The position numbers and the translations under genes are program-made. DNA of 64,000 nt from Candidatus Poribacteria bacterium. Its GTDB lineage: Bacteria > Poribacteria > WGA-4E > PCPOR2b. Positions 1 to 64,000 of the stretch are shown here, piece by piece; positions within the stretch are counted from its first letter, which is position 1, and every line of letters starts with the position of its first letter. The stretch covers positions 4,096,001 to 4,160,000 of the forward strand of contig OZ220744.1 in NCBI GenBank assembly GCA_965116925.1. The letters run 5' to 3'. The notes under the pieces are model-generated. The model had not been told where the DNA came from. It was given only the letters and a program-made list of their open reading frames with translations, and did not search any database.

Positions 1-515
1 AAAACGGCTGCAGCGCCAACGGCATCTGCAGTACGGAGAATCATCCCTAGATTGCTTGGCGTTTGTGTTCCATCAAGCACAAGGATTAGTTCATCGCCGG
101 TCAAAGCGATGTCCTGAAAGGACACCTCAAATCGGGCAAAAGTTGCCACAATATGTGTCTGTATGACATGGGGCGGTGCCTTATTGGGGGATGCGTATAC
201 GTTGCCTGCAGCAGCCGATAGTGTATGCAACACTTGAGTCGATACTGGAGCAAGGGTTGCGCCCGCTTTTCGCAAGCGATTGAGAAGCTGCTGTACTGCT
301 TTCTCACCGCATTGTTCTTCACAGTAGAAGACTTCGATCGGTTGTATCCCTGCATCCAGTGCTAGGTGCAAGATTTCAAACCCCTCAACGAGGAAGCGTC
401 CTTGACGCTGACGGTGTTTGCGTGTCTGAAGTTTGCGGGCAGCGACAACTCGCCGGTTGTTGACGCTAGTAATAATGGAATGGTGCTGAGGGGATATGGG
501 TTTGTGTTTCGGCAA
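1..515 (-). CDS. TrmH/SpoU family RNA 2'-O-methyltransferase (5' part; runs off window edge)
   Basis: Manual translation from TTG at 515 (RBS GGAG) gives ...ITSVNNRRVVAARKLQTRKHRQRQGRFLVEG...LILVLDGTQTPSNLGMILRTADAVGA. Not in the ORF track because it is truncated. Confidence 0.85.
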   Translation of the reverse strand, partial: MPKHKPISPQHHSIITSVNNRRVVAARKLQTRKHRQRQGRFLVEGFEILHLALDAGIQPIEVFYCEEQCGEKAVQQLLNRLRKAGATLAPVSTQVLHTLSAAAGNVYASPNKAPPHVIQTHIVATFARFEVSFQDIALTGDELILVLDGTQTPSNLGMILRTADAVGAAAV

Positions 516-598
516 GACACTGTTCTCCTGCGCCGTATGGAAGCGGCCTAGGATCACAATCTAACAGATTGCGGTACAAAAGACTACTTTTATGAAAT

Positions 599-730
599 GG
601 CTCATATAAAAAGAAAGTGCAAAACACAAAGCGAAATCGTAGGGGCGGGGTCTCCCCGCCCGCCGTAAGGGTTGGGGGACCCAATCCCTACGAACATTCA
701 GTTTCTTTGCACTAAATCTTAACATGAGCG
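599..730. mobile_element. MITE family D (GGCTCAT...ATGAGC ends)
   Basis: Imperfect terminal inverted repeats (TIRs). 8-bp direct repeat TATGAAAT at 591-598 and 731-738. Homologous to 10558-10649 and 31644-31777. Confidence 0.8.
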
Positions 731-899
731 TATGAAATAAACTTGAGGAAAAGAGACGCCCCGATGAAAAACTGAGTTGGGTTTCACTCTATCCGTCTAT
801 AAGCAGGTGTTGTTGAACGACCAAGTCTCTATTGCACTTGATAGGGATTGACGTTTAACCGTTCAACCCAACCTACGGACCGTCAAATGTTAACAAAAC

Positions 900-1757
900 C
901 TAAACACTGGCGAGAACCACACGCTCAATACCAGCATAATCTTTGATAACTTCACAGCGTTTATATGCTAGTTGTGATTTAATGAGGTCTTGAACAGGGT
1001 GGCTTTGATTATAACCGATCTCCAAGATGAGTTTTCCCTCCGGATTCAGAAACTGTGGTGCGTCTGTTACGATCCGTCGAATGATGTCAAGACCATCAGT
1101 GCCAGCAAAGAGCGCGATTTCCGGCTCGTGCTCTCGTACATCCAAGGGAAGGGTTGACGCCTCGTCTGTGCCCACATAAGGCGGGTTGGAAGCAATCCAG
1201 TCAAAACGGGGGTTGGGTAGTTGTTGCAGCGGTTCAAACAGATCGCCCTGTAGGAACGTGAGTCGATCTGTGCAGTCGTGAGTGAGTGCATTCTGCTGAG
1301 CAACTTCTAAGGCTTCCGTTGAGAAATCTGTGGCAATCAACTCCCAATCAGGGCGGTGATGACCAGAACTAATCGCAATGGCACCGCAACCTGTTCCGAT
1401 ATCCACGAACCGGCAAGGCTCCTGCTGATGCTGTAATACTGTCTCAACTAGAGTTTCTGTCTCGGGTCGTGGAATTAGCACACGTGAATCTACATAGAAG
1501 TCCAATGACATAAACTCTTTGTGGTTGGTAAGGTAACTCACAGGCGTGTGCGCTATCCGTTTTTTGATTAGCTCCCGAAATTTCGATAACGCCTCTTGGA
1601 ACACAGGCATCTCGAAGGAGAGATAGAGTTGTAAACGGCTCTTTTGCAGGAGGTGTCCGAGCAACAATTCCGCGTCTAACCGCGGGGTGGGGATTTCGTG
1701 ACGTTCAAAATACTCTGTCGTCCACTCGATAAGATCGATCACGTGCCAAGTTTTCAC
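900..1757 (-). CDS. prmC: release factor glutamine methyltransferase PrmC/HemK
   Basis: VLIPRPETE, DIGTGCG and NPPY motifs; overlaps the prfA stop. Confidence 0.96.
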   Translation of the reverse strand: MKTWHVIDLIEWTTEYFERHEIPTPRLDAELLLGHLLQKSRLQLYLSFEMPVFQEALSKFRELIKKRIAHTPVSYLTNHKEFMSLDFYVDSRVLIPRPETETLVETVLQHQQEPCRFVDIGTGCGAIAISSGHHRPDWELIATDFSTEALEVAQQNALTHDCTDRLTFLQGDLFEPLQQLPNPRFDWIASNPPYVGTDEASTLPLDVREHEPEIALFAGTDGLDIIRRIVTDAPQFLNPEGKLILEIGYNQSHPVQDLIKSQLAYKRCEVIKDYAGIERVVLASV

Positions 1758-2824
1758 GACGATAGGTTCTTTAATTGCTCTGCTTGGTCAGCGTCTATCA
1801 AGGCATCAATGAAAGTGTCGATGTCTCCATCTAAAACTGCATCTAACTGATGAACGCTTAGACCGATCCGATGGTCTGTCACCCGACTCTGGGGAAAGTT
1901 ATACGTGCGAATTTTTTCACTTCGATCGCCGCTGCCAATCATAGATCTCCGCGTTTGCGCACGTTCAGCGTCCTGCTCAGCTTGCATCTGCTCAAGTAGA
2001 CGGGATCGCAGAATCTTCATTGCCTTGGCTCTGTTTTTATGTTGAGATTTTTCATCTTGGCAGGATACGGTGAGCCCTGTAGGAATGTATGTGACTCGTA
2101 CCGCTGAATCGGTTGTATTGACGCTCTGGCCGCCTGGTCCTGATGAACGGAACGTTTCAATCTGCAAATCTTCTGCGTCAATCTTGAGATCAACCTCTGC
2201 CGCCTCCGGCAAGACGGCGACAGTCACCGCGGATGTGTGGATGCGACCACTGGCTTCCGTTGTGGGGACGCGCTGCACACGGTGTGTACCGCCTTCAAAC
2301 TTTAGCCGGCTATATGTCCATTTTCCATTAATCGAAAAAATAACCTCTTTGAAACCTTTCAAGCCGGTTGCATTGGAGTTGAGGAGCTCTATTTTCCAGC
2401 CCTTCTGGTCGGCATATCTTGAATACATCCGGAAAAGCTCTCCGGCAAATAAGCTGGCTTCTTCGCCCCCTGTTCCCGCTCGGATCTCTACAATCACATT
2501 CTTCTCGTCGTTTGCATCCTTCGGGATTAACAAGATTTTCAACTCTGTTTCTAAGTCGTTTTTCTGTTCAGTAAGCCCGTCAAGCTCTTGCTTGGCAAAG
2601 GCGATGAATTCAGCATCGGTCTCTTGTTCAAGCAGGGCGGCGGTTTCCTCAATCTCTTTCGTTGTTTTTTGATACGCCGTATACTTTGAAACAATCGGTG
2701 CGAGTTCTGCGTGCGACTTTGCAAGGTTTTGCAGGTTTTGCTGATCAGCAATCTGCGCAGGATCGGCTAAACTTTTTTCGATTTCCAGATATCTTGTTTC
2801 TATCTCTTTTAACTTCTCAAGCAT
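1754..2824 (-). CDS. prfA: peptide chain release factor 1
   Basis: GPGGQSVN motif, PxT (PTT) anticodon-mimic motif, RSEKIRTYNFPQ. Confidence 0.97.
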   Translation of the reverse strand: MLEKLKEIETRYLEIEKSLADPAQIADQQNLQNLAKSHAELAPIVSKYTAYQKTTKEIEETAALLEQETDAEFIAFAKQELDGLTEQKNDLETELKILLIPKDANDEKNVIVEIRAGTGGEEASLFAGELFRMYSRYADQKGWKIELLNSNATGLKGFKEVIFSINGKWTYSRLKFEGGTHRVQRVPTTEASGRIHTSAVTVAVLPEAAEVDLKIDAEDLQIETFRSSGPGGQSVNTTDSAVRVTYIPTGLTVSCQDEKSQHKNRAKAMKILRSRLLEQMQAEQDAERAQTRRSMIGSGDRSEKIRTYNFPQSRVTDHRIGLSVHQLDAVLDGDIDTFIDALIDADQAEQLKNLSS

Positions 2825-2845
2825 AATTGGGTTATCACTTTAATA

Positions 2846-3688
2846 TTAAGCGGAGGTTGACACCGTTTCATTGGTAGCGTTGAGATTTGGATTTTCCATC
2901 CCGAAACCAGCTTCGCGCCGTTTGGTCGATTCGATTCGCGCTTTCTTGTACCACGCCTTAAACTCAGGCGTCCAAGCACTGTCGTGTAATGTTGCTCGTT
3001 TGCGATAGGGGACGTAGTTGCCCAGATGCCAGAGTGTATTTCGGTAGAGCGCGAAATCCCCTGCTTCTAGATGCAACTGTACCGCTCCGGGCATACTGCG
3101 ACAGTATTCGAGGCAGAGCGGTTCCCGCTCTTCAGCGGATTTGCCGTCAAGGTCCACACCCGGTATCGGTCGATCTGGGAAGCGTTCAATTTCCGCTGGT
3201 AAGTCTCGCCTCAGATGACTACCGAAGACAAACCATGTCGAACTGTCTTCATACAAGGCGCAATTGATCTGATTGAAATGGTTGATGTCGTTAAACACCT
3301 CATCCCACATTGAGAGTAGCAAACCTGCGGCGTTATCGCGCCAGTCACGGTGCCACGGCGTGCAATATGGCAGATCCGCAGGTTCAAACAGAATGCCAAA
3401 GTGGTCTCGATCGCCATGCCGATGACGCGGCGTTAGGATCTTAGCGATGGCATCAACTAGTGGTGGTAGATTGGCGTAGTCAATGAAAGGTTGCTGGTCA
3501 AGGTCGTAGTTTGCAACAGGTTGGAGTCGCTGCACTTGAGGACCACTTTGCTCACGGGCAATTGCTCTCGCCCTATCACTGATTTGTCGCAGATCTCGAA
3601 TCAGTGAAGGGGGAAGAATCTTTCGGAAAACTGTGTAACCGAGCATATGGTATTCTTCAATATGTTTATCAGATACTTGAAACCCCAT
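2846..3688 (-). CDS. phytanoyl-CoA dioxygenase (PhyH)-like protein
   Basis: GYTVFRKIL start, WHRD (HxD) motif, GSH, L-x-AGD...WH motif. Confidence 0.75.
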   Translation of the reverse strand: MGFQVSDKHIEEYHMLGYTVFRKILPPSLIRDLRQISDRARAIAREQSGPQVQRLQPVANYDLDQQPFIDYANLPPLVDAIAKILTPRHRHGDRDHFGILFEPADLPYCTPWHRDWRDNAAGLLLSMWDEVFNDINHFNQINCALYEDSSTWFVFGSHLRRDLPAEIERFPDRPIPGVDLDGKSAEEREPLCLEYCRSMPGAVQLHLEAGDFALYRNTLWHLGNYVPYRKRATLHDSAWTPEFKAWYKKARIESTKRREAGFGMENPNLNATNETVSTSA

Positions 3689-3886
3689 GCGTTACTTTCT
3701 CCTCCACCTTCTATTTACTGCGATTTTTTTCAGAACCTCAGAAGGGCAGACGGTCGCTTGTACAATTTATCAGTTGACCCCTGCCCTCTCCTGTTTGATA
3801 GCCCCCCATTCAGTGCTGTCACGACACAACGCTTGCATTCTGAAGGGTTCAGCTGCCGGCCTTTATGACTAAACTTTATGGCTCAT

Positions 3887-4096
3887 TTAATTTTCATCGG
3901 CAAGACCGTATCTGCGACGGAAGCTTTCTACACGTCCCGCCGTATCAACAATTGTCTGCTGTCCTGAATAAAATGGGTGACACTTTGAACAAATTTCTAC
4001 GCGGATTTGGGGTTTTGTAGAATAGGTTGTATATGTTGCACCACAGACACAATTGATGACGCATTCCATTGTTTCTGGGTGGATATCTGATTTCAT
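3887..4096 (-). CDS. rpmE: 50S ribosomal protein L31 (Zn-binding type)
   Basis: MKSDIHP...CVCG...[13 protein letters not shown]...[22 protein letters not shown]. Confidence 0.96.
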
Positions 4097-4137
4097 GAGG
4101 ATCTTCACCTCCTTGTTGCTTAATGGTCAACTCAGCC

Positions 4138-5451
4138 CTACCACTGATACCGTCCACTGCGGGCGGGCCCGTTAGCTTTGGTGTTGTTTATCATCATATC
4201 AATAAACTGCTCATTTGTCTCTGTTTTTCCTAAGTGTTCGACAAGGAGTTCCATTGATTCAGCGGTGTTCATCTGCCCCATGAATTTGCGCAGAATCCAT
4301 GCCTTGCTGAGTATCTCTGGTTTTAGCAGCAGTTCCTCGCGTCGGGTCTTTGATTTGCCGATGTCGATGGATGGGAAGATACGCCGCTCTAGCAGAGAAC
4401 GCTCTAGGTGGATCTCCATGTTTGCAGTCCCTTTTAGTTCTTCATAAATATGCTCATCGCCTCGGCTTTCGGTATCAACCAATACGGTGGCTATAATCGT
4501 TAAGCTGCCGCCTTCCTCAAACTTTCGTGCCGCCCCGAAAAACTGACGCGGTTTCATAAATGCCAGTGCGTCAATACCGCCTGACAATGTTTTACCACTG
4601 TGCGGTGCGACAACGTTACAGGCTCGCACGAGACGTGTCATGCTATCGAGCATAATCACCACATCTTTGCCATATTCGACCCATCGCTTCGCTTTTTCAA
4701 TGACCATATCCGCAACTTGCACGTGTCGTTCTGGATGCTCATCAAAGGTTGAACTGATAACCTCCCCTTTTATGGACCGGGAAACATCTGTCACCTCTTC
4801 CGGACGCTCATCAATCAACAGGAAAATGAGCATCACTTCCGGATGATTCTTCTCAATACCGTGTGCGATATTTTTTAAGATTGTGGTTTTGCCGCTGTAA
4901 GGTGGGGCTACAATCAGTCCACGCTGCCCCTTACCGATCGGGGACATCAAATCCGTAATACGTGTAGAAAACTCTTTCGGATTATGTTCAAGTATTAGTT
5001 GCTCATAAGGGTAAACAGGGGTCAAGTTATCGAAAAGGATTTTATCCTTTGCGACTGCTGGGGCTTCGTCATTGACTTTTTCAATTTTCAACAATGCGAA
5101 GTAAAATTCATCTTTATCGCCTCCCTTTTTAGGGGGCCGGATTTGTCCCTGAACCTCGTGACCTGTACGAAGATCAAATTTTCGTATTTGCGAGGGCGAG
5201 ACATAAATATCATCGGTACTTTGCAAATAGTTATAGCTTGATGACCGAAGAAACCCGTATTTTTCTGGTAAAATTTCAAGGATACCCTCTCCGAACAATA
5301 GGCCGCTGCTTTCTGCTTTGGCTTCAACAATTTGGGCAATGAGCTCCTGTTTGCGGAGGCTACTGTATCCTGTCAGCCCCAGCTTCCGAGCCATACCATT
5401 CAATTCGGAGATCGTCATCTCTTGAAGTTTGACAATGTCCACATTCTCCAT
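4138..5451 (-). CDS. rho: transcription termination factor Rho
   Basis: [40 protein letters not shown] motifs; start placed at MENVD with a GAGGAG RBS. Confidence 0.97.
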
Positions 5452-5910
5452 AATTTTGTTGCTCCTCATTGCGAGATTCTAACTGCTTGCAGATTGCCTA
5501 ATACTCATGTCTTTCATACTAATCCAAAATTGCACAAAGCATTTGCAGTAGACACTCCACGGTTAACGCTACGTTTCGGGAAAAGATGGTATACGCCGGA
5601 CGATCATGTAACAGGTAAGTAGCAACCTCATAAAAAAAGATGTGCAATTACTCACTAGTTTGTTTTTATAGACTACAACTTATGATCGTTGGCAGCATAG
5701 TGGTGGGAAATTATCGAAAAGAAAGTTGGATTAAATTAAGATAGAAAGACAAGGATACGCAGAATAGTGGTTGGTTAAGTGGTGAATTATAAGGAATTCC
5801 CAAACGGGTAACATAGAAGAGGCATCAAATCGGTGTTTGAAGGCGTTCAAGATAATACGAAATATAGCAGCGGACGGCTGTCGGTGGGAATTATTCCTAT
5901 TGATGCTAAA

Positions 5911-5940
5911 ATTATACATTAATGGACCGTACAACGTCAA
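5911..5940 (-). promoter_or_regulatory. sigma70-type promoter upstream of rho
   Basis: Minus strand TTGACG-18 nt-TATAAT. Confidence 0.6.
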
Positions 5941-5971
5941 GCATTTTATTTGAGAACTATAAAAATATTCA

Positions 5972-6112
5972 TAGGGCTTACGCGAATTGAACAGAAAATT
6001 GGTATATTTTGCTGAAAAGTCGTTATTTGGTCGCATCTAACCCCCTAAATCCCCCTTGTCAGGGGGACTTTGGAAGATCAGGGGGACTTTAAGAGGAAAT
6101 GCGTAAGTCCCC
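5972..6112. mobile_element. MITE family A (TAGGACTTACGCA-type ends)
   Basis: TAGGGCTTACGCG...TGCGTAAGTCCCC with 5-bp direct repeat ATTCA; internal CCCCCTAAATCCCCCTT..CAGGGGGACTT motif. Confidence 0.75.
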
Positions 6113-6199
6113 ATTCAAACGGATGAATAGATAAAACCTTCAACCTTAGTGACTTTTCTCAATTTTCCCGATGAGAATGAACGGGAACGGTTATGAATC

Positions 6200-7210
6200 T
6201 TACGGCTCTAAACTTGCTGCATCGTCCGTCTGTGTCTCACTTTCTACGCCGGCTGTCAGCTGCAAGAAAAGTTCCTCGAGTGTCATTTCGATGGAACGCA
6301 TCTCAAGCAAATTCCAACCGTGCTGAATGATGCTTGATGAAACTGCTGCGCGAATATCTGTATTCAGTTCATAATTGATGTGGAATGTTGGATTGACGTT
6401 ATCGTTTAAGCCTCGGCTTTCGACACGGCTGACACCGGGGAGATTTTCGAGGACGGTTTTGACCTCTGCTTCTGGACCCGATACCTCTATATAAAGGGTT
6501 TTGGTATCGCCCAACTCTGTATGCCCATCGTCACCTGTGTCAATGGAAACGGCGCGCCCTTCCGAAAGTTTTACACCACCGGCGATCTTACCGTCATTAA
6601 TCACAATCAACCGCTCACAGGTCATACTCGCTTCGGGGAGGATGTGTGTACTGAGGATGATTGTGTGTTCCTTGCCAAGTGCCTTGATCAGTTCACGGAT
6701 TTCAATAATCTGCCGTGGATCGAGTCCGGCTGTAGGTTCGTCGAGAACAATGACATCTGGATCGTGGATTAGTGCCTGCGCCAAACCAACACGCTGGCGA
6801 TAGCCTTTGGACAACTGTCCGATAATCTGACCTCGCCGCTCGGTCAAACCACAGGATTCAACCGCCACCTCCAATCGCTCGGTACGCTTGCTTCGCGGCA
6901 CGCCTTTAATTTTTGACACAAACTTGAGATAGCCGGTGACGGTCATTTCTGGATAGAGCGGCACACTTTCGGGTAGGTAACCGATATGCTTACGAACATC
7001 CAAGGATTGTTTGAAAACATCGTATCCTGCGACCGTTGCATTTCCGCTGCTGGCGGGCATAAAGCAGGTCAAAATTCGCATGGTGGTGGTTTTACCAGCA
7101 CCATTTGGGCCCAAAAAACCGATAACTTCGCCTTTGTCGATACGAAAGGAAATTCCTTTTAATGCCTGAAATGGTCCGTAATTTTTTGTGAGATTTTCAA
7201 CTTCGATCAT
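6200..7210 (-). CDS. ABC transporter ATP-binding protein (ABC-2/GldA-like)
   Basis: GPNGAGKTT Walker A, LSKGYRQRVG signature, LDEPT Walker B. Confidence 0.93.
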   Translation of the reverse strand: MIEVENLTKNYGPFQALKGISFRIDKGEVIGFLGPNGAGKTTTMRILTCFMPASSGNATVAGYDVFKQSLDVRKHIGYLPESVPLYPEMTVTGYLKFVSKIKGVPRSKRTERLEVAVESCGLTERRGQIIGQLSKGYRQRVGLAQALIHDPDVIVLDEPTAGLDPRQIIEIRELIKALGKEHTIILSTHILPEASMTCERLIVINDGKIAGGVKLSEGRAVSIDTGDDGHTELGDTKTLYIEVSGPEAEVKTVLENLPGVSRVESRGLNDNVNPTFHINYELNTDIRAAVSSSIIQHGWNLLEMRSIEMTLEELFLQLTAGVESETQTDDAASLEP

Positions 7211-7555
7211 CCACCGATCTCCAGTAATAAATCTGTTTGCCATCATCAAGGAGTCATTGCCCTTCAAGCTGCGGCGTTGCTACGAAGTATCGCTTGAAAA
7301 TCCCGATGCCTTCCATATCATTATTTTCCTTAACGTTGGTGCAGCTACTTTGGTTACCAGACTCAAGCAATCGATAAAATAAGAGATGAATACACAATAA
7401 GGTTTAGGCTCCTGCTGTATTGATTTTACCTCTGTGAACGCTTTGACGGGATTTTGGACATAAGGTTGATTAGATGTTCGCTCCGACTATAGGATGTAGC
7501 AGAAATTTTTCGAGAATCGTAAAATTTGATATTACAACTGCTCTCGACAATCCTT

Positions 7556-7886
7556 TAAGATCCTTTAATTCTTCGGGCGGGGCAAGATGAAGATTAATTT
7601 ATTAATTGGGTAATTTCCGAGCGATGTCCGGTGCGGTTGGATGAAGATTAAAAAAATAATTCGGTAATTTGCTAGCGACGCCGGCGCGGTTGAAAACCGC
7701 GCCTACCGTGTGTTTGGAGGCAAATCGGGATTACCGATTTAAATACTTAAACTTCATCCAACCGCACCTACCGGGTCTGGGGAAATATAGAATTACCCGT
7801 TTAATTTCTTAAAACCCATGATGCCCCGCCTACGGATTCGGATCATTCCAAAATCACTCAAAAAACCGAAAGCTAAATAGCCCTAG
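7556..7886. mobile_element. nested MITEs: family E host containing family B (7587-7819), which contains family B (7641-7757)
   Basis: Host is homologous (reverse complement) to 47845-47955. The inserts have ATGAAGATTAA...CAT ends and split palindromes. Confidence 0.75.
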
Positions 7887-7903
7887 CAATCCTTGAAATA
7901 CCG

Positions 7904-7932
7904 TTGACGCTCTCCGCAATCTTTGATATACT
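7904..7932 (+). promoter_or_regulatory. sigma70-type promoter
   Basis: TTGACG-17 nt-TATACT with TGn extended -10, about 60 nt upstream of the CDS at 7991. Confidence 0.65.
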
Positions 7933-7990
7933 GAGCGCAGTTTGAGATACGATTTCATCTACTTAAAATCAATCCATCAAGGAGTGCAGC

Positions 7991-9118
7991 ATGAAAATTG
8001 ACAAAATCGAATCCTTTTTCATCGGTGGTGGTTACGTGGTTCGCATTCACACCGATAACGGTATCAGTGGCATCGGTCAGACCGCCTGCTGGGGCTATCC
8101 CGAAGCGGTCGACAGAATCGTCGCAACCTTTGAAAAGTATCTAATCGGTCAAAACCCCCTGCGCATCGAACATCACTGGCAGTATCTCTACCGCATGGGT
8201 CCGTTTCGCGGCACCGCCCTCTGTGGTGCGATCAGTGCGGTAGATATTGCGTTGTGGGACATCAAAGGTAAGCATTTCGGTGCACCGGTATGGGAGTTAT
8301 TGGGTGGGAATTGTCGCGACAAGATTCGCCTACATCTTATGGCGGGTGGATCGACTCCGGAGACAATGTTTCAGAGCGCGAAAGATGCGGTGGAAGAAGG
8401 ATTCACTGCGCTGAAGTTTGATCCGGTAATCGGTGGCTATCAGGATATGGCGTTGGATCGCTTGGTCAAGACCGCTCGCGATCTGGTTGCAGCGGCGCGA
8501 GAGGGAGGTGGTCCCGATCTCGACCTCATCGTCGAGGTCCATCGCAAACTCACGCCGATGAATGGGATTGTCTTGGCAGAAGCGTTGACACCTTTTAATA
8601 TTTACTTCCTTGAGGATCCCATCCAGATTGACAGCATTGTGTCGCAGGCGGAACTTGCCAAACGGATGACCGTTCCCTTGGGGAATGGTGAACGTCTGAC
8701 GACGATCTGGGAATTTCGTGAATTGCTCGCTGCGGGTGGACCTCAGTATGTCCGACCGGATGTGGCGTTGGCGGGCGGATTGACCCAATGCAAAAAGATC
8801 GCTGCAATCGCTGAATCGTACCACAGTGCAGTTGTTACGCACAATTTCTTGGGACCGTTGGTTACGACAGCTTCGTTACACCTCGACGCGAGTATCCCGA
8901 ACTTCATCACCCAGGAGTACACCAAGGGCGACGAATCACCCGACAATGCGGTTTATAAAACGTGCTATCAGCGTGAGGGCGGTTATATTCCCATTCCCGA
9001 AGCACCGGGACTTGGCGTGGAATTGGACGATAGTCTGATAGAGCAGAGACCCTACCAGCCGATGAACACCGGTCAGACTCTGTTGAGGAAAGATGGTTCG
9101 GTCGCTTATGCTGTATGA
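7991..9118 (+). CDS. mandelate racemase/enolase superfamily enzyme (galactonate dehydratase-like)
   Basis: SAVDIALWDIKGK, KxD, EDP, GER, HN and PEAPGLGVE motifs. Confidence 0.9.
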   Translation: MKIDKIESFFIGGGYVVRIHTDNGISGIGQTACWGYPEAVDRIVATFEKYLIGQNPLRIEHHWQYLYRMGPFRGTALCGAISAVDIALWDIKGKHFGAPVWELLGGNCRDKIRLHLMAGGSTPETMFQSAKDAVEEGFTALKFDPVIGGYQDMALDRLVKTARDLVAAAREGGGPDLDLIVEVHRKLTPMNGIVLAEALTPFNIYFLEDPIQIDSIVSQAELAKRMTVPLGNGERLTTIWEFRELLAAGGPQYVRPDVALAGGLTQCKKIAAIAESYHSAVVTHNFLGPLVTTASLHLDASIPNFITQEYTKGDESPDNAVYKTCYQREGGYIPIPEAPGLGVELDDSLIEQRPYQPMNTGQTLLRKDGSVAYAV

Positions 9119-9182
9119 CGGATAAGCGGTTAGGATACCACTTCCCGATTTATCGGGATACTGTTTCCAACTGTGCCTATGC

Positions 9183-9820
9183 GGTGCGGTTGAATGAAAA
9201 TTAAAAAAACAGTTCGGTAATTTGCTAGCGACACCGGCGCGGTTGAAAACCGCGCCTACCGTATGTTTCGAGGAAAATAGGGATTACCGATTTATAGTGG
9301 ACCTTAGAATTAATGAAACACTCCAAATCGGTGCGGTTACATGAAGATAAAAAAACAGTTCGGTAATTTGCTAGCGACACCGGCGCGGTTGAAAACCGCG
9401 CCTACCGTGTGTTTCGAGGAAAATCGAGATTACCGATTTAAATACTTAAATCTCATCAAACCGCACCTACCAAGTGAGGGGCGAAAGTGTATATTTATTT
9501 TTAGAATTCACTATAAATACTTTAGGACTTACGCAGTTGAATGGTCAAAGCCTTGTAGTTCGGCGATTCATCACCGCAGGATACTGTTTCTCATACCCGA
9601 TGAATCGGGCAACTACAGTATCCCCCTCTATCCCCCCGCAAGCAGGGGGAGGGAAGAACGCGCAATGAATTGCGCTACTACAAACCGAAGGGCGTAACTC
9701 CTATACTTAAACTTCATAAAACCGCACCTACCGGCCCCGATAATTAGTTTACCCCGATTTATCGGAGGGATCGAAATCGAGGGGGCGAAAGTGTATATTT
9801 ATTTTTCAGATTCACTATAA
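9183..9820. mobile_element. multi-level MITE nest (families B, C, B and A inside a family C-like host)
   Basis: B 9194-9717; C 9295-9513 (TA duplicated); B 9341-9456; A 9523-9703 (TACTT duplicated). Confidence 0.8.
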
Positions 9821-10515
9821 ATGCCCAACAGATCTGGCAACGCATGTAAGGTCTGGATGGTCTCTCCCCATTGTCCAGTCTGCGTTCCATCTCTGTCTAG
9901 GAGAATCGCACGGATGCCGGCGGCGTGCGCTCCCATGATGTCTGCCTCGAAGGAATCTCCGACGTGAACTGCTTCTTCTGGGGAAACACCAACGGCATTC
10001 AAAGCGTATTCAAAAATGGCTGCGTCCGGTTTGGCACTCCGTACCCGCTGATCATGGGAGGCGACGATTACCTCAAAATAGGGGGCAAGTCCAAGTCCTT
10101 CAACCATGGCGTGTAAGGGCGTATCCCAGTTGGAAATGATCCCCATCTTTAGGTTCATCTGCTGCAATCGGTCTAAAGTTGGCAAGACATCTTCGTAAAG
10201 CGTGGCGTTGTTACGAGAAAATAGGGCGTGTTCGTATTGCAAAACTTCCCACGCAATCTGATCTATATGTTCGTGCACTCCCAATTTTTTAAGAAAAACG
10301 CAGCAGGCATCAAGTTGTCTGAATATTGTATCTCGTATGTTATCTGTCGGTTTTGAGGCTTCATACGCTTCGGTTAGAATTGCCCGCGCTTCGTCGTAGA
10401 CAGACCAATCTAGACGCAGTTGATACCTATCGCCAATTTTACGAGTAGTTACACGCAGCGGCTGCGTCCAAAAGATGAGTGTCGCAAAGAAATCGAAGAA
10501 AACGGTTTTTGTCAT
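9799..10515 (-). CDS. HAD-superfamily hydrolase
   Basis: FFDFFATL motif I, ISNWD, KPD..IF, HVGDS...DIMGA. Confidence 0.88.
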   Translation of the reverse strand: MTKTVFFDFFATLIFWTQPLRVTTRKIGDRYQLRLDWSVYDEARAILTEAYEASKPTDNIRDTIFRQLDACCVFLKKLGVHEHIDQIAWEVLQYEHALFSRNNATLYEDVLPTLDRLQQMNLKMGIISNWDTPLHAMVEGLGLAPYFEVIVASHDQRVRSAKPDAAIFEYALNAVGVSPEEAVHVGDSFEADIMGAHAAGIRAILLDRDGTQTGQWGETIQTLHALPDLLGIYSESEK

Positions 10516-10557
10516 TGAAGTTCTCTATTATATGGACGAAATTTGGTTATACATCAT

Positions 10558-10649
10558 GCCTCAAATAAAAAGAAAGTGCAAAGCACGAAGAGAAACCGAG
10601 TTTTCAAGAAAAAACTCGGTTTCTGTTGCATGATTTCTTAACATGAGCA
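10558..10649. mobile_element. MITE family D
   Basis: 8-bp direct repeat TACATCAT on both sides; ends homologous to 599-730. Confidence 0.78.
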
Positions 10650-10727
10650 TACATCATTTGTCTTTCGACAGCTAAACCCAGAAAAAGTTTACAGTCTTTT
10701 CAAGATACTCAGTTGAGGAGGTTTTCT

Positions 10728-12071
10728 ATGATACCGTGGATTTTTGTCCATAGCCCGCTTGAACATTGGCTGCCCGACTACCGACGGACATTCGACGCTT
10801 GGGAGGATGGGGGTGTGCGTGGCATCGTGTTCGGTTACTTGCAGTTCATGCAGGATGACGGCACAACGATTCGGACCTTTGCACCTGACCCGGAGGTATA
10901 CAGATCATTTGGGGTGAGTCCACCGCCGGAGGCACCGCGTGATTTGGAGAAAGCGAAACAGCTGCACGCCATGTTGGACGATGCTGCCTCACGCGATTGG
11001 CATATTATGACCTTCAGCGTCCCCGGCGGCGGTGGGACGCGACCGTTGGAGGAAGATCCTTATGGTGCGGTGGGATTTGCCGCCAGCGTTCAGGATACGA
11101 TGAACGCCTACCCGCAAGCGCACGGTGTTATCATTGATGGTCCGGGGGAACAGCACTACGAATTAGCCTTCCATCACGGTGGGGAATTGCTTGAGATCCG
11201 TGAGCATGAGCGGCATCGTTTCGCGGCTTTAGGGAAGGACATCCCCCGTTTGGAGCGAGGTATCGCACACTTATGGGAACGGCTTCACAACCTGACGCCG
11301 TCTCTGGTACGGTATCAGGCGCCGGGTGGAATGCTGGCAGCACTGACACTATTTGATATCAATGAGGATGTGCTTTACTGGTTGCGGACCCGTCAAGAAA
11401 CTGCCTTGGGTTATATGCAGGCTGTACGCGCCCAACTCGACCAGTTGGAGTGTAAAGTGGAATTGGGTGGTATCCCGCGCACGGCGACCTTTTCTTCGCT
11501 CACCGGACAGAACTATCAACAGATGGCGTCGCTTTTCGACTACATCTTCCCTAAGCACTATTTCTGGCACCGGGGCTTTGATGGGATGTACGGAACGATT
11601 GCCCGTTGGGTGCAGATACTTTCTGAGTGGAATCCCACGTTGACGGAAGCGGATTGCTTTGCGGTGGTAACATCGTTATTTGGTATTGACCTGCCGGGCG
11701 TTCACTCGTTGATGGATATGGAGATGGGGTTCCCGGAGGAGTTCTTCTCGGAGGTTGTGTGGAGCGAAACGCAACGTGCGTTAGAGGCTATCGGGGACGA
11801 TGATAAGGTCGTCGCTTGGGTGTCTACGGGGCGCAGTCCGCACGCTGGCGACGCGATGACGGCAAGAGATCTTCATAACATCTTGGCAACCTCCGAACGG
11901 GCAGGGCTGAAGCGATTTCTGTTTCACCCAGATCCAGACCTCGGTGCGGCGGAATGGCGGGTGATTTCGGGGTTGTGCGGGAATTTGTGGCGGGAAGACC
12001 CCAACGGATATTGGCCCTCTGACACTCAGAAGCCGGATGCGTTCAGCGGTGGTAGAAAACCGTCACGCTGA
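10728..12071 (+). CDS. hypothetical protein (possible TIM-barrel)
   Basis: 447-aa ORF with GAGGAGG RBS, in an operon with a Gfo/Idh/MocA gene; no motif recognised. Confidence 0.7.
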   Translation: MIPWIFVHSPLEHWLPDYRRTFDAWEDGGVRGIVFGYLQFMQDDGTTIRTFAPDPEVYRSFGVSPPPEAPRDLEKAKQLHAMLDDAASRDWHIMTFSVPGGGGTRPLEEDPYGAVGFAASVQDTMNAYPQAHGVIIDGPGEQHYELAFHHGGELLEIREHERHRFAALGKDIPRLERGIAHLWERLHNLTPSLVRYQAPGGMLAALTLFDINEDVLYWLRTRQETALGYMQAVRAQLDQLECKVELGGIPRTATFSSLTGQNYQQMASLFDYIFPKHYFWHRGFDGMYGTIARWVQILSEWNPTLTEADCFAVVTSLFGIDLPGVHSLMDMEMGFPEEFFSEVVWSETQRALEAIGDDDKVVAWVSTGRSPHAGDAMTARDLHNILATSERAGLKRFLFHPDPDLGAAEWRVISGLCGNLWREDPNGYWPSDTQKPDAFSGGRKPSR

Positions 12072-12089
12072 AGGAGTTGAATTGGGAAA

Positions 12090-13178
12090 ATGAATAAGTA
12101 TAGAGTTGCGGTTGTCGGTGGGGCGGGAACTTGGGGGAGCAGGTATCTACACGCCTACGCCACCCATCCAGCCTGCGAAATTATTGCATTGGTTGACCGT
12201 GCCAAAGACCGCAGACAGACTTTCGCTGACCGATACAGCGTTGAAGTTGTCTTTGATTCGTTAGATGATCTGTTAGCGAGAGAAGTTCCCGACATCGTTT
12301 CGGCGATTCTCCCGACTTCGCACAATCCTGATGTGGTGATCGCCTGCGCTGAGGCTGGCGTCAAGGTGGTCTCATGCGAAAAACCGATAGCGGTTGAACT
12401 GTCTCAGGCGGATGCGATGGTGCGTATTTGTCGTGAGCGGGGCACCGTTTTCAGTTGCGGTAGTGTCTACTCAGGTGTTCCGTATCTGTTAGAGACAATT
12501 GATTGGATCGGTGCCGGGAATATCGGCAAGCTTACCGCTGCTGCGATTCCGAGTGGATTGCCACGTGAAGTATCGGGCGGGGGCTGCGTTCAACTGACGC
12601 TGCTTCCGTTGCTCACCGGTATGGAGGTGGAATGGGTCGAAGGTTGGACGTTACCGCCGGACTTGGACTGGATGCCGCCGGTTGATGTTTCTGCGTCGGA
12701 GATTGACTGTCCCGCCTATGGTCGTCTGGGGTTGTCCAACGGCATCGTCTGTGAGATTCCTGTGCCACCGACCGAACCGGGTGGATCCTGTCCGGTCATG
12801 GTCGCGGGGGAGAATGGGCAGGTGTGGATGACCGGTCCTAAGCCTGTGTTTATTCAAGGAAGCGGTGCAGCTTCGACTCCGGTTTACCCTGATTTTCTTG
12901 ACACCCCTTCACCCGACGACTTCTTTACGCGCCGGATTGAGTGGCTCATGCAGGCGTTTGATACGGGTCGGGATGTGCTGGACAGTGGGCATGGATATCG
13001 TCAAGCGTTGGAAATTGCGATTGCGCTGAAGCAATCTACCGAGGGTGGACACCGACGGATTTCTTTGCCGTTGGCGGATCGCTCGTTGCGGATAGTTCCG
13101 CATCCCTATCGACTGTTGGGGGGTGATGTGGCGGGTTGGGAGAGTATTGGCTATAGGGGTCCGCCGAACGCTGAGTAG
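12090..13178 (+). CDS. Gfo/Idh/MocA family oxidoreductase
   Basis: N-terminal Rossmann motif (VAVVGGAGTWG) and CEKP. Confidence 0.88.
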   Translation: MNKYRVAVVGGAGTWGSRYLHAYATHPACEIIALVDRAKDRRQTFADRYSVEVVFDSLDDLLAREVPDIVSAILPTSHNPDVVIACAEAGVKVVSCEKPIAVELSQADAMVRICRERGTVFSCGSVYSGVPYLLETIDWIGAGNIGKLTAAAIPSGLPREVSGGGCVQLTLLPLLTGMEVEWVEGWTLPPDLDWMPPVDVSASEIDCPAYGRLGLSNGIVCEIPVPPTEPGGSCPVMVAGENGQVWMTGPKPVFIQGSGAASTPVYPDFLDTPSPDDFFTRRIEWLMQAFDTGRDVLDSGHGYRQALEIAIALKQSTEGGHRRISLPLADRSLRIVPHPYRLLGGDVAGWESIGYRGPPNAE

Positions 13179-13241
13179 ATTTATGGGATAGGTGTGAGGA
13201 GGTTCAGGGTGCACGTTCAATCCAGCCTACGGACTGATATA

Positions 13242-13340
13242 GTTGTCTGAATCGCGGATTAAACTGATGACGCGGATTGCGCGGATTATTGTTTGCGTGG
13301 ATTATTGTCTGAATCAGGATTTAAGGATTAGCAGGATAAG
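13242..13340. repeat. degenerate short tandem repeats (GCGGATT/CAGGATT units, about 9-nt period)
   Basis: Two TTGTCTGAATC..GGATT heads followed by repeated GGATT units; related motif near 15604-15626. Confidence 0.55.
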
Positions 13341-13347
13341 AACTACT

Positions 13348-15456
13348 ATGAAATCTCCGTTCTCTCGTCTTCTCGTTTTCCCGTCCTCCCATTTTCTGAT
13401 TTTTGCCGTCGTGGCAACCCTTCTCATATCCCAAGCAGCTGCTCAAGTGGTAGAAATCCCCGACCCAAACCTTGAAAGCGTCATCAGGGAAACTCTGAAT
13501 ATCCCCGACAACAGTCCTATCACCCAGCAGGAGATGTTACGACTTACCAAACTCAATGCAAGACAGAAACAGATAGCAGATCTAACAGGTTTAGAATATG
13601 CTATCAATATAAGATCGCTTATCCTTCCGCACAACAACATAAGCAACCTTAACCCACTGGCAAACCTAACCAAGTTAGATCATCTAGGGTTGTGGGTAAA
13701 TCCGATTTCAGATTTATCTCCACTCCAGAACCTCACCCAATTAAGAGGGCTTGATCTCGCCGGTTGCCGTATCTCAGACCTAACGCCTTTATCTCAGCTA
13801 ATACGATTACAATGGCTGACCCTCCAGTGGCAACAAGACACATGGATAACTGACATCACGCCACTAGCGAATCTAACAAACCTACGTGATGTAAAGTTGA
13901 GTGGCAACCGGATTGTCAATACAAGTCCCCTTGCAAACTTAACCATGTTAGAAATCTTGTGGCTTGATAACAACAGAATCAGTAATCTCAACCCACTCGC
14001 TCAACTGACCCAGTTAACAGAGCTTCGTATTGAGGGTAACTCGATTATTGATTATACTCCACTTGATGAATTGTCCTTGACAGATCTTATTCGTGACGAA
14101 GTTTGTAAACTCCCCGGACTTCCAATCCAAGACCGAATCGAAAATCGCAATCTGCCCGCTATTTTCGCACCCTGGAGAGAGACAATCATTAACCGTCCCG
14201 ATCTATCAAGTGAAGATCGACTGTCATACCACGATTTGTATTGGCAGTATCCTCCTTTCGGACTTCGGTTCAAACTCACCCCACAAGGTTATGAACTCAG
14301 CGGTAACATAGGAGACGCACTATCAAGACGCGATGCGTTACTCGCCAAGACCCCCAACATGCTTATACTCGCTGAAATCCGTGTGCGGGATGCAGATATC
14401 GGTTTTCATTATCCCGAAGATTGGCCACATTGGCTGAGAGATGAGGCAGGAAATCTAGTTAAGAATCCAGAAACGGATTCTGTTTTCTTAATAGATTTCA
14501 GGAAGCCCGAAGTCCAAGACATCATCATTCAAAGAGTCGCTGCTGTTTCACAATGCGGATTATACGACGGCATTTTGATTGATTGGTGGAACGAAGGCAG
14601 CGTTACACTCGCAAGTCCCGACTGGTCTATACACTACACCACCGCAGCAGAAGAATTGGAGATAAAAACCTCACTGCTCAGGCGTATCCGCGCCCAGGTC
14701 CCCAACGATTTTCTGATAATCAGCAATAACAATCGACGCAAACTTCCGTTCTCAGCACCGTACATGAACGGCAGCTTTATGGAAACCTTCCGAGACAGAG
14801 TAAACGGACACTTTGAATATACCCGTGAGGGAATTATCGAAATTGAAGATGCACTCATCTGGTTAGAAGCGAATATGAGAGCACCCCAAATCAACTGCTT
14901 AGAGGGGTGGGGTATCCCAACCGAATCGCCAGACAGCCCGAATAATCGGCGATGGATGCGTCTCTTTACCACCATGAGTCTCACGTTGTCCGACGGGTAT
15001 GTGCTTTATAACGTCGGGTGGGACAGGACTCAATCTTTCCCCGGACACCACCATCACTGGTATCCGTTTTGGGATGCGAATCTCGGACAACCCGCCGGAC
15101 CCACCGCACAACGCTATCAAAACATCGAGGGATTGTATATTCGAGAGTTCACCAACGGTTGGGCTGTGTATAACCGCAGTGGTAAAGCCCAAACCATCTC
15201 TCTGCTAGCATCTGCTACCCCTGTCTCCGATAGGGGAAACAACGCTGTATCTCAGACCCACCTCCTCCCTGACCTTGACGGCGAAATGTATCTCAAAGCC
15301 AAAAATCCCGCTGATGTCAACGGCGATGGAAAAGTCAACATTTTGGATTTGGTACAGGTCGCCAACGGACTCGGTAAATCCGCTCCAGACCCCAATGGTG
15401 ATGGCGTGGTCAACATTCTCGATTTGGTCTTTGTCGCCCAAGCCTTCAGCCAGTAG
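13348..15456 (+). CDS. secreted internalin-like LRR protein with putative glycoside-hydrolase-like domain and C-terminal dockerin-like repeats
   Basis: Signal peptide; IPDPNL cap; 22-aa LxxLxLxxNxIsDLsPL repeats; YDGILIDWW; two DxNGDGxVNILDLV motifs. Confidence 0.85.
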   Translation: MKSPFSRLLVFPSSHFLIFAVVATLLISQAAAQVVEIPDPNLESVIRETLNIPDNSPITQQEMLRLTKLNARQKQIADLTGLEYAINIRSLILPHNNISNLNPLANLTKLDHLGLWVNPISDLSPLQNLTQLRGLDLAGCRISDLTPLSQLIRLQWLTLQWQQDTWITDITPLANLTNLRDVKLSGNRIVNTSPLANLTMLEILWLDNNRISNLNPLAQLTQLTELRIEGNSIIDYTPLDELSLTDLIRDEVCKLPGLPIQDRIENRNLPAIFAPWRETIINRPDLSSEDRLSYHDLYWQYPPFGLRFKLTPQGYELSGNIGDALSRRDALLAKTPNMLILAEIRVRDADIGFHYPEDWPHWLRDEAGNLVKNPETDSVFLIDFRKPEVQDIIIQRVAAVSQCGLYDGILIDWWNEGSVTLASPDWSIHYTTAAEELEIKTSLLRRIRAQVPNDFLIISNNNRRKLPFSAPYMNGSFMETFRDRVNGHFEYTREGIIEIEDALIWLEANMRAPQINCLEGWGIPTESPDSPNNRRWMRLFTTMSLTLSDGYVLYNVGWDRTQSFPGHHHHWYPFWDANLGQPAGPTAQRYQNIEGLYIREFTNGWAVYNRSGKAQTISLLASATPVSDRGNNAVSQTHLLPDLDGEMYLKAKNPADVNGDGKVNILDLVQVANGLGKSAPDPNGDGVVNILDLVFVAQAFSQ

Positions 15457-15840
15457 TATCACGTCTCTTTGCCTTCCTCCCACCATCAAAACGGATTCGT
15501 AACGCTATTCGCAAAACAATTTCTTCCATCTACCACCTGAAATCTGATATAATGGACGACTAAAACGTGAAACGTGAGAAGAAGGCTCTTGCCGTGTTCT
15601 GTACCTGAATCTGGATTTGGGGGATTTATACATCAGTCGCTCCACGATTGATTGAACTGACGAACCCGATACATAGCACTCCGCTGGAGTGCGGGGATTG
15701 GACGCATTGCTTTTCTATAGACATATCGCTCCTCTGGAGCGAAGGGAAGAGTACTTCAGCTTTAACGGAAAAACCGATGGATTTGCAATAGGTGGCATTT
15801 AGGTTAATTATAATTGATACTTTTGAAGGAGATACAAATA

Positions 15841-16431
15841 ATGGAAGCATTTAAGGAACATGTTGGACTTGCAGCACCGTTGAATCGGTTGAATGTAGAC
15901 ACCGATCAGATTATTCCTAAGCAGTTTCTCAAACGGATTGAACGTACCGGTTTTGGACAGTTTCTGTTTTATGACTGGCGGTTTCACGATAATGGAGATC
16001 CGAATCCGGACTTTGTCCTGAATGATCCCCGTTATCAGGAGGCGAGTATTCTGGTTGCTGGGGCGAACTTTGGCTGCGGCAGTTCGCGGGAACATGCGCC
16101 GTGGGCGTTGCAACAGTACGGGTTCAAGGCAGTTATCGCGCCTTCATTCGCAGACATCTTTCGTAACAACTGCTACAAAAATGGCCTCCTACCCATCGCT
16201 CTGTCGGACGATGTGATTACTGGCCTGATGAAGCAGATCGAAGCACAGGAAGGATATAGGTTGATGATTGATTTGGAGGCGCAGCAGGTGGTTCAGCCTG
16301 ACGGGACCGCACACCCCTTTGAAATCGGTGATTTTGAGAAGCATTGTTTGTTGAATGGCTTGGATGAGATTGGCTGGACGTTGCAATTTGATGAGCAAAT
16401 CTCAGCGTATGAAGGGCGAATCGGAGATTAG
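15841..16431 (+). CDS. leuD: 3-isopropylmalate dehydratase small subunit
   Basis: [34 protein letters not shown] motifs. Confidence 0.95.
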
Positions 16432-16594
16432 TATAATCTAATTGGTGCATTTGTTCATTTCACAAGCTGGGAACCCTGATTTCATTGAGGCAGGCTCTAC
16501 GGTACGATCACAGATTAGGAAATCTGTGGCTACGAGGGAGGACGGCATACGGAGCCCCGATAAAATCGGGCCTGGAGTGTGGGAGGAGAGCTCT

Positions 16595-19123
16595 ATGACT
16601 GAAAAACAGGTTACACTGCCCATAACAGGGATGCACTGTACAAACTGTTCGGAAACCGTCGCCCGTGAGCTAGGGAAATTAGAAGGTGTGAGCGCGGCAA
16701 ATGTCAACTACGCCACCGAGAGAGCAACGGTCGCTTTTAACCCATCTGTACTGGATGAAAATGTCATCATTGAGAGAATTAAAGACAGCGGCTACGGGGT
16801 GGCGATAGGCGCAATCGAATTGCCGATCACGGGGATGCACTGTGTCAACTGTGCCGCGAGCGTCGAAAAGGCACTTAACACGCTGCAACCGGGCGTGGTC
16901 TCTGCGACAGTAAATTTCGCTACAGAGAAGGCACAGATAACATATCTCCCCGGTCAAGTGACTCCCACCGATCTTATTTCTGCCGTTGAAGGGGCAGGCT
17001 ACGGTGTCGTCGAAGCGGATCCCGATCAGCAACTAGAAGATGTTGAGCAGGCTGCCCGCAAAGCCGAAATCGACGAACAGACGCGGAAGTTTTGGACTGG
17101 TGCCGCTTTTTCCCTCCCGCTCTTTATTTTTAGCATGGCTCGCGACTTTGCGCTATTAGGGACTTGGTCTGACGCCCTTTGGGGCAACTGGTTGATGTTT
17201 GTTCTTGCCACGCCGGTACAATTTTACGTAGGGTGGGACTACTACACAGGTGGCTTCAAAGCGTTACGCAACGGTGCTGCCAACATGGACGTGTTAGTTG
17301 CGATAGGGTCGTCCGCTGCCTTCTTTTACAGCTTGCCTGTCACCGTTGCGTTGACGTTGGGCAGCACTGCCTTAGGCAGCCATGTCTATTTTGAAACTGC
17401 GGCGGTCATAATCACCCTAATCAAACTCGGTAAACTGTTAGAGGTTCGTGCGAAGGATCAGACCAGTGCTGCGATCAAAAAGTTGATGGGTTTGCAAGCG
17501 AACACAGCATGTGTGGTGCGTAACGGTGAAGAGATTGATATTCCCATTGAGCAGGTGGCTGTTGGCGACGTGGTGATCGTACGACCGGGAGAGAGGATTC
17601 CTGTTGATGGAGTTATTGTTGAGGGCAATTCTACTGTTGACGAGAGTATGCTCACCGGAGAGAGCATACCGGTGGATAAGGGAGAGGGTGACCCGGTAAT
17701 TGGTGCGACCATCAATAAACAGGGGCGGCTCAAGCTTGAAGCGCACAAGGTTGGTGCAGAGACCGCGCTCGCACAGATTATCCGACTCGTCCAAGAGGCG
17801 CAGGGGAGCAAAGCACCAATTCAGCGTCTCGCTGATCGGGTGGCGAGTGTTTTTGTGCCCGCTGTCATTGCAATAGCGACTGTGACCCTGCTAGTTTGGT
17901 GGTTTATCATAGACGTTGGTTTTACACCATCAATGATCCGGATGGTAGCGGTATTGGTCATCGCTTGCCCTTGCACACTTGGGCTTGCTACGCCGACTGC
18001 TATTATGGTCGGCACAAGCAGAGGGGCGGAACAGGGGATCCTTTTCAAAGACAGCCAGGCACTTGAACTTGCTCATTCGCTCAAGGTGGTCATTCTTGAT
18101 AAGACTGGCACGATTACGACAGGTGAGCCATCGGTGACGGATGTAGTGATTGCAGAGGGTGACAGGTCAAGCGTTATCACCAAAGCGTTAGGGAATGGGG
18201 GCGAAATAGAAGAGAGACAGAAGGAAGAAGCTGCAATTCTCTGGTTGGCTGCTTCGGCGGAGCGGGGGAGTGAACACCCGATTGGTGAAGCCATCGTACG
18301 AGCGGCGCAGGAACGTGGGCTGTCATTAGCGGAGCCCTCCCGGTTTGAAGCCTTAGCCGGACATGGCATCCTCGCTCAGGTCGAAGAGCATCAGGTCGTC
18401 TTGGGCAACCTCAAGATGATGGGCGAGCAGAATGTCGATCTCAACGATTTGGGAGCTGAAGCGGCGAAGTTACAGGCGGGGGCGAAAAGCGTGATCTGGG
18501 TTGCTGTTGACGGCAAAGCTGCCGGGCTGATCGCTGTGGCGGATACCATCAAACCCGGTTCCAAGGAAGCTATTGATCAGATGCACCGTCTCGGTTTGCA
18601 GGTGGTGATGGTCACCGGCGATAACCGAACTACGGCAGAAAATATCGGCAACGCTCTCGGAATTGATCAGATCCTCGCTGAAGTCCTGCCGGGGGATAAG
18701 GCGGCGGAAGTGAAGAAGCTACAAGGAAACATGGAGGGGGAATCTCAAGCTATCGGAGGTGTGGCGATGGTTGGCGACGGTATTAACGACGCACCGGCAT
18801 TAGCCCAAGCGGATGTGGGCATAGCCATCGGCACAGGCACCGATGTGGCGATGGAAGCGGCTGATGTGACTCTGATAAGCGGTGACCTGCGGTCTGTGCC
18901 ACAAGCGATTGCCCTCAGCAAAGCGACGATGCGCGTTATCAAGCAAAATTTGTTCTGGGCTTTTTTTTACAATGTCCTCCTCATTCCGGTGGCAGCGGGT
19001 GTGCTGCACCCGTTCACCTTCCTGCCGATGATGTTACGGGCACTGCACCCGGTGTTGGCTGCCTGCGCTATGGCTTTTAGCAGTGTGACCGTTGTCTGCA
19101 ATAGTTTACGGATGAAGCGATAA
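16595..19123 (+). CDS. copA: Cu(I)-translocating P1B-type ATPase
   Basis: Two GMHCxxC HMA domains, [25 protein letters not shown] and MAFSS motifs; start at ATG 16595 with RBS GGAGGAG. Confidence 0.93.
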
Positions 19124-19129
19124 TTGATT

Positions 19130-19240
19130 TATGGTAGATTTTAGAATTAATTAGACGCTCCCAATCCACAACCAACCCCCTAAATCCCCCTTATCAGGGG
19201 GACTTTGGTAAATGTCTACTTATTTCTCTGATTTACCATA
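19130..19240. mobile_element. MITE family C variant (TATGGTAG...TTACCATA ends)
   Basis: Imperfect TIRs TATGGTAGATTTTAGAATTAA / TTATTTCTCTGATTTACCATA; internal CCCCCTAAATCCCCC motif. Confidence 0.65.
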
Positions 19241-19274
19241 TTTTGTGAAGGTCCAATACCACAAGGAAACAACC

Positions 19275-21593
19275 ATGAAGATTTGTGAGCCCCTTAGAGG
19301 TATCGTTTTCTCTGTGATGTTCCTGATCTACCCCGTTTCGGCCTTGGCTGACGACTATTTCGATCAGATCACAGTTTTCTCTCACGGCAGGATCACCCGC
19401 TTTGTCGAAATGCCGATAACTGTTTATATTACACCGGCGTTACAAGCGGCATACCTTCCCGCGCTGCGGTATGCGATGCAGCAGTGGGAAGCGGTCTCCG
19501 ATGGAAACATTCAGTTTCAAGAGTTACAAACGAGTAAGGACGCTGATATTTGGGTGCGTTGGGGACATGGCGAAGCAGCCTACATGGATATGACCTATGG
19601 AAAGGCGGAGCTCACACGCCACCGCACCGGGGATTTCTCCGTCGAAATTATCCTCTCACTACCTAAGCCTTCGTTATCAGAAAAAGTGTCGCAGGAAGAG
19701 ACTCGAACAGTTTGCCTTCATGAATTTGGACATGCTATCGGGCTGTGGGGGCATAGTCCTGATCCACTTGACGTGAGTTTTTGGGCGTCAATTGCACAAC
19801 GTCCAACCGCTCGGGATCGAGCAACATTACTGAAAGTTTATGCCACGCCACAAAACACGCCTCAACACGATGCTGCCATTAACATCTTAAAAAAGCAGCT
19901 CGCAACCAACCCAATGAACGCACGCACACATTACCTGCTAGGGACCATCTACGACGACAAGGGAGAGACTGAGTTAGCTGTTGCTAGTTTCAAAGCCTGT
20001 CTTGAAATAAACCCAGACTTCGACCCGGCACGGGAAACCCTTCTACAGGTATACCAGAGAGTTGGTCTCTCCCAACAAGCGGTGGACCTACTTGAAGAAA
20101 CACTCAAGCAGATGCCTTCGTCCAATGATTACAACACAATCGGTGTGATGTACTATCGGACCGGAGAAATCGACCAGTCCGTAGCTGCTTTCCGAAAATC
20201 GCTCGAAATGAACCCCTACGACCCGACGCCTCGGAATAATCTTTATCAGATATTTCGGGAGCGAGGTATCGAGGCACTGAACGTTAAAGCGTATCAAAAA
20301 GCGGCGATGTATTTTGGCGAAGCACTCCAGTTCAAGCCGGAGGATGCGCTTCTGTATCGCCTTATGGGCGATGCTTATGCGAGGGAGGGTAGCCTCAAAA
20401 ACGCCATCACGCAATACCGTAAGGCATTTGAATTCGATCCAGCCGACTTGGAAATCAAACAGAATCTCGCGGGGTATCTGAGCAATTATGGTGTAGAGTT
20501 GACAGGCACCCGGCGTTGGGAGGAGGCAATCGCTGCCTATCAGGAAGCACTACAATTGACTCCAACGCTGAATATCGCGTATGCAAACCTAGTGGATGTC
20601 TTGTGGAAACGCGCCAATACGCATCGCAAATCAGGGCATATCGACAAGGCGATTGATGCCTATCTCCAACTTATTCAGGTAGATGCTGATGCCGATGCAC
20701 ACAGTTTACTCGGCGAACTGTATCTGAAAAAGGGGGCATATCCACAGGCGATTGAGGCATTCCGGTCAGCGTTTTCCGCAAAACCTGATGATTGGCAATC
20801 TCGTAAGAACCTCGTTGCTGCCTACCATCATTACGCACAACACCTCGACAGCAAAGAACGGTACAATGAAGCAATAGGTCAGTTACGGCTTGCGCTTGCG
20901 CTGTCTCCCAAACAGGTGAACCTCCGCTTGAGTCTCATCAATACTTATCAACTTGCCGGCGACTTTTCAAGTGCCGAAAAAGAGTTGGAGTGGCTTTTGG
21001 AAAATACACCTGAGAGTTTACAGGCAGAAAACATCTCAAAGAATCTACACGTTGCACGCGGGAATACGCTCATGAATCAAAGAAGCTATACCGCCGCGCT
21101 TGCCGAGTTTGAAAAGATCGCCCCCTCGGCAAAAACCACAGAAATTTATAACACCATCGGTTATCTTTATCTGTTGAGAAGACAGCCAATTTTAGCGATA
21201 GCGGCTTTTGAATCCGCGTTAGCTCTTACGCCGACAAATAGAATTGCTTATCAAAATCTGTTGTCAATTGAATCCCAATTTGAGCGGCAGTTTGTCGATG
21301 ACCGGCATTCACCACGCATTAAGAACCACCTTGCTCGTGCGAGAAATAGTCTTGTCGTGTGCTATATCCATCGTGATGAACTTCTAGACGCTGTAGAGGA
21401 ATATCGCGCAGCGTTAGATGTTGAACCAACGGCGAAGGAAGTGAAAGTCGCACTGAGAGATACCGGCAGACAGTTAATATTGGTGTTACAAGAAAAGAAT
21501 GCACGTCAGCAGATAAGCGATGTAATGGATTGGATTCAGGAATTGGACGTTGACAGTTTGAGCGTTGAACAGTTACTCGACGGTGACAATTAG
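19275..21593 (+). CDS. secreted matrixin-like Zn metalloprotease with long TPR array
   Basis: Signal peptide; HEFGHAIGLWGH zinc motif; numerous TPR units. Confidence 0.85.
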   Translation: MKICEPLRGIVFSVMFLIYPVSALADDYFDQITVFSHGRITRFVEMPITVYITPALQAAYLPALRYAMQQWEAVSDGNIQFQELQTSKDADIWVRWGHGEAAYMDMTYGKAELTRHRTGDFSVEIILSLPKPSLSEKVSQEETRTVCLHEFGHAIGLWGHSPDPLDVSFWASIAQRPTARDRATLLKVYATPQNTPQHDAAINILKKQLATNPMNARTHYLLGTIYDDKGETELAVASFKACLEINPDFDPARETLLQVYQRVGLSQQAVDLLEETLKQMPSSNDYNTIGVMYYRTGEIDQSVAAFRKSLEMNPYDPTPRNNLYQIFRERGIEALNVKAYQKAAMYFGEALQFKPEDALLYRLMGDAYAREGSLKNAITQYRKAFEFDPADLEIKQNLAGYLSNYGVELTGTRRWEEAIAAYQEALQLTPTLNIAYANLVDVLWKRANTHRKSGHIDKAIDAYLQLIQVDADADAHSLLGELYLKKGAYPQAIEAFRSAFSAKPDDWQSRKNLVAAYHHYAQHLDSKERYNEAIGQLRLALALSPKQVNLRLSLINTYQLAGDFSSAEKELEWLLENTPESLQAENISKNLHVARGNTLMNQRSYTAALAEFEKIAPSAKTTEIYNTIGYLYLLRRQPILAIAAFESALALTPTNRIAYQNLLSIESQFERQFVDDRHSPRIKNHLARARNSLVVCYIHRDELLDAVEEYRAALDVEPTAKEVKVALRDTGRQLILVLQEKNARQQISDVMDWIQELDVDSLSVEQLLDGDN

Positions 21594-21611
21594 AACAACT
21601 GGAGGGGATAA

Positions 21612-22973
21612 ATGGAGGGACTACGGAATATCAATTCAAGGTTAGAGTTGTTTGTAGATGATTGGCTGATCGAGGAGATGAATGGCGTTGACCTTCAAAT
21701 GCACAGTCCCATCTCTCAAGAGGTCGTCCTTGAGTTCAATCAGCCGTGGGAGGGATCGATAAGTTATGACCCGGTGGTGATGAAAGAGGGCGATCGCTAT
21801 CGGCTGTGGTATCGGGGGTGCGGTTCGGAATCGACATGGGAAGACCAATGTACAGCCTATGCAGAGAGCACAGATGGCGTACATTGGGAACGTCCTACGT
21901 TGGGAATCTTTGAGTTCAACGGGAACCGGGAAAACAACATCGTCCTGCAAGGGACCGAGGCGAAGGCGTTGTGTGTTTTCAGAGATGGCAACCCGAATAC
22001 GTCAGACTCGGAACGCTACAAAGCGATTGGGGTAGGTCCTCCAATAGATAAACGTGCGACATTGCGAGGGTTTACCTCCCCAGATGGAGTACATTGGCAG
22101 ACGCTGGATCGAGATCCGATCTTGATAGCACCAGACGATCCGTGGCCCATGTTTGATTCCCACAACGTTGCATTCTGGGATACGATGCAAGACCGGTACG
22201 TGATATATGCACGGGGTTGGATTCCGCCGGGCATCCGATCCATTCGCCGAAGTGTTTCAGATGACTTCCGTCATTGGTCCGACTTGGAATTCATTGATCT
22301 GGGAAATTCGCCAATAGAACATCTCTACAAAAACGCCTGCACACAGTATTTCCGCGCGCCCCACATTTACCTGATGTTCCCCAAACGTTTTGTCCCTGAC
22401 CGTAAGTTCGATAAGGATTGGCCAGCCAGCGGTCTCTCCGAAAGTGTTTTCATGACCAGCCGCGATGGCGTACACTGGGATCGGCGTTTTATGGAACCAT
22501 TCTTGGGGCTTGGATCCGATCCCGACAGTTGGACAGACCGAAATCTGTACATTGGCGTGGGTGTTGTTCCAACGGGATCTGCAGAAATGTCGGTCTATTT
22601 TATGGAGCATTACCGGCGTCCATCTATCCGCCTCCGGCGCGGTGCACTCCGAACCGACGGATTTGTCTCCGTTAATGCGCCCTACGCCGGCGGTGAATTT
22701 TTGACGAAACCGTTGATTTTTGAGGGAGATAAGTTAGTCGTTAATTACACGACATCTGTAGCGGGAGGCTTGCGCGTTGAAATCCAAGACGCCAACGGAC
22801 AGCCAATTGATGGGTATCGGTTATCTGAGTGTGTTGAGATTTTTGGGGATGAAATTGAGCGGGTTGTCAGATGGGAGAACGGCAGCGATGTTAGTTCGTT
22901 GGCGGGTAGGGCGGTTCGTCTCCGCTTTGTTATGGCAGCGGCAGACCTGTACGCTATACAGTTTCGAGTATAG
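21612..22973 (+). CDS. hypothetical glycoside hydrolase-like beta-propeller protein
   Basis: Repeated S.DG.HW Asp-box-like motifs; C-terminal beta-sandwich (LRTDGFVS). Confidence 0.65.
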   Translation: MEGLRNINSRLELFVDDWLIEEMNGVDLQMHSPISQEVVLEFNQPWEGSISYDPVVMKEGDRYRLWYRGCGSESTWEDQCTAYAESTDGVHWERPTLGIFEFNGNRENNIVLQGTEAKALCVFRDGNPNTSDSERYKAIGVGPPIDKRATLRGFTSPDGVHWQTLDRDPILIAPDDPWPMFDSHNVAFWDTMQDRYVIYARGWIPPGIRSIRRSVSDDFRHWSDLEFIDLGNSPIEHLYKNACTQYFRAPHIYLMFPKRFVPDRKFDKDWPASGLSESVFMTSRDGVHWDRRFMEPFLGLGSDPDSWTDRNLYIGVGVVPTGSAEMSVYFMEHYRRPSIRLRRGALRTDGFVSVNAPYAGGEFLTKPLIFEGDKLVVNYTTSVAGGLRVEIQDANGQPIDGYRLSECVEIFGDEIERVVRWENGSDVSSLAGRAVRLRFVMAAADLYAIQFRV

Positions 22974-23006
22974 ATTAGGAAAAGATGATAGAGATGCGTG
23001 ACAAAA

Positions 23007-23417
23007 TTATTCATCTTTATCCTTTTGCTCTCCATGATGACCTTCCGGTTGCTGATTGTTTATACCGATGAGATGAAAGAATAGTTTGTCCAGTTTGTCC
23101 TCAATTCTGTCCATTCTTGCATTGAGATTACCTGACAGATTATCTATTTTGCCGTTCAGTCCTTTTTCTATGCTGTCTATTTTGCCGTTCAGTCCTTTTT
23201 CTATGTTGTCTATTTTATCGTCCAGTCTGTTTTCCCTGTTGTCGATTTTCTTATCCAGACCATCTATCTTCTTATCTAAACTATCTAACTTGTCGTTAAT
23301 ATAGGTTTGTTTGAAGTGGATTCTTACGACATAGGCTATTAAACCAGCAAAAACAGATAGACTTGCGACAACGCGAAAAACTATTGAAACCCAATCTTCA
23401 AAGATGAGATTTTCCAT
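23007..23417 (-). CDS. membrane-anchored coiled-coil protein with KID repeats (Bdr/XhlA-like)
   Basis: N-terminal TM helix; 7- and 11-aa KID repeats; 33-bp tandem duplication at 23143-23208; RBS GGAGG. Confidence 0.7.
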   Translation of the reverse strand: MENLIFEDWVSIVFRVVASLSVFAGLIAYVVRIHFKQTYINDKLDSLDKKIDGLDKKIDNRENRLDDKIDNIEKGLNGKIDSIEKGLNGKIDNLSGNLNARMDRIEDKLDKLFFHLIGINNQQPEGHHGEQKDKDE

Positions 23418-23628
23418 GATATAGTCCTCCATGGCTCATGTTAAAAAACCGTGCAACAGAAACCAAAATGTAAAGTGTGATATTGGAAGGATGGAAGGTT
23501 GGTTTGCCTCCTTCCATCCTTTCCCATGGCATCAGCAGAAACTTGGAAGATTGGTCTTTCTTGCTTTGGTTCTACCCATGTTGATAGCATACGAATGTGC
23601 CAAATTCACACTGATGAATAATCGCTTA

Positions 23629-24588
23629 CTAGCCGATATTTAGGTAACGTGCTGCATCGGCTTCCTGCCATTGGAACTGTAGGTGTGCTGTTTCGTGTGG
23701 CTTGAAGGGCTTTATCACCTCATCAATAGGTGTGCCTAACACATCAATCCGCTCAAGATCTGCGACCCCGTAACCCATTTCATCCGCATAGTGGAACAGA
23801 CCGATCTCCAACGGTTCAAATCCCATCGCCTTCGTGGTTACGGCGTCCGCAGCAAACACATCAGCACTGGCAACAGCAATTCCGAGCGGAATCGAATCTG
23901 TACCTCCGGGACCGTTCCCCTGCAAGCCAAGGGTGCCGTCAATCACAGCGATATCCGGGCACAGATGGCGTGACAGGCGAATCAGATTGATGTTCAGCGT
24001 TTGCGCCTCACGCGGCAATTCTCGATCGGCGTGGCTATGGTAGCCGTGCATTTTGATACGATCTGAGAGATGGAGCGTTCCCATAATCATGTTTTTGAGG
24101 GCAAGCGTCACCACATCGACATCGTGCGTTTTTGCAACCGCAACAGAAATTGTGCATGGACAATCGAGCACAGTTTTGGGCATCCGCACGGGCACTTCGC
24201 TGCGATCAGCAAGAACGACGGGAGTCTCTTCCCAATTCTCATCTTGATGCAGGTCTACTAGCCGAATCGGAATGGCATATTCGTCGAGCAAAGATTTGTA
24301 ACCGAAATTCTCGAACGCCTCTCCCGAAAATGCTTGGTTGGCACCTTCTGCGATGATAATCTCTTTTGGTGGTTCCGGCACAGTCAGCAAGAAGTCCATT
24401 GCGCCACGGATTGCGTCAACGTGTGATGAGGCGAGCTGATTTGTGCTGGAAAGGAAATTCGGCTTCAACATCACCTGCTCGCGCAACTTTGGTGTGACAT
24501 CGTCGCGCACGAGGTCCAGAGCGGTGAAGACATTTTGGCGTCGCTCGCCGGTTCGGGCAAGTCCGACTCTCGTTTGATTGGTAGCCAT
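23629..24588 (-). CDS. DUF362 domain protein
   Basis: LKPN, IIAEG, KTH...TLALKN, IDG...QGNGP, D.FAAD motifs. Confidence 0.85.
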   Translation of the reverse strand: MATNQTRVGLARTGERRQNVFTALDLVRDDVTPKLREQVMLKPNFLSSTNQLASSHVDAIRGAMDFLLTVPEPPKEIIIAEGANQAFSGEAFENFGYKSLLDEYAIPIRLVDLHQDENWEETPVVLADRSEVPVRMPKTVLDCPCTISVAVAKTHDVDVVTLALKNMIMGTLHLSDRIKMHGYHSHADRELPREAQTLNINLIRLSRHLCPDIAVIDGTLGLQGNGPGGTDSIPLGIAVASADVFAADAVTTKAMGFEPLEIGLFHYADEMGYGVADLERIDVLGTPIDEVIKPFKPHETAHLQFQWQEADAARYLNIG

Positions 24589-24709
24589 CGGCATCCTCCT
24601 TGTTTGTTTCACATTTCCACATTTTCCTCGCAATATAACATCTGAGGAATAGAGCAATTCAGGAAAAGTCGTTGAGTGGTAGCGGGCGAGATGAGATCGC
24701 CCGGACTGT

Positions 24710-25477
24710 CTAAACTAGAGAGTTCAGCATCTGGGCAAAACGGGGAACGGCGGTCATTGCATCCTCGGCGGCTTCATATTCAATTGACAGATACCCTTTG
24801 TAACCCTGTGCCTTGAGCATCCTGACGATTTCGGAAAAATCTGCTTCCTCCTTGTCGTCGCTTCCTTTTGGGATCTCTGTCTTTGCATGGGCGGTTACGG
24901 CGTAAGGGGCGACACGCGCCAGCGAACCGTAGGGGTCTTGACGGAAGTTGCCTGTATCCAAATTCACGCCGACCCACTCGGAATCAACCGACGTAATCAG
25001 ATCGATAACCTGATCTGCTGTAGACGTTATCCCTCCGTGATTTTCCAAAGCCAGCAAGACACCGCGAGGCGCAGCGTATTCCGCACACTCCTTCAAACCG
25101 TCGATTGTCCATTGGCGGGCTTCCGCCTCACTATGCCCTTCAGGCGTTCCTCCCGCAAACAAACGCAGGCAGGGTGCTCCAAGTTTAACGGAGATATCAA
25201 CCCAATCCTTGACATACTCGATCTGTGCTGCACGTTCACCGGGGTCAGGGTCTGTGAAGCGATTTCCAACAGCTGCTGCCGAAACCTGTAACCCAAGAAG
25301 GTAGCATTGACGTTTCAGGGTGTACAAATAATCATCGTCCGTTGACGGGAAATAGTAAGCGGTCAATTCGACGCCGTCTACGTCCATTTCGACCGCTTTT
25401 TCAAGAAAACCTTCGAGACTCATTTCAGCACTTGTCAAATACTGGCGAAATGAGTAGGCGGCACATCCAATCTTCAT
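24710..25477 (-). CDS. sugar phosphate isomerase/epimerase (xylose isomerase-like TIM barrel)
   Basis: ENHGG, NLDTGNF, HAK and SIEYE motifs. Confidence 0.88.
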   Translation of the reverse strand: MKIGCAAYSFRQYLTSAEMSLEGFLEKAVEMDVDGVELTAYYFPSTDDDYLYTLKRQCYLLGLQVSAAAVGNRFTDPDPGERAAQIEYVKDWVDISVKLGAPCLRLFAGGTPEGHSEAEARQWTIDGLKECAEYAAPRGVLLALENHGGITSTADQVIDLITSVDSEWVGVNLDTGNFRQDPYGSLARVAPYAVTAHAKTEIPKGSDDKEEADFSEIVRMLKAQGYKGYLSIEYEAAEDAMTAVPRFAQMLNSLV

Positions 25478-25484
25478 GGTTGGT

Positions 25485-25874
25485 CTATGCCTCCTTACGT
25501 TCCAGCAGCTCAATTTCGTAGCCGTCCGGATCGTCAATGAACGCCATCTTCATGCCGCCCGATGTGAACTGTTCGCGCCAACCGTCGGGCCAAATTTCAA
25601 TACCGTCCTTCTCCAACGTGTCACAGTAAGCGACGAGATCTGGAACCCCAATGGCGAAGTGCATTAAATCCTCCGGGACATTGAGTTCATAATCGGGTGA
25701 ATAGGTTAGCTCGACGGTGTGCAGGTTACCGGGTAGTTCCAGATGTGCAATCTGATTACCGGCAGGCGATTTGTCGCTTCGACTTTTAACGACAAAACCC
25801 AGATGATCGCAATACCAATTAATTGATTTATCGAGGTCACTTACTCGAACGCGGGTGTGTAAAAAAACAGCCAT
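25485..25874 (-). CDS. VOC/glyoxalase family protein (lactoylglutathione lyase-like)
   Basis: FLHTRVRVSDL, ELTY, HFAIGV and FIDDPDGYEIEL motifs. Confidence 0.88.
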   Translation of the reverse strand: MAVFLHTRVRVSDLDKSINWYCDHLGFVVKSRSDKSPAGNQIAHLELPGNLHTVELTYSPDYELNVPEDLMHFAIGVPDLVAYCDTLEKDGIEIWPDGWREQFTSGGMKMAFIDDPDGYEIELLERKEA

Positions 25875-26210
25875 TTGGTTTCCTTTCTGTTGTCGATTTT
25901 GGATGAATCAATTGAGGCAGAAATGCTATGAATAATGATAACACACCCTCCACTATCAAGCAAGCCCTTTTACAACTGAATCCGATCTCAGGGGACTTTC
26001 GGAATATTCGTATTGAAAAATGGTGTTAGATGTGAGATAGTTATAGAAAGTTCATTGGTTTATTGATTGATTGAACTGATAAACTCTATACATCGCGCTC
26101 CTCATGAAGATTAATTTATTAATTGGGTAATTTCCGAGCGATGTCCGGTGCGGTTGGATGAAAATTAAAAAAACAGTTCGGTAATTTGCTAGCGACACCG
26201 GCGCGGTTAA

Positions 26211-27451
26211 ATGAAGATTAAAAAAATAATTCGGTAATATTGTTATTTGTGTTATCGTAGTGCCAAAGGAGGTATTCTCTGATGGCAAAACATCATACAC
26301 TTGAATTGAGTGAATCCGAAATCCAAGCCCTGGTTGAACTCCGAGATAAAGGCGAACCGGCTTATCTCCGAGAACGAGCAACGGCACTGTTGAAAATACA
26401 TCAAGGCGTTTCTCCGCATGAAGTTGCACGTAAGGGCTTGTTGAAAAAACGCGACCCTGACACCGTCTATGCGTGGTTGCGTCGCTATCGCGAACAAGGT
26501 CTGCGTGGGCTGTCTCATAATCCCGGTCGGGGTCGAAAACCTGCTTTTTTCCCCAAGTCGGCTGAAATGGCCAAATCAGAACTCTTACAAGCTATCGGTC
26601 AAGATCCGGGGCAAATCCCTCCGTATCAAACCCGCTGGACGCTGCACACACTCGGTCAGGTCGTACCCTGGTTGCGGGACATCTCTGTGCCGGGCATTCA
26701 CCAAATCCTCTCACGGGTGGGGATCAGCTATAAGCGTGCCAGAGACTATGTGCGGAGTCCGGATGTCGATTATACTGAAAAACTTTCTTGCGTCCAGCAC
26801 GCTTTAGAAACTGCACGTGACACGCTGGAAACTTGCGTTGTGCTTTACCAAGATGAGTTTAGCTTCAAACGACAACCGACCCTCGCAACAGACTGGGCAG
26901 AGACCGGCACGAAGCAGCCCTTGGCACGGCGCAGTCACTGCTCCGAAGAAACCTGTTATGGCATCGGTGCGCTCAATCCACACACAGGGGAGGTCATTTA
27001 CCAGCAGGTCGAAACCTGCACAGTGGTCGCACTGCATACCTTTTACACACAGATTTGCCAACACTACCCAAAAGCCGAACGTATCTATCTGGTTCAGGAT
27101 AATCGAGCGATACACTTTCATCCGAACCTCACCGCAGCGCTCCTGCAACAGACAACGACGTTTGCCAAACCCACACCGCCTAACTGGACAGGCAAACCGT
27201 CAAACAAAATCGGCAAACTCGCCAAACTCCCTATTGAGATATTGCAACTGCCGACCTATGCCGCGTGGACAAACCCAATTGAGAAGTTGTGGCGCTGGGT
27301 GCGTCAGTCGGTTATACATCTCCATCGGCTCAGTAATGACTGGCAGGCACTTCAAGACAAAGTGCTTGCCTTCATGCAGCAGTTTAAAGACGGGTCACAG
27401 CAACTGCTACACTATGTCGGATTATTACCGAATTAATAAATTAATCTTCAT
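26211..27451 (+). mobile_element. IS630-family insertion sequence (1241 bp)
   Basis: 28-bp imperfect TIRs ATGAAGATTAAAAAAATAATTCGGTAAT / ATTACCGAATTAATAAATTAATCTTCAT enclosing a transposase. Confidence 0.9.
26282..27436 (+). CDS. IS630 family transposase
   Basis: HTH region with GRGRKP, RWTL, and YQDE / VQDN / NPIEKLW catalytic motifs. Confidence 0.93.
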   Translation: MAKHHTLELSESEIQALVELRDKGEPAYLRERATALLKIHQGVSPHEVARKGLLKKRDPDTVYAWLRRYREQGLRGLSHNPGRGRKPAFFPKSAEMAKSELLQAIGQDPGQIPPYQTRWTLHTLGQVVPWLRDISVPGIHQILSRVGISYKRARDYVRSPDVDYTEKLSCVQHALETARDTLETCVVLYQDEFSFKRQPTLATDWAETGTKQPLARRSHCSEETCYGIGALNPHTGEVIYQQVETCTVVALHTFYTQICQHYPKAERIYLVQDNRAIHFHPNLTAALLQQTTTFAKPTPPNWTGKPSNKIGKLAKLPIEILQLPTYAAWTNPIEKLWRWVRQSVIHLHRLSNDWQALQDKVLAFMQQFKDGSQQLLHYVGLLPN

Positions 27452-27705
27452 AAAACCGCGCCTACCGTATGTTTCGAGGAAAATAGGGATTACCGATTTA
27501 AATACTTAAACTTCATGAAACCGCACCTACCGGGTCTGGGGAAATATAGAATTACCTGTTTAATTTCTTAAAACCCATCTGGAGCGAAATTGGTTATGCC
27601 GATTGTTAGTATGGTGTTGGGTTTCACGATTCGCGTTCAACCCAACCTACACAACCCTATCAACTATCGGGTCGAAATAAGAGACTTGAATTATAGGACT
27701 TTATC

Positions 27706-28947
27706 ATGAATACGATTAAATATTTCCTTATTCTTGCGACGACAATCGCCGTGGTTTCGGTTGGATTGGCTCACGAACCAACAGAAAGCCCTGAACTAGA
27801 TTCCAAATTGTATGAACTCCATTTTCAAGAGGGCAGGGCACACAATGATGGCGGGGATAGAGCACTCGCTCGGAAGCATTTCCTGATGACAATCTACCTG
27901 CATCCCGACCACGCTGGTGCGAACTATCAACTCGGACTGATGGCATATAGCGACAATAATTATTCGGCTGCCATCTCTTTTCTGGAAAGAGCGAGCGTGG
28001 AAATGTCCGATAAGATTGAACTCTATTACTGGCTTGGGGGCGCGTATTGGAAAAAGAGCCAAGCAGAAGGGGCGATAGAGAACTATCGAAAAGCGGTTGC
28101 ACTCGATTCGCAGCACGAGAATCCTTATTCGCTCTATGCGTTAGAGAACCTCGCCGAAGTCTATACCCGGACGGAACGTCTCCAAGAGTCGATGGATGCT
28201 TATCAGGCAGCACTGAAGCGTGAAACACGAAGCGGATGGATTTCTAAAATTAGAGATCAGATTGCTGAGCTTCATTTGACGATGGGCACTTATCAAGACG
28301 ATGGTAATACGCGCTACAATGAAAGAGGCGAAGCGATAGGTGGTATTGGCGATGGGGATATGCGCACCAATCGTTACTTCGAGATAGCGAGACATACGAC
28401 GGATCCGGTTAAAGAGGCAATTTATTATGAGAAATCGATCGAAGCGGATCCAGGGATGTACCAGTCCTATTTTAATTTGGGTTGGGCGTTGACTCGACAA
28501 GGGAAATACGCTGAAGCGGTTCCTGCTTTTATCCGTTCAGACGAAGTTTGGCGACAAGATCGGAACTGGAATCCAGAAGCGTCCCCCAAAATCGACGCGC
28601 ACGCATTTTTAGCACTCTGTTATGTCGAATTAGGGGAACCGGAAAAGGCACTTGATTACGCCGAAATAGCGTTGGGTTCCGCTCCAAATTACTATTACGG
28701 CTTGCTGTATAAAGCGAGAGCGTTGACCAAATTGGATCGTCCTCAAGAGGCAACACAGATTCTGGAAGGGTTGGTTGATGCAAATCCGGACGAAGCCGAA
28801 ACATTGTACGCGCTTTACGAGGGTTATAGCGCAGCTTTAGAGCCAAAATTGGCACTTGCTGCGCTACACCAAGCTGTCCGCGCTCAGGTGGACAGTCAAC
28901 AGAAAACACGTTGGCAACAAGAGATCAACGTGCTGAAAGGGAAATAA
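27706..28947 (+). CDS. secreted TPR repeat protein
   Basis: Signal peptide and multiple TPR-like units. Confidence 0.82.
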   Translation: MNTIKYFLILATTIAVVSVGLAHEPTESPELDSKLYELHFQEGRAHNDGGDRALARKHFLMTIYLHPDHAGANYQLGLMAYSDNNYSAAISFLERASVEMSDKIELYYWLGGAYWKKSQAEGAIENYRKAVALDSQHENPYSLYALENLAEVYTRTERLQESMDAYQAALKRETRSGWISKIRDQIAELHLTMGTYQDDGNTRYNERGEAIGGIGDGDMRTNRYFEIARHTTDPVKEAIYYEKSIEADPGMYQSYFNLGWALTRQGKYAEAVPAFIRSDEVWRQDRNWNPEASPKIDAHAFLALCYVELGEPEKALDYAEIALGSAPNYYYGLLYKARALTKLDRPQEATQILEGLVDANPDEAETLYALYEGYSAALEPKLALAALHQAVRAQVDSQQKTRWQQEINVLKGK

Positions 28948-28955
28948 TTATCAAT

Positions 28956-29092
28956 CAGGACTTACGCGAATTTAGCATACGAGGGGTAGATGCTTGATTT
29001 TTAACCCCCTAAATCCCCAACCCCCTAAATCCCCCTTGTCAGGGGGACTTTGGAAAATCAGGGGGACTTACGAACGCGCTGCACAAGTCCTA
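28956..29092. mobile_element. MITE family A
   Basis: CAGGACTTACGCG...CACAAGTCCTA with 5-bp direct repeat TCAAT. Confidence 0.72.
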
Positions 29093-29136
29093 TCAATATC
29101 TCTTTCGTAAATTTAACCTAAAAAAGGAGAAGTATC

Positions 29137-30018
29137 ATGACAAGATTCAACCGTTATGCCCTGATTGTGGGCATGATAGCTGCGATGATTTTATCAACGG
29201 GAGCTTTCGCTGCTGAGAATCCGTGCAACCCATGCGGTGGAGCAGCGACAAATCCGTGTAATCCCTGCAATCCATGTTCGGGGATGAAACACTTTGGAAT
29301 TGATGACCCCAGAGGTAGAGATGTACTCACTTTCGATTCCAAGGCTCCGCTAGAAAAAATTGTCGGCACAACCAGCAAAATCACGGGTAGTGTTCAGGTC
29401 AACCCAAAGGACATCATGAAGGGATTGAAGGCCTCCTTTGTATTGGATCTCGCCAGCCTGAAGACAGGGATCGACAAACGCGATGAACATATGCGGGATA
29501 ATTTCTTGGAGACAGCCAAGTATCCCAAAGCGATGCTCACCATAGACAAAGTAATCAAAGCCTCTGATAACATGCTCATGGATGGGAAGACGCTCATGGT
29601 GGACGCTGAAGGCACTTTATCACTGCACGGGGTTAAGAACACCGTTCAACTAAAAGATATTACGGTCACCTATTTCGACGAGAGCGAAGCCACCAAGGGG
29701 AGGCTGCCGGGTGATCTCCTGATAATCAACGGCGGTTTTTCGCTGAATCTTCCCGATTATAATATTGAAGTGCCGCAATTCATCTTTCTCAAATTGGCAG
29801 AGACAATAAAGGTGAGCGTGGATTTGGCCGGTTCGACAGCTACAGCAGTGGTAGCTAATCCTTGTAACCCGTGTAATCCATGTGCAGGAGTGAATCCTTG
29901 CAATCCGTGCGCGGGCGTGAACCCCTGTAACCCGTGTGCAGGAGAGAATCCCTGTAATCCTTGCAATCCATGTGCAGGAGTGAATCCTTGCAACCCGTGC
30001 AACCCCTGTGGACAGTAG
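29137..30018 (+). CDS. secreted YceI-family protein flanked by Asn-Pro-Cys repeats
   Basis: Signal peptide; [24 protein letters not shown] and GTLSLHGV YceI motifs; 18 NPC triplets. Confidence 0.88.
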
Positions 30019-30091
30019 GGTTAAGGAAGCACATATCTTCAGGGGAGGGTTTCAAACCCTCCTCTGACAAATAGGTTTGGAAGTATGCCAA

Positions 30092-30772
30092 ATGAACGTA
30101 TCCGTTATTATCCCCGCCTTCAATGAAGAGGAATCTATTGGCAAGGTCATCGCTGATATTCCCAAGGGGTGCGTTCAAGAGATTATTGTCGTTGATAACG
30201 GTTGTCTTGACCGAACGGCTGAAGTGGCTCGCGCTGCGGGAGCACGGGTAGTAAGAGAAGAACGCAGAGGTTACGGCTCTGCGTGTCTTGCTGGGATTGC
30301 TGCGCTAAACGCACCAGAAATTGTGGTCTTCCTCGATGGCGACTATAGCGACTTTCCGTCAGAGATGCCGCTGCTTATCCAACCGATTCTCGCTGGGGAC
30401 GCAGAGATGGTGATTGGTTCGCGGATTCGTGGTGTACGTGAGAAAGGGGCTTTGCTTCCGCAGGCTCGTTTTGGCAATGCTCTCGCCACCTTTCTGATTC
30501 GGCTGCTGTTTCACGTTCACTACACTGACTTGGGTCCCTTCCGCGCGATTCGCTATGAGCAGTTGTTAGCGATGGATATGCAGGACAAGACCTTTGGGTG
30601 GACGGTTGAGATGCAAGTCAAAGCAGCCAAGATGGGATTACGTGTGTGCGAAGTACCGGTTAGCTACCGGAGGCGGATTGGACAATCGAAAATTACAGGA
30701 ACCGTTAAAGGGACAATTTTAGCCGGATATAAAATTATTACAACAATTCTTCGTTACGGTTTGGTACGATGA
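30092..30772 (+). CDS. glycosyltransferase family 2
   Basis: VIIPAFNEE, VVDNG, RGYGSAC, FLDGD and TDLGPFRAI motifs. Confidence 0.92.
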   Translation: MNVSVIIPAFNEEESIGKVIADIPKGCVQEIIVVDNGCLDRTAEVARAAGARVVREERRGYGSACLAGIAALNAPEIVVFLDGDYSDFPSEMPLLIQPILAGDAEMVIGSRIRGVREKGALLPQARFGNALATFLIRLLFHVHYTDLGPFRAIRYEQLLAMDMQDKTFGWTVEMQVKAAKMGLRVCEVPVSYRRRIGQSKITGTVKGTILAGYKIITTILRYGLVR

Positions 30773-31524
30773 AAAGACTAGAAAAAATTTGGTATCTGAA
30801 ACATTTTGATATTTTCAAGGATTTGACCGACAGAGAAATCGACGTTATTGACCGTATTTCATATATGAAGCATTACAAGCGACGTGAACGGATTTACGGT
30901 CAAGGTGATCCGGGGGATGTGGTCTACCTGCTCAAAGAGGGACGGGTCAAGATCTATAAGCTATCGCCCGATGGCAAAGAGTTGACGTTGGCAGTGCTTG
31001 AAAACGGTGAAATCTTCGGTGAGATGGCGTTAATCGACGATGGTCCCCGCGGCACAATCGCGGAGACGCTAGACGATTCAGATATCTGTGTGATACGGCG
31101 TCGGGATTTTGAGATGCTGCTGAAGAAGAAGCCGGACCTAGCGATGCATGTCACCAAACTGATCGGACTGCGACGGCGGGAGATCGAGAACCAACTTGAA
31201 AAGTTAGTATTCCGAAATGCACCGTCTCGACTTGCCGCCCTGCTGATGTCGTTAGCAGAGAAGCACGGTGTGCGTGATAGCCAAGGTATTATCCTGAACG
31301 TGAAATTTTCGCAGCAGGAACTAGCAAATTTGATTGGAACGGCACGGGAAACGACAAGTGCACTCCTTAATGAGTTCAAGCGGCTCGGTTTGATAGATAT
31401 CCGCCACCGGCGAATCAAGATCTTGGAACAGTGGCAGCTTAAAAAAATCGCAGACGCCAAGATGAAGGAGTTTCCAATCAAGGAGGTTGACCGCGAAGAG
31501 GAAAGCGAAGTTGCTGTCCAATAA
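30769..31524 (+). CDS. Crp/Fnr family transcriptional regulator
   Basis: cNMP-binding GEIFGEMAL...R motif; HTH SQQELANLIGTARETTS. Confidence 0.93.
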   Translation: MKRLEKIWYLKHFDIFKDLTDREIDVIDRISYMKHYKRRERIYGQGDPGDVVYLLKEGRVKIYKLSPDGKELTLAVLENGEIFGEMALIDDGPRGTIAETLDDSDICVIRRRDFEMLLKKKPDLAMHVTKLIGLRRREIENQLEKLVFRNAPSRLAALLMSLAEKHGVRDSQGIILNVKFSQQELANLIGTARETTSALLNEFKRLGLIDIRHRRIKILEQWQLKKIADAKMKEFPIKEVDREEESEVAVQ

Positions 31525-31597
31525 TCATACCTTTCCATTGTCGATGCCCTTCCTGCAATCCCCCTTGTTACCATAAATTCCACCGATTTGAAATTTA

Positions 31598-31840
31598 CAG
31601 GACTTACGCAAATTTAGTACGCAGCGCGCGATTTTTTATTTTTGGCTCATGTTAAGAAAGCGTGCAACAGAAACCGTAGGGGCGGGGTACCCGCCCCGAT
31701 TTATCGGGGTTGGGCAACCCAACCCCTACAAAAACTCGGTTTCTCTTTGCGCTTTGCACTTTCTTTTTACATGAGCCTTATTTTTAACCCCCTAAATCCC
31801 CCTTATCAGGGGGACTTATGAATCAACTGCGTAAGTCCTA
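31598..31840. mobile_element. MITE family A containing a family D MITE (31644-31777)
   Basis: Outer CAGGACTTACGCA...TGCGTAAGTCCTA; inner GGCTCATG...CATGAGCC with 8-bp duplication TTATTTTT. Confidence 0.8.
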
Positions 31841-31950
31841 TAGAATTTAATTGTCACGCGCCTCTTTTTGTTTTATACTGATAACGTTTCAAAACGAAAA
31901 TCTTCAGCGAAAATTGGTATACTTACGCAGCATATAAAAATGAGACAAAG

Positions 31951-32868
31951 GTGGAGAAGATGTCACTATTTGAAAAACTCGGCATTGTAACCAATATTTG
32001 GACGAAGCGCATTGATGATGGTGCCCGGTTTGAAGACCTCGCCCGCCAGTTTGGCGACCACGGCTTCAAAGATATGGAGGTGCGCGAAGGAGACTACCTC
32101 CGTAACTCCGAATTTGGCGGCTTGATTGGTGAGATTGAAACGGCGATGGGACGTTATACAGACAAGCAATGGAAGGCGATTTGTGATGCGATCTGGGAAG
32201 GGGGACAGGATTCGGCGGTTACGGCGGAGGATGGTCCCCTCTTTGCGCGTGTCAGTACATTTGTTGAGTTGGCGAGGGATTTGAAATTGAGTTACGCCAT
32301 GTCGCACTCGTGGCTCGGTGCGCCTGAAGACATTGAAGCGGACACGCAACAGATTATTCAAGCGAAAAAACTGGCATACTTACTGTGTCCAGCGGACGCA
32401 CGGTTGCGGATTGTCGGGCTTGCACCTACGGGCGGGAAAACAGATCCGCAGGCTGCGGTTGCCAATGTTAAACGGTATCGGTCATTGTTACCAAACTGTC
32501 CAATGGTCTTTGCGGTTGAAAATTCACGACAACCAGCAACCTTTACGCTCGATTTGGCGGTGGAGGGTGGTGCTTTGTTGACCTACGACGAGGCAAACAC
32601 CTATCGCGACGATGGCACAACGGTCAACTCGCCGGAGGAATTCTGGAGCACTGTAAAAATGGAAGACCTGACGTCGGTGCATTTCAAGCAGAAAACGGCG
32701 GACGGTGTTTTGACACAGGTCAGTGACGGATATGTTGATTTTGCAGCGATTGGCAAACGTTTGGTGGCAGGAGGTTATAAGGGTGACCTATTGCTCGAAA
32801 ACACCCCAACAGACCAGCCTTTGGAAGATGCGGTTTCGAGCCGTGTATATCTTTCGAGCCTTTTATAA
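31951..32868 (+). CDS. xylose isomerase-like TIM-barrel protein
   Basis: AVEN, TYDEAN, VHFK, G.VDF and LLEN metal-ligand pattern. Confidence 0.65.
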   Translation: MEKMSLFEKLGIVTNIWTKRIDDGARFEDLARQFGDHGFKDMEVREGDYLRNSEFGGLIGEIETAMGRYTDKQWKAICDAIWEGGQDSAVTAEDGPLFARVSTFVELARDLKLSYAMSHSWLGAPEDIEADTQQIIQAKKLAYLLCPADARLRIVGLAPTGGKTDPQAAVANVKRYRSLLPNCPMVFAVENSRQPATFTLDLAVEGGALLTYDEANTYRDDGTTVNSPEEFWSTVKMEDLTSVHFKQKTADGVLTQVSDGYVDFAAIGKRLVAGGYKGDLLLENTPTDQPLEDAVSSRVYLSSLL

Positions 32869-33827
32869 TACGCGGATCGGGAGTTGCGTTGAGTTAGGAA
32901 ATTAGTGCTTGTTGACCGTACCGTGGAAGAACGGACCAGGCGGAAGCACGCAATTTCTGGGGTTGTCATAAATCGGATTGGAACGCCTGTGACCCCGAGT
33001 CCTCGACAAACGTAAAGCCGCGACGCACCGACATAGAAAAGACCGGCGAGATATTTGCTCCCTACCTTGGGGGGAACAAACGGTAGGGAGATTTGTCCGC
33101 CATGTGTGTGCCCTGACAGGACCAGATCAAATCCGTGGTGGGCGATCGATTCGATCGGTTGTGGGTTGTGCATTAGGAGGAAACGCGGTTCATCGGTCGC
33201 AGGCAGTGCCGCTAACGCACGTTCTAAATCGAAATCCCCAGCAAGGAGATCGTTGCAGCCAACGAGCCATAGACGTTCATTCCCGCGCTGTAACAGAGCG
33301 GATTCGTTCATCAATACTTTGATTCCCTCCGCTGTCAACGCATTGATTACTTCAAGACCGTCACCCTTCCAACGGTTTCGCAAGGGAGACACATCTGCAT
33401 CGTCGTTCCAGTCATCGTTCCAGTCACTGTTCCAATGGTCGTGGTTACCAAGGACGGCATAGGTGGGAATTCCAGCCTCAACGATAGTTTCACCGATAGC
33501 CTGTGCCACTGGCTGCGCATATTCCTCTTGGTACGTGATATAGTCCCCGGTCATTACGACTAGATCTGGTTGCAAACCTACGACCTGATTAAAGCAGGCT
33601 TGAAGGTAGTCCAGCGTTACAATCGAGCTGTGATGCAAATCTGTGAGTTGAACAATCGAAAATCCTTCAAAAGCGGGTGGAAGATTAGCAATCGAGATTT
33701 CGTGTTGTGTAATTTCAACCCATTGCGGTTCAATTAAACTTCCAGAATTGGTCAATGTAATTCCGCTAATCCCCATGTTGAACAATGACCGATGCAGGGA
33801 TTTGCGTTGTGCTATTTTAGATAACAT
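32775..33827 (-). CDS. metallophosphoesterase (YkuE/YaeI-like)
   Basis: TDLH, TGD, GNHD, HNP, SGHTHGGQ and RGLG motifs. Confidence 0.9.
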   Translation of the reverse strand: MLSKIAQRKSLHRSLFNMGISGITLTNSGSLIEPQWVEITQHEISIANLPPAFEGFSIVQLTDLHHSSIVTLDYLQACFNQVVGLQPDLVVMTGDYITYQEEYAQPVAQAIGETIVEAGIPTYAVLGNHDHWNSDWNDDWNDDADVSPLRNRWKGDGLEVINALTAEGIKVLMNESALLQRGNERLWLVGCNDLLAGDFDLERALAALPATDEPRFLLMHNPQPIESIAHHGFDLVLSGHTHGGQISLPFVPPKVGSKYLAGLFYVGASRLYVCRGLGVTGVPIRFMTTPEIACFRLVRSSTVRSTSTNFLTQRNSRSAYYKRLERYTRLETASSKGWSVGVFSSNRSPL

Positions 33828-33952
33828 GGATAGTATAAGTCCTTATTTTGCTAGATAATATAAAGAATAATATCTAATAGCATAGCATAACCCCACTATT
33901 TTTGCAAGTAGGTCTCTAAAATATCGAGGTTTTAACAATTACGGAGAAGAAG

Positions 33953-35011
33953 ATGGCATTTAGAGTCGGTGTTATCGGGTGTGGCCGCATGGCAAACACT
34001 ATCGAAGACGAACAGATAGAAAGAAGAAAACAGCGTCCTTATCGTGGCGGTTTGGCACTTCCTTACTCTCACGCAGCGGGCTACGCTGCTATAGATGAGA
34101 CGGAAATTGTCGCTGCGTGTGACATCCATGAGGGACGACTAGCGAACTTTGTGGAACGATGGGATGTTCCTGCTGCTTACACTGACTACCGTGAGATGAT
34201 TGAGAAAGAAAACCTTGATATCGTCAGTGTCACCACGCGCCCCGAACAACATGCGGAAGAGATGGTGTTCGCTGCAGAACACGGCATTAAGGGTGTTTAC
34301 GCGGAGAAACCGCTCTGTATGTCACTTGTGGAAACGGATGCTATCCGAGACGCATTTGAACGTAACGGCGTTCATTTGGAGTACGGCCCCATCTATCGTC
34401 ACTGGGCGGCCTATGAGCAAGCGCGAACCATCGCCGAAAGCGGAGAATTGGGAGAAGTCCAATCGGTACTAGGCTTTGAAGGCAAGGCACTTGAAGGTCA
34501 TTTCATTGACCTGCTGCTGTATATGCTCGGTGACCCGGAGCCGGTGTCGATTCAGGGAATTATCTCACAACTCAACCCGGCAGAGGGGGATACCTCCGGC
34601 ATGAAATTTGTCCAAGATACCTCAATCCTGTTTGCGCTGATCAAGTTTGATAACGGCACGACCGCACATGTAGCAGGCACCGGCGTTGGTAGGGAGATTG
34701 AATTGGTCTGCACTAACGGCGTCCTCCGTGTCGTGAACGATGGGGAAGCGGTGCAGATGCGGCGTCGAGATACAGCGTCGGATGCGTGGGATACGGTTTC
34801 GGTTGAGCAGGTGCCGCCGCGGAGTGGTACGGTGCATCTTATCCGTGACCTCATCCACTCAATTAAAACTGGAGAACCCGGCAAAAGCAACCTCCGGGTG
34901 ACGCTCCTCAGTCAAGACATCGGATTCGGTATTTACGAGTCCCATCTGCGCGGTGGGGTGCCCGTCAGTCCGCCTATCCCAAATCGGGAGCGGTGGGTTT
35001 TCAGTTGGTGA
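33953..35011 (+). CDS. Gfo/Idh/MocA family oxidoreductase
   Basis: GVIGCGRMA and AEKP motifs. Confidence 0.88.
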   Translation: MAFRVGVIGCGRMANTIEDEQIERRKQRPYRGGLALPYSHAAGYAAIDETEIVAACDIHEGRLANFVERWDVPAAYTDYREMIEKENLDIVSVTTRPEQHAEEMVFAAEHGIKGVYAEKPLCMSLVETDAIRDAFERNGVHLEYGPIYRHWAAYEQARTIAESGELGEVQSVLGFEGKALEGHFIDLLLYMLGDPEPVSIQGIISQLNPAEGDTSGMKFVQDTSILFALIKFDNGTTAHVAGTGVGREIELVCTNGVLRVVNDGEAVQMRRRDTASDAWDTVSVEQVPPRSGTVHLIRDLIHSIKTGEPGKSNLRVTLLSQDIGFGIYESHLRGGVPVSPPIPNRERWVFSW

Positions 35012-35040
35012 TTCCCTAATCCACTGAGTTGACCTCTTGT

Positions 35041-35718
35041 TTAGGCTGTCGAATGCTGACGTAACCGCAGCAGATCCGCGTCGGTGTAGAACGGTTCATA
35101 TTTCTCTACGAACTCAGCCAATGTCTCCTCGACAGTCGCAGTCGTGGTATCAAGGACGATTCGCTTCTGTATTAAGGACGCCTCAAATTCCTCCTCAAAC
35201 CGTTGTAGGACATGCTCAATGTCCTTCTCCTGCACAACTTGGTGGGTGTGCGGGTTGTCCTTCATCCGCTTCGCAATCACCTCTGGGGAGGCTTTGAAAA
35301 GAACCAGTACCACCCCCGGTGCACGTTCAAGGATTTTCCCCTCTATGCGTCGCGCCATCTCTGTCCGCTGCCCTTCCGGGCTTCGGAAGGGTGCCTTGCT
35401 GTTTTTCCCGCCATAACCGTAGTATAACGGTGCATAGACCGCCTCTTCAATGACCAAGCCCATCAGGTTGTGATCTGGGTTGCTATAAAAAGCCTCCGAG
35501 ACATGATACTCAATCATATATCGTTGAAGCATCTCCACTGCTTGGGGATGAAGGGTCAGCAAAGATTCTTGCGCCTCTGGCATCAACTCGCTTGAAGGAA
35601 CGCTCATATGGTCATGGAAATGACTGCTTCCGCCTAAAGTGCGTTTTGCCCATTCCAGGACTTCTGCTGCTATCGTCGATTTGCCTGCGTACTCGCATCC
35701 GACAAAAATGAGATTCAT
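35041..35718 (-). CDS. P-loop (nucleotide kinase-like) hypothetical protein
   Basis: N-terminal LIFVGCEYAGKST Walker A; ASPEVIAKR lid-like segment. Confidence 0.65.
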   Translation of the reverse strand: MNLIFVGCEYAGKSTIAAEVLEWAKRTLGGSSHFHDHMSVPSSELMPEAQESLLTLHPQAVEMLQRYMIEYHVSEAFYSNPDHNLMGLVIEEAVYAPLYYGYGGKNSKAPFRSPEGQRTEMARRIEGKILERAPGVVLVLFKASPEVIAKRMKDNPHTHQVVQEKDIEHVLQRFEEEFEASLIQKRIVLDTTTATVEETLAEFVEKYEPFYTDADLLRLRQHSTA

Positions 35719-35855
35719 GAGGATTTTCCTCCCATAATTTTGTGTGAGAACTTTGGTATCAAGCCTGCTCTGAAATAGTCACTATCCTTTTGTCATTCGG
35801 CATTATAGCAGAAAGCAAAACGGCGATCAATGTGAAAACAGCTGACAATTTTGGG

Positions 35856-35884
35856 TTGACGAGAAGGATACGTTCTGATAAAGT
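35856..35884 (+). promoter_or_regulatory. sigma70-type promoter
   Basis: TTGACG-17 nt-TAAAGT with TGn extension, upstream of the CDS at 35946. Confidence 0.5.
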
Positions 35885-35945
35885 AGGCAAAAGAACATTA
35901 CACTATCTCCTACAATAACAACTTCATAAAAAGAGGGGGATCCAC

Positions 35946-37091
35946 ATGCCAAGAAACTGCTTTGGAGAAGAGGAACTGACCTATCTACGAGAAGTCATTG
36001 AAAGTCAAGACGCATGGCGGTGGGGACGAAGCAACTTCGTTCCGAGATTTGAGGAAGCATTTGGAGAACACCTCGGTCGGAAATATGTCCACGCTGTAAA
36101 CTCCGGGACCAGTGCCAATACGACGGCTTACGCTAGTCTGGGGTTGGAGGTAGGTGACGAAATTATCTGTCCGGCTATCGCGCCGATTTTCGTATCCTTT
36201 CCAGTCGTTGCAATTGGCTGCGTGCCTGTGTTTGCCGACGTGGATCCAAGGACACAAATTATCTCAGCTGAAGGAATTGAAGCGTGCATTACGCCACGGA
36301 CACGCGCTGTGGTCGTTGTGCATCTGTACGGTCAACCAGCGCTGATGGACGAGATTATGGCTGTCGCCAGGAAGCACGATCTCAAGGTTGTGGAGGACTG
36401 CTCGCAGTCCTACGATGCCTACTACAAGGGGCGCAAGGTCGGCACCATCGGCGATGTTGCCTGCTTCTCGATGCAGCAATCGAAGCATATCACGTCGGGC
36501 GAAGGGGGAATGATTGCCACAGATGATCCGGAACTCTATAAACGGGCGACGGAATTCTCGAACTCCGGGATGCCGTGGTATCTGTACGACTTGGAACGAC
36601 CAGAAGCGAAACCTGTCAACGGCTTGCCAACGCGGGGACATTTCTCGTTTGGTCACGATTTCCGCTTTAGTGAGCTTCAGGGTGCGGTGGCATTTGCTCA
36701 GTTGGAAAAGATTGACCGGTTCAACGCCCGGCGGCGGGAACTTGTCGAAAAGATTGAGGTAGAACTGAGTGATGTTCCGAGTGCGCGGCTGGCGTATGTC
36801 TATCCAGAGACCCAACCCAACTACTGGCTGTATCCGGTATGGGGACCCGAATCGCTGGGGTGCAGAGGTGAGATTAACTACATCGAAGTGGAGTATCAAC
36901 GTATGCAAGCGATGCGGCAGACTTCCGTCGGTGTCCCACTTCCTGACTACGTGCAGTATGTTCCCGGATCTTGTCCAAACGCAGAGAAATCGACCCGAGG
37001 CATGTGGAGCTTTTTTGTCCACCACAGCGTCGAAAACGATGAACTGGAAAAGTCGATCCGTGAATTCAAGGAAAAAGTCAAGGAGACATAA
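35946..37091 (+). CDS. DegT/DnrJ/EryC1/StrS family aminotransferase
   Basis: NSGTSA, VHLYG, EDCSQ and SKHITSGEGG (PLP lysine) motifs. Confidence 0.92.
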   Translation: MPRNCFGEEELTYLREVIESQDAWRWGRSNFVPRFEEAFGEHLGRKYVHAVNSGTSANTTAYASLGLEVGDEIICPAIAPIFVSFPVVAIGCVPVFADVDPRTQIISAEGIEACITPRTRAVVVVHLYGQPALMDEIMAVARKHDLKVVEDCSQSYDAYYKGRKVGTIGDVACFSMQQSKHITSGEGGMIATDDPELYKRATEFSNSGMPWYLYDLERPEAKPVNGLPTRGHFSFGHDFRFSELQGAVAFAQLEKIDRFNARRRELVEKIEVELSDVPSARLAYVYPETQPNYWLYPVWGPESLGCRGEINYIEVEYQRMQAMRQTSVGVPLPDYVQYVPGSCPNAEKSTRGMWSFFVHHSVENDELEKSIREFKEKVKET

Positions 37092-37096
37092 TCGAA

Positions 37097-38119
37097 ATGT
37101 CAACGCTCGGATTGGGTATCATCGGGTTAGGAGTCGGCAAGGGTGCTCTACTTTTGAATCAGAACGCTGATAGCCCAATAAAGGTGTGTGCGGTGGCAGA
37201 CAAAGATCCAGCACTTCTAAAATTTGCACATGAGGATCATGGGATCGGATGTGTCACCGAGGACTACCGCGAGCTGCTGTCGCGGTCTGAAGTCGATGTT
37301 GTCGGCATTTTCACCCCCGACCACCTGCACGGTGAACATGCGGCGGCGGCACTAGAGGCAGGAAAACATGTCGTATGTACCAAACCGATGGTGACCACCA
37401 TGGCGGATTGTGAGCGGTTGGTGCATCTGGTGGATCGAACGGGACTTAAATTCGTTGCGGCAATGACGTGGCGCCACCTTCCGAAGATCGCCGCGGCACG
37501 TCGTGCCTTTGATAAAGGCAATCTAGGGGAAATAACGCTGATCGATACCGGCTATGTCCATGATATCCGCAGGGTCTGTGAAATTACGCCGTGGCGGGTT
37601 ACAGCACCGCAGGATTTTCTCTTTGGCGGAGGTGCTCACGCCATAGATTGCGTGCGGTGGTTTGCTGGAGATATTGACACCGTGCATGCGTTCGCTTTGA
37701 ACAGCGGTGTTATCCCAGACTATCCTATAGAAGATACGTGGATTCTCAATCTTCAGTTTACCAGCGGTGCGCTTGGACGCGTCTCTGTGATATGCAGCGC
37801 GGTCAACTCACCACCGGAGGCGCATCAGCGACTGGTGATCTACGGTACAAAAGGCACCTTAACCGGTTTAGATCTCGGCATGGACGGTGTGCTGGAACGT
37901 GAGACCTTGAATGCCGCTCCACCGGCTGACAGGGAACGTCTCATCGAAGGACATGCAAATGAACTACTGCTCTACTTTCACAAAATGGCACAATGGATCC
38001 TAGAAGACCAAGAACCCACCCCTTCTGTCCGGGATGGTGCGCGGGTTGTCGCTGTTGCCTTGGCAGCCCACGAATCCCTCTCGACTGGGCAAACTGTGAA
38101 AGTGCACAACGATTTCTGA
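37097..38119 (+). CDS. Gfo/Idh/MocA family oxidoreductase
   Basis: GIIGLGVG, TPDHLH, AGKHVVCTKP and H.ID motifs. Confidence 0.9.
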   Translation: MSTLGLGIIGLGVGKGALLLNQNADSPIKVCAVADKDPALLKFAHEDHGIGCVTEDYRELLSRSEVDVVGIFTPDHLHGEHAAAALEAGKHVVCTKPMVTTMADCERLVHLVDRTGLKFVAAMTWRHLPKIAAARRAFDKGNLGEITLIDTGYVHDIRRVCEITPWRVTAPQDFLFGGGAHAIDCVRWFAGDIDTVHAFALNSGVIPDYPIEDTWILNLQFTSGALGRVSVICSAVNSPPEAHQRLVIYGTKGTLTGLDLGMDGVLERETLNAAPPADRERLIEGHANELLLYFHKMAQWILEDQEPTPSVRDGARVVAVALAAHESLSTGQTVKVHNDF

Positions 38120-38150
38120 TTCACTTATCACACATCAGGTGTTAGGGTTC

Positions 38151-38645
38151 CTACCCGTTGTCCGGATCTCCGCTAGCGGGGTCCGATTCAATCTGGCGTG
38201 GTGAAGCGGATTCTGCTTCCTGTTTAACCAGTGCTGCTCGACCTAAAAGCACTAGGGCACACCAGCCGACTAGTCCAACAGCGGCACCGGCAGCGACCGC
38301 AATCCCGGCTGCTTTGCCCGTCTCAATTTTCTTGAACGTCTCCTCGTCGAATTCACAGGAGATACTTCTCGGATTTCGCAACGCAATGCCGCGCTTATCC
38401 TCCTTTTGCCAGTATTCGACTGTTGGCACCTTATCTCCTACCGTTCTGATGTTACCTTTCAAGGAGGGCGCGTCTACGTTTAAGGTGCTTTCGCCACGTT
38501 CACCCTCCCACACGGCTTTCACCCCTACCGTCCCTTCGCCATCTTCAAGCGGTTCGAGATTCACCCGCGTCACCACATGGTCGGTAATTGCGCGAAATGC
38601 TCTTTTGAATTTTGATGCCGATACCACCCAGTTTTCTAAAATCAT
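38151..38645 (-). CDS. hypothetical protein with C-terminal TM helix
   Basis: ORF with AGGAGG RBS and a hydrophobic C-terminal segment. Confidence 0.6.
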   Translation of the reverse strand: MILENWVVSASKFKRAFRAITDHVVTRVNLEPLEDGEGTVGVKAVWEGERGESTLNVDAPSLKGNIRTVGDKVPTVEYWQKEDKRGIALRNPRSISCEFDEETFKKIETGKAAGIAVAAGAAVGLVGWCALVLLGRAALVKQEAESASPRQIESDPASGDPDNG

Positions 38646-38702
38646 GATATACCCTCCTAGTTTGATAGTGTTACTTATTACGCAACATAATTTAACCGAT
38701 AA

Positions 38703-38865
38703 TAGGAGTTACGCACTTCAGTAGGGAACGCAGATCTGCGTTCCCTACGGACTCCTTATGGAGCCTCTGCTGTAGTTGCCCGATGAATCGGGCGTTGGAG
38801 ATAGTGTCTTGCGGCGATAAATCGCCGAACTACAGGTATCTGAGTGTTCAACTGCGTAAGTCCTA
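38703..38865. mobile_element. MITE family A
   Basis: TAGGAGTTACGCA...TGCGTAAGTCCTA flanked by CGATAA direct repeat; close homolog of 51712-51874. Confidence 0.8.
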
Positions 38866-38873
38866 CGATAATC

Positions 38874-39281
38874 TCAACTACTGATTAGTTCCTGCTTGTA
38901 GGTGTCCACGATGGCATCGAAAATACGGTCAGGAATAAATTCCAGCTGTGAGTCCAATTCCGATTCGACATTGACCATCATACTGTGATCAAATGTATCT
39001 CGTTCTGCACAGGGATCAAAGGGCTCACCATGTACTTCAAGCATTTCGGCAAGCCTCGCTGGGGTCAAGCCCTCGGAAACTCCGTGAAGCCCGTAAGCGG
39101 TTCCCCGGTAGCCTTTGTCATAGTCTGTGCTAAGATGCTTTCGTAAGATCTCCTCCCGTGTCGCTCCCTGCGCGCCACTGTCTTCAATCTCCTCCATCGC
39201 CTCAATTGCGCGTGAATCAAGTTCAATCTGAAACGTCGTTGAAGCATCGGCAGCAGCAGTGGGATAGATTTTATACGGCAT
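38874..39281 (-). CDS. hypothetical protein
   Basis: 135-aa ORF with AAGGAGG RBS, downstream of the ROK gene. Confidence 0.65.
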   Translation of the reverse strand: MPYKIYPTAAADASTTFQIELDSRAIEAMEEIEDSGAQGATREEILRKHLSTDYDKGYRGTAYGLHGVSEGLTPARLAEMLEVHGEPFDPCAERDTFDHSMMVNVESELDSQLEFIPDRIFDAIVDTYKQELISS

Positions 39282-39323
39282 TTACGCCTCCTTGTTCTAT
39301 TGATAATTCCGTCCGTTTACGTT

Positions 39324-40301
39324 TCAGGATAATCTTTGACGCGCTAAAGCGGCTGCCCCAATCACACCCGCGTTATCGCCAAGGGTTGCTTCGACAATCT
39401 GAACACCGTCCATTGTTGTAGGTAAAGCATACTTAGCTGCCGCTTGGCGGATCGGATCTAACAAACTATCCCCCATCGCCTCGATAACACCCCCACCGAG
39501 CACAACCATTTCAGGGTTCAAGAAATGGACAATCGAGGCGACACTAATTCCCAGATATTTCCCGGCGCGTTGCATCACCTTAATCGTCGGCTTATCGCCA
39601 CGCTTGACAGCTTTAGCAATGGCTTGACTCCGAATTTGGTCGAGTTTGCCGCCATTCAGCTTGGTGAGTATGCTTTTCTTCCCTTTTTTCAGGATGGCTT
39701 TCTGAAGTTCTTTAGTAATTGCGGTACGACTGGCAACAGCCTCTAGGCAGCCGAAATTGCCACAACCGCACCGGGGACCGTTCGCTTTCACAATCATGTG
39801 ACCGACTTCCCCCGCGGTTTTATTGACACCGTGAAAGAGTTTCCCATCTAAGATAATACCACCGCCGATTCCTGTGCCGACGAAAATCCCGACAAGATTT
39901 TTTACTCCTTGTCCGGCGCCGAAGGCATATTCACCGAGTGCCCCCACATTGACATCATTATCAACGAAGGTAGGAATGCTAAGGTTTGCTTCTAGTTTCG
40001 CTTTGAGCGGCACGTTTGACCAACCGAGGTTAGGCGCGAAGATAATGACTCCTGTCTCCGGATCAAGTGGGCCCGGCGACCCAATACCGATTGCACGAAT
40101 TTGGGAAGGTTGAAGTTCAGCACCGTCAATCGCTTCTCGTATACATCGCGCGATCCGTTTAATCACTTCATCGGACCCTTTCTTTGGCTTTGTCGCTGTT
40201 TTGGCTTGCTGAACAATTTCTCCCCTAGCATTAATAACGGCAGCTAGGATCTTCGTGCCTCCCATATCTACCCCGACAATATAATCGTTATTCACCACCA
40301 T
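39324..40301 (-). CDS. ROK family sugar kinase (glucokinase-like)
   Basis: GVDMGGTK, NDVN, GTGIGGG, GEVGH and CGCGNFGCLE motifs. Confidence 0.93.
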   Translation of the reverse strand: MVVNNDYIVGVDMGGTKILAAVINARGEIVQQAKTATKPKKGSDEVIKRIARCIREAIDGAELQPSQIRAIGIGSPGPLDPETGVIIFAPNLGWSNVPLKAKLEANLSIPTFVDNDVNVGALGEYAFGAGQGVKNLVGIFVGTGIGGGIILDGKLFHGVNKTAGEVGHMIVKANGPRCGCGNFGCLEAVASRTAITKELQKAILKKGKKSILTKLNGGKLDQIRSQAIAKAVKRGDKPTIKVMQRAGKYLGISVASIVHFLNPEMVVLGGGVIEAMGDSLLDPIRQAAAKYALPTTMDGVQIVEATLGDNAGVIGAAALARQRLS

Positions 40302-40373
40302 TTTCTGCGTCTCCTTTGCGGTCTGAATTGAGCGGTCTGCTTCTTAAATTCAGCTATGGAGAGATGGAGGCAC

Positions 40374-40886
40374 CTAAACCCCCTGAGAAGGTGCTTCTGC
40401 TACCGATTCACCTGTAACGATTTTAAGGAGTTGATCTTTGAAATCTGCCTCCTCAAGGGCATCCCACCCCTGCAAAAACGATTGATACTTTACTTTCCGC
40501 ATCTCACGGTAGCGGAGCAGGAGAGCATTGATGCCAATCGCATCGGCCTCTGTATCCCCTTGATTCGGAAGCTCTTGCAAATAATCCGTCAGAACCCTCT
40601 CGACGACATCGTAATCATGAATATCCCCCAGTTGTTCCTGCAAATCAGCCAGTATTTTCAGGAAATCTTTGAACTCCTCACCATAGTTGATGGCGAAAAA
40701 CTCCATCGAATAGCGCAGCCGCTTAATTGATATTCGCAGGTTATGAAGTTCTTTGATTTTATCCGGGTCGCGAATAAATTCCCCCCACGAGTATACTTCC
40801 TGAATCTTCACAGCAAGGATAACCTGTGCATTCCAACGATAGCTCGATTGTGGTTGAATCCCCTTTGTCTTCCACGCTTTTGCCAT
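40374..40886 (-). CDS. CHAD domain protein (half domain, C-terminal-type)
   Basis: LHNLRISIKRLRYSME and LQEQLGDIHDYDV motifs. Confidence 0.85.
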   Translation of the reverse strand: MAKAWKTKGIQPQSSYRWNAQVILAVKIQEVYSWGEFIRDPDKIKELHNLRISIKRLRYSMEFFAINYGEEFKDFLKILADLQEQLGDIHDYDVVERVLTDYLQELPNQGDTEADAIGINALLLRYREMRKVKYQSFLQGWDALEEADFKDQLLKIVTGESVAEAPSQGV

Positions 40887-40888
40887 AT

Positions 40889-41359
40889 CTATACCTTGAA
40901 AAATTTCAAGAACTTCCGCTCGAAGCTACTCTTGTCCAACTCTTCAAACATCCTAAGCATCGGCACCCGCCGCTCTTCCCGTTCTCGTTGGAGATGTCTT
41001 ACTAAGTTTTGAACACCACTCTGTGCATCTTCTGGCACCGTTTTTAGGTCTTTTTGAAAGCGATCAATCAACACATCTAAATCGCGCACGTCTCCCAGCC
41101 TGCTTGTAATCCGCTCGACCCGTTTGAAGTGCCTGCGAAACTTCTTTTTTCGGGTGAAGCAATCCGCAAAGTTTCGCATCGCAGCGCGGAGCCGTCGGGA
41201 AGCGACCCGCATATCATGAACGTACTCGATATCTGTCCCATCAATCACCCCCTCTTTGAAAGACATCATCTCATGCAGCCGGGTTGTGATAATCCTTCGT
41301 GCACATTCCTCAAGGCTTTTCTCCGGCGCAATACCTTTAACATTCTGTGCTTTTGCCAT
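40889..41359 (-). CDS. CHAD domain protein (half domain, N-terminal-type)
   Basis: VHDMRVASRRLRAA and LGDVRDLDV motifs. Confidence 0.85.
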   Translation of the reverse strand: MAKAQNVKGIAPEKSLEECARRIITTRLHEMMSFKEGVIDGTDIEYVHDMRVASRRLRAAMRNFADCFTRKKKFRRHFKRVERITSRLGDVRDLDVLIDRFQKDLKTVPEDAQSGVQNLVRHLQREREERRVPMLRMFEELDKSSFERKFLKFFKV

Positions 41360-41379
41360 ATCACTGATGATCTCCTTCT

Positions 41380-41472
41380 TCTAATTCTCCGCTTTGACGC
41401 CGATTTCTGCGATCGAATCTGATTGAACACCTGCGGTGATTTTGCCTGAAATTTTGCTTCAACTTCGATCAT
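41380..41472 (-). pseudogene. truncated CYTH-domain gene remnant (3' limit approximate)
   Basis: MIEVEAKFQAKSPQVFNQIR carries the CYTH ExExK N-terminal motif; similarity ends after about 23 codons. Confidence 0.5.
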
Positions 41473-41538
41473 TATCTGCTCGCACCGAAGATTATTAAGA
41501 GGCCCTTCCAACCGCTAAATTTAAGGTAGATTGAATAA

Positions 41539-42570
41539 TCAGCCGATCAGCCTATTCACCGTGCAAAACGTTCGTTGTGGGTAGATGTCCTGAAGAATTG
41601 AAATTGCTGCATCCGTATAGATGACATCAACACCAGAGTTACCAATCCGAATCATGCCCTCGATGTTCCCACGCATATACGGATCGGTACTCACCGCTTT
41701 GTCCCAAACACTTCCAAGTATCCCACGTGGTTCGATCGCCTTCGGATCATGTCCGAAAGCACACCGTCCAATCTCAAACTGATTGAATAGGAGTTCCACC
41801 TGTGATACATCCTCCCACCAGCGGCGCGTGCCCACCGGACTGTTCAACGAGCCATCAGATGCTAACAACGGGTGCTCAAATCTGCCCGTCCGCCGGAGCG
41901 CATCAAACCGATCGTTTAGGTCGTCGATGCCGTCCTCAAGCTCAATTGGTGGTCCGGCGTGGAAAAACCCCCACTCTTCTTCCCGGTAAGCAACCGGCAG
42001 CTCCTCAATCCATCCTAACGTTCCGTCCGACTCAATGATACGAAGAAATAGAGACCACGCCTCCCAGAGATCTGAGGTAAAGGCGGGATGGTTAAAACGC
42101 CACTGCTGTGTTGCGTACTTAATCAGCGAATCTGAATCGGGAGCGGATTTCGCGACCGCCTGATAAATCTCTGCGATTGCCTGTGTCGAGAGCGGATCAA
42201 TTTGCAGACGCCGCAACCAATTGTCCAATTCCTCGTTTGGCCTCGCCCATGAGGCAATCGTCTGCCAATGTTCGGGATTTGCCAACCATACTTGGCGATG
42301 ATGCTTGTCGTGAACGGCACGGAGTAAGAGAAGTTCGTGGTTGCCAAGAAGCGCGATCACCTGATCGGGAACCTGACGTTCTAGCGATCGGATCAGATCG
42401 ATAACCTGCTTGGAATCGGGACCGCTTGTGACATAATCTCCGAGGAGAAATAGACGCGCCTCTCCACCAACCCACTTATTGTTTTCATCAATTAGCTCTG
42501 CGTGCAGAAGCAGATTGCGAAAAGCACGGTAGTTAGCATGGATATCTGAGATAATATACCATAAACGCAT
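41539..42570 (-). CDS. metallophosphoesterase (Ser/Thr phosphatase-like)
   Basis: SDIH, LGDYV, GNHE, HAG and FGH motifs. Confidence 0.88.
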   Translation of the reverse strand: MRLWYIISDIHANYRAFRNLLLHAELIDENNKWVGGEARLFLLGDYVTSGPDSKQVIDLIRSLERQVPDQVIALLGNHELLLLRAVHDKHHRQVWLANPEHWQTIASWARPNEELDNWLRRLQIDPLSTQAIAEIYQAVAKSAPDSDSLIKYATQQWRFNHPAFTSDLWEAWSLFLRIIESDGTLGWIEELPVAYREEEWGFFHAGPPIELEDGIDDLNDRFDALRRTGRFEHPLLASDGSLNSPVGTRRWWEDVSQVELLFNQFEIGRCAFGHDPKAIEPRGILGSVWDKAVSTDPYMRGNIEGMIRIGNSGVDVIYTDAAISILQDIYPQRTFCTVNRLIG

Positions 42571-42641
42571 AAGTAGTTATACAGAGTAGGCTGCTCTTGA
42601 GAAATTTCTAAAGCGAATCGAGAATTGATAGATATTGTATC

Positions 42642-44015
42642 TCATTTGACATGGCGCATGTAAATATCACCAATATCGCTGCGGGCATCGCTCCACATAA
42701 CGCTTAATTGACCCGACTCGGATTCGACGACATAAGGCGGTTGCTGCACGCCGTCCGCCGTGCATAGAGGAATTCCGTTTTCAGTCCAAAGTGCTTTCCC
42801 CTCTAAATTGATTTTCTGCCCATAGATAGCATCATTGCTCTCATCGCCATAATCTTCTCGAAAATCGAGCCACGCAACAAAAAACTCGTTTTCGCCGTGC
42901 TGTGTCAGGAACGGTTTATCCTGATAGCCTCCAGCGGTGCACAACGGGATTCCATTGGTTCTCCACCGAGGGGTGCCATCAGCACCGATTCGTTGAGCGT
43001 ACAAATCTGAAAAGACATCCCGTTCATCCCGCCAAACGGCTACCACTCCCCCATGTCCATCGCTTGTAATTGTTCGATTTTTCTGAATACCCTCCGCGTT
43101 GCAAATCGGCACACCATTTGCCTCCCAAACCTTGTTCCCCGCTGGATCTATCCGCTGCGCGTAAAAATCATCGTTGATAAAATTCTCGTAGATCTGCCAG
43201 ACAACGATAAGGCCGCCTTGTCCATCGCTCACAGCACGGGGCTCGCCCTGCAATCCTTCCATCGGTGAGACAACCGTTGGTGCCTGCCAACGATGTTTGC
43301 CGTCCATGCCTATCCGACGCACCATGATATCCCACAGCTCGTAACCGATGACCTCCCACCAGACAACGTAGAAGCTATCTGCGTCGCCAGAAACCAACCG
43401 GGGAGTGCTCTGAAGTGCTTCGGAAGGGAAAACCGGGACCCCATCATGTTCCCACATCGGTTGACCGGCAGCGTTAATTCGCTGGACATAGAGATCATGT
43501 AAGTCGGGGTCTCGACGCCGGTCTTTCCAAACGATAACCGCTCCGCCTGATCCATCGCTTAGCATTTCTATATCAGATTGGTCAGCCGGGTGTGTACATA
43601 CGGGAACACCCCCGTCAGGCATCAGCTTATTCCCTGACAGATCTATCGCTTGGGCGTAGACATCCCAATTCCCCGGTGCACGTTGATCCGTCCAAGCAAT
43701 AACTATCTGTGCGTCATTACGCACCAGCCGCAGCCATCGTTGATCCCGCTTTTTCTCGCAAATCGCCACACCACCCTGATTCCATAAGGGGATCCCATCG
43801 GGGTTGAGCCGTTGAGCATAAACATCCCAATCTTTGCCAGTACGGAAGTCCTCCCAGATGACAACCGTTCCGCCAATCCCATCACTGACCCCTCGTGGTG
43901 CAAACTGACCTTGATGGGCAATCGCAATAGGAATGTTCTCTGAAGCACCGGCTAGCATAGAGCCAAACACAAGAAGCGTGCCGAATAACATCGACCAGAA
44001 ACGTGTCTGTTTCAT
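42642..44015 (-). CDS. secreted repeat (beta-propeller-like) protein
   Basis: Signal peptide; about seven ~60-aa repeats SDG.GG....W.D.R...D.YAQRI...G...W...G.P.C. Confidence 0.75.
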   Translation of the reverse strand: MKQTRFWSMLFGTLLVFGSMLAGASENIPIAIAHQGQFAPRGVSDGIGGTVVIWEDFRTGKDWDVYAQRLNPDGIPLWNQGGVAICEKKRDQRWLRLVRNDAQIVIAWTDQRAPGNWDVYAQAIDLSGNKLMPDGGVPVCTHPADQSDIEMLSDGSGGAVIVWKDRRRDPDLHDLYVQRINAAGQPMWEHDGVPVFPSEALQSTPRLVSGDADSFYVVWWEVIGYELWDIMVRRIGMDGKHRWQAPTVVSPMEGLQGEPRAVSDGQGGLIVVWQIYENFINDDFYAQRIDPAGNKVWEANGVPICNAEGIQKNRTITSDGHGGVVAVWRDERDVFSDLYAQRIGADGTPRWRTNGIPLCTAGGYQDKPFLTQHGENEFFVAWLDFREDYGDESNDAIYGQKINLEGKALWTENGIPLCTADGVQQPPYVVESESGQLSVMWSDARSDIGDIYMRHVK

Positions 44016-44108
44016 GTTTTGCTCACATCCGTATCGTGTTAAGCGCAATCACCGTGTGTAGCAAGGGTCAGCTGGCGATTTTGAAAAACTGCCTTAGCAT
44101 ACACCAAT

Positions 44109-44909
44109 CTACTGAGGCGAATTTGCGGTCAGATCGTCACTCGTTATCGTCGGGCACCAGAACTTTTCTATGTACGCGATGATCAGTTGGGTCCCCTCCT
44201 CGTGGCTGACATAAGGGGGCTTGAACGGATTGTACATTGCGTCAGTGAGATCCCGAACTAGTGCAACGTTGAATTGTCCTGACTGAACCATCGCTTTAAT
44301 CGCGAAAGATCTACCCAGTACACACATATTGGTGTGGACGCCCATGTAGAGTAGATTTTTAATCTCCTTTTGCTTAAGGATGTTATACACCTCTTGACCG
44401 TTGTCGCTGATGGCATCTCCATCTTTAATTTCGATTGCTGGGTGTTGACGGTGCCACGCTTTGAAGCTGTTTTCCTCGCCGGTATCCGAACCGCCATCCG
44501 ACGAATCAACTGGCTGGGGTGGATCTGGGCGTTCAATCAGATCGGGCATTTCTATATGCGGGACATCAAGGACCCAAGTCCGCGCGGGGTGCCCGTCGTA
44601 GAAATCCATCGTATCTGACGGTGCGTGAATAATCTGTATCCCTCGATCCCTGGCGGTATTAACGACAGCATTCATTCGTGGTGCCATAATATCCACACGC
44701 TCTGTTGCACCCCATGACCAGTGTTTGTTCCACATATCCACGATGACAATTGCTGTTTCGGACGGCTGCCAAAGAACTTCCTCTTCGACAACCCGCCAGC
44801 CATTGCGCCCGGTCGTCTTTGGTGCTTGTCGCAAGGTGGTTAATTGCAGCCCATCATTATCGGTGAGCTCACTTGCCCCAGATGCGAAGAGTGGAATATT
44901 GAGTATCAT
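44109..44909 (-). CDS. isochorismatase/cysteine hydrolase family protein
   Basis: TAIVIVDMW, MGVHTNMCV and RDLTD motifs. Confidence 0.8.
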   Translation of the reverse strand: MILNIPLFASGASELTDNDGLQLTTLRQAPKTTGRNGWRVVEEEVLWQPSETAIVIVDMWNKHWSWGATERVDIMAPRMNAVVNTARDRGIQIIHAPSDTMDFYDGHPARTWVLDVPHIEMPDLIERPDPPQPVDSSDGGSDTGEENSFKAWHRQHPAIEIKDGDAISDNGQEVYNILKQKEIKNLLYMGVHTNMCVLGRSFAIKAMVQSGQFNVALVRDLTDAMYNPFKPPYVSHEEGTQLIIAYIEKFWCPTITSDDLTANSPQ

Positions 44910-44934
44910 TGTGCGTCCTCCTTGCTTCCCGTTT

Positions 44935-46176
44935 TTACGAAATTCCCTTTACCATGAAGGTTGCATATACCTTTGTGGTCTTAACCAGATCTGATACACT
45001 AACCCGCTCGTTCATACCGTGGGCACCCTGTCCATTTGGACCATAACCGACGCCGGGCAGCCCCCCCTCTTCGACGAAGAAATGCAGGTCGGTAAAGCCG
45101 CTTGTCGTACTGAACTTAATTGGCTGACGACGGATGCTACGCACTGCTCGTGCAAATGCTTGAGGAAAGTGATGTTCAGGCTCCACAACGCACGGGTCAA
45201 TCTTCAATATCGAAGCCACGTCTACCTTCATTTCCGCGTCGGATTGACAGACCTCCTCAATTACCCCACGCAGCTCCGCTTCCGCCCCTGCTAGACGCTC
45301 GTTGGGGAGGATTCTCCGATCTATGGAGAAGATTGTCTGTGCAGGAACGGTATTGACCTTATCGCCCTCCGTGCCGTGAAAGATGCCGCCGATGTTAAGT
45401 GTGGGATAGCGGTCATCGCCCGAAAAGGTTTTGAAAGCACGGTCTGACGCTTTTAACTGCTGCTTCAGGGGTTGGATCCCCGTGACGAGAGCAGCGGACT
45501 TTTCAAAGGCGTTCAATCCCTTGTCTGGATTAGCGGCATGAGCTGCTTTGCCGTGAACTTTCACTTCCAACCACAATACACCGTTATGTCCCAAACCCAC
45601 GTTGAGAACAGATCCGCCTTCGCAATTGACGACATAATCTGCCTGAACCCACCCGTTGCGTACGACATGCCCTGCCCCTAGCTCGCCACCAATCTCTTCG
45701 TCGCAAGTGAGCGAACATTCGATATTGAAAGCGGGTTGAACGCCGTTCTCCTGTAGTGCTGCCATCGCAAACAGCAGGGCGGCGATAGAATCTTTCATGT
45801 CATCTGCTCCCCTACCGTAGAGCCAATCCCCGACAATCTCTGGCTTAAACGGATCGATACGCCAATCACCGGAGACAGGCACGACATCGTAGTGAGCATT
45901 GAAATGGACCGTTTTTTCTGCTCCAACGTCCCACCTCGCGATCAGGTTCATGCGCGGATAATCGTCTGCGTGTGGCACAACTGCCTGCGCTTCAGCTTGG
46001 GGGACCGGCACAATCTTTGTGCTCATGCCGAGTGCCTCGCACCGTTCCTGAAGCAGCTGCACGATTTCTGCATAGTTTGTGCCGGGCGGATTCACAGTCG
46101 GAATCCTGACCAATTCTTTCAGTGAATCGCAAAGCTGTGCCTTACCACCTTCGATGTGGTTGTATATCTTCTCCAT
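44935..46176 (-). CDS. M20 family metallopeptidase (ArgE/DapE-like)
   Basis: HYDVVP, GRGADDMK, DEE, GKAAHA and AH..NE motifs. Confidence 0.92.
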   Translation of the reverse strand: MEKIYNHIEGGKAQLCDSLKELVRIPTVNPPGTNYAEIVQLLQERCEALGMSTKIVPVPQAEAQAVVPHADDYPRMNLIARWDVGAEKTVHFNAHYDVVPVSGDWRIDPFKPEIVGDWLYGRGADDMKDSIAALLFAMAALQENGVQPAFNIECSLTCDEEIGGELGAGHVVRNGWVQADYVVNCEGGSVLNVGLGHNGVLWLEVKVHGKAAHAANPDKGLNAFEKSAALVTGIQPLKQQLKASDRAFKTFSGDDRYPTLNIGGIFHGTEGDKVNTVPAQTIFSIDRRILPNERLAGAEAELRGVIEEVCQSDAEMKVDVASILKIDPCVVEPEHHFPQAFARAVRSIRRQPIKFSTTSGFTDLHFFVEEGGLPGVGYGPNGQGAHGMNERVSVSDLVKTTKVYATFMVKGIS

Positions 46177-46221
46177 AATCACTCCCTTTGTGGTCTCGCG
46201 GCTAGTGAATCAGATACTTTA

Positions 46222-47439
46222 CTACTCTATAATTTCCGTTACAACTCCCATGCCAATCTTTACTTCCATCTTCTTGATCTCGAACCGCGTGCCGATTGCT
46301 AGTGCCATCGGCACATCAAGCGAAATTTGCACGGTTGCATGTTCACCCGGATTGATAATCGCAACCTCCGACGAAAGATGGAGATGACCTGTAACGTCAA
46401 TTGTCCAGAGATGGATCTCCGGCTTATCATTCCCAACAAGGGGGATATGCGTTCCACACTCCTCTTGGGTCATCACGTAAACCGCCGCCACAAATTCGGT
46501 GTGCGACTTGATGCTCTTCGGTTGTGAAACAACCTGCCCCGGCGTAATCCACCCCATTTCCGCATCGACTCGGACCTCATCTTCTGTATTTTTACCCGCT
46601 TCATCACGGTTCACGCCAATCGAGGAGGCGGCGTCGGCGTGTCGCAGACCAACGCAGCGAGTCTTAATCCGATCCCCTTTGCCGACGACATCAATCGGGT
46701 GCCCCACCGCTAGACCGCCCTGAGCCATCTCACCGTACAGTGTCGAGGTGCCTTTGGGGCTGTCAATAACCTTACGGATCGGCATCAGCAAAGGCAATTC
46801 AAGTGAATTCAGCGGCTGCGGCATGCAACGATTCATCGCGAAGATGAGATCGACAATCGGTTTCCAGTGATCCGAATTAAGATTTTGTCCCTTATAGTTA
46901 CAGGCTTTCTCCGCGTCGCCAACGATGATGGGTGACTCTTCTTCCGCATAACCGCAATCCGTAAGGATCTCACGGATCTCCATCTCGCAAATCTCGATTA
47001 ATTCTAGATCCTTGACCTTCTCTGCCTTGTTCAGGAAGGTGACAACCGTGGGGACACGAACTTGACTAGCGAGCCGAATCTCGGCTTCTGCTTCTGCCGT
47101 TACACCTTCGACTGCGCTCACCACCAAAATCGCGCCACGAATCCCCGGCGAATCACCGATCAACATCTTGACGTTATCTCCATGACTCATGCCATCAAGA
47201 TGTGTGTAATGTCTACCACTTGTCTCATAATCAACCGCTTTATAACTGACGTAAGTCTGTAATCCTATTGAGTGATGCGTTGGTTGCTGCGCTTCAAAAT
47301 CATCCGCATCCATCTGGGTAGAGCCAATCCGTGAAACCACCTTGATTATTCCGGCAGCCAGCATCGTTTTACCGTGTCCCACCCCGCCAAGTGTGCAGAT
47401 TGTCAACCCTTGATGTCGGTATTGCCTTTTTTCATCCAT
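46222..47439 (-). CDS. divergent elongation factor Tu-like protein
   Basis: Collinear with all three EF-Tu domains (GHGKT, YET..RHY.H.D, GAILVVSA, FLNK, EMEIREIL, GQV...P.SI..HT.F, DVTG, G.RF, G.GVV) but with degenerate functional motifs. Confidence 0.85.
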   Translation of the reverse strand: MDEKRQYRHQGLTICTLGGVGHGKTMLAAGIIKVVSRIGSTQMDADDFEAQQPTHHSIGLQTYVSYKAVDYETSGRHYTHLDGMSHGDNVKMLIGDSPGIRGAILVVSAVEGVTAEAEAEIRLASQVRVPTVVTFLNKAEKVKDLELIEICEMEIREILTDCGYAEEESPIIVGDAEKACNYKGQNLNSDHWKPIVDLIFAMNRCMPQPLNSLELPLLMPIRKVIDSPKGTSTLYGEMAQGGLAVGHPIDVVGKGDRIKTRCVGLRHADAASSIGVNRDEAGKNTEDEVRVDAEMGWITPGQVVSQPKSIKSHTEFVAAVYVMTQEECGTHIPLVGNDKPEIHLWTIDVTGHLHLSSEVAIINPGEHATVQISLDVPMALAIGTRFEIKKMEVKIGMGVVTEIIE

Positions 47440-47571
47440 CGCTTTCCCCTCTGACAGAAATTCTGTGAACTCACTGCCCACCTACTCACTGCTCCAGATT
47501 GAAGATTGGATTGAAAGATGGTATTTGGTATTTTACCATAGAGGAGAGGGCAGAGTCCATCAAAAGAAAAA

Positions 47572-47724
47572 TGGGGTGCGGTGGATCATTAGAGAATTCA
47601 CCTAGATTTGTAGTAGTCTACACGGTAGCAGACACTTAGTGCCTATGCTGCTTGACACTGGCTAAAGCCTCGGCACCCGGCGAAATTTTACTTGCGAACC
47701 TGATACTCGCCTACCGTCACCCCA
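47572..47724 (-). ncRNA. candidate structured ncRNA (6S-like long hairpin)
   Basis: Terminal pairing UGGGGUG-A-CGGU / ACCG-CACCCCA, further stems, and a U-rich 3' tail; folded by eye only. Confidence 0.35.
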
Positions 47725-47844
47725 GCTATGACAGAATTAATCCAGATTTAATGAAAAAACTTGAGAACTCCTAGTGGGAATTTGTGTCTATAATTATAAC
47801 TATACTTGTGCTTATATCGTAATATGAGTAATGTGATCGCATTC

Positions 47845-47955
47845 GGGGCATTTAGTTTTCAGTTTTTTAACCGATTTTGACGGATAGATAGCAGATTGAC
47901 TCCTACACCGTAGGCGGGGCATCTGGTTTCCCCGCCCGAAGAATTAAATGACCCT
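47845..47955. mobile_element. MITE family E
   Basis: GGGCATTTAGTTTTC...GAAGAATTAAATGACCC imperfect TIRs; homologous to the 7556-7886 host. Confidence 0.65.
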
Positions 47956-47976
47956 AGGTAATTGCATTAGAGCCTG

Positions 47977-48005
47977 TTGACGAATTGAATCAAATCATGT
48001 AAAAT
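47977..48005 (+). promoter_or_regulatory. sigma70-type promoter
   Basis: TTGACG-17 nt-TAAAAT upstream of the TolB-like gene. Confidence 0.5.
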
Positions 48006-48156
48006 AGATCTGCCAATGTTTTCACCCTAGGACAAATATCCGCTTTGAGGGGTTTTGATGTGGCATTTCAGAAATAATCCGAGTTGCCAACACCAGTTGA
48101 CCTGTATCAGCCCCAAAGGATAAGAAACCAATTTGAGACCAGAGGAGGAAAGACAG

Positions 48157-49134
48157 ATGCAACGGAGATATACGCTAGCACATTTCATTTTAACTGGCGT
48201 TGTAGCCTTGAGTCTAACACTGATGGTAACCGCTGACGCACAGGCACAGATTGCTTTTGTGTCTTATAGGGCTGGTCCCCCTGAAATCTACGTGATGGAT
48301 GCCGATGGGAAGAATCAGCGCAGACTTACGACTAATATCTGGGAGGACTTGCATCCCGCATGGTCTCCGGACGGTGAACGCATTGCCTTCAGTTCCGGCA
48401 GGAATGGGAGAAAGTATGATATCTACGTGATGGATGCCGATGGGAAGAATCAACAAAGACTCACTGAAAACCCCACGCGTGACTCGCATCCCGCATGGTC
48501 TCCGGACGGTAAACGCATTGCCTTCAGTTCCAGAGCGCATGGACCCGACGAAATCTACGTGATGGACGCCGATGGAAGTAATCTACAAAGACTTACTGAA
48601 GATCTTGATCATGACTGGTCTCCCTCATGGTCACCCGACGGCAAACGCATTGCCTTCATGTCCGATAGGAATGACAACTTTTTCGACTTTGGAATCTACG
48701 TGATGGACGCCGATGGGAGGAATCTACAAAACCTCACTGACAACGCCCAGGAGGACTGGTATCCCTCATGGTCTCCTGACGGTGAACGCATCGTCTTCAT
48801 GTCTCGTAGGGATGGGAACGGGGAAATCTACGTGATGGATGCCGATGGGAGGAATCAGCAAAGACTCACTAAACATGCCGAGCATGACTGGTCTCCCTCA
48901 TGGTCTCCTGACGGTGAACGGATTACCTTCGCGTCTGATAGGAATGGGAACTATGAAATCTACGTGATGGATGCCGATGGGGGGAATCGACGAAGAGTCA
49001 CTAAACATCGCCAGGATGACTTTAGTCCTGCATGGTTTACCCCTACTTTTGCAGCTGAAGTTGCACCTTTTGCAGTTGCTCCCGCAGGTAAAAAGTTTAC
49101 AATGTGGGGCTGGTTCAAACAGGGCGACAAATAA
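48157..49134 (+). CDS. secreted TolB-like beta-propeller (PD40 repeats)
   Basis: Signal peptide; six IYVMDADG...RLT...P.WSPDG..IAF repeats. Confidence 0.92.
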   Translation: MQRRYTLAHFILTGVVALSLTLMVTADAQAQIAFVSYRAGPPEIYVMDADGKNQRRLTTNIWEDLHPAWSPDGERIAFSSGRNGRKYDIYVMDADGKNQQRLTENPTRDSHPAWSPDGKRIAFSSRAHGPDEIYVMDADGSNLQRLTEDLDHDWSPSWSPDGKRIAFMSDRNDNFFDFGIYVMDADGRNLQNLTDNAQEDWYPSWSPDGERIVFMSRRDGNGEIYVMDADGRNQQRLTKHAEHDWSPSWSPDGERITFASDRNGNYEIYVMDADGGNRRRVTKHRQDDFSPAWFTPTFAAEVAPFAVAPAGKKFTMWGWFKQGDK

Positions 49135-49423
49135 CCACCACTATCACTAAAACTGTCCGGTGTTAAGAAAAACCTCACCGGTACGCTGAATTCAATTACC
49201 ATCAGATGCAATTTGAGTCCATAAAAATATCTGTATTACCGCTATTTTGTCCTGCTAAATTTGTCTTGATACACATAAATCATAGAACCCATGCAGCCAA
49301 CTGTAGGCGGGGTATCTGGTTTCCCCGCACCACTTATGCTGAAATCTGTAATCCTGAATCATAGCTTTGTTGTTACATACAGATCAACGTCTTAATTCGT
49401 CAACACGCCCTAGGAGATTGATT

Positions 49424-51661
49424 ATGCCAACGGATCGAAATCTTATTCATCAAACGCTCAAAGGCAATCTACGGGCTTTCGACACCTTGGTCCAGAAATA
49501 TCAGCCGGTGGTCTATGCCCGGGCGCGGCTTATCGTACAAAATCCGCACGATGCCGAAGATCTAACGCAAGAAGTCTTTATCAAAGCGTATCAAAATCTT
49601 CCAAAACTGCGCGATGCCAGTCGGTTCGCCGGTTGGCTATCGCGAATTGTGAAGAATGTCTGCGTGACATGGATCCACCAGCAGAAGGAAATATCAAAAT
49701 CTTGCCCGATAGACGCGGATCCAATTGCGAGTCTGTCTGCTGCTGAGGCGACGCCGGAACAATTCCTGATGAAAAAAGAGTTGAACCAGACAATCCTGAA
49801 GGCAATTAATTCACTGCCTGCTGTGGATGGGGCGGTCGCGCACGATTTCTACATTGACCACCTCAGCTATGATGAAATCTCAGAGGAACACGGATTGTCG
49901 CATCGTGCCATCGCTAGTCGACTGCATCGCGCCAAACAACGCATCGCTCAGAAAGTCAAGCATTCGTTCAGCGCGTTTGGTATTTTCTGGAAGGATTGGG
50001 GAACATCCATGCTAAAGGGGACGAAAATTATGTCAACCCTTTCGCGTGCTTGGTCTATCTCTTTCGCAATTCACCTCGGTTTTGCTAGTGTCATTGGAAG
50101 TGTCATTGGAGGGTATTTGGTAACACAGAACCAATCATTCAAGGAGTTGACAGGCGTTGAAATCCCTCAAACAGTGAATACGCCGCCCAAACCGCAAGTT
50201 CAGAAACCCGTCATCAAACTCGTTCAAAAGCCGGAGGTGCCAATTGAAAGCACGGTCACCGTTGAACCGGTTAAAGTCCAACAAAGAACGATGAATATGG
50301 CCATGATTGGGGCAAGTACTGTCCAACCGCAGACCATCTCCGCGTTCTCAAATCAAGCCTTGAAACTTAATGCCCCCCTCAACCCCAATGTGCCGGAGGT
50401 GGTCGACCCCAATGCACCTATGCCTCAGAGTGTAGCACCTACGGATGACCCCGCTTCTAATGCACCCGACGCGCTAACATTGTCTTCACCCGTCGTCATA
50501 GGCACAGGTAAAAACGGTGATCGCGTGAGCCGTGGGGTTGCTGGTTCTGGGGGTATTGGCACAGACAGTGGTAGCGGCGTTGAGCGTGGTGATTTCAGTT
50601 TAGGAAATGATGTGAATCAGGCCCGTACCAGAGGTCATGTTGGCATAGGTTCATTGGTAGGCACCCAAGGGGCAACTAACATTGATGACACGCTTTCCAA
50701 TGTCACCGAGAAGGTAGTATTGGGCGGGGGTGTGCCTGAACTTCCATCTGGAAGCCCCGGTGCTATTGTTGTGGGGCGTGGTCTAGATATGATGGGCCGC
50801 TTAAACCTTGCCCGCTTTGAAAATCCGCTTCACCCCTTTGGAGTTGTATGTGGCAGCGGCGTCGGATATTTCCGATTTGGGGCAGGTTTGTCCTATTTAG
50901 TACAATCACTGAATCAAAAGACTAAAATCAAGACCCAACTTGTTGAGGCAGTCCAACTCAAGGATGCGGCACTCTTTCAGACACCGATTCTTTTTATGGA
51001 ACCGATGCCCGGCGGCTCAAAGATAAGTTCAGAACACGAGAAGGAACTGTTCTACTCTCATGGCAATCCAATATGGAATACTGCGCGTAGTAAATACACG
51101 GATGCTGAAGTCCAAAGACTACGGGAGTATGTGATTAATCGTGGGGGATTCGTTTATATAGCGACGCATGGAAATACAGATAACGCAATGAAAGGGACAA
51201 GAAAGGTGTTGCGGGACCTCCTGCCAGAGCATCAACTTGGTCTTATTCCCAATGATCACCCGATTTACAACAGTTATTACTCGCTAAATGGTCCTTTGCG
51301 TTTTCCGCTGCGCAAGATCGGAGCTTTCGGAGCTACCATCTCTCTTCACTTTGGTCCTTACTCCGAGCTACAAGGTATCACGATTGATGGTCGTCTTGCT
51401 GTCTTGGTTGATACCGAGCAGATGATGCATGTGATCGATGGCAAAGTTCAGAAACCCTTCTACGGCAAGTTCCAAAATCAGAATCAGATTTTAGAGGAAT
51501 TTGCCCCCCACGCGGCGCGGCACATGATTAACATTGTGGTCTATGCCATCACACATGGGAATATTTCAGATTACTCCGGTTATGTGCCAGCAGATAAGCG
51601 AGAGCAGCAAAGATTTCCAACCCGTGCGCCGCAAGCCGCAGCAATTAGAGCGGTTGAATAA
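49424..51661 (+). CDS. ECF sigma factor fused to TM helix, Pro-rich linker and DUF4159-like domain
   Basis: Region 2 DAEDLTQEVFIKAY...FAGWL and region 4 LSYDEIS...SRLHRAK; TM SFAIH; C-terminal E...LREY...GGF, P.DHPIY, GI.IDGRLAV, NIVVYA. Confidence 0.85.
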   Translation: MPTDRNLIHQTLKGNLRAFDTLVQKYQPVVYARARLIVQNPHDAEDLTQEVFIKAYQNLPKLRDASRFAGWLSRIVKNVCVTWIHQQKEISKSCPIDADPIASLSAAEATPEQFLMKKELNQTILKAINSLPAVDGAVAHDFYIDHLSYDEISEEHGLSHRAIASRLHRAKQRIAQKVKHSFSAFGIFWKDWGTSMLKGTKIMSTLSRAWSISFAIHLGFASVIGSVIGGYLVTQNQSFKELTGVEIPQTVNTPPKPQVQKPVIKLVQKPEVPIESTVTVEPVKVQQRTMNMAMIGASTVQPQTISAFSNQALKLNAPLNPNVPEVVDPNAPMPQSVAPTDDPASNAPDALTLSSPVVIGTGKNGDRVSRGVAGSGGIGTDSGSGVERGDFSLGNDVNQARTRGHVGIGSLVGTQGATNIDDTLSNVTEKVVLGGGVPELPSGSPGAIVVGRGLDMMGRLNLARFENPLHPFGVVCGSGVGYFRFGAGLSYLVQSLNQKTKIKTQLVEAVQLKDAALFQTPILFMEPMPGGSKISSEHEKELFYSHGNPIWNTARSKYTDAEVQRLREYVINRGGFVYIATHGNTDNAMKGTRKVLRDLLPEHQLGLIPNDHPIYNSYYSLNGPLRFPLRKIGAFGATISLHFGPYSELQGITIDGRLAVLVDTEQMMHVIDGKVQKPFYGKFQNQNQILEEFAPHAARHMINIVVYAITHGNISDYSGYVPADKREQQRFPTRAPQAAAIRAVE

Positions 51662-51690
51662 CAGCCCTGAAAGATGTGAAGATAGTAACC

Positions 51691-52006
51691 TATAGTGAAT
51701 TCTAAAAATAATAGGACTTACGCACTTCAGTAGGGAACGCAGATCTGCGTTCCCTACGAACCCCTTATGGAATCTCTGTTGTAGTTACCCGATTCATCGG
51801 GCGTTGGGACGAGTGTGCAGAGGCGATAAATCGCCGAACTACAAAACGTTGAGCATTCAACTGCGTAACTCCTAAATAAATAAACATTTTCGCCCCTCGG
51901 TTTCGATCCCCCCGATAAATCGGGGTAAACTAATTATCGGGGCCGGTAGGTGCGGTTTTCAATCGCACCGGTTTGGAGTGTCTCAATAATTCTAAATCGG
52001 ACTTTA
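51691..52006. mobile_element. MITE family C containing family A MITE (51712-51874)
   Basis: TATAGTGAATTCTAAAAATAA end; inner element flanked by AATAA duplication; the remainder matches the reverse complement of 9718-9820. Confidence 0.78.
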
Positions 52007-52058
52007 GCATGTGGTAGTATGTCAAAAACCAACTATTCGCTTTAAGGAGGTTATCCTC

Positions 52059-53669
52059 ATGAAATCTCACCACAAGTACCGCTTCTGGTTCGTTTCTGTA
52101 TTGGTCCATTTATGCCTTGCGATTGTCTTCAGTGTCGCCATCATCAATCAAACGACTCCGAGTGATGTTGATACTTTAGAAGTGAGTATTCTACAAGTTA
52201 AACCGGTGCCGCTTGTAAAGAAAACACCCCGTATAGAGGCACCTATTGTCACGCCGACACCAGTGCCTAAGTTTCAAATTGAACCTCAGTCAACGTCAGT
52301 ACAGACCCGAACGCTCACAACCCGTCAGGTGAGATCTACGTCCGTATCTGTACCGAAAGCCGCAGCGGTGGATGCCCCGGTATCTCAGTCTCCGGCACAA
52401 TCTGTGCGTGCAGAAATTTCTGTCCAAAGCGCATCTCAGGTCAATGACCGTCCCGCTCAATCACTTGCCACTGCTGTTGATCTCCCTGTTCAGTCGGATG
52501 CCCCGTTAGCGGCAGGATTGAGCGAGGGGAGTTCGCTCTCTGGCGCAGGCAGTCTTGGCGGAGGTAGTGGTAGTGGGGTTGGACGGGGTTCCTTCGGTTT
52601 AGGAGGTGGTGTGAGCCAAACCCCGACTAGAGGAGGAACGGGTTTAAGTTCGCTGGTCGGTGCTGAAGGCGCGTCTAACATAGACGACACACTTGCCAAC
52701 GTTACCGAAAAGGTAACGCTAGGGGGTGGTGTGCCTGAGCTTCCTGCTGGCAGTCCTGGTGCTATAGTTGTGGGTCGCGGTCGAGATATCATGGGTCGCT
52801 TAAACCTTGCTCGTTTTGAAGATCCGCTTCACCCAAGCGCAGATATATGAGGCAGCGGCGTCGGAAATTTCCGATTTGGGGCAGGTCTGTCCTATTTAGT
52901 ACAATCACTGAATCAAAAGACTAAAATCAAGACCCAACTTGTTGAAGCGGTCCACCTGAAAGATGCATCGTTCTTTCAGACACCGATTCTTTTTATGGAA
53001 CCGATACCCGGCGGCTCAAAGGTAACTCCAGAACATCGGAAGAGAGTGTACAATTCCCACAGGATTCCGATCTGGAATACTGCGCGTCCGGGTGGATTAA
53101 GTAAGTACACTGACGCTGAAGTCCAAAGATTGCGAGAATATGTGATCAATCGTGGCGGATTCCTCTATCTAGCAACGCACGGGAATGCGGATAACGCAAT
53201 GAAAGGGACAAGAAAGGTGCTGCGGGACCTCCTGCCAGAGCATCACCTCGGCTTTGTTCCAAATGATCACTCGATTTACAACGCCTATTACTCGCTAAAC
53301 GGTCCTTTGCGTTTTCCCCTGCGCACTATTGGGACTATCGGACATCTCATCCCTCTTCACTTTGGTCCCTATTCCGAATTGCAAGGTATCACGATTGATG
53401 GTCGTCTTGCTGTGTTAGTAGATACCGAGCAGATGATGCATGTGATTGATGGCAAAGTTCAAAGACCTTTCTACGGCAAGTTCCAAAATCAGAATCAGAT
53501 TTTAGAGGAGTTTGCACCCCACGCGGCGCGGCACCTAATCAATGTTGTCGTTTATGCTATCACACATGGGAACATTTCGGATTATAGCAACTACGTTCCT
53601 GAAACACTTAAAAACTCTGGTGATGATAGTTATCGTAAAAAAGCCCCAGTTGTCACACAGAAATTGTAA
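52059..53669 (+). CDS. membrane-anchored DUF4159-like protein with in-frame TGA (candidate selenocysteine at codon 264; 536 aa)
   Basis: AAGGAGG RBS. ORFs 52011-52850 and 52995-53669 are in the same frame, joined by 48 sense codons almost identical to the paralog. TGA 52848-52850 aligns with TGT (Cys) 50849-50851. Confidence 0.7.
52861..52894 (+). promoter_or_regulatory. candidate bacterial SECIS element
   Basis: Hairpin TCGGA-AATT-TCCGA, then stem TGGGGCA/TGTCCTA with GGTC loop (GCAGGTCTG), with the loop 34 nt after the TGA. Confidence 0.55.
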
Positions 53670-53801
53670 GTTGCTGTTCAAACGTCAAACAAGGTTAGGG
53701 AAAAATTGAAAGAGTTGCACGATTTGTCAACAGGCGAATTTTGAAAGGAGGAAGCGGTATGTTTATCTAGCACTATTGAATAAACATACGCACAAATTGT
53801 T

Positions 53802-55484
53802 ATGATGAATTTAATCCGTTATACTTATCCCATTTTTTTTGGTGTATTTCTGTTCGCCTTTTTTATCGGTTGTGGTGATGATGATGACGAGGTTGTTGAC
53901 GTAGGTCCTGCGGTCGTATCAACGCCGGAGGGCGTGGTCAAAGGTACGATTGTAGATTTGGTAACAGAGCAGGGGATTGCGGGCATCCAAGTGACGTTGT
54001 CGTCGTCGAAAAAGTTACCGGGGGGAGATTTTGAACAGGAATCGATAGCGTCAGTCACGACGGATGGGAGTGGCAACTTCGTATTTGGCGAGTTGAAATC
54101 AGGCGAATATATAGTGAAGCTGAATGCCCCGGGTTACTTGGACCAACAAGCGTCGGTAACGGTGACACGTAAAGAGTCAGCGACGGTTCATTTTCGCCTT
54201 GAACCGGGTGTGAGGTTTAAGGGTACAGTCGTATCGGACGATGGAAATGCAGTCTCCAATGTTCTCATCACTCTGGGTGACCGTGCGTCGGTGACCAAGG
54301 GTGGTGGTCAATATGAGATATCGCCTGTATCGAAGGGCGTGTACAACTTGACAGCGGAAAAGCCGGGTTATCAGACGACGCATATACCGGGTCTAGTTGT
54401 AGGTGATAATGATATTTCCCAAAAGGTCACGATTCGTCGTCAAGTAAGGGGTCAGATAGTTTTCGCTCGTGGTGATGTAGCGGGCAAGGACTTTTTTGGT
54501 ATTTCAGTGATAAATGCGGACCGTACGGGTGAGAAGCCGCTGACGCACCTATTCGACGTTAATCCGTCGTGGTCGCCGGGTGGCAATGAAATAGTGTTTA
54601 GTCGTTCAGAAGCCAACCGTCCGTTCCAAATCTATATAATGGACAGCGGTGGTGGGAACGCCAGACCCATCAGTGGGGATCACTTCAATGATAGACATCC
54701 AGCGTGGTCACCCGATGGTCGTCGTCTAGCGTTTGTTCATGCACGTGCGTTGGGTCAACCTGCGGTTTACACGATGGATTCAAATGGAGACAATCGTGTT
54801 CGTCTTGCGGATTGCCATGCGGATTCCCGTCCAGCGTGGTCACCCGACGGTAGTCAGCTTATCTATAACCATGCGCTTAAGGAAGGGATTCGTAATCTTT
54901 TTGTGTTGGACATAGAGACATTTCTCGCCGCCAAGGAGGCACCTCCTACCCAAGTCATACCAGAACCGGAACCAGAACCGGAACCAGAGATAGTGCCGGA
55001 ACCAGAACCAGACCCTGAACCAGAGGTAGAACAAAAGCCGGAACCGGAGCCAGACCCGCATCAAACGCCGGATGGGGAGAAAGATAAACAGGAAGGTGAG
55101 GGTGATCCGCCTCAAGCACCGAGTGCCGATCCACCAGCCATAGAAGAGGGTATTCACCGTTTGACAACGAGTACGCACCACGATATCCACCCGGATTGGA
55201 GTCCAGATGGTTCAAAATTGGTGTTTACCAAGGAGAGTGCGCCGCTGAACGCTGCGGTGTATGTTCTGGATCTGTTTTCGCTGGTTCAGACCCGGTTGAC
55301 GGGTGAGGAGGGTTACAACGGGTATCCGTGTTGGTCTACCGATGGGACAAAGATAATCTTCAGCAGTAACCGCAACGGTAGTTTGGGTATCTGGATGATG
55401 GATGCCGATGGTAGTAATACCGCCCTTATTTTTGATGAATTGGGACAGGATGATATTATCAGCCAGCAGGCATGGCGTGAGTAA
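53802..55484 (+). CDS. lipoprotein with carboxypeptidase-regulatory-like domains and TolB-like PD40 propeller
   Basis: Lipobox FIGC followed by an acidic tail; two beta-sandwich domains; WSPDG repeats interrupted by a (PE)n linker. Confidence 0.85.
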   Translation: MMNLIRYTYPIFFGVFLFAFFIGCGDDDDEVVDVGPAVVSTPEGVVKGTIVDLVTEQGIAGIQVTLSSSKKLPGGDFEQESIASVTTDGSGNFVFGELKSGEYIVKLNAPGYLDQQASVTVTRKESATVHFRLEPGVRFKGTVVSDDGNAVSNVLITLGDRASVTKGGGQYEISPVSKGVYNLTAEKPGYQTTHIPGLVVGDNDISQKVTIRRQVRGQIVFARGDVAGKDFFGISVINADRTGEKPLTHLFDVNPSWSPGGNEIVFSRSEANRPFQIYIMDSGGGNARPISGDHFNDRHPAWSPDGRRLAFVHARALGQPAVYTMDSNGDNRVRLADCHADSRPAWSPDGSQLIYNHALKEGIRNLFVLDIETFLAAKEAPPTQVIPEPEPEPEPEIVPEPEPDPEPEVEQKPEPEPDPHQTPDGEKDKQEGEGDPPQAPSADPPAIEEGIHRLTTSTHHDIHPDWSPDGSKLVFTKESAPLNAAVYVLDLFSLVQTRLTGEEGYNGYPCWSTDGTKIIFSSNRNGSLGIWMMDADGSNTALIFDELGQDDIISQQAWRE

Positions 55485-55529
55485 AAGGCAAATCCCATAT
55501 CTGAAACAACAACATTAGCTTTCAAACCG

Positions 55530-55557
55530 AAGCGTCGCTGTTTAGCGGCGCTTTTTG
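55530..55557 (+). terminator. intrinsic terminator
   Basis: AAGCGTCGCTG-TT-TAGCGGCGCTT stem followed by a T-run, about 45 nt after the stop. Confidence 0.65.
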
Positions 55558-55769
55558 GGTTTTATGGCAATCCAATCTAGCGACCCGTAGCACCTTAATC
55601 AAAGGATAAGCCCAATTCAAGGCGTATCATCATTTCACTTACACAAGGGTTTCTTGGAAAATTGGTAGACCACCTTCCTTTGCTCAACACGTTAGGCAAA
55701 TCAACTTTTATCCATTGAGGAACGTTCAGGGAAATACTGTACAGCACTTGGGACATTGTTCATTGTGCA

Positions 55770-55798
55770 TTGACAAATCTACAGCATTTTGGGATAAT
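55770..55798 (+). promoter_or_regulatory. sigma70-type promoter
   Basis: TTGACA-17 nt-GATAAT upstream of the CDS at 55839. Confidence 0.55.
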
Positions 55799-55838
55799 CT
55801 TCTATCTTTGATTGATCGACTAAGAGGAGGTTACCGTA

Positions 55839-56531
55839 ATGCAAACACCCGATTTTGCTAGGACAGATTTCAGCCAGTTGGTGGATAAGGATCTGCAATT
55901 CCTGATTGAGAGTTTCCCCAAGCCGGGGCGGAGCTATGAAGAGATTGCTCAGTTGATCCATCATCTACCGAGAACGCTTGAATCTATGCTAAACAGTGAA
56001 TCCTTGTTCAACAAGATCCGCGATCGAAGTCTGCTGATATTGGAGATTTCACCGTTTCTATTCTTCAGTGTACTCCTGCGTCGCAGCTTAATGGACCAGA
56101 GAATCATAGGGGATAAGAAGGTAATCAACTATATCGCGAATCTCCTCAGTCTGTTCGTTAGGACAGATCGATTGTATCGCGTCCATCGACATGATAAACA
56201 GACCCATCACTATCTGACGGACATGGCTCAAGAGGCAGCAAACGCAGATACCCGCCGGCAGTTCCTCATCTACTCCCATATTGGCAATTACTCACTTTAT
56301 ACTACAGGCATCTTTCCACAGTGGATCGAATATCGTCGTCGGTATAAAAACCGTCCGGTGAATACACAATTTTATGTCGATTTTGGGCGCGAATACTATG
56401 AACGAGCCTCATCACATACGATGGCACGGGAATATGATCTCGGTGAAGTCTTTTTTCGTCTGTCGATTATGTTTGAAGTCTATAAAGAAGCACTTAATCA
56501 TCTCGCAAAACAGTATTTAGTTTTGTCGTAA
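55839..56531 (+). CDS. hypothetical protein
   Basis: 230-aa ORF with GAGGAGG RBS and an upstream promoter. Confidence 0.75.
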   Translation: MQTPDFARTDFSQLVDKDLQFLIESFPKPGRSYEEIAQLIHHLPRTLESMLNSESLFNKIRDRSLLILEISPFLFFSVLLRRSLMDQRIIGDKKVINYIANLLSLFVRTDRLYRVHRHDKQTHHYLTDMAQEAANADTRRQFLIYSHIGNYSLYTTGIFPQWIEYRRRYKNRPVNTQFYVDFGREYYERASSHTMAREYDLGEVFFRLSIMFEVYKEALNHLAKQYLVLS

Positions 56532-56596
56532 ATGAGGAAGACGAACAAATTGGGAAACGGGAAAGAGCGGAACGAAAGGCAGGAGGTATAACAAGC

Positions 56597-57478
56597 ATGG
56601 ATAAGGTAGATGTACACGTGCACGTGTTCGCCAAGTTGAGCGACGTATACCCGCGCGGCGTCAGTGGCTTGGCACCGGCGGACAAAGAAGCCACCGCCGA
56701 ACAATTGCTGAGGGAGATGGACGCGGCGGATATCGCCAAGACGGTGTTGATTGATATGGGAGGCACTCGAATCGAGGAGCATAGGTATGTAACCCACTGC
56801 GTCCAGAAGTGGCCCGACCGCTTTACTGCTACTGGACTAGTGGATGCAGACGATCCAGATCCGCCCACGCGCCTGAAGGAGTTGGTCGAAGCTACCGGCA
56901 TTGAAGGCATCCGAATCGGCGATCTCGGCGATCCGAATGCCACACGTGTCGAGGCTCTGAAGGCTTACCCTCTGTTTCAGTGTGCGGACGAGTTGGGCGT
57001 CAATATTAATATCTATACAGGTAGTGCCAACATCGACTGTGTTGAGATGTTGGCGACTGCCTTCCCCAACCTCAACATCTCTCTGGATCACCTCGGTGTG
57101 ATGCCAAGTACCCCTAGCGTAGTAGACCGCTGGGGCCGTCCCCGCTTTGACGATGAGCCGTTGCCACCTGCAACCTATCCACGGGTTATCGACATGGCAC
57201 GATTCCCCAATGTGTACATTAAAGTTTCGGGAGAATACGCTTTTTCCAAGAAGCCTTGGCCCTACGAAGACATGCAACCGATGGTCAGGGGGATCTACCA
57301 AGCCTATGGACCCGATCGTATGATGTGGTGCACAGACTCTCCGTGGATCCTTGAAGAGCCGGGCTACCAGAAACTGGTAGATCTAATCGACTTTCATCTG
57401 CCTTCCCTCAGCAAGGGCGAAAAAGACAAAATCATGGGGGGGACGGCACTGAAGATTTGGTTCAAAAGGGAGAATTGA
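56597..57478 (+). CDS. amidohydrolase family 2 protein
   Basis: DVHVH, LDHLG, YIKVSG and RMMWCTDSPW motifs. Confidence 0.9.
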   Translation: MDKVDVHVHVFAKLSDVYPRGVSGLAPADKEATAEQLLREMDAADIAKTVLIDMGGTRIEEHRYVTHCVQKWPDRFTATGLVDADDPDPPTRLKELVEATGIEGIRIGDLGDPNATRVEALKAYPLFQCADELGVNINIYTGSANIDCVEMLATAFPNLNISLDHLGVMPSTPSVVDRWGRPRFDDEPLPPATYPRVIDMARFPNVYIKVSGEYAFSKKPWPYEDMQPMVRGIYQAYGPDRMMWCTDSPWILEEPGYQKLVDLIDFHLPSLSKGEKDKIMGGTALKIWFKREN

Positions 57479-57646
57479 GGCGGAACGATAAGATCAGTCG
57501 AGGGGCTTGGGCTCTCATGTAACGGAGCCGGTTCGTCGGAGGGCACGGAGCTCCCTCAACGAACCGGGGGGATCTGTATTGACGTACTCCCAAACCTAAA
57601 GGATTGGGATTTAGACCTAAAGGGTTTTTCGTTAAGTGTATAGGTC

Positions 57647-58447
57647 CTATGTGAGCAATTCCCTAGGGATACGAGAGCCAGTATATTCTACGTTTGCATC
57701 GCGGTTGGCAATGATTTCAGGAATATCGTCCTCCCAATTGTCGGGAATTGTCATGGGACGCTTATGCCACGCTAAGATCAGGGTTCGTCGCTCGTCTGTC
57801 AGGTTCCTGTGTGCCGAGTGCAGGACGCGGGCATCCGCCAAGACGAGTGCCCCTGCTTTAGCGAAGACATTTACCTGATCCGGATGATCACTGAACATGA
57901 TCGGATGGTCCTCCTCAACAAACCGAGCTCCTTGTTCGTGGGCTGGAACCAGTTGATCATGCAGTGGAATCCGATTAAGATGGGTGCCGGGGATAATCTT
58001 GAGACAGCCGTTTTCAACGGTTGTATCGGTTAAGTAGTAGGACACGAACATGGTCTGGGGCCATGGCGAACAACTCATTGGATCGTTCCATAGCATCCAA
58101 TCTTGGTGCCAATAGAGCGCAGGTTCCTCAGGATCCTTAGTAAGGATGATAATCCCTCCGGTACTCTCGAAGTCCCCAAAGCCCATCTGCTCAAGTGCTA
58201 CGCGTGACGGTTGCCAATCCAACAGTTTCTGGATAATTGGGTTGTCCACACCCCGCACACCTACATGTTGCCCTTGATACCTCACGTCAGGTGGTGGTTC
58301 ATGCCCGGCGATCAAGCGTTCTGATTCTTCTCGCAGTTCCTGTAAAAAATCTTCAGTTAAGACGTCATCTACCACACAGTAGCCATCGCGTATCACCTGT
58401 TCTCGCTTTTGCAGTGCTACCTCTGGTGTCATACTGTTCTCCTTCAT
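57647..58447 (-). CDS. phytanoyl-CoA dioxygenase (PhyH) family protein
   Basis: DGYCVV, WHQD, NGCL.IIPGTH and KAG...LHSA..N...R motifs. Confidence 0.9.
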   Translation of the reverse strand: MKENSMTPEVALQKREQVIRDGYCVVDDVLTEDFLQELREESERLIAGHEPPPDVRYQGQHVGVRGVDNPIIQKLLDWQPSRVALEQMGFGDFESTGGIIILTKDPEEPALYWHQDWMLWNDPMSCSPWPQTMFVSYYLTDTTVENGCLKIIPGTHLNRIPLHDQLVPAHEQGARFVEEDHPIMFSDHPDQVNVFAKAGALVLADARVLHSAHRNLTDERRTLILAWHKRPMTIPDNWEDDIPEIIANRDANVEYTGSRIPRELLT

Positions 58448-58511
58448 ACTATCTTTGCTTTAATCAACAGAAATATCCTTCCATTACCATAGCCATCGTA
58501 AAACATAAAAT

Positions 58512-59705
58512 TCAAGCCCGTCCGTGATGCGACTCAGCCGGCGCACGATACTTCACCCCCAGATGCGGGGTTTCCAGACGCTGATGGTCTTGTATCCGCG
58601 AAGTGAGGCAACTCTCTAGCATCCCACTGACAATCAGAGTGCGTTCTGCCGGGTAAGGCGCGCCCCCGGTCATAATCATCTCCACAATTTTGGCAACTAG
58701 GCAGGCGGAGTAGGTCACGTTGGGTGTCGGTGGTAGAAAAAATTGCGTGGATACCGGGTCCGGTACACCCTTCAGTTTTGCAGCGAAGCAGTAGTCTCTG
58801 ATTGCACCGTTGAGCATGAGTAGTGTGGTTTGGAGTCCATCGTTGCGTTCGATAAGATAGGCTGCTGGATTTTCGACCAGCTTTTGGAGTTCGCCGCTGC
58901 GGAGCAGATCTTGAGTTCGACCATCTTCTTCCGTCAGTCCACAAGGGCTGTCGCATCGAGAGAGAGCTGATTCCAAAAGTTCTTTTGACCAACGCCCTGT
59001 CTCGCCAGCCTTCCAGACCGCCTCCCCCTCTATTAATTGAACCGCCTTGACCCCGGTTTCACCACCTTTGCGGCGTTCAACCATACACTGCATGGCTTCG
59101 AGTGCGTGATAATCCATCGGATCGGAACCGCCGACCCCTATCATCAAGGCACTCTCAATCTCGCACTCCAACGGCAATTCGACATCTGGCAGACGCCAAG
59201 TTACTGGCAGAGACGATCCGGCGAGAATCGGAAATCCCAAGCGATGCCCGTCGTCCACCATCTCCTGCGCCTTCTCAAAACTGTAGGAGAGATGTTTGTC
59301 ATTGTAGATCGGTACAGCGCGACCGTCCTCCTCAAAGACTTTGACGCACTCCTTGAAAAATTCGTAGCGTGGATAGAGAACTTGACCTTTCTCATTTCTT
59401 GGATATTCACCATGTTCACCAATCAGTAACACAGCATCGACAGCGAGTTTCTCTCCACCACAGCGCAACGCCTCGGAGATCGTCGGGTATACGGAGAAAC
59501 CGAACTCACGGGCGCGGTCAGTAGATTGGTCTCCTCCAGGTCTCTGGTCAACGTAGAGGGAAACGATTTGGGTATCGGGGCGATGCCAGCGTCCCTCATA
59601 AGGGTAGCCGACCATAAGGCGGTCAGCAAAATGTTGGGCATGTGACAGGTAACGATAGATGGTAGCAAGTACAGCGATGCGTTTGACGGGCGGGTTGGGT
59701 GTCAT
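58512..59705 (-). CDS. conserved hypothetical protein (oxidoreductase-like), paralog 1
   Basis: 397 aa; VDAVLLIGEHGEYP, NDKHLS, GSSLPVTWR; collinear with 60006-61199. Confidence 0.8.
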   Translation of the reverse strand: MTPNPPVKRIAVLATIYRYLSHAQHFADRLMVGYPYEGRWHRPDTQIVSLYVDQRPGGDQSTDRAREFGFSVYPTISEALRCGGEKLAVDAVLLIGEHGEYPRNEKGQVLYPRYEFFKECVKVFEEDGRAVPIYNDKHLSYSFEKAQEMVDDGHRLGFPILAGSSLPVTWRLPDVELPLECEIESALMIGVGGSDPMDYHALEAMQCMVERRKGGETGVKAVQLIEGEAVWKAGETGRWSKELLESALSRCDSPCGLTEEDGRTQDLLRSGELQKLVENPAAYLIERNDGLQTTLLMLNGAIRDYCFAAKLKGVPDPVSTQFFLPPTPNVTYSACLVAKIVEMIMTGGAPYPAERTLIVSGMLESCLTSRIQDHQRLETPHLGVKYRAPAESHHGRA

Positions 59706-59708
59706 TTT

Positions 59709-59978
59709 TCATCGTTCTCCAGTATTATAGATTTTTCGATTTGTGCCACAAAATCTGAGGCACTTAATGGCATCTTGAACGGCTTGATTGATCTGCTGCT
59801 CGTTTAGCATATGCGTACGGAATCGCTCGATAATATCTTTCTTTTTTGTCGTGCGATCTAGATCGCTCTGTGCTGCGAGATAATTTCTCAACGCAAGTTG
59901 ATCGCTTTTAGGAAGCATCTCCACCAATACTTTGACATCTTCAAAGCGTGGATTTCCCGTGATGATAATTTGAGACAT
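59709..59978 (-). CDS. small hypothetical protein (possible orphan antitoxin-like)
   Basis: 89-aa ORF with GAGAGG RBS between the two paralogs. Confidence 0.55.
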   Translation of the reverse strand: MSQIIITGNPRFEDVKVLVEMLPKSDQLALRNYLAAQSDLDRTTKKKDIIERFRTHMLNEQQINQAVQDAIKCLRFCGTNRKIYNTGER

Positions 59979-60005
59979 AGTTTACTATCCTCTCATTCAT
60001 TTTGA

Positions 60006-61199
60006 TCATGTTCTCCAAAAAGTCGATTCTTCCGTCGGCTGATAAGAAATATTCAGGTGTGGTGTTTCCTGTCGTGTCTGATCCTGAAAAAGGCTCTCTA
60101 CACCAGCAGCGACCAACCCGGTAGTAAGCAGCGTGCGCTCGACTGGATAGGTCGCTACTCCGCTCAGGAACATCTGTTCAACATTGTTGACCAACGGTGA
60201 GAAGAAGTTGGCAAGGGTCGTGCGGGCTGGGGGCATCGGCAGGTACATCTGTGTGGACAGCGGAGCGTCTTGACCTTCGAGGCGAGCGGCGAAGTTGAAA
60301 TCTTGCACCAGTCCATTCATCAGAATCATCGTCGCTTTGAGCCCATCCAAATGCTCGTACTGGTAGGCAATTGGATCTTCCACCAGCTGCTTCATTTCGT
60401 CTAAGGTTGGAAAAATGTTGTTGAACCCCTGTCGTGAGGGGGTGAGGGTGTGACTGCGGCTGAGGGCGGCTTCAAACAGTTCACGCGACCACAGCTCCTC
60501 GTGATGCGCTTCCCAGAATTTGTCGCCGCGGTAGGCTTGCAGCCATTTGACACCTTTTTCGCCGCCTTCGCGGCGTTCCACCATGCACTGAATGGTCTCC
60601 AAGGCGTGGAAGTCGTAGCTGTCAACGCCACCGATCGCGATACATAGTGCCTCCCGGACGCGGGCACCCAACGGCATGTCGATGGACGGGGTGCGCCAAG
60701 TCACCGGCAGGGACGATCCCGACATGAACGCAAAGTCCATCTCTTGAGAGATGTCGTACATCTCTTTTGCCCAATCCCAGTTCCAAGAGAGATGCTTGTC
60801 GTTGAAAATGGGTGCAGTTTTACCGGTAGTTTTGTAGACCGAGACAACCTGCATGAAAAGTTCGTAGCGTGGGTAGAGATGCTGCCCCTTTTCGTTGGTG
60901 GGATAGCTGCCGTGCTCGCCGATTAGTAGGACTCCATCAACGGCAAGGTCGCTGCCTCCCAGAGTTAGGGTGTCGGCAACGGTCGGATAGATTTTCATTT
61001 GAGGAAAGCGTTCTGCACGATCACAGCTCAGATCACTTTCAGGTCGCTGATCAACGTAGAGTGAGACCAGATCCATCGGCGGATGGTGGTGCCGACCGTT
61101 CCAGCCGTATCCCTCCAAGAAGCGATCAACGATGTGCTGACCGTGGGAATACTTGCGATACTCTGTGACGATTGCCGCAATTTTGGGGCGTTTGGTCAT
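60006..61199 (-). CDS. conserved hypothetical protein (oxidoreductase-like), paralog 2
   Basis: 397 aa; same motifs as 58512-59705. Confidence 0.8.
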   Translation of the reverse strand: MTKRPKIAAIVTEYRKYSHGQHIVDRFLEGYGWNGRHHHPPMDLVSLYVDQRPESDLSCDRAERFPQMKIYPTVADTLTLGGSDLAVDGVLLIGEHGSYPTNEKGQHLYPRYELFMQVVSVYKTTGKTAPIFNDKHLSWNWDWAKEMYDISQEMDFAFMSGSSLPVTWRTPSIDMPLGARVREALCIAIGGVDSYDFHALETIQCMVERREGGEKGVKWLQAYRGDKFWEAHHEELWSRELFEAALSRSHTLTPSRQGFNNIFPTLDEMKQLVEDPIAYQYEHLDGLKATMILMNGLVQDFNFAARLEGQDAPLSTQMYLPMPPARTTLANFFSPLVNNVEQMFLSGVATYPVERTLLTTGLVAAGVESLFQDQTRQETPHLNISYQPTEESTFWRT

Positions 61200-61291
61200 C
61201 GTGTGAATATCCTTTTATAAAATACCGACTTTCGTCGGGCATTAGCCAACGTAATTCCAAAATGACACCAGATCGGTTGTCAGACAGCTAA

Positions 61292-61402
61292 CTAAGTATG
61301 AAAAATAATCAATGCTCGGTCTATCTCAATAAAATCGTACGTTGTAAATGCTTCTACAATTTGCTCAATATAGCGGCAGTGGGCATCTACTAAAAACTTC
61401 AT
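61292..61402 (-). pseudogene. internally deleted DUF5615/PIN-like toxin
   Basis: 36-aa ORF MKFLVDAH-CRYIEQIVEAFTTYDFIEIDRALIIFHT, overlapping the DUF433 stop (ATGA). Confidence 0.65.
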
Positions 61403-61626
61403 ATCATGGTAGCCTGCATTCGTTGAACCTGAGTCAGGCGTGCTGCAAATGCCAAAGCTGCTAGGATATCGTTACGCTCTAAGTCGTCATAGTCTGCCAA
61501 AATTTCGTCGATGGTCATTTCTGCACTCAACAGTTCTAGTATCAACTCAACAGGATAGCGCAATCCACGTATGCACGGCTTGCCATGACAGATTTCAGGG
61601 TCTATTGTTATACGGTCCGCAAGCAT
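61399..61626 (-). CDS. DUF433 domain antitoxin
   Basis: RITIDPEICHGKPCIRGLRYPV...EIL.DY.DL...DI.AAL.FA. Confidence 0.92.
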   Translation of the reverse strand: MLADRITIDPEICHGKPCIRGLRYPVELILELLSAEMTIDEILADYDDLERNDILAALAFAARLTQVQRMQATMI

Positions 61627-61710
61627 TTCAAACGAACCTATTTTGTATGTGCTCATCGGGATCCTTTGATTTACTTTCATTTGAACTGTGATAGTAGATT
61701 TTAGAATTAA

Positions 61711-62007
61711 TTAGACACTTGTGATATGGCCAACGAGATATTCGCGCTGCTGAGGGTCATAGGTTACCACCCTTTGATCTTTCTCAAGAGTAAAACGGAA
61801 TCTGTAAATCATGGATATAGCAAGTCTCGCTTTAACCGGTTTTTCATCAGGATACGCATAATTATATAGCTCACTAATTTCTTCTTCAGAGTTTACCGCA
61901 CTTAAATCACCAATTTTATGCCAGCCAATCGCAACGAACCCACGGGCAAATTCGTCAATGAGGTATCCGTCCTCTCCAGCACGAACCAGCCACTTTATTT
62001 CTCCCAT
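61711..62007 (-). pseudogene. truncated N-terminus of Mrr-like restriction endonuclease
   Basis: WLVRAG...F...GFVAIGW...GDL...YRF...VV.YD....Y.VG pattern; the frame ends abruptly inside a family C MITE end (61690-61718). Confidence 0.55.
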
Positions 62008-62033
62008 AATCGTTTACCTTTGTTCTATTTATA

Positions 62034-62972
62034 ACCCAAGTTGCTAGTTATTGAAAATCCATGGGTTTTCCGTTAAACTTGAGGGGATTGACTCATACCC
62101 CCTCAAAAGGAGAAACCCATGGACCTACAAATTGTAACCATTTTCTATCTCTGTGACAAGCTGTTAGAAGCACTTAACTCAAAAACCTCTCCACAGGCGC
62201 AGATGACTGACGCCGAAGTCATGACCACCGGGGTGGTCGCTGCGTTGTTTTTCGGTGGTAACTTCCAAGTGACTTGTGACTTTCTACACACTCATGGCTA
62301 TATCCCCAATATGCTGTCAAAAAGTCGTTTCAATCGACGGTTGCATCGGATTAAACCGATGTTCATCACATTGTTCAAAATCTTAGCCGAAAGTTATGTA
62401 AAACTCAATCAACAGCAGATTTATGCGATAGATACACTGCCTATTGCGGTCTGTGACAATATCCGCATTAGTCGGTCAAAACTGTATACCGATGAGGCAT
62501 TTCGTGGGTATCAAGCGTCCAAGCGTCGGTACTTCTATGGCTTGAAAGTTCACTTGTTAGTGACAGCGAGCCAACAGCCTGTTGAGTTTTTTCTAACGCC
62601 AGCAAGCATCAGTGATGTCGAGGGATTACAGTATTTTGATTTTGACTTGCCACCGGGCAGTTGTGTCTACGGGGATAAAGCATACAATAACTATGAGATA
62701 GAGGATATATTGGCAACCATTGGAGTGGACCTCAAGCCGACACGCAAACAGAATTCCAAGCGACCTTATCCACAGTGGGAGACCTATGTGGCATCTTGCC
62801 ATCGTAAGTCTGTCGAGACCGCTGGCAGTTTAATTGAGCGATTGCTGCCTCGTTCGATTCATGCTGTAACACAACAAGGATTTGAATTAAAAGTGGTCTT
62901 GTTTGTATTAGCAAGCAGTATATATCAACTTTAACTCCAACCAACTACTCAATTATAGGTAGCAACTTGGGT
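62034..62972 (+). mobile_element. IS982-family insertion sequence (939 bp)
   Basis: TIRs ACCCAAGTTGCTA / TAGCAACTTGGGT; 8-bp direct repeat TATTTATA. Confidence 0.92.
62119..62934 (+). CDS. IS982 family transposase
   Basis: MTDAEV, SKSRFNRR, IDT.PI.VC.N.R, YFYGLKVH, GDKAY and RK.VET motifs. Confidence 0.92.
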   Translation: MDLQIVTIFYLCDKLLEALNSKTSPQAQMTDAEVMTTGVVAALFFGGNFQVTCDFLHTHGYIPNMLSKSRFNRRLHRIKPMFITLFKILAESYVKLNQQQIYAIDTLPIAVCDNIRISRSKLYTDEAFRGYQASKRRYFYGLKVHLLVTASQQPVEFFLTPASISDVEGLQYFDFDLPPGSCVYGDKAYNNYEIEDILATIGVDLKPTRKQNSKRPYPQWETYVASCHRKSVETAGSLIERLLPRSIHAVTQQGFELKVVLFVLASSIYQL

Positions 62973-63210
62973 TATTTATATATTATTCGTAGAACTTCTC
63001 CGTAATTCTGTTCCTCTGTGTGGAGATACTACACCAATCTTCAAACCAAATCAAGTAAAAAGAGAATATCAGCCACCGCCAAAACTGATAAAATCTCTTA
63101 CAATTTTTCTGTCAAATTCCGATTCAATATGTTATTATTTCCCTTACTAATCTTTCCACCTAAGGCGCTTGTAATAAACTATGATCTGGGGAATTTAGGA
63201 AAGGAGGATC

Positions 63211-63624
63211 ATGATGAAAGTCTTCATTAGCCACGCTCACAGCGACGAGACACTTGTAAAGAAAATGGTGGCAATTCTGGAGGAAGTCGGGCTGGAGGTT
63301 TGGGATGACACACGCGAGATCTTACCCGGAGACAATTGGGCAGAACAGGTCGCTCAGGCGTTAAAAGAGTCTGAGGCAATGGTTGTTCTATTGACGCCGG
63401 AGGCAACCCGCTCAAGGTGGGTACGTCGTGAAATTGAGTATGCCCTTGGTGAAAAACGCTACAGCAAACGCCTAATTCCCGTCCTCGTTGGTGACCCAGC
63501 AGATTTTCCACAAGAAGACATCCCATGGATTCTTTGGCGTCTTCAGATGGTAAAACTCGCCGAATATGATAAGGAAGAGGAAGGTATCCGACAGATTGCT
63601 CAAACCCTGCTGGAAGCTGCCTAA
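63211..63624 (+). CDS. standalone TIR domain protein (TIR_2)
   Basis: VFISHAHSD, VWDD...I.PGD.W, S.WV..E and LIPV motifs. Confidence 0.9.
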   Translation: MMKVFISHAHSDETLVKKMVAILEEVGLEVWDDTREILPGDNWAEQVAQALKESEAMVVLLTPEATRSRWVRREIEYALGEKRYSKRLIPVLVGDPADFPQEDIPWILWRLQMVKLAEYDKEEEGIRQIAQTLLEAA

Positions 63625-63639
63625 ACCTCTCTTTCATCA

Positions 63640-64000
63640 TCACTGATACTGCTCCAGATCCCCCTTGTACTCCAACCCCAGCACGCTACGTGACCGCTCC
63701 ACATTGCAAGTTTTACCAGCTTCGGGGGTGCCCACAATATGGAAGATATCGAAGTCAATTGTCGTGGATTCTATTCCGAGACGGCAGGCTTCCGCCAGAT
63801 CGTGTCGACAGACGCAGCCATTCCGCACCGGCGCATCTTCGGAGCCTAGTTCCTCTCGGCGCTTGTTGATTCCCAATCGACTATCCACGATATAATCCGG
63901 ACGCAAGACGATGATGCGGGCCCCGTGAGCGTCGTGAAACTGCCGGCACATCTCCTCCTGCAAACGCTTGCATACCGCGTACTGGCTACCATCAGGTCTT
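63640..64000 (-). CDS. NAD-dependent epimerase/dehydratase (3' part; starts beyond window)
   Basis: YAVCK (YxxxK) motif just upstream of the listed ORF; VLRP and V...DLAEA motifs. Confidence 0.75.
   Translation of the reverse strand, partial: RPDGSQYAVCKRLQEEMCRQFHDAHGARIIVLRPDYIVDSRLGINKRREELGSEDAPVRNGCVCRHDLAEACRLGIESTTIDFDIFHIVGTPEAGKTCNVERSRSVLGLEYKGDLEQYQ

Follow-up and report, generated by a model that had tools for sequence, protein, structure and literature searches.

Palindrome-centred insertion of an IS630-family element and its putative MITEs in Candidatus Poribacteria

The IS630/Tc1/mariner transposases are regarded as defined by their insertion at TA and the 2-bp duplication that goes with it (PMC2170065). 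ISY100 goes almost exclusively into TA, which becomes duplicated, and 34 of 39 of its in vitro products were normal (PMC2170065); with Mos1 the TA target is bent by 147 degrees and its adenines are flipped (PMC5481204). RUP of S. pneumoniae and the Correia elements, which are non-autonomous and about 110 bp long, have been assigned to IS630 by the similarity of their TIRs (PMC2229807, PMC2817692). Insertion into REPs has been described for IS1397, ISKpn1 and ISPsy8 (IS3), for IS621, ISPa11 and ISPpu9/10 (IS110) and for ISRm22 (IS4); ISPsy8 and ISRm22 insert at the axis of a hairpin or palindrome, and the mismatched flanks of ISRm22 were explained by recombination (PMC1525189). In the sections drawn on here, that survey of REP targets covers the families IS3, IS110, IS4, IS256 and IS5, leaves IS630 unmentioned, and gives duplications of 0, 2, 3 or 6 bp with one REP consensus per IS (PMC1525189). 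The DDE element IS1272 of Staphylococcus has inverted repeats of unrelated sequence as its targets, for which its authors proposed cruciform recognition (PMC5678879), and the target of ISPpu10 (IS110) has to match in sequence and also to form a stem-loop (bioRxiv 10.64898/2026.03.19.712850). Our literature search returned no paper describing a REP- or hairpin-targeting IS630 element, and an unnoticed database entry is possible.

The locus studied here lies in a stretch of 64,000 nucleotides (the window; G000:C1:4096001-4160000) of the 6.47-Mb genome (G000) of a sponge-symbiont bacterium, Candidatus Poribacteria. It is a triple nest at 26104-27578, in which a 115-bp-type MITE encloses a 117-bp-type MITE that in turn encloses a 1241-bp IS with a 384-aa ORF. 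Its parts are given below in window coordinates; a slash marks the point of insertion in a junction.

26096..26103, forward strand: host target palindrome, left arm and two loop bases (CGCTCC family; 141 empty copies with a 3-nt loop genome-wide)
26104..27578, forward strand: outer MITE, 115-bp type, inserted as tc/ct in the host palindrome; empty orthologue in the genome G019 (L226)
26158..27516, forward strand: middle MITE, 117-bp type, inserted as gg/ga in the REP of the outer MITE; its central REP is split by the IS
26211..27451, forward strand: autonomous IS630-family element of 1241 bp with ends ATG...CAT and 28-bp imperfect TIRs (24/28)
REP hairpin inside the middle MITE: insertion site of the window IS, junction aa/aa
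26211..26238, forward strand: left TIR of the IS; the 117-bp MITE type has one end that is near-identical to it
26282..27436, forward strand: transposase ORF, 384 aa, with N-terminal HTH domains and a DDE_3 domain (D191, D273, E334)
27424..27451, reverse strand: right TIR of the IS, within which the transposase stop codon partly falls; the 115-bp MITE type has one end that differs from it by 1 mismatch
27579..27586, forward strand: host target palindrome, duplicated base, last loop base and right arm

A second IS copy, 98.6% identical to the window copy and with identical boundaries, is located at 1430426-1431666 of G000; a tblastn search of this genome found no other transposase related to the window IS, which leaves two IS copies. 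A promoter scan of the left end of the 26104 nest gave results at chance level only.

The transposase is intact; it scored 161.1 bits against the IS630 model NF033545 (cut-off 100) and also matched PF13358 and HTH families. D191, D273 and E334 were invariant in an alignment of 27 sequences, and the top structural match of the predicted protein model (mean pLDDT 86.2) was Mos1 (E 2.8e-9). The anatomy is likewise IS630-like, with a single ORF between TIRs, a length of 1241 bp and two copies with the same boundaries. In the IS630 family about 34-35 residues separate the second D from the E. This spacing is 60 in the window transposase, 59-63 in most related loci and 32-36 in some relatives. Judged from its protein the element is thus an IS630 element, and judged from its target, with TA duplicated in none of 100 paired elements, a non-canonical one.

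The short elements of the genome (at most 130 bp; n = 89) are non-coding, multi-copy and bounded by TIRs, and the 115-bp type is represented by 17 copies with a mean difference of 1.7 bases and 29 identical pairs. A central REP hairpin with a 3-nt loop is carried by 88 of the 89, and seven inner/outer nested pairs were found; the first-pass annotation of the window was therefore right in claiming that the MITEs carry a new target hairpin and that the system nests in itself. Its claim that the IS shares its ends with the MITEs holds for one MITE end only: this end lies within 0-1 mismatch of an IS TIR (28/89 for the left TIR, 23/89 for the right TIR), while the other end has 5-9 mismatches over 28 positions to the IS TIR most similar to it in 87 of the 89 short copies. 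Because the IS body is without a REP core and one MITE end has diverged, the MITEs appear to be REPs captured between two ends and not simple deletions. On the basis of TIR similarity and the shared target signature, which full-length relatives display too, they are putatively assigned to the window IS, which would be the element that mobilises them. The other elements of the window are as follows.

7587..7819, forward strand: 115-bp-type MITE, inserted as ag/ga in a REP of the GGGGCA family; encloses the MITE at 7641
7641..7757, forward strand: 117-bp-type MITE, located inside the REP that the 7587 MITE carries; gg/cc, the sole window junction without duplication
9194..9717, forward strand: 117-bp-type MITE, ga/aa, with its right end broken by a TA-type MITE and one more element; left unpaired by the script and closed by eye at 9717, past the two interrupting elements
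9295..9513, forward strand: family-A TA-duplicating MITE (control family), within the right end of the 9194 element and with the same REP aboard
9341..9456, forward strand: 116-bp MITE of the hairpin-targeting family, inserted as ac/ca in the REP of the family-A MITE
15727..15741, forward strand: empty palindrome from the family to which the 26104 target belongs, CGCTCC-TCT-GGAGCG, with the 3-nt loop TCT

All seven window junctions lie 2 nt from the palindrome arms exactly as first described, six of the seven fit a 1-bp duplication of the middle loop base (gg/cc being the exception), and the empty palindrome at 15727-15741 is present as reported.

A pattern search of G000 recovered 232 ends, of which 200 were paired into 100 elements; the 32 unpaired ends were excluded from the counts, and the 29 of these that were inspected mostly showed a recognisable palindrome half plus two bases. 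Over the 100 paired elements arm pairing was maximal at offset 2/2, with a mean of 7.2 of 8 positions. At this offset at least 6 of 8 positions were paired in 93 elements, compared with 0.49% of 200,000 random positions and with 869 of 126,492 non-ORF positions (0.69%). A duplication of 1 bp fitted 79 elements and one of 2 bp five, whereas duplications of 3, 4 and 5 bp fitted none, and TA was duplicated in none of the 100. The scoring of flank palindromy and duplication at the genome-wide TIR copies, which had been set beforehand as a check, thus came out in favour of the first description (93/100 palindromic, 79/100 duplicated), including its statement that no TA is duplicated.

When the right flanks were shuffled, the mean number of 1-bp duplications was 17.1 of 54 in the GCGGTT target family, which the MITEs themselves carry, and 12.4 of 46 in the rest, compared with 35 and 44 observed; the duplication is accordingly found in 44 of 46 elements outside the GCGGTT family and in 35 of 54 inside it (Fisher p = 1.4e-4). 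Since 19 of the 21 copies without duplication, among which is the second IS copy, fall in the GCGGTT family, the exceptions are concentrated at sites at which the element as well as the flank is multi-copy. They would fit an origin by recombination or by adjacent deletion, in line with the argument made for ISRm22 (PMC1525189). It should be considered that 39 of the 100 elements lie inside family-A MITEs and may be composite copies, so that the number of independent events would be smaller. The two sites of the IS itself illustrate the pattern poorly: the AAA loop of the window copy is absent from the 88 internal MITE loops (GAA in 47), and the flanks of the second copy are non-duplicated.

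Empty copies of the target palindromes were used to look at the site before insertion. Loops of 3 nt prevail over loops of 4 nt in the families CGCTCC (141 vs 1), CAATCT (39 vs 3) and GGGGCA (78 vs 2), and they carry the predicted bases (CAATCT: AAC in 38 of 39; CGCTCC: AGA or AGC in 136 of 141; GGGGCA: AGA in 75 of 78); the CAGGTT family departs from this, as 20 of its empty loops have four nt and 7 have three. Rejoined sites folded to a hairpin centred on the duplicated base in 75 of 79 cases, compared with 99 of 1000 random ones. At the window site 26104 the orthologue in G019 is empty and has the loop TCT where the filled site reads tc/ct, and this was the one of 15 orthologous stretches that had retained a comparable empty palindrome. 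At 929987 of G000, a low-copy non-REP palindrome, two of seven orthologues (L239 and L240) are intact, with the loop TAT compared with TA/AT. The empty orthologues prove a 1-bp duplication of a pre-existing palindrome at these two sites. The site at 3707076 is an even palindrome; its rejoined flanks are exactly as long as the site in two of five orthologues, and hence no base was duplicated there. The orthologue comparison was ambiguous at 2957354 owing to variable TA runs, and the orthologue search for 1421130 and 3443072 yielded no usable empty site. The first-pass annotation had asked whether the true ends might include the palindrome arms. They do not: the arms vary while the ends are constant, and the arms are intact at the empty orthologues, which places them outside the element.

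Related transposase loci were taken as the best 80 of 437 genome loci and the best 80 of at least 578 metagenome loci. Paired ends were obtained for 125 of the 160 loci by automated end calls, of which at least five fell on a neighbouring repeat (L003, L009, L037, L089, L146), and several loci are near-copies. Among the matches listed, the closest relatives of the transposase belong to Candidatus Poribacteria. In these (56-84% identity) the arms were paired in 50 of 59 cases, 40 of the 50 with a 1-bp duplication. In a second Poribacteria genome (G001) 42 stretches gave 28 paired MITE copies, 25 of them with a 1-bp duplication; six G001 MITEs are located at the centre of 5-nt loops (L165, L169, L170, L173, L194, L197) and four sites are off-centre or ambiguous (L161, L183, L186, L212). 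Palindrome targeting is real and general within the lineage of the IS. The initial description of a 3-nt loop entered 2 nt from each arm captures the common case, to which the 5-nt loops of these MITEs and the even palindrome without duplication have to be added. A rule by which the duplication length equals 4 minus the loop length was rejected, because the G001 MITEs enter 5-nt loops centrally with a 1-bp duplication.

The distant relatives (39-48% identity), from Chloroflexota, cyanobacteria and metagenome contigs, have ATG...CAT ends and are inserted at TN/NA, mostly unduplicated. T occupies position -2 in 125 of 132 half-sites, a near-fixed preference that looks like sequence readout. The arms are paired in 29 of 66, and 28 of these are even palindromes; 19 of the 28 have central bases unlike each other, so that a duplication is excluded in those relatives. 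The remaining 37 of 66 flanks are unpaired and count against a universal structure rule; many of them look like halves of two different repeats, as from collapsed assemblies. In G002 the empty repeat has a 4-nt loop in four copies and a 3-nt loop in none, and the TT/TA junctions there are therefore unduplicated. A quick, midpoint-rooted tree of 86 catalytic domains placed the Poribacteria elements in one group (support 100) separate from the TN/NA elements, and does not fix the direction of change. The TIR pattern was also run over five genomes, where the strict version had no match and a looser version matched in four of the five; in the Anaerolineae genome G004 the script recovered no paired MITE among 7 stretches, and a scan of viral contigs for relatives found none. 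Public contigs gave nothing interpretable for an excision footprint or circle, as joints could derive from other MITE copies.

The 25-residue insertion between D and E was considered as a hairpin reader and rejected, since DD35E relatives share the ATG...CAT ends and the TN/NA flanks, some of them with paired arms (L146). The insertion is missing from the TN/NA relatives L275, L287 and L290. In the relatives compared, no protein feature was identified that might account for the putative shift in target.

From these comparisons we consider it rather probable that the window IS represents a distinct lineage of IS630 elements with ATG...CAT ends, in which the transposase has given up the TA target in favour of the symmetry axis of short palindromes. 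A transposase dimer would bind the 28-bp TIRs via its HTH domains, as can be inferred from ISY100 and Mos1 (PMC2170065, PMC5481204), and the IS or MITE would be excised by cut-and-paste in the manner of ISY100 (PMC2170065). The captured target would be the tip of a small hairpin or cruciform, extruded or easily deformed into one, and the transposase may physically recognise the hairpin. Strand transfer would take place into a sharply deformed target, with attack after the first loop base on each strand, so that the points at which the two 3'-OH ends join would be separated by one base, the central one of the loop, which gap repair would then copy; an odd palindrome would give a 1-nt stagger and an even palindrome a blunt insertion. 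As the most abundant hairpins of this kind, REPs would take most of the insertions and act as intergenic landing sites, and a MITE, because it carries a central REP, would replace the hairpin that it breaks, make a new target and nest as at 26104-27578.

A wider version of this proposal is only tentative, and we give it less than an even chance: a widespread IS630 clade (Poribacteria, Chloroflexota and cyanobacteria) could have become a structure-guided integrase, with two active sites that act on the paired loops of a cruciform extruded from almost any arms and with a stagger set by the symmetry of the target (1 bp for an axis running through a base, 0 for one lying between bases).

It is unlikely, in our estimation, that the hairpins are instead found by another protein, i.e., that REP hairpins are bound or nicked by a host or RAYT (TnpA-REP) protein, which brings in the transpososome, while the transposase reads a short symmetric sequence only. 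The targets are mainly REPs, short multi-copy palindromes that adjoin Y1 (RAYT/TnpA-REP) genes, and two major target families do so in G000: the GCGGTT family (205 empty copies, with a GTAG-type tag) at 701269 and 328972, and the CGCTCC family at 6296312. Such delivery would also agree with the strong differences in hit rate between REP families, which vary widely even among the pyrimidine-closed ones (CAATCT, 10 filled and 36 empty; GCATAC, 1 and 85). However, a minority of the targets are low-copy palindromes outside the REP definition, and these are hit in the same register (929987, 3443072, 2957354, 1421130 and 3707076 of G000), two of them with empty orthologues. Moreover, the arms of the targets fall into at least a dozen unrelated families.

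Quite unlikely, too, is a combination of duplex readout and selection, by which the dimer would read a degenerate symmetric B-DNA motif (YYDNHRR, or TNNA in the distant relatives) and the surviving insertions would be mainly those in intergenic REPs. The motif fits 85 of the 100 insertions, the 37 distant relatives without paired arms still keep TN/NA, and four purine-closed REP families (140, 103, 49 and 48 copies; 340 in total) have zero insertions. Palindromes, however, make up 1.7% of the 259,792 genomic matches to the motif and 0.7% of the non-ORF positions, yet they are 93 of the 100 targets. The left and right arms also co-vary across unrelated sequences, and a fixed half-site preference cannot yield covariation: of the 20 arm classes, four of which are variants of one family, 19 pair with their own partner, compared with a mean of 1.8 and a maximum of 8 in 10,000 shuffles. 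As an in-genome control, the family-A TA-MITEs occupy the same intergenic space and have palindromic flanks in 0 of 95 cases. Pure structure recognition was rejected: two pyrimidines precede the loop in 68 of 73 filled perfect hairpins compared with 537 of 1483 empty ones, and the purine-closed REPs are never hit. The uneven hit rates of the pyrimidine-closed families likewise speak against structure being sufficient. The evidence from symmetry and closing bases therefore leads to a rule of palindrome plus loose sequence preference. The earlier suggestion that target choice depends on structure was borne out by the palindrome centring and has to be corrected in that structure is insufficient, pyrimidine closure being strongly preferred.

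We regard it as very unlikely that the ends were misassigned, the element being in fact TG...CA and the flanking A and T part of a near-canonical TA or TNA duplication. Some relatives are readable in this way, and L067 and L146 then give a TA duplication. For G000 this assignment was rejected by the duplication counts, as with A and T taken as flank, duplications of 1, 2, 3 and 4 bp fit 0, 2, 1 and 4 of the 100 elements. Furthermore, the target bases vary from site to site but the A and T do not, and the corresponding bases are not T or A at the empty orthologues; the differing central bases of the relatives with paired even arms and the 4-nt loops of G002 argue against it as well.

That the palindromes were produced by insertion, later gene conversion or assembly error and not chosen is hardly credible, since hundreds of empty palindromes share the arms and loops, the orthologous empty sites are already palindromic and the pattern repeats in many independent assemblies, although some non-duplicated junctions are fully self-complementary or two-site hybrids (gg/cc, AC/GT and TG/CA; GT/AC in relatives), so that secondary rearrangement does occur.

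Palindrome-axis targeting by the transposase, the reading preferred here, would present the same fold acting with a 1-bp or 0-bp stagger on palindromes, and hence a natural experiment in DDE target choice and duplication length. It would also offer a small single-protein test case for cruciforms or hairpins as integration targets in vivo, and possibly a tool for non-disruptive intergenic integration. Two selfish systems are linked, as Y1-tied REPs serve both as landing sites and as MITE cargo. If the structure-guided reading is true, a mariner-fold enzyme could be aimed by a designed hairpin, and the MITEs would manufacture their own landing sites and disperse REPs independently of RAYT.

REP and hairpin targeting has already been published for other IS families, and what appears to be new here is its occurrence in the IS630 family, the many arm sequences and the 1-bp duplication. 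With ISY100, IS630 and Mos1 the element has in common a single transposase between TIRs, HTH and DDE domains, a fold that matches Mos1 and short MITE passengers; it is unlike them in its lack of TA duplications (0/100), its 1-bp duplication (0 in the distant relatives), its use of a palindrome axis and its D-to-E spacing of 60. Like the REP-targeting ISs of the IS1397/ISRm22 type it uses REPs as landing sites at a fixed position, but its target range is broader, with 20 arm classes that include non-REP palindromes, and its duplication is 1 bp. IS1272, in the account of it cited above, deletes the target stem-loop and makes no duplication, whereas the element studied here keeps both arms and splits the loop centrally. 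ISPpu10 is described in the cited preprint as an RNA-guided recombinase with one conserved target, whereas the DDE enzyme considered here uses many sequences and enters the loop itself. RUP, according to the passages cited, inserts at TA-containing sites, in which it resembles the family-A MITE of G000 (TA, 0/95 palindromic), whereas the hairpin-targeting MITEs do not behave like this and carry their own target.

The second MITE family (family A), which duplicates TA and is about 102–108 bp long, was represented by 214 left ends in the whole of the window's own genome (G000), and its centre is the same REP as that in the hairpin-targeting MITEs, whose ends are ATG...CAT. TA sites within the ends of the latter receive insertions of family A, which in turn serves as a target of the hairpin-targeting family, and the two families therefore nest mutually. 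The features of the window considered here were:

Window 9295-9513, TA-type MITE of family A
Window about 9522-9703, third element bounded by short inverted ends of its own, read by eye
Window 7992-9118, ORF between two MITE clusters

By eye, the third element breaks the right end of the MITE at 9194 and contains additional hairpins; its insertion was apparently accompanied by a duplication of about 4 bp. The ORF, on inspection by eye, resembles one for an enzyme of the mandelate racemase/galactonate dehydratase type.

Further repeats and genes were located elsewhere in G000:

701269, 328972, 5955107, 6178252 and 6296312, Y1 transposase genes (PF01797)
3031636, 3452871, 3707076 and 2341949, minor MITE subfamily whose ATG...CAT ends are of a different sequence
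3443260-3443516 (L214), further repeat of about 257 bp

Each of the five Y1 genes is flanked by palindromic repeats, comprising four repeat families in total, and the REP immediately upstream of the gene at 328972 holds one MITE. Members of the minor MITE subfamily duplicated 1 bp where the palindrome was odd; at one even palindrome no base was duplicated. Both G000 and several members of the genus contain numerous copies of the repeat of about 257 bp.

Six loci (L002, L004, L028, L064, L162, and L176) carry a GT|AC junction at which the outer half of one REP meets that of its inverted partner, as would be expected after an adjacent deletion or if two insertions had recombined. Some GCGGTT and CAGGTT palindromes of G000 have 4-nt loops (AGGA, GGGA) identical to the filled junction minus the element, which could be either excision footprints or native loops.

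In the Ardenticatenaceae record (L073-L080) the left end starts with ATTG instead of ATG; despite this, all eight copies had the identical boundary and the TN|NA flanks (bar, element position) of distant IS630 relatives.
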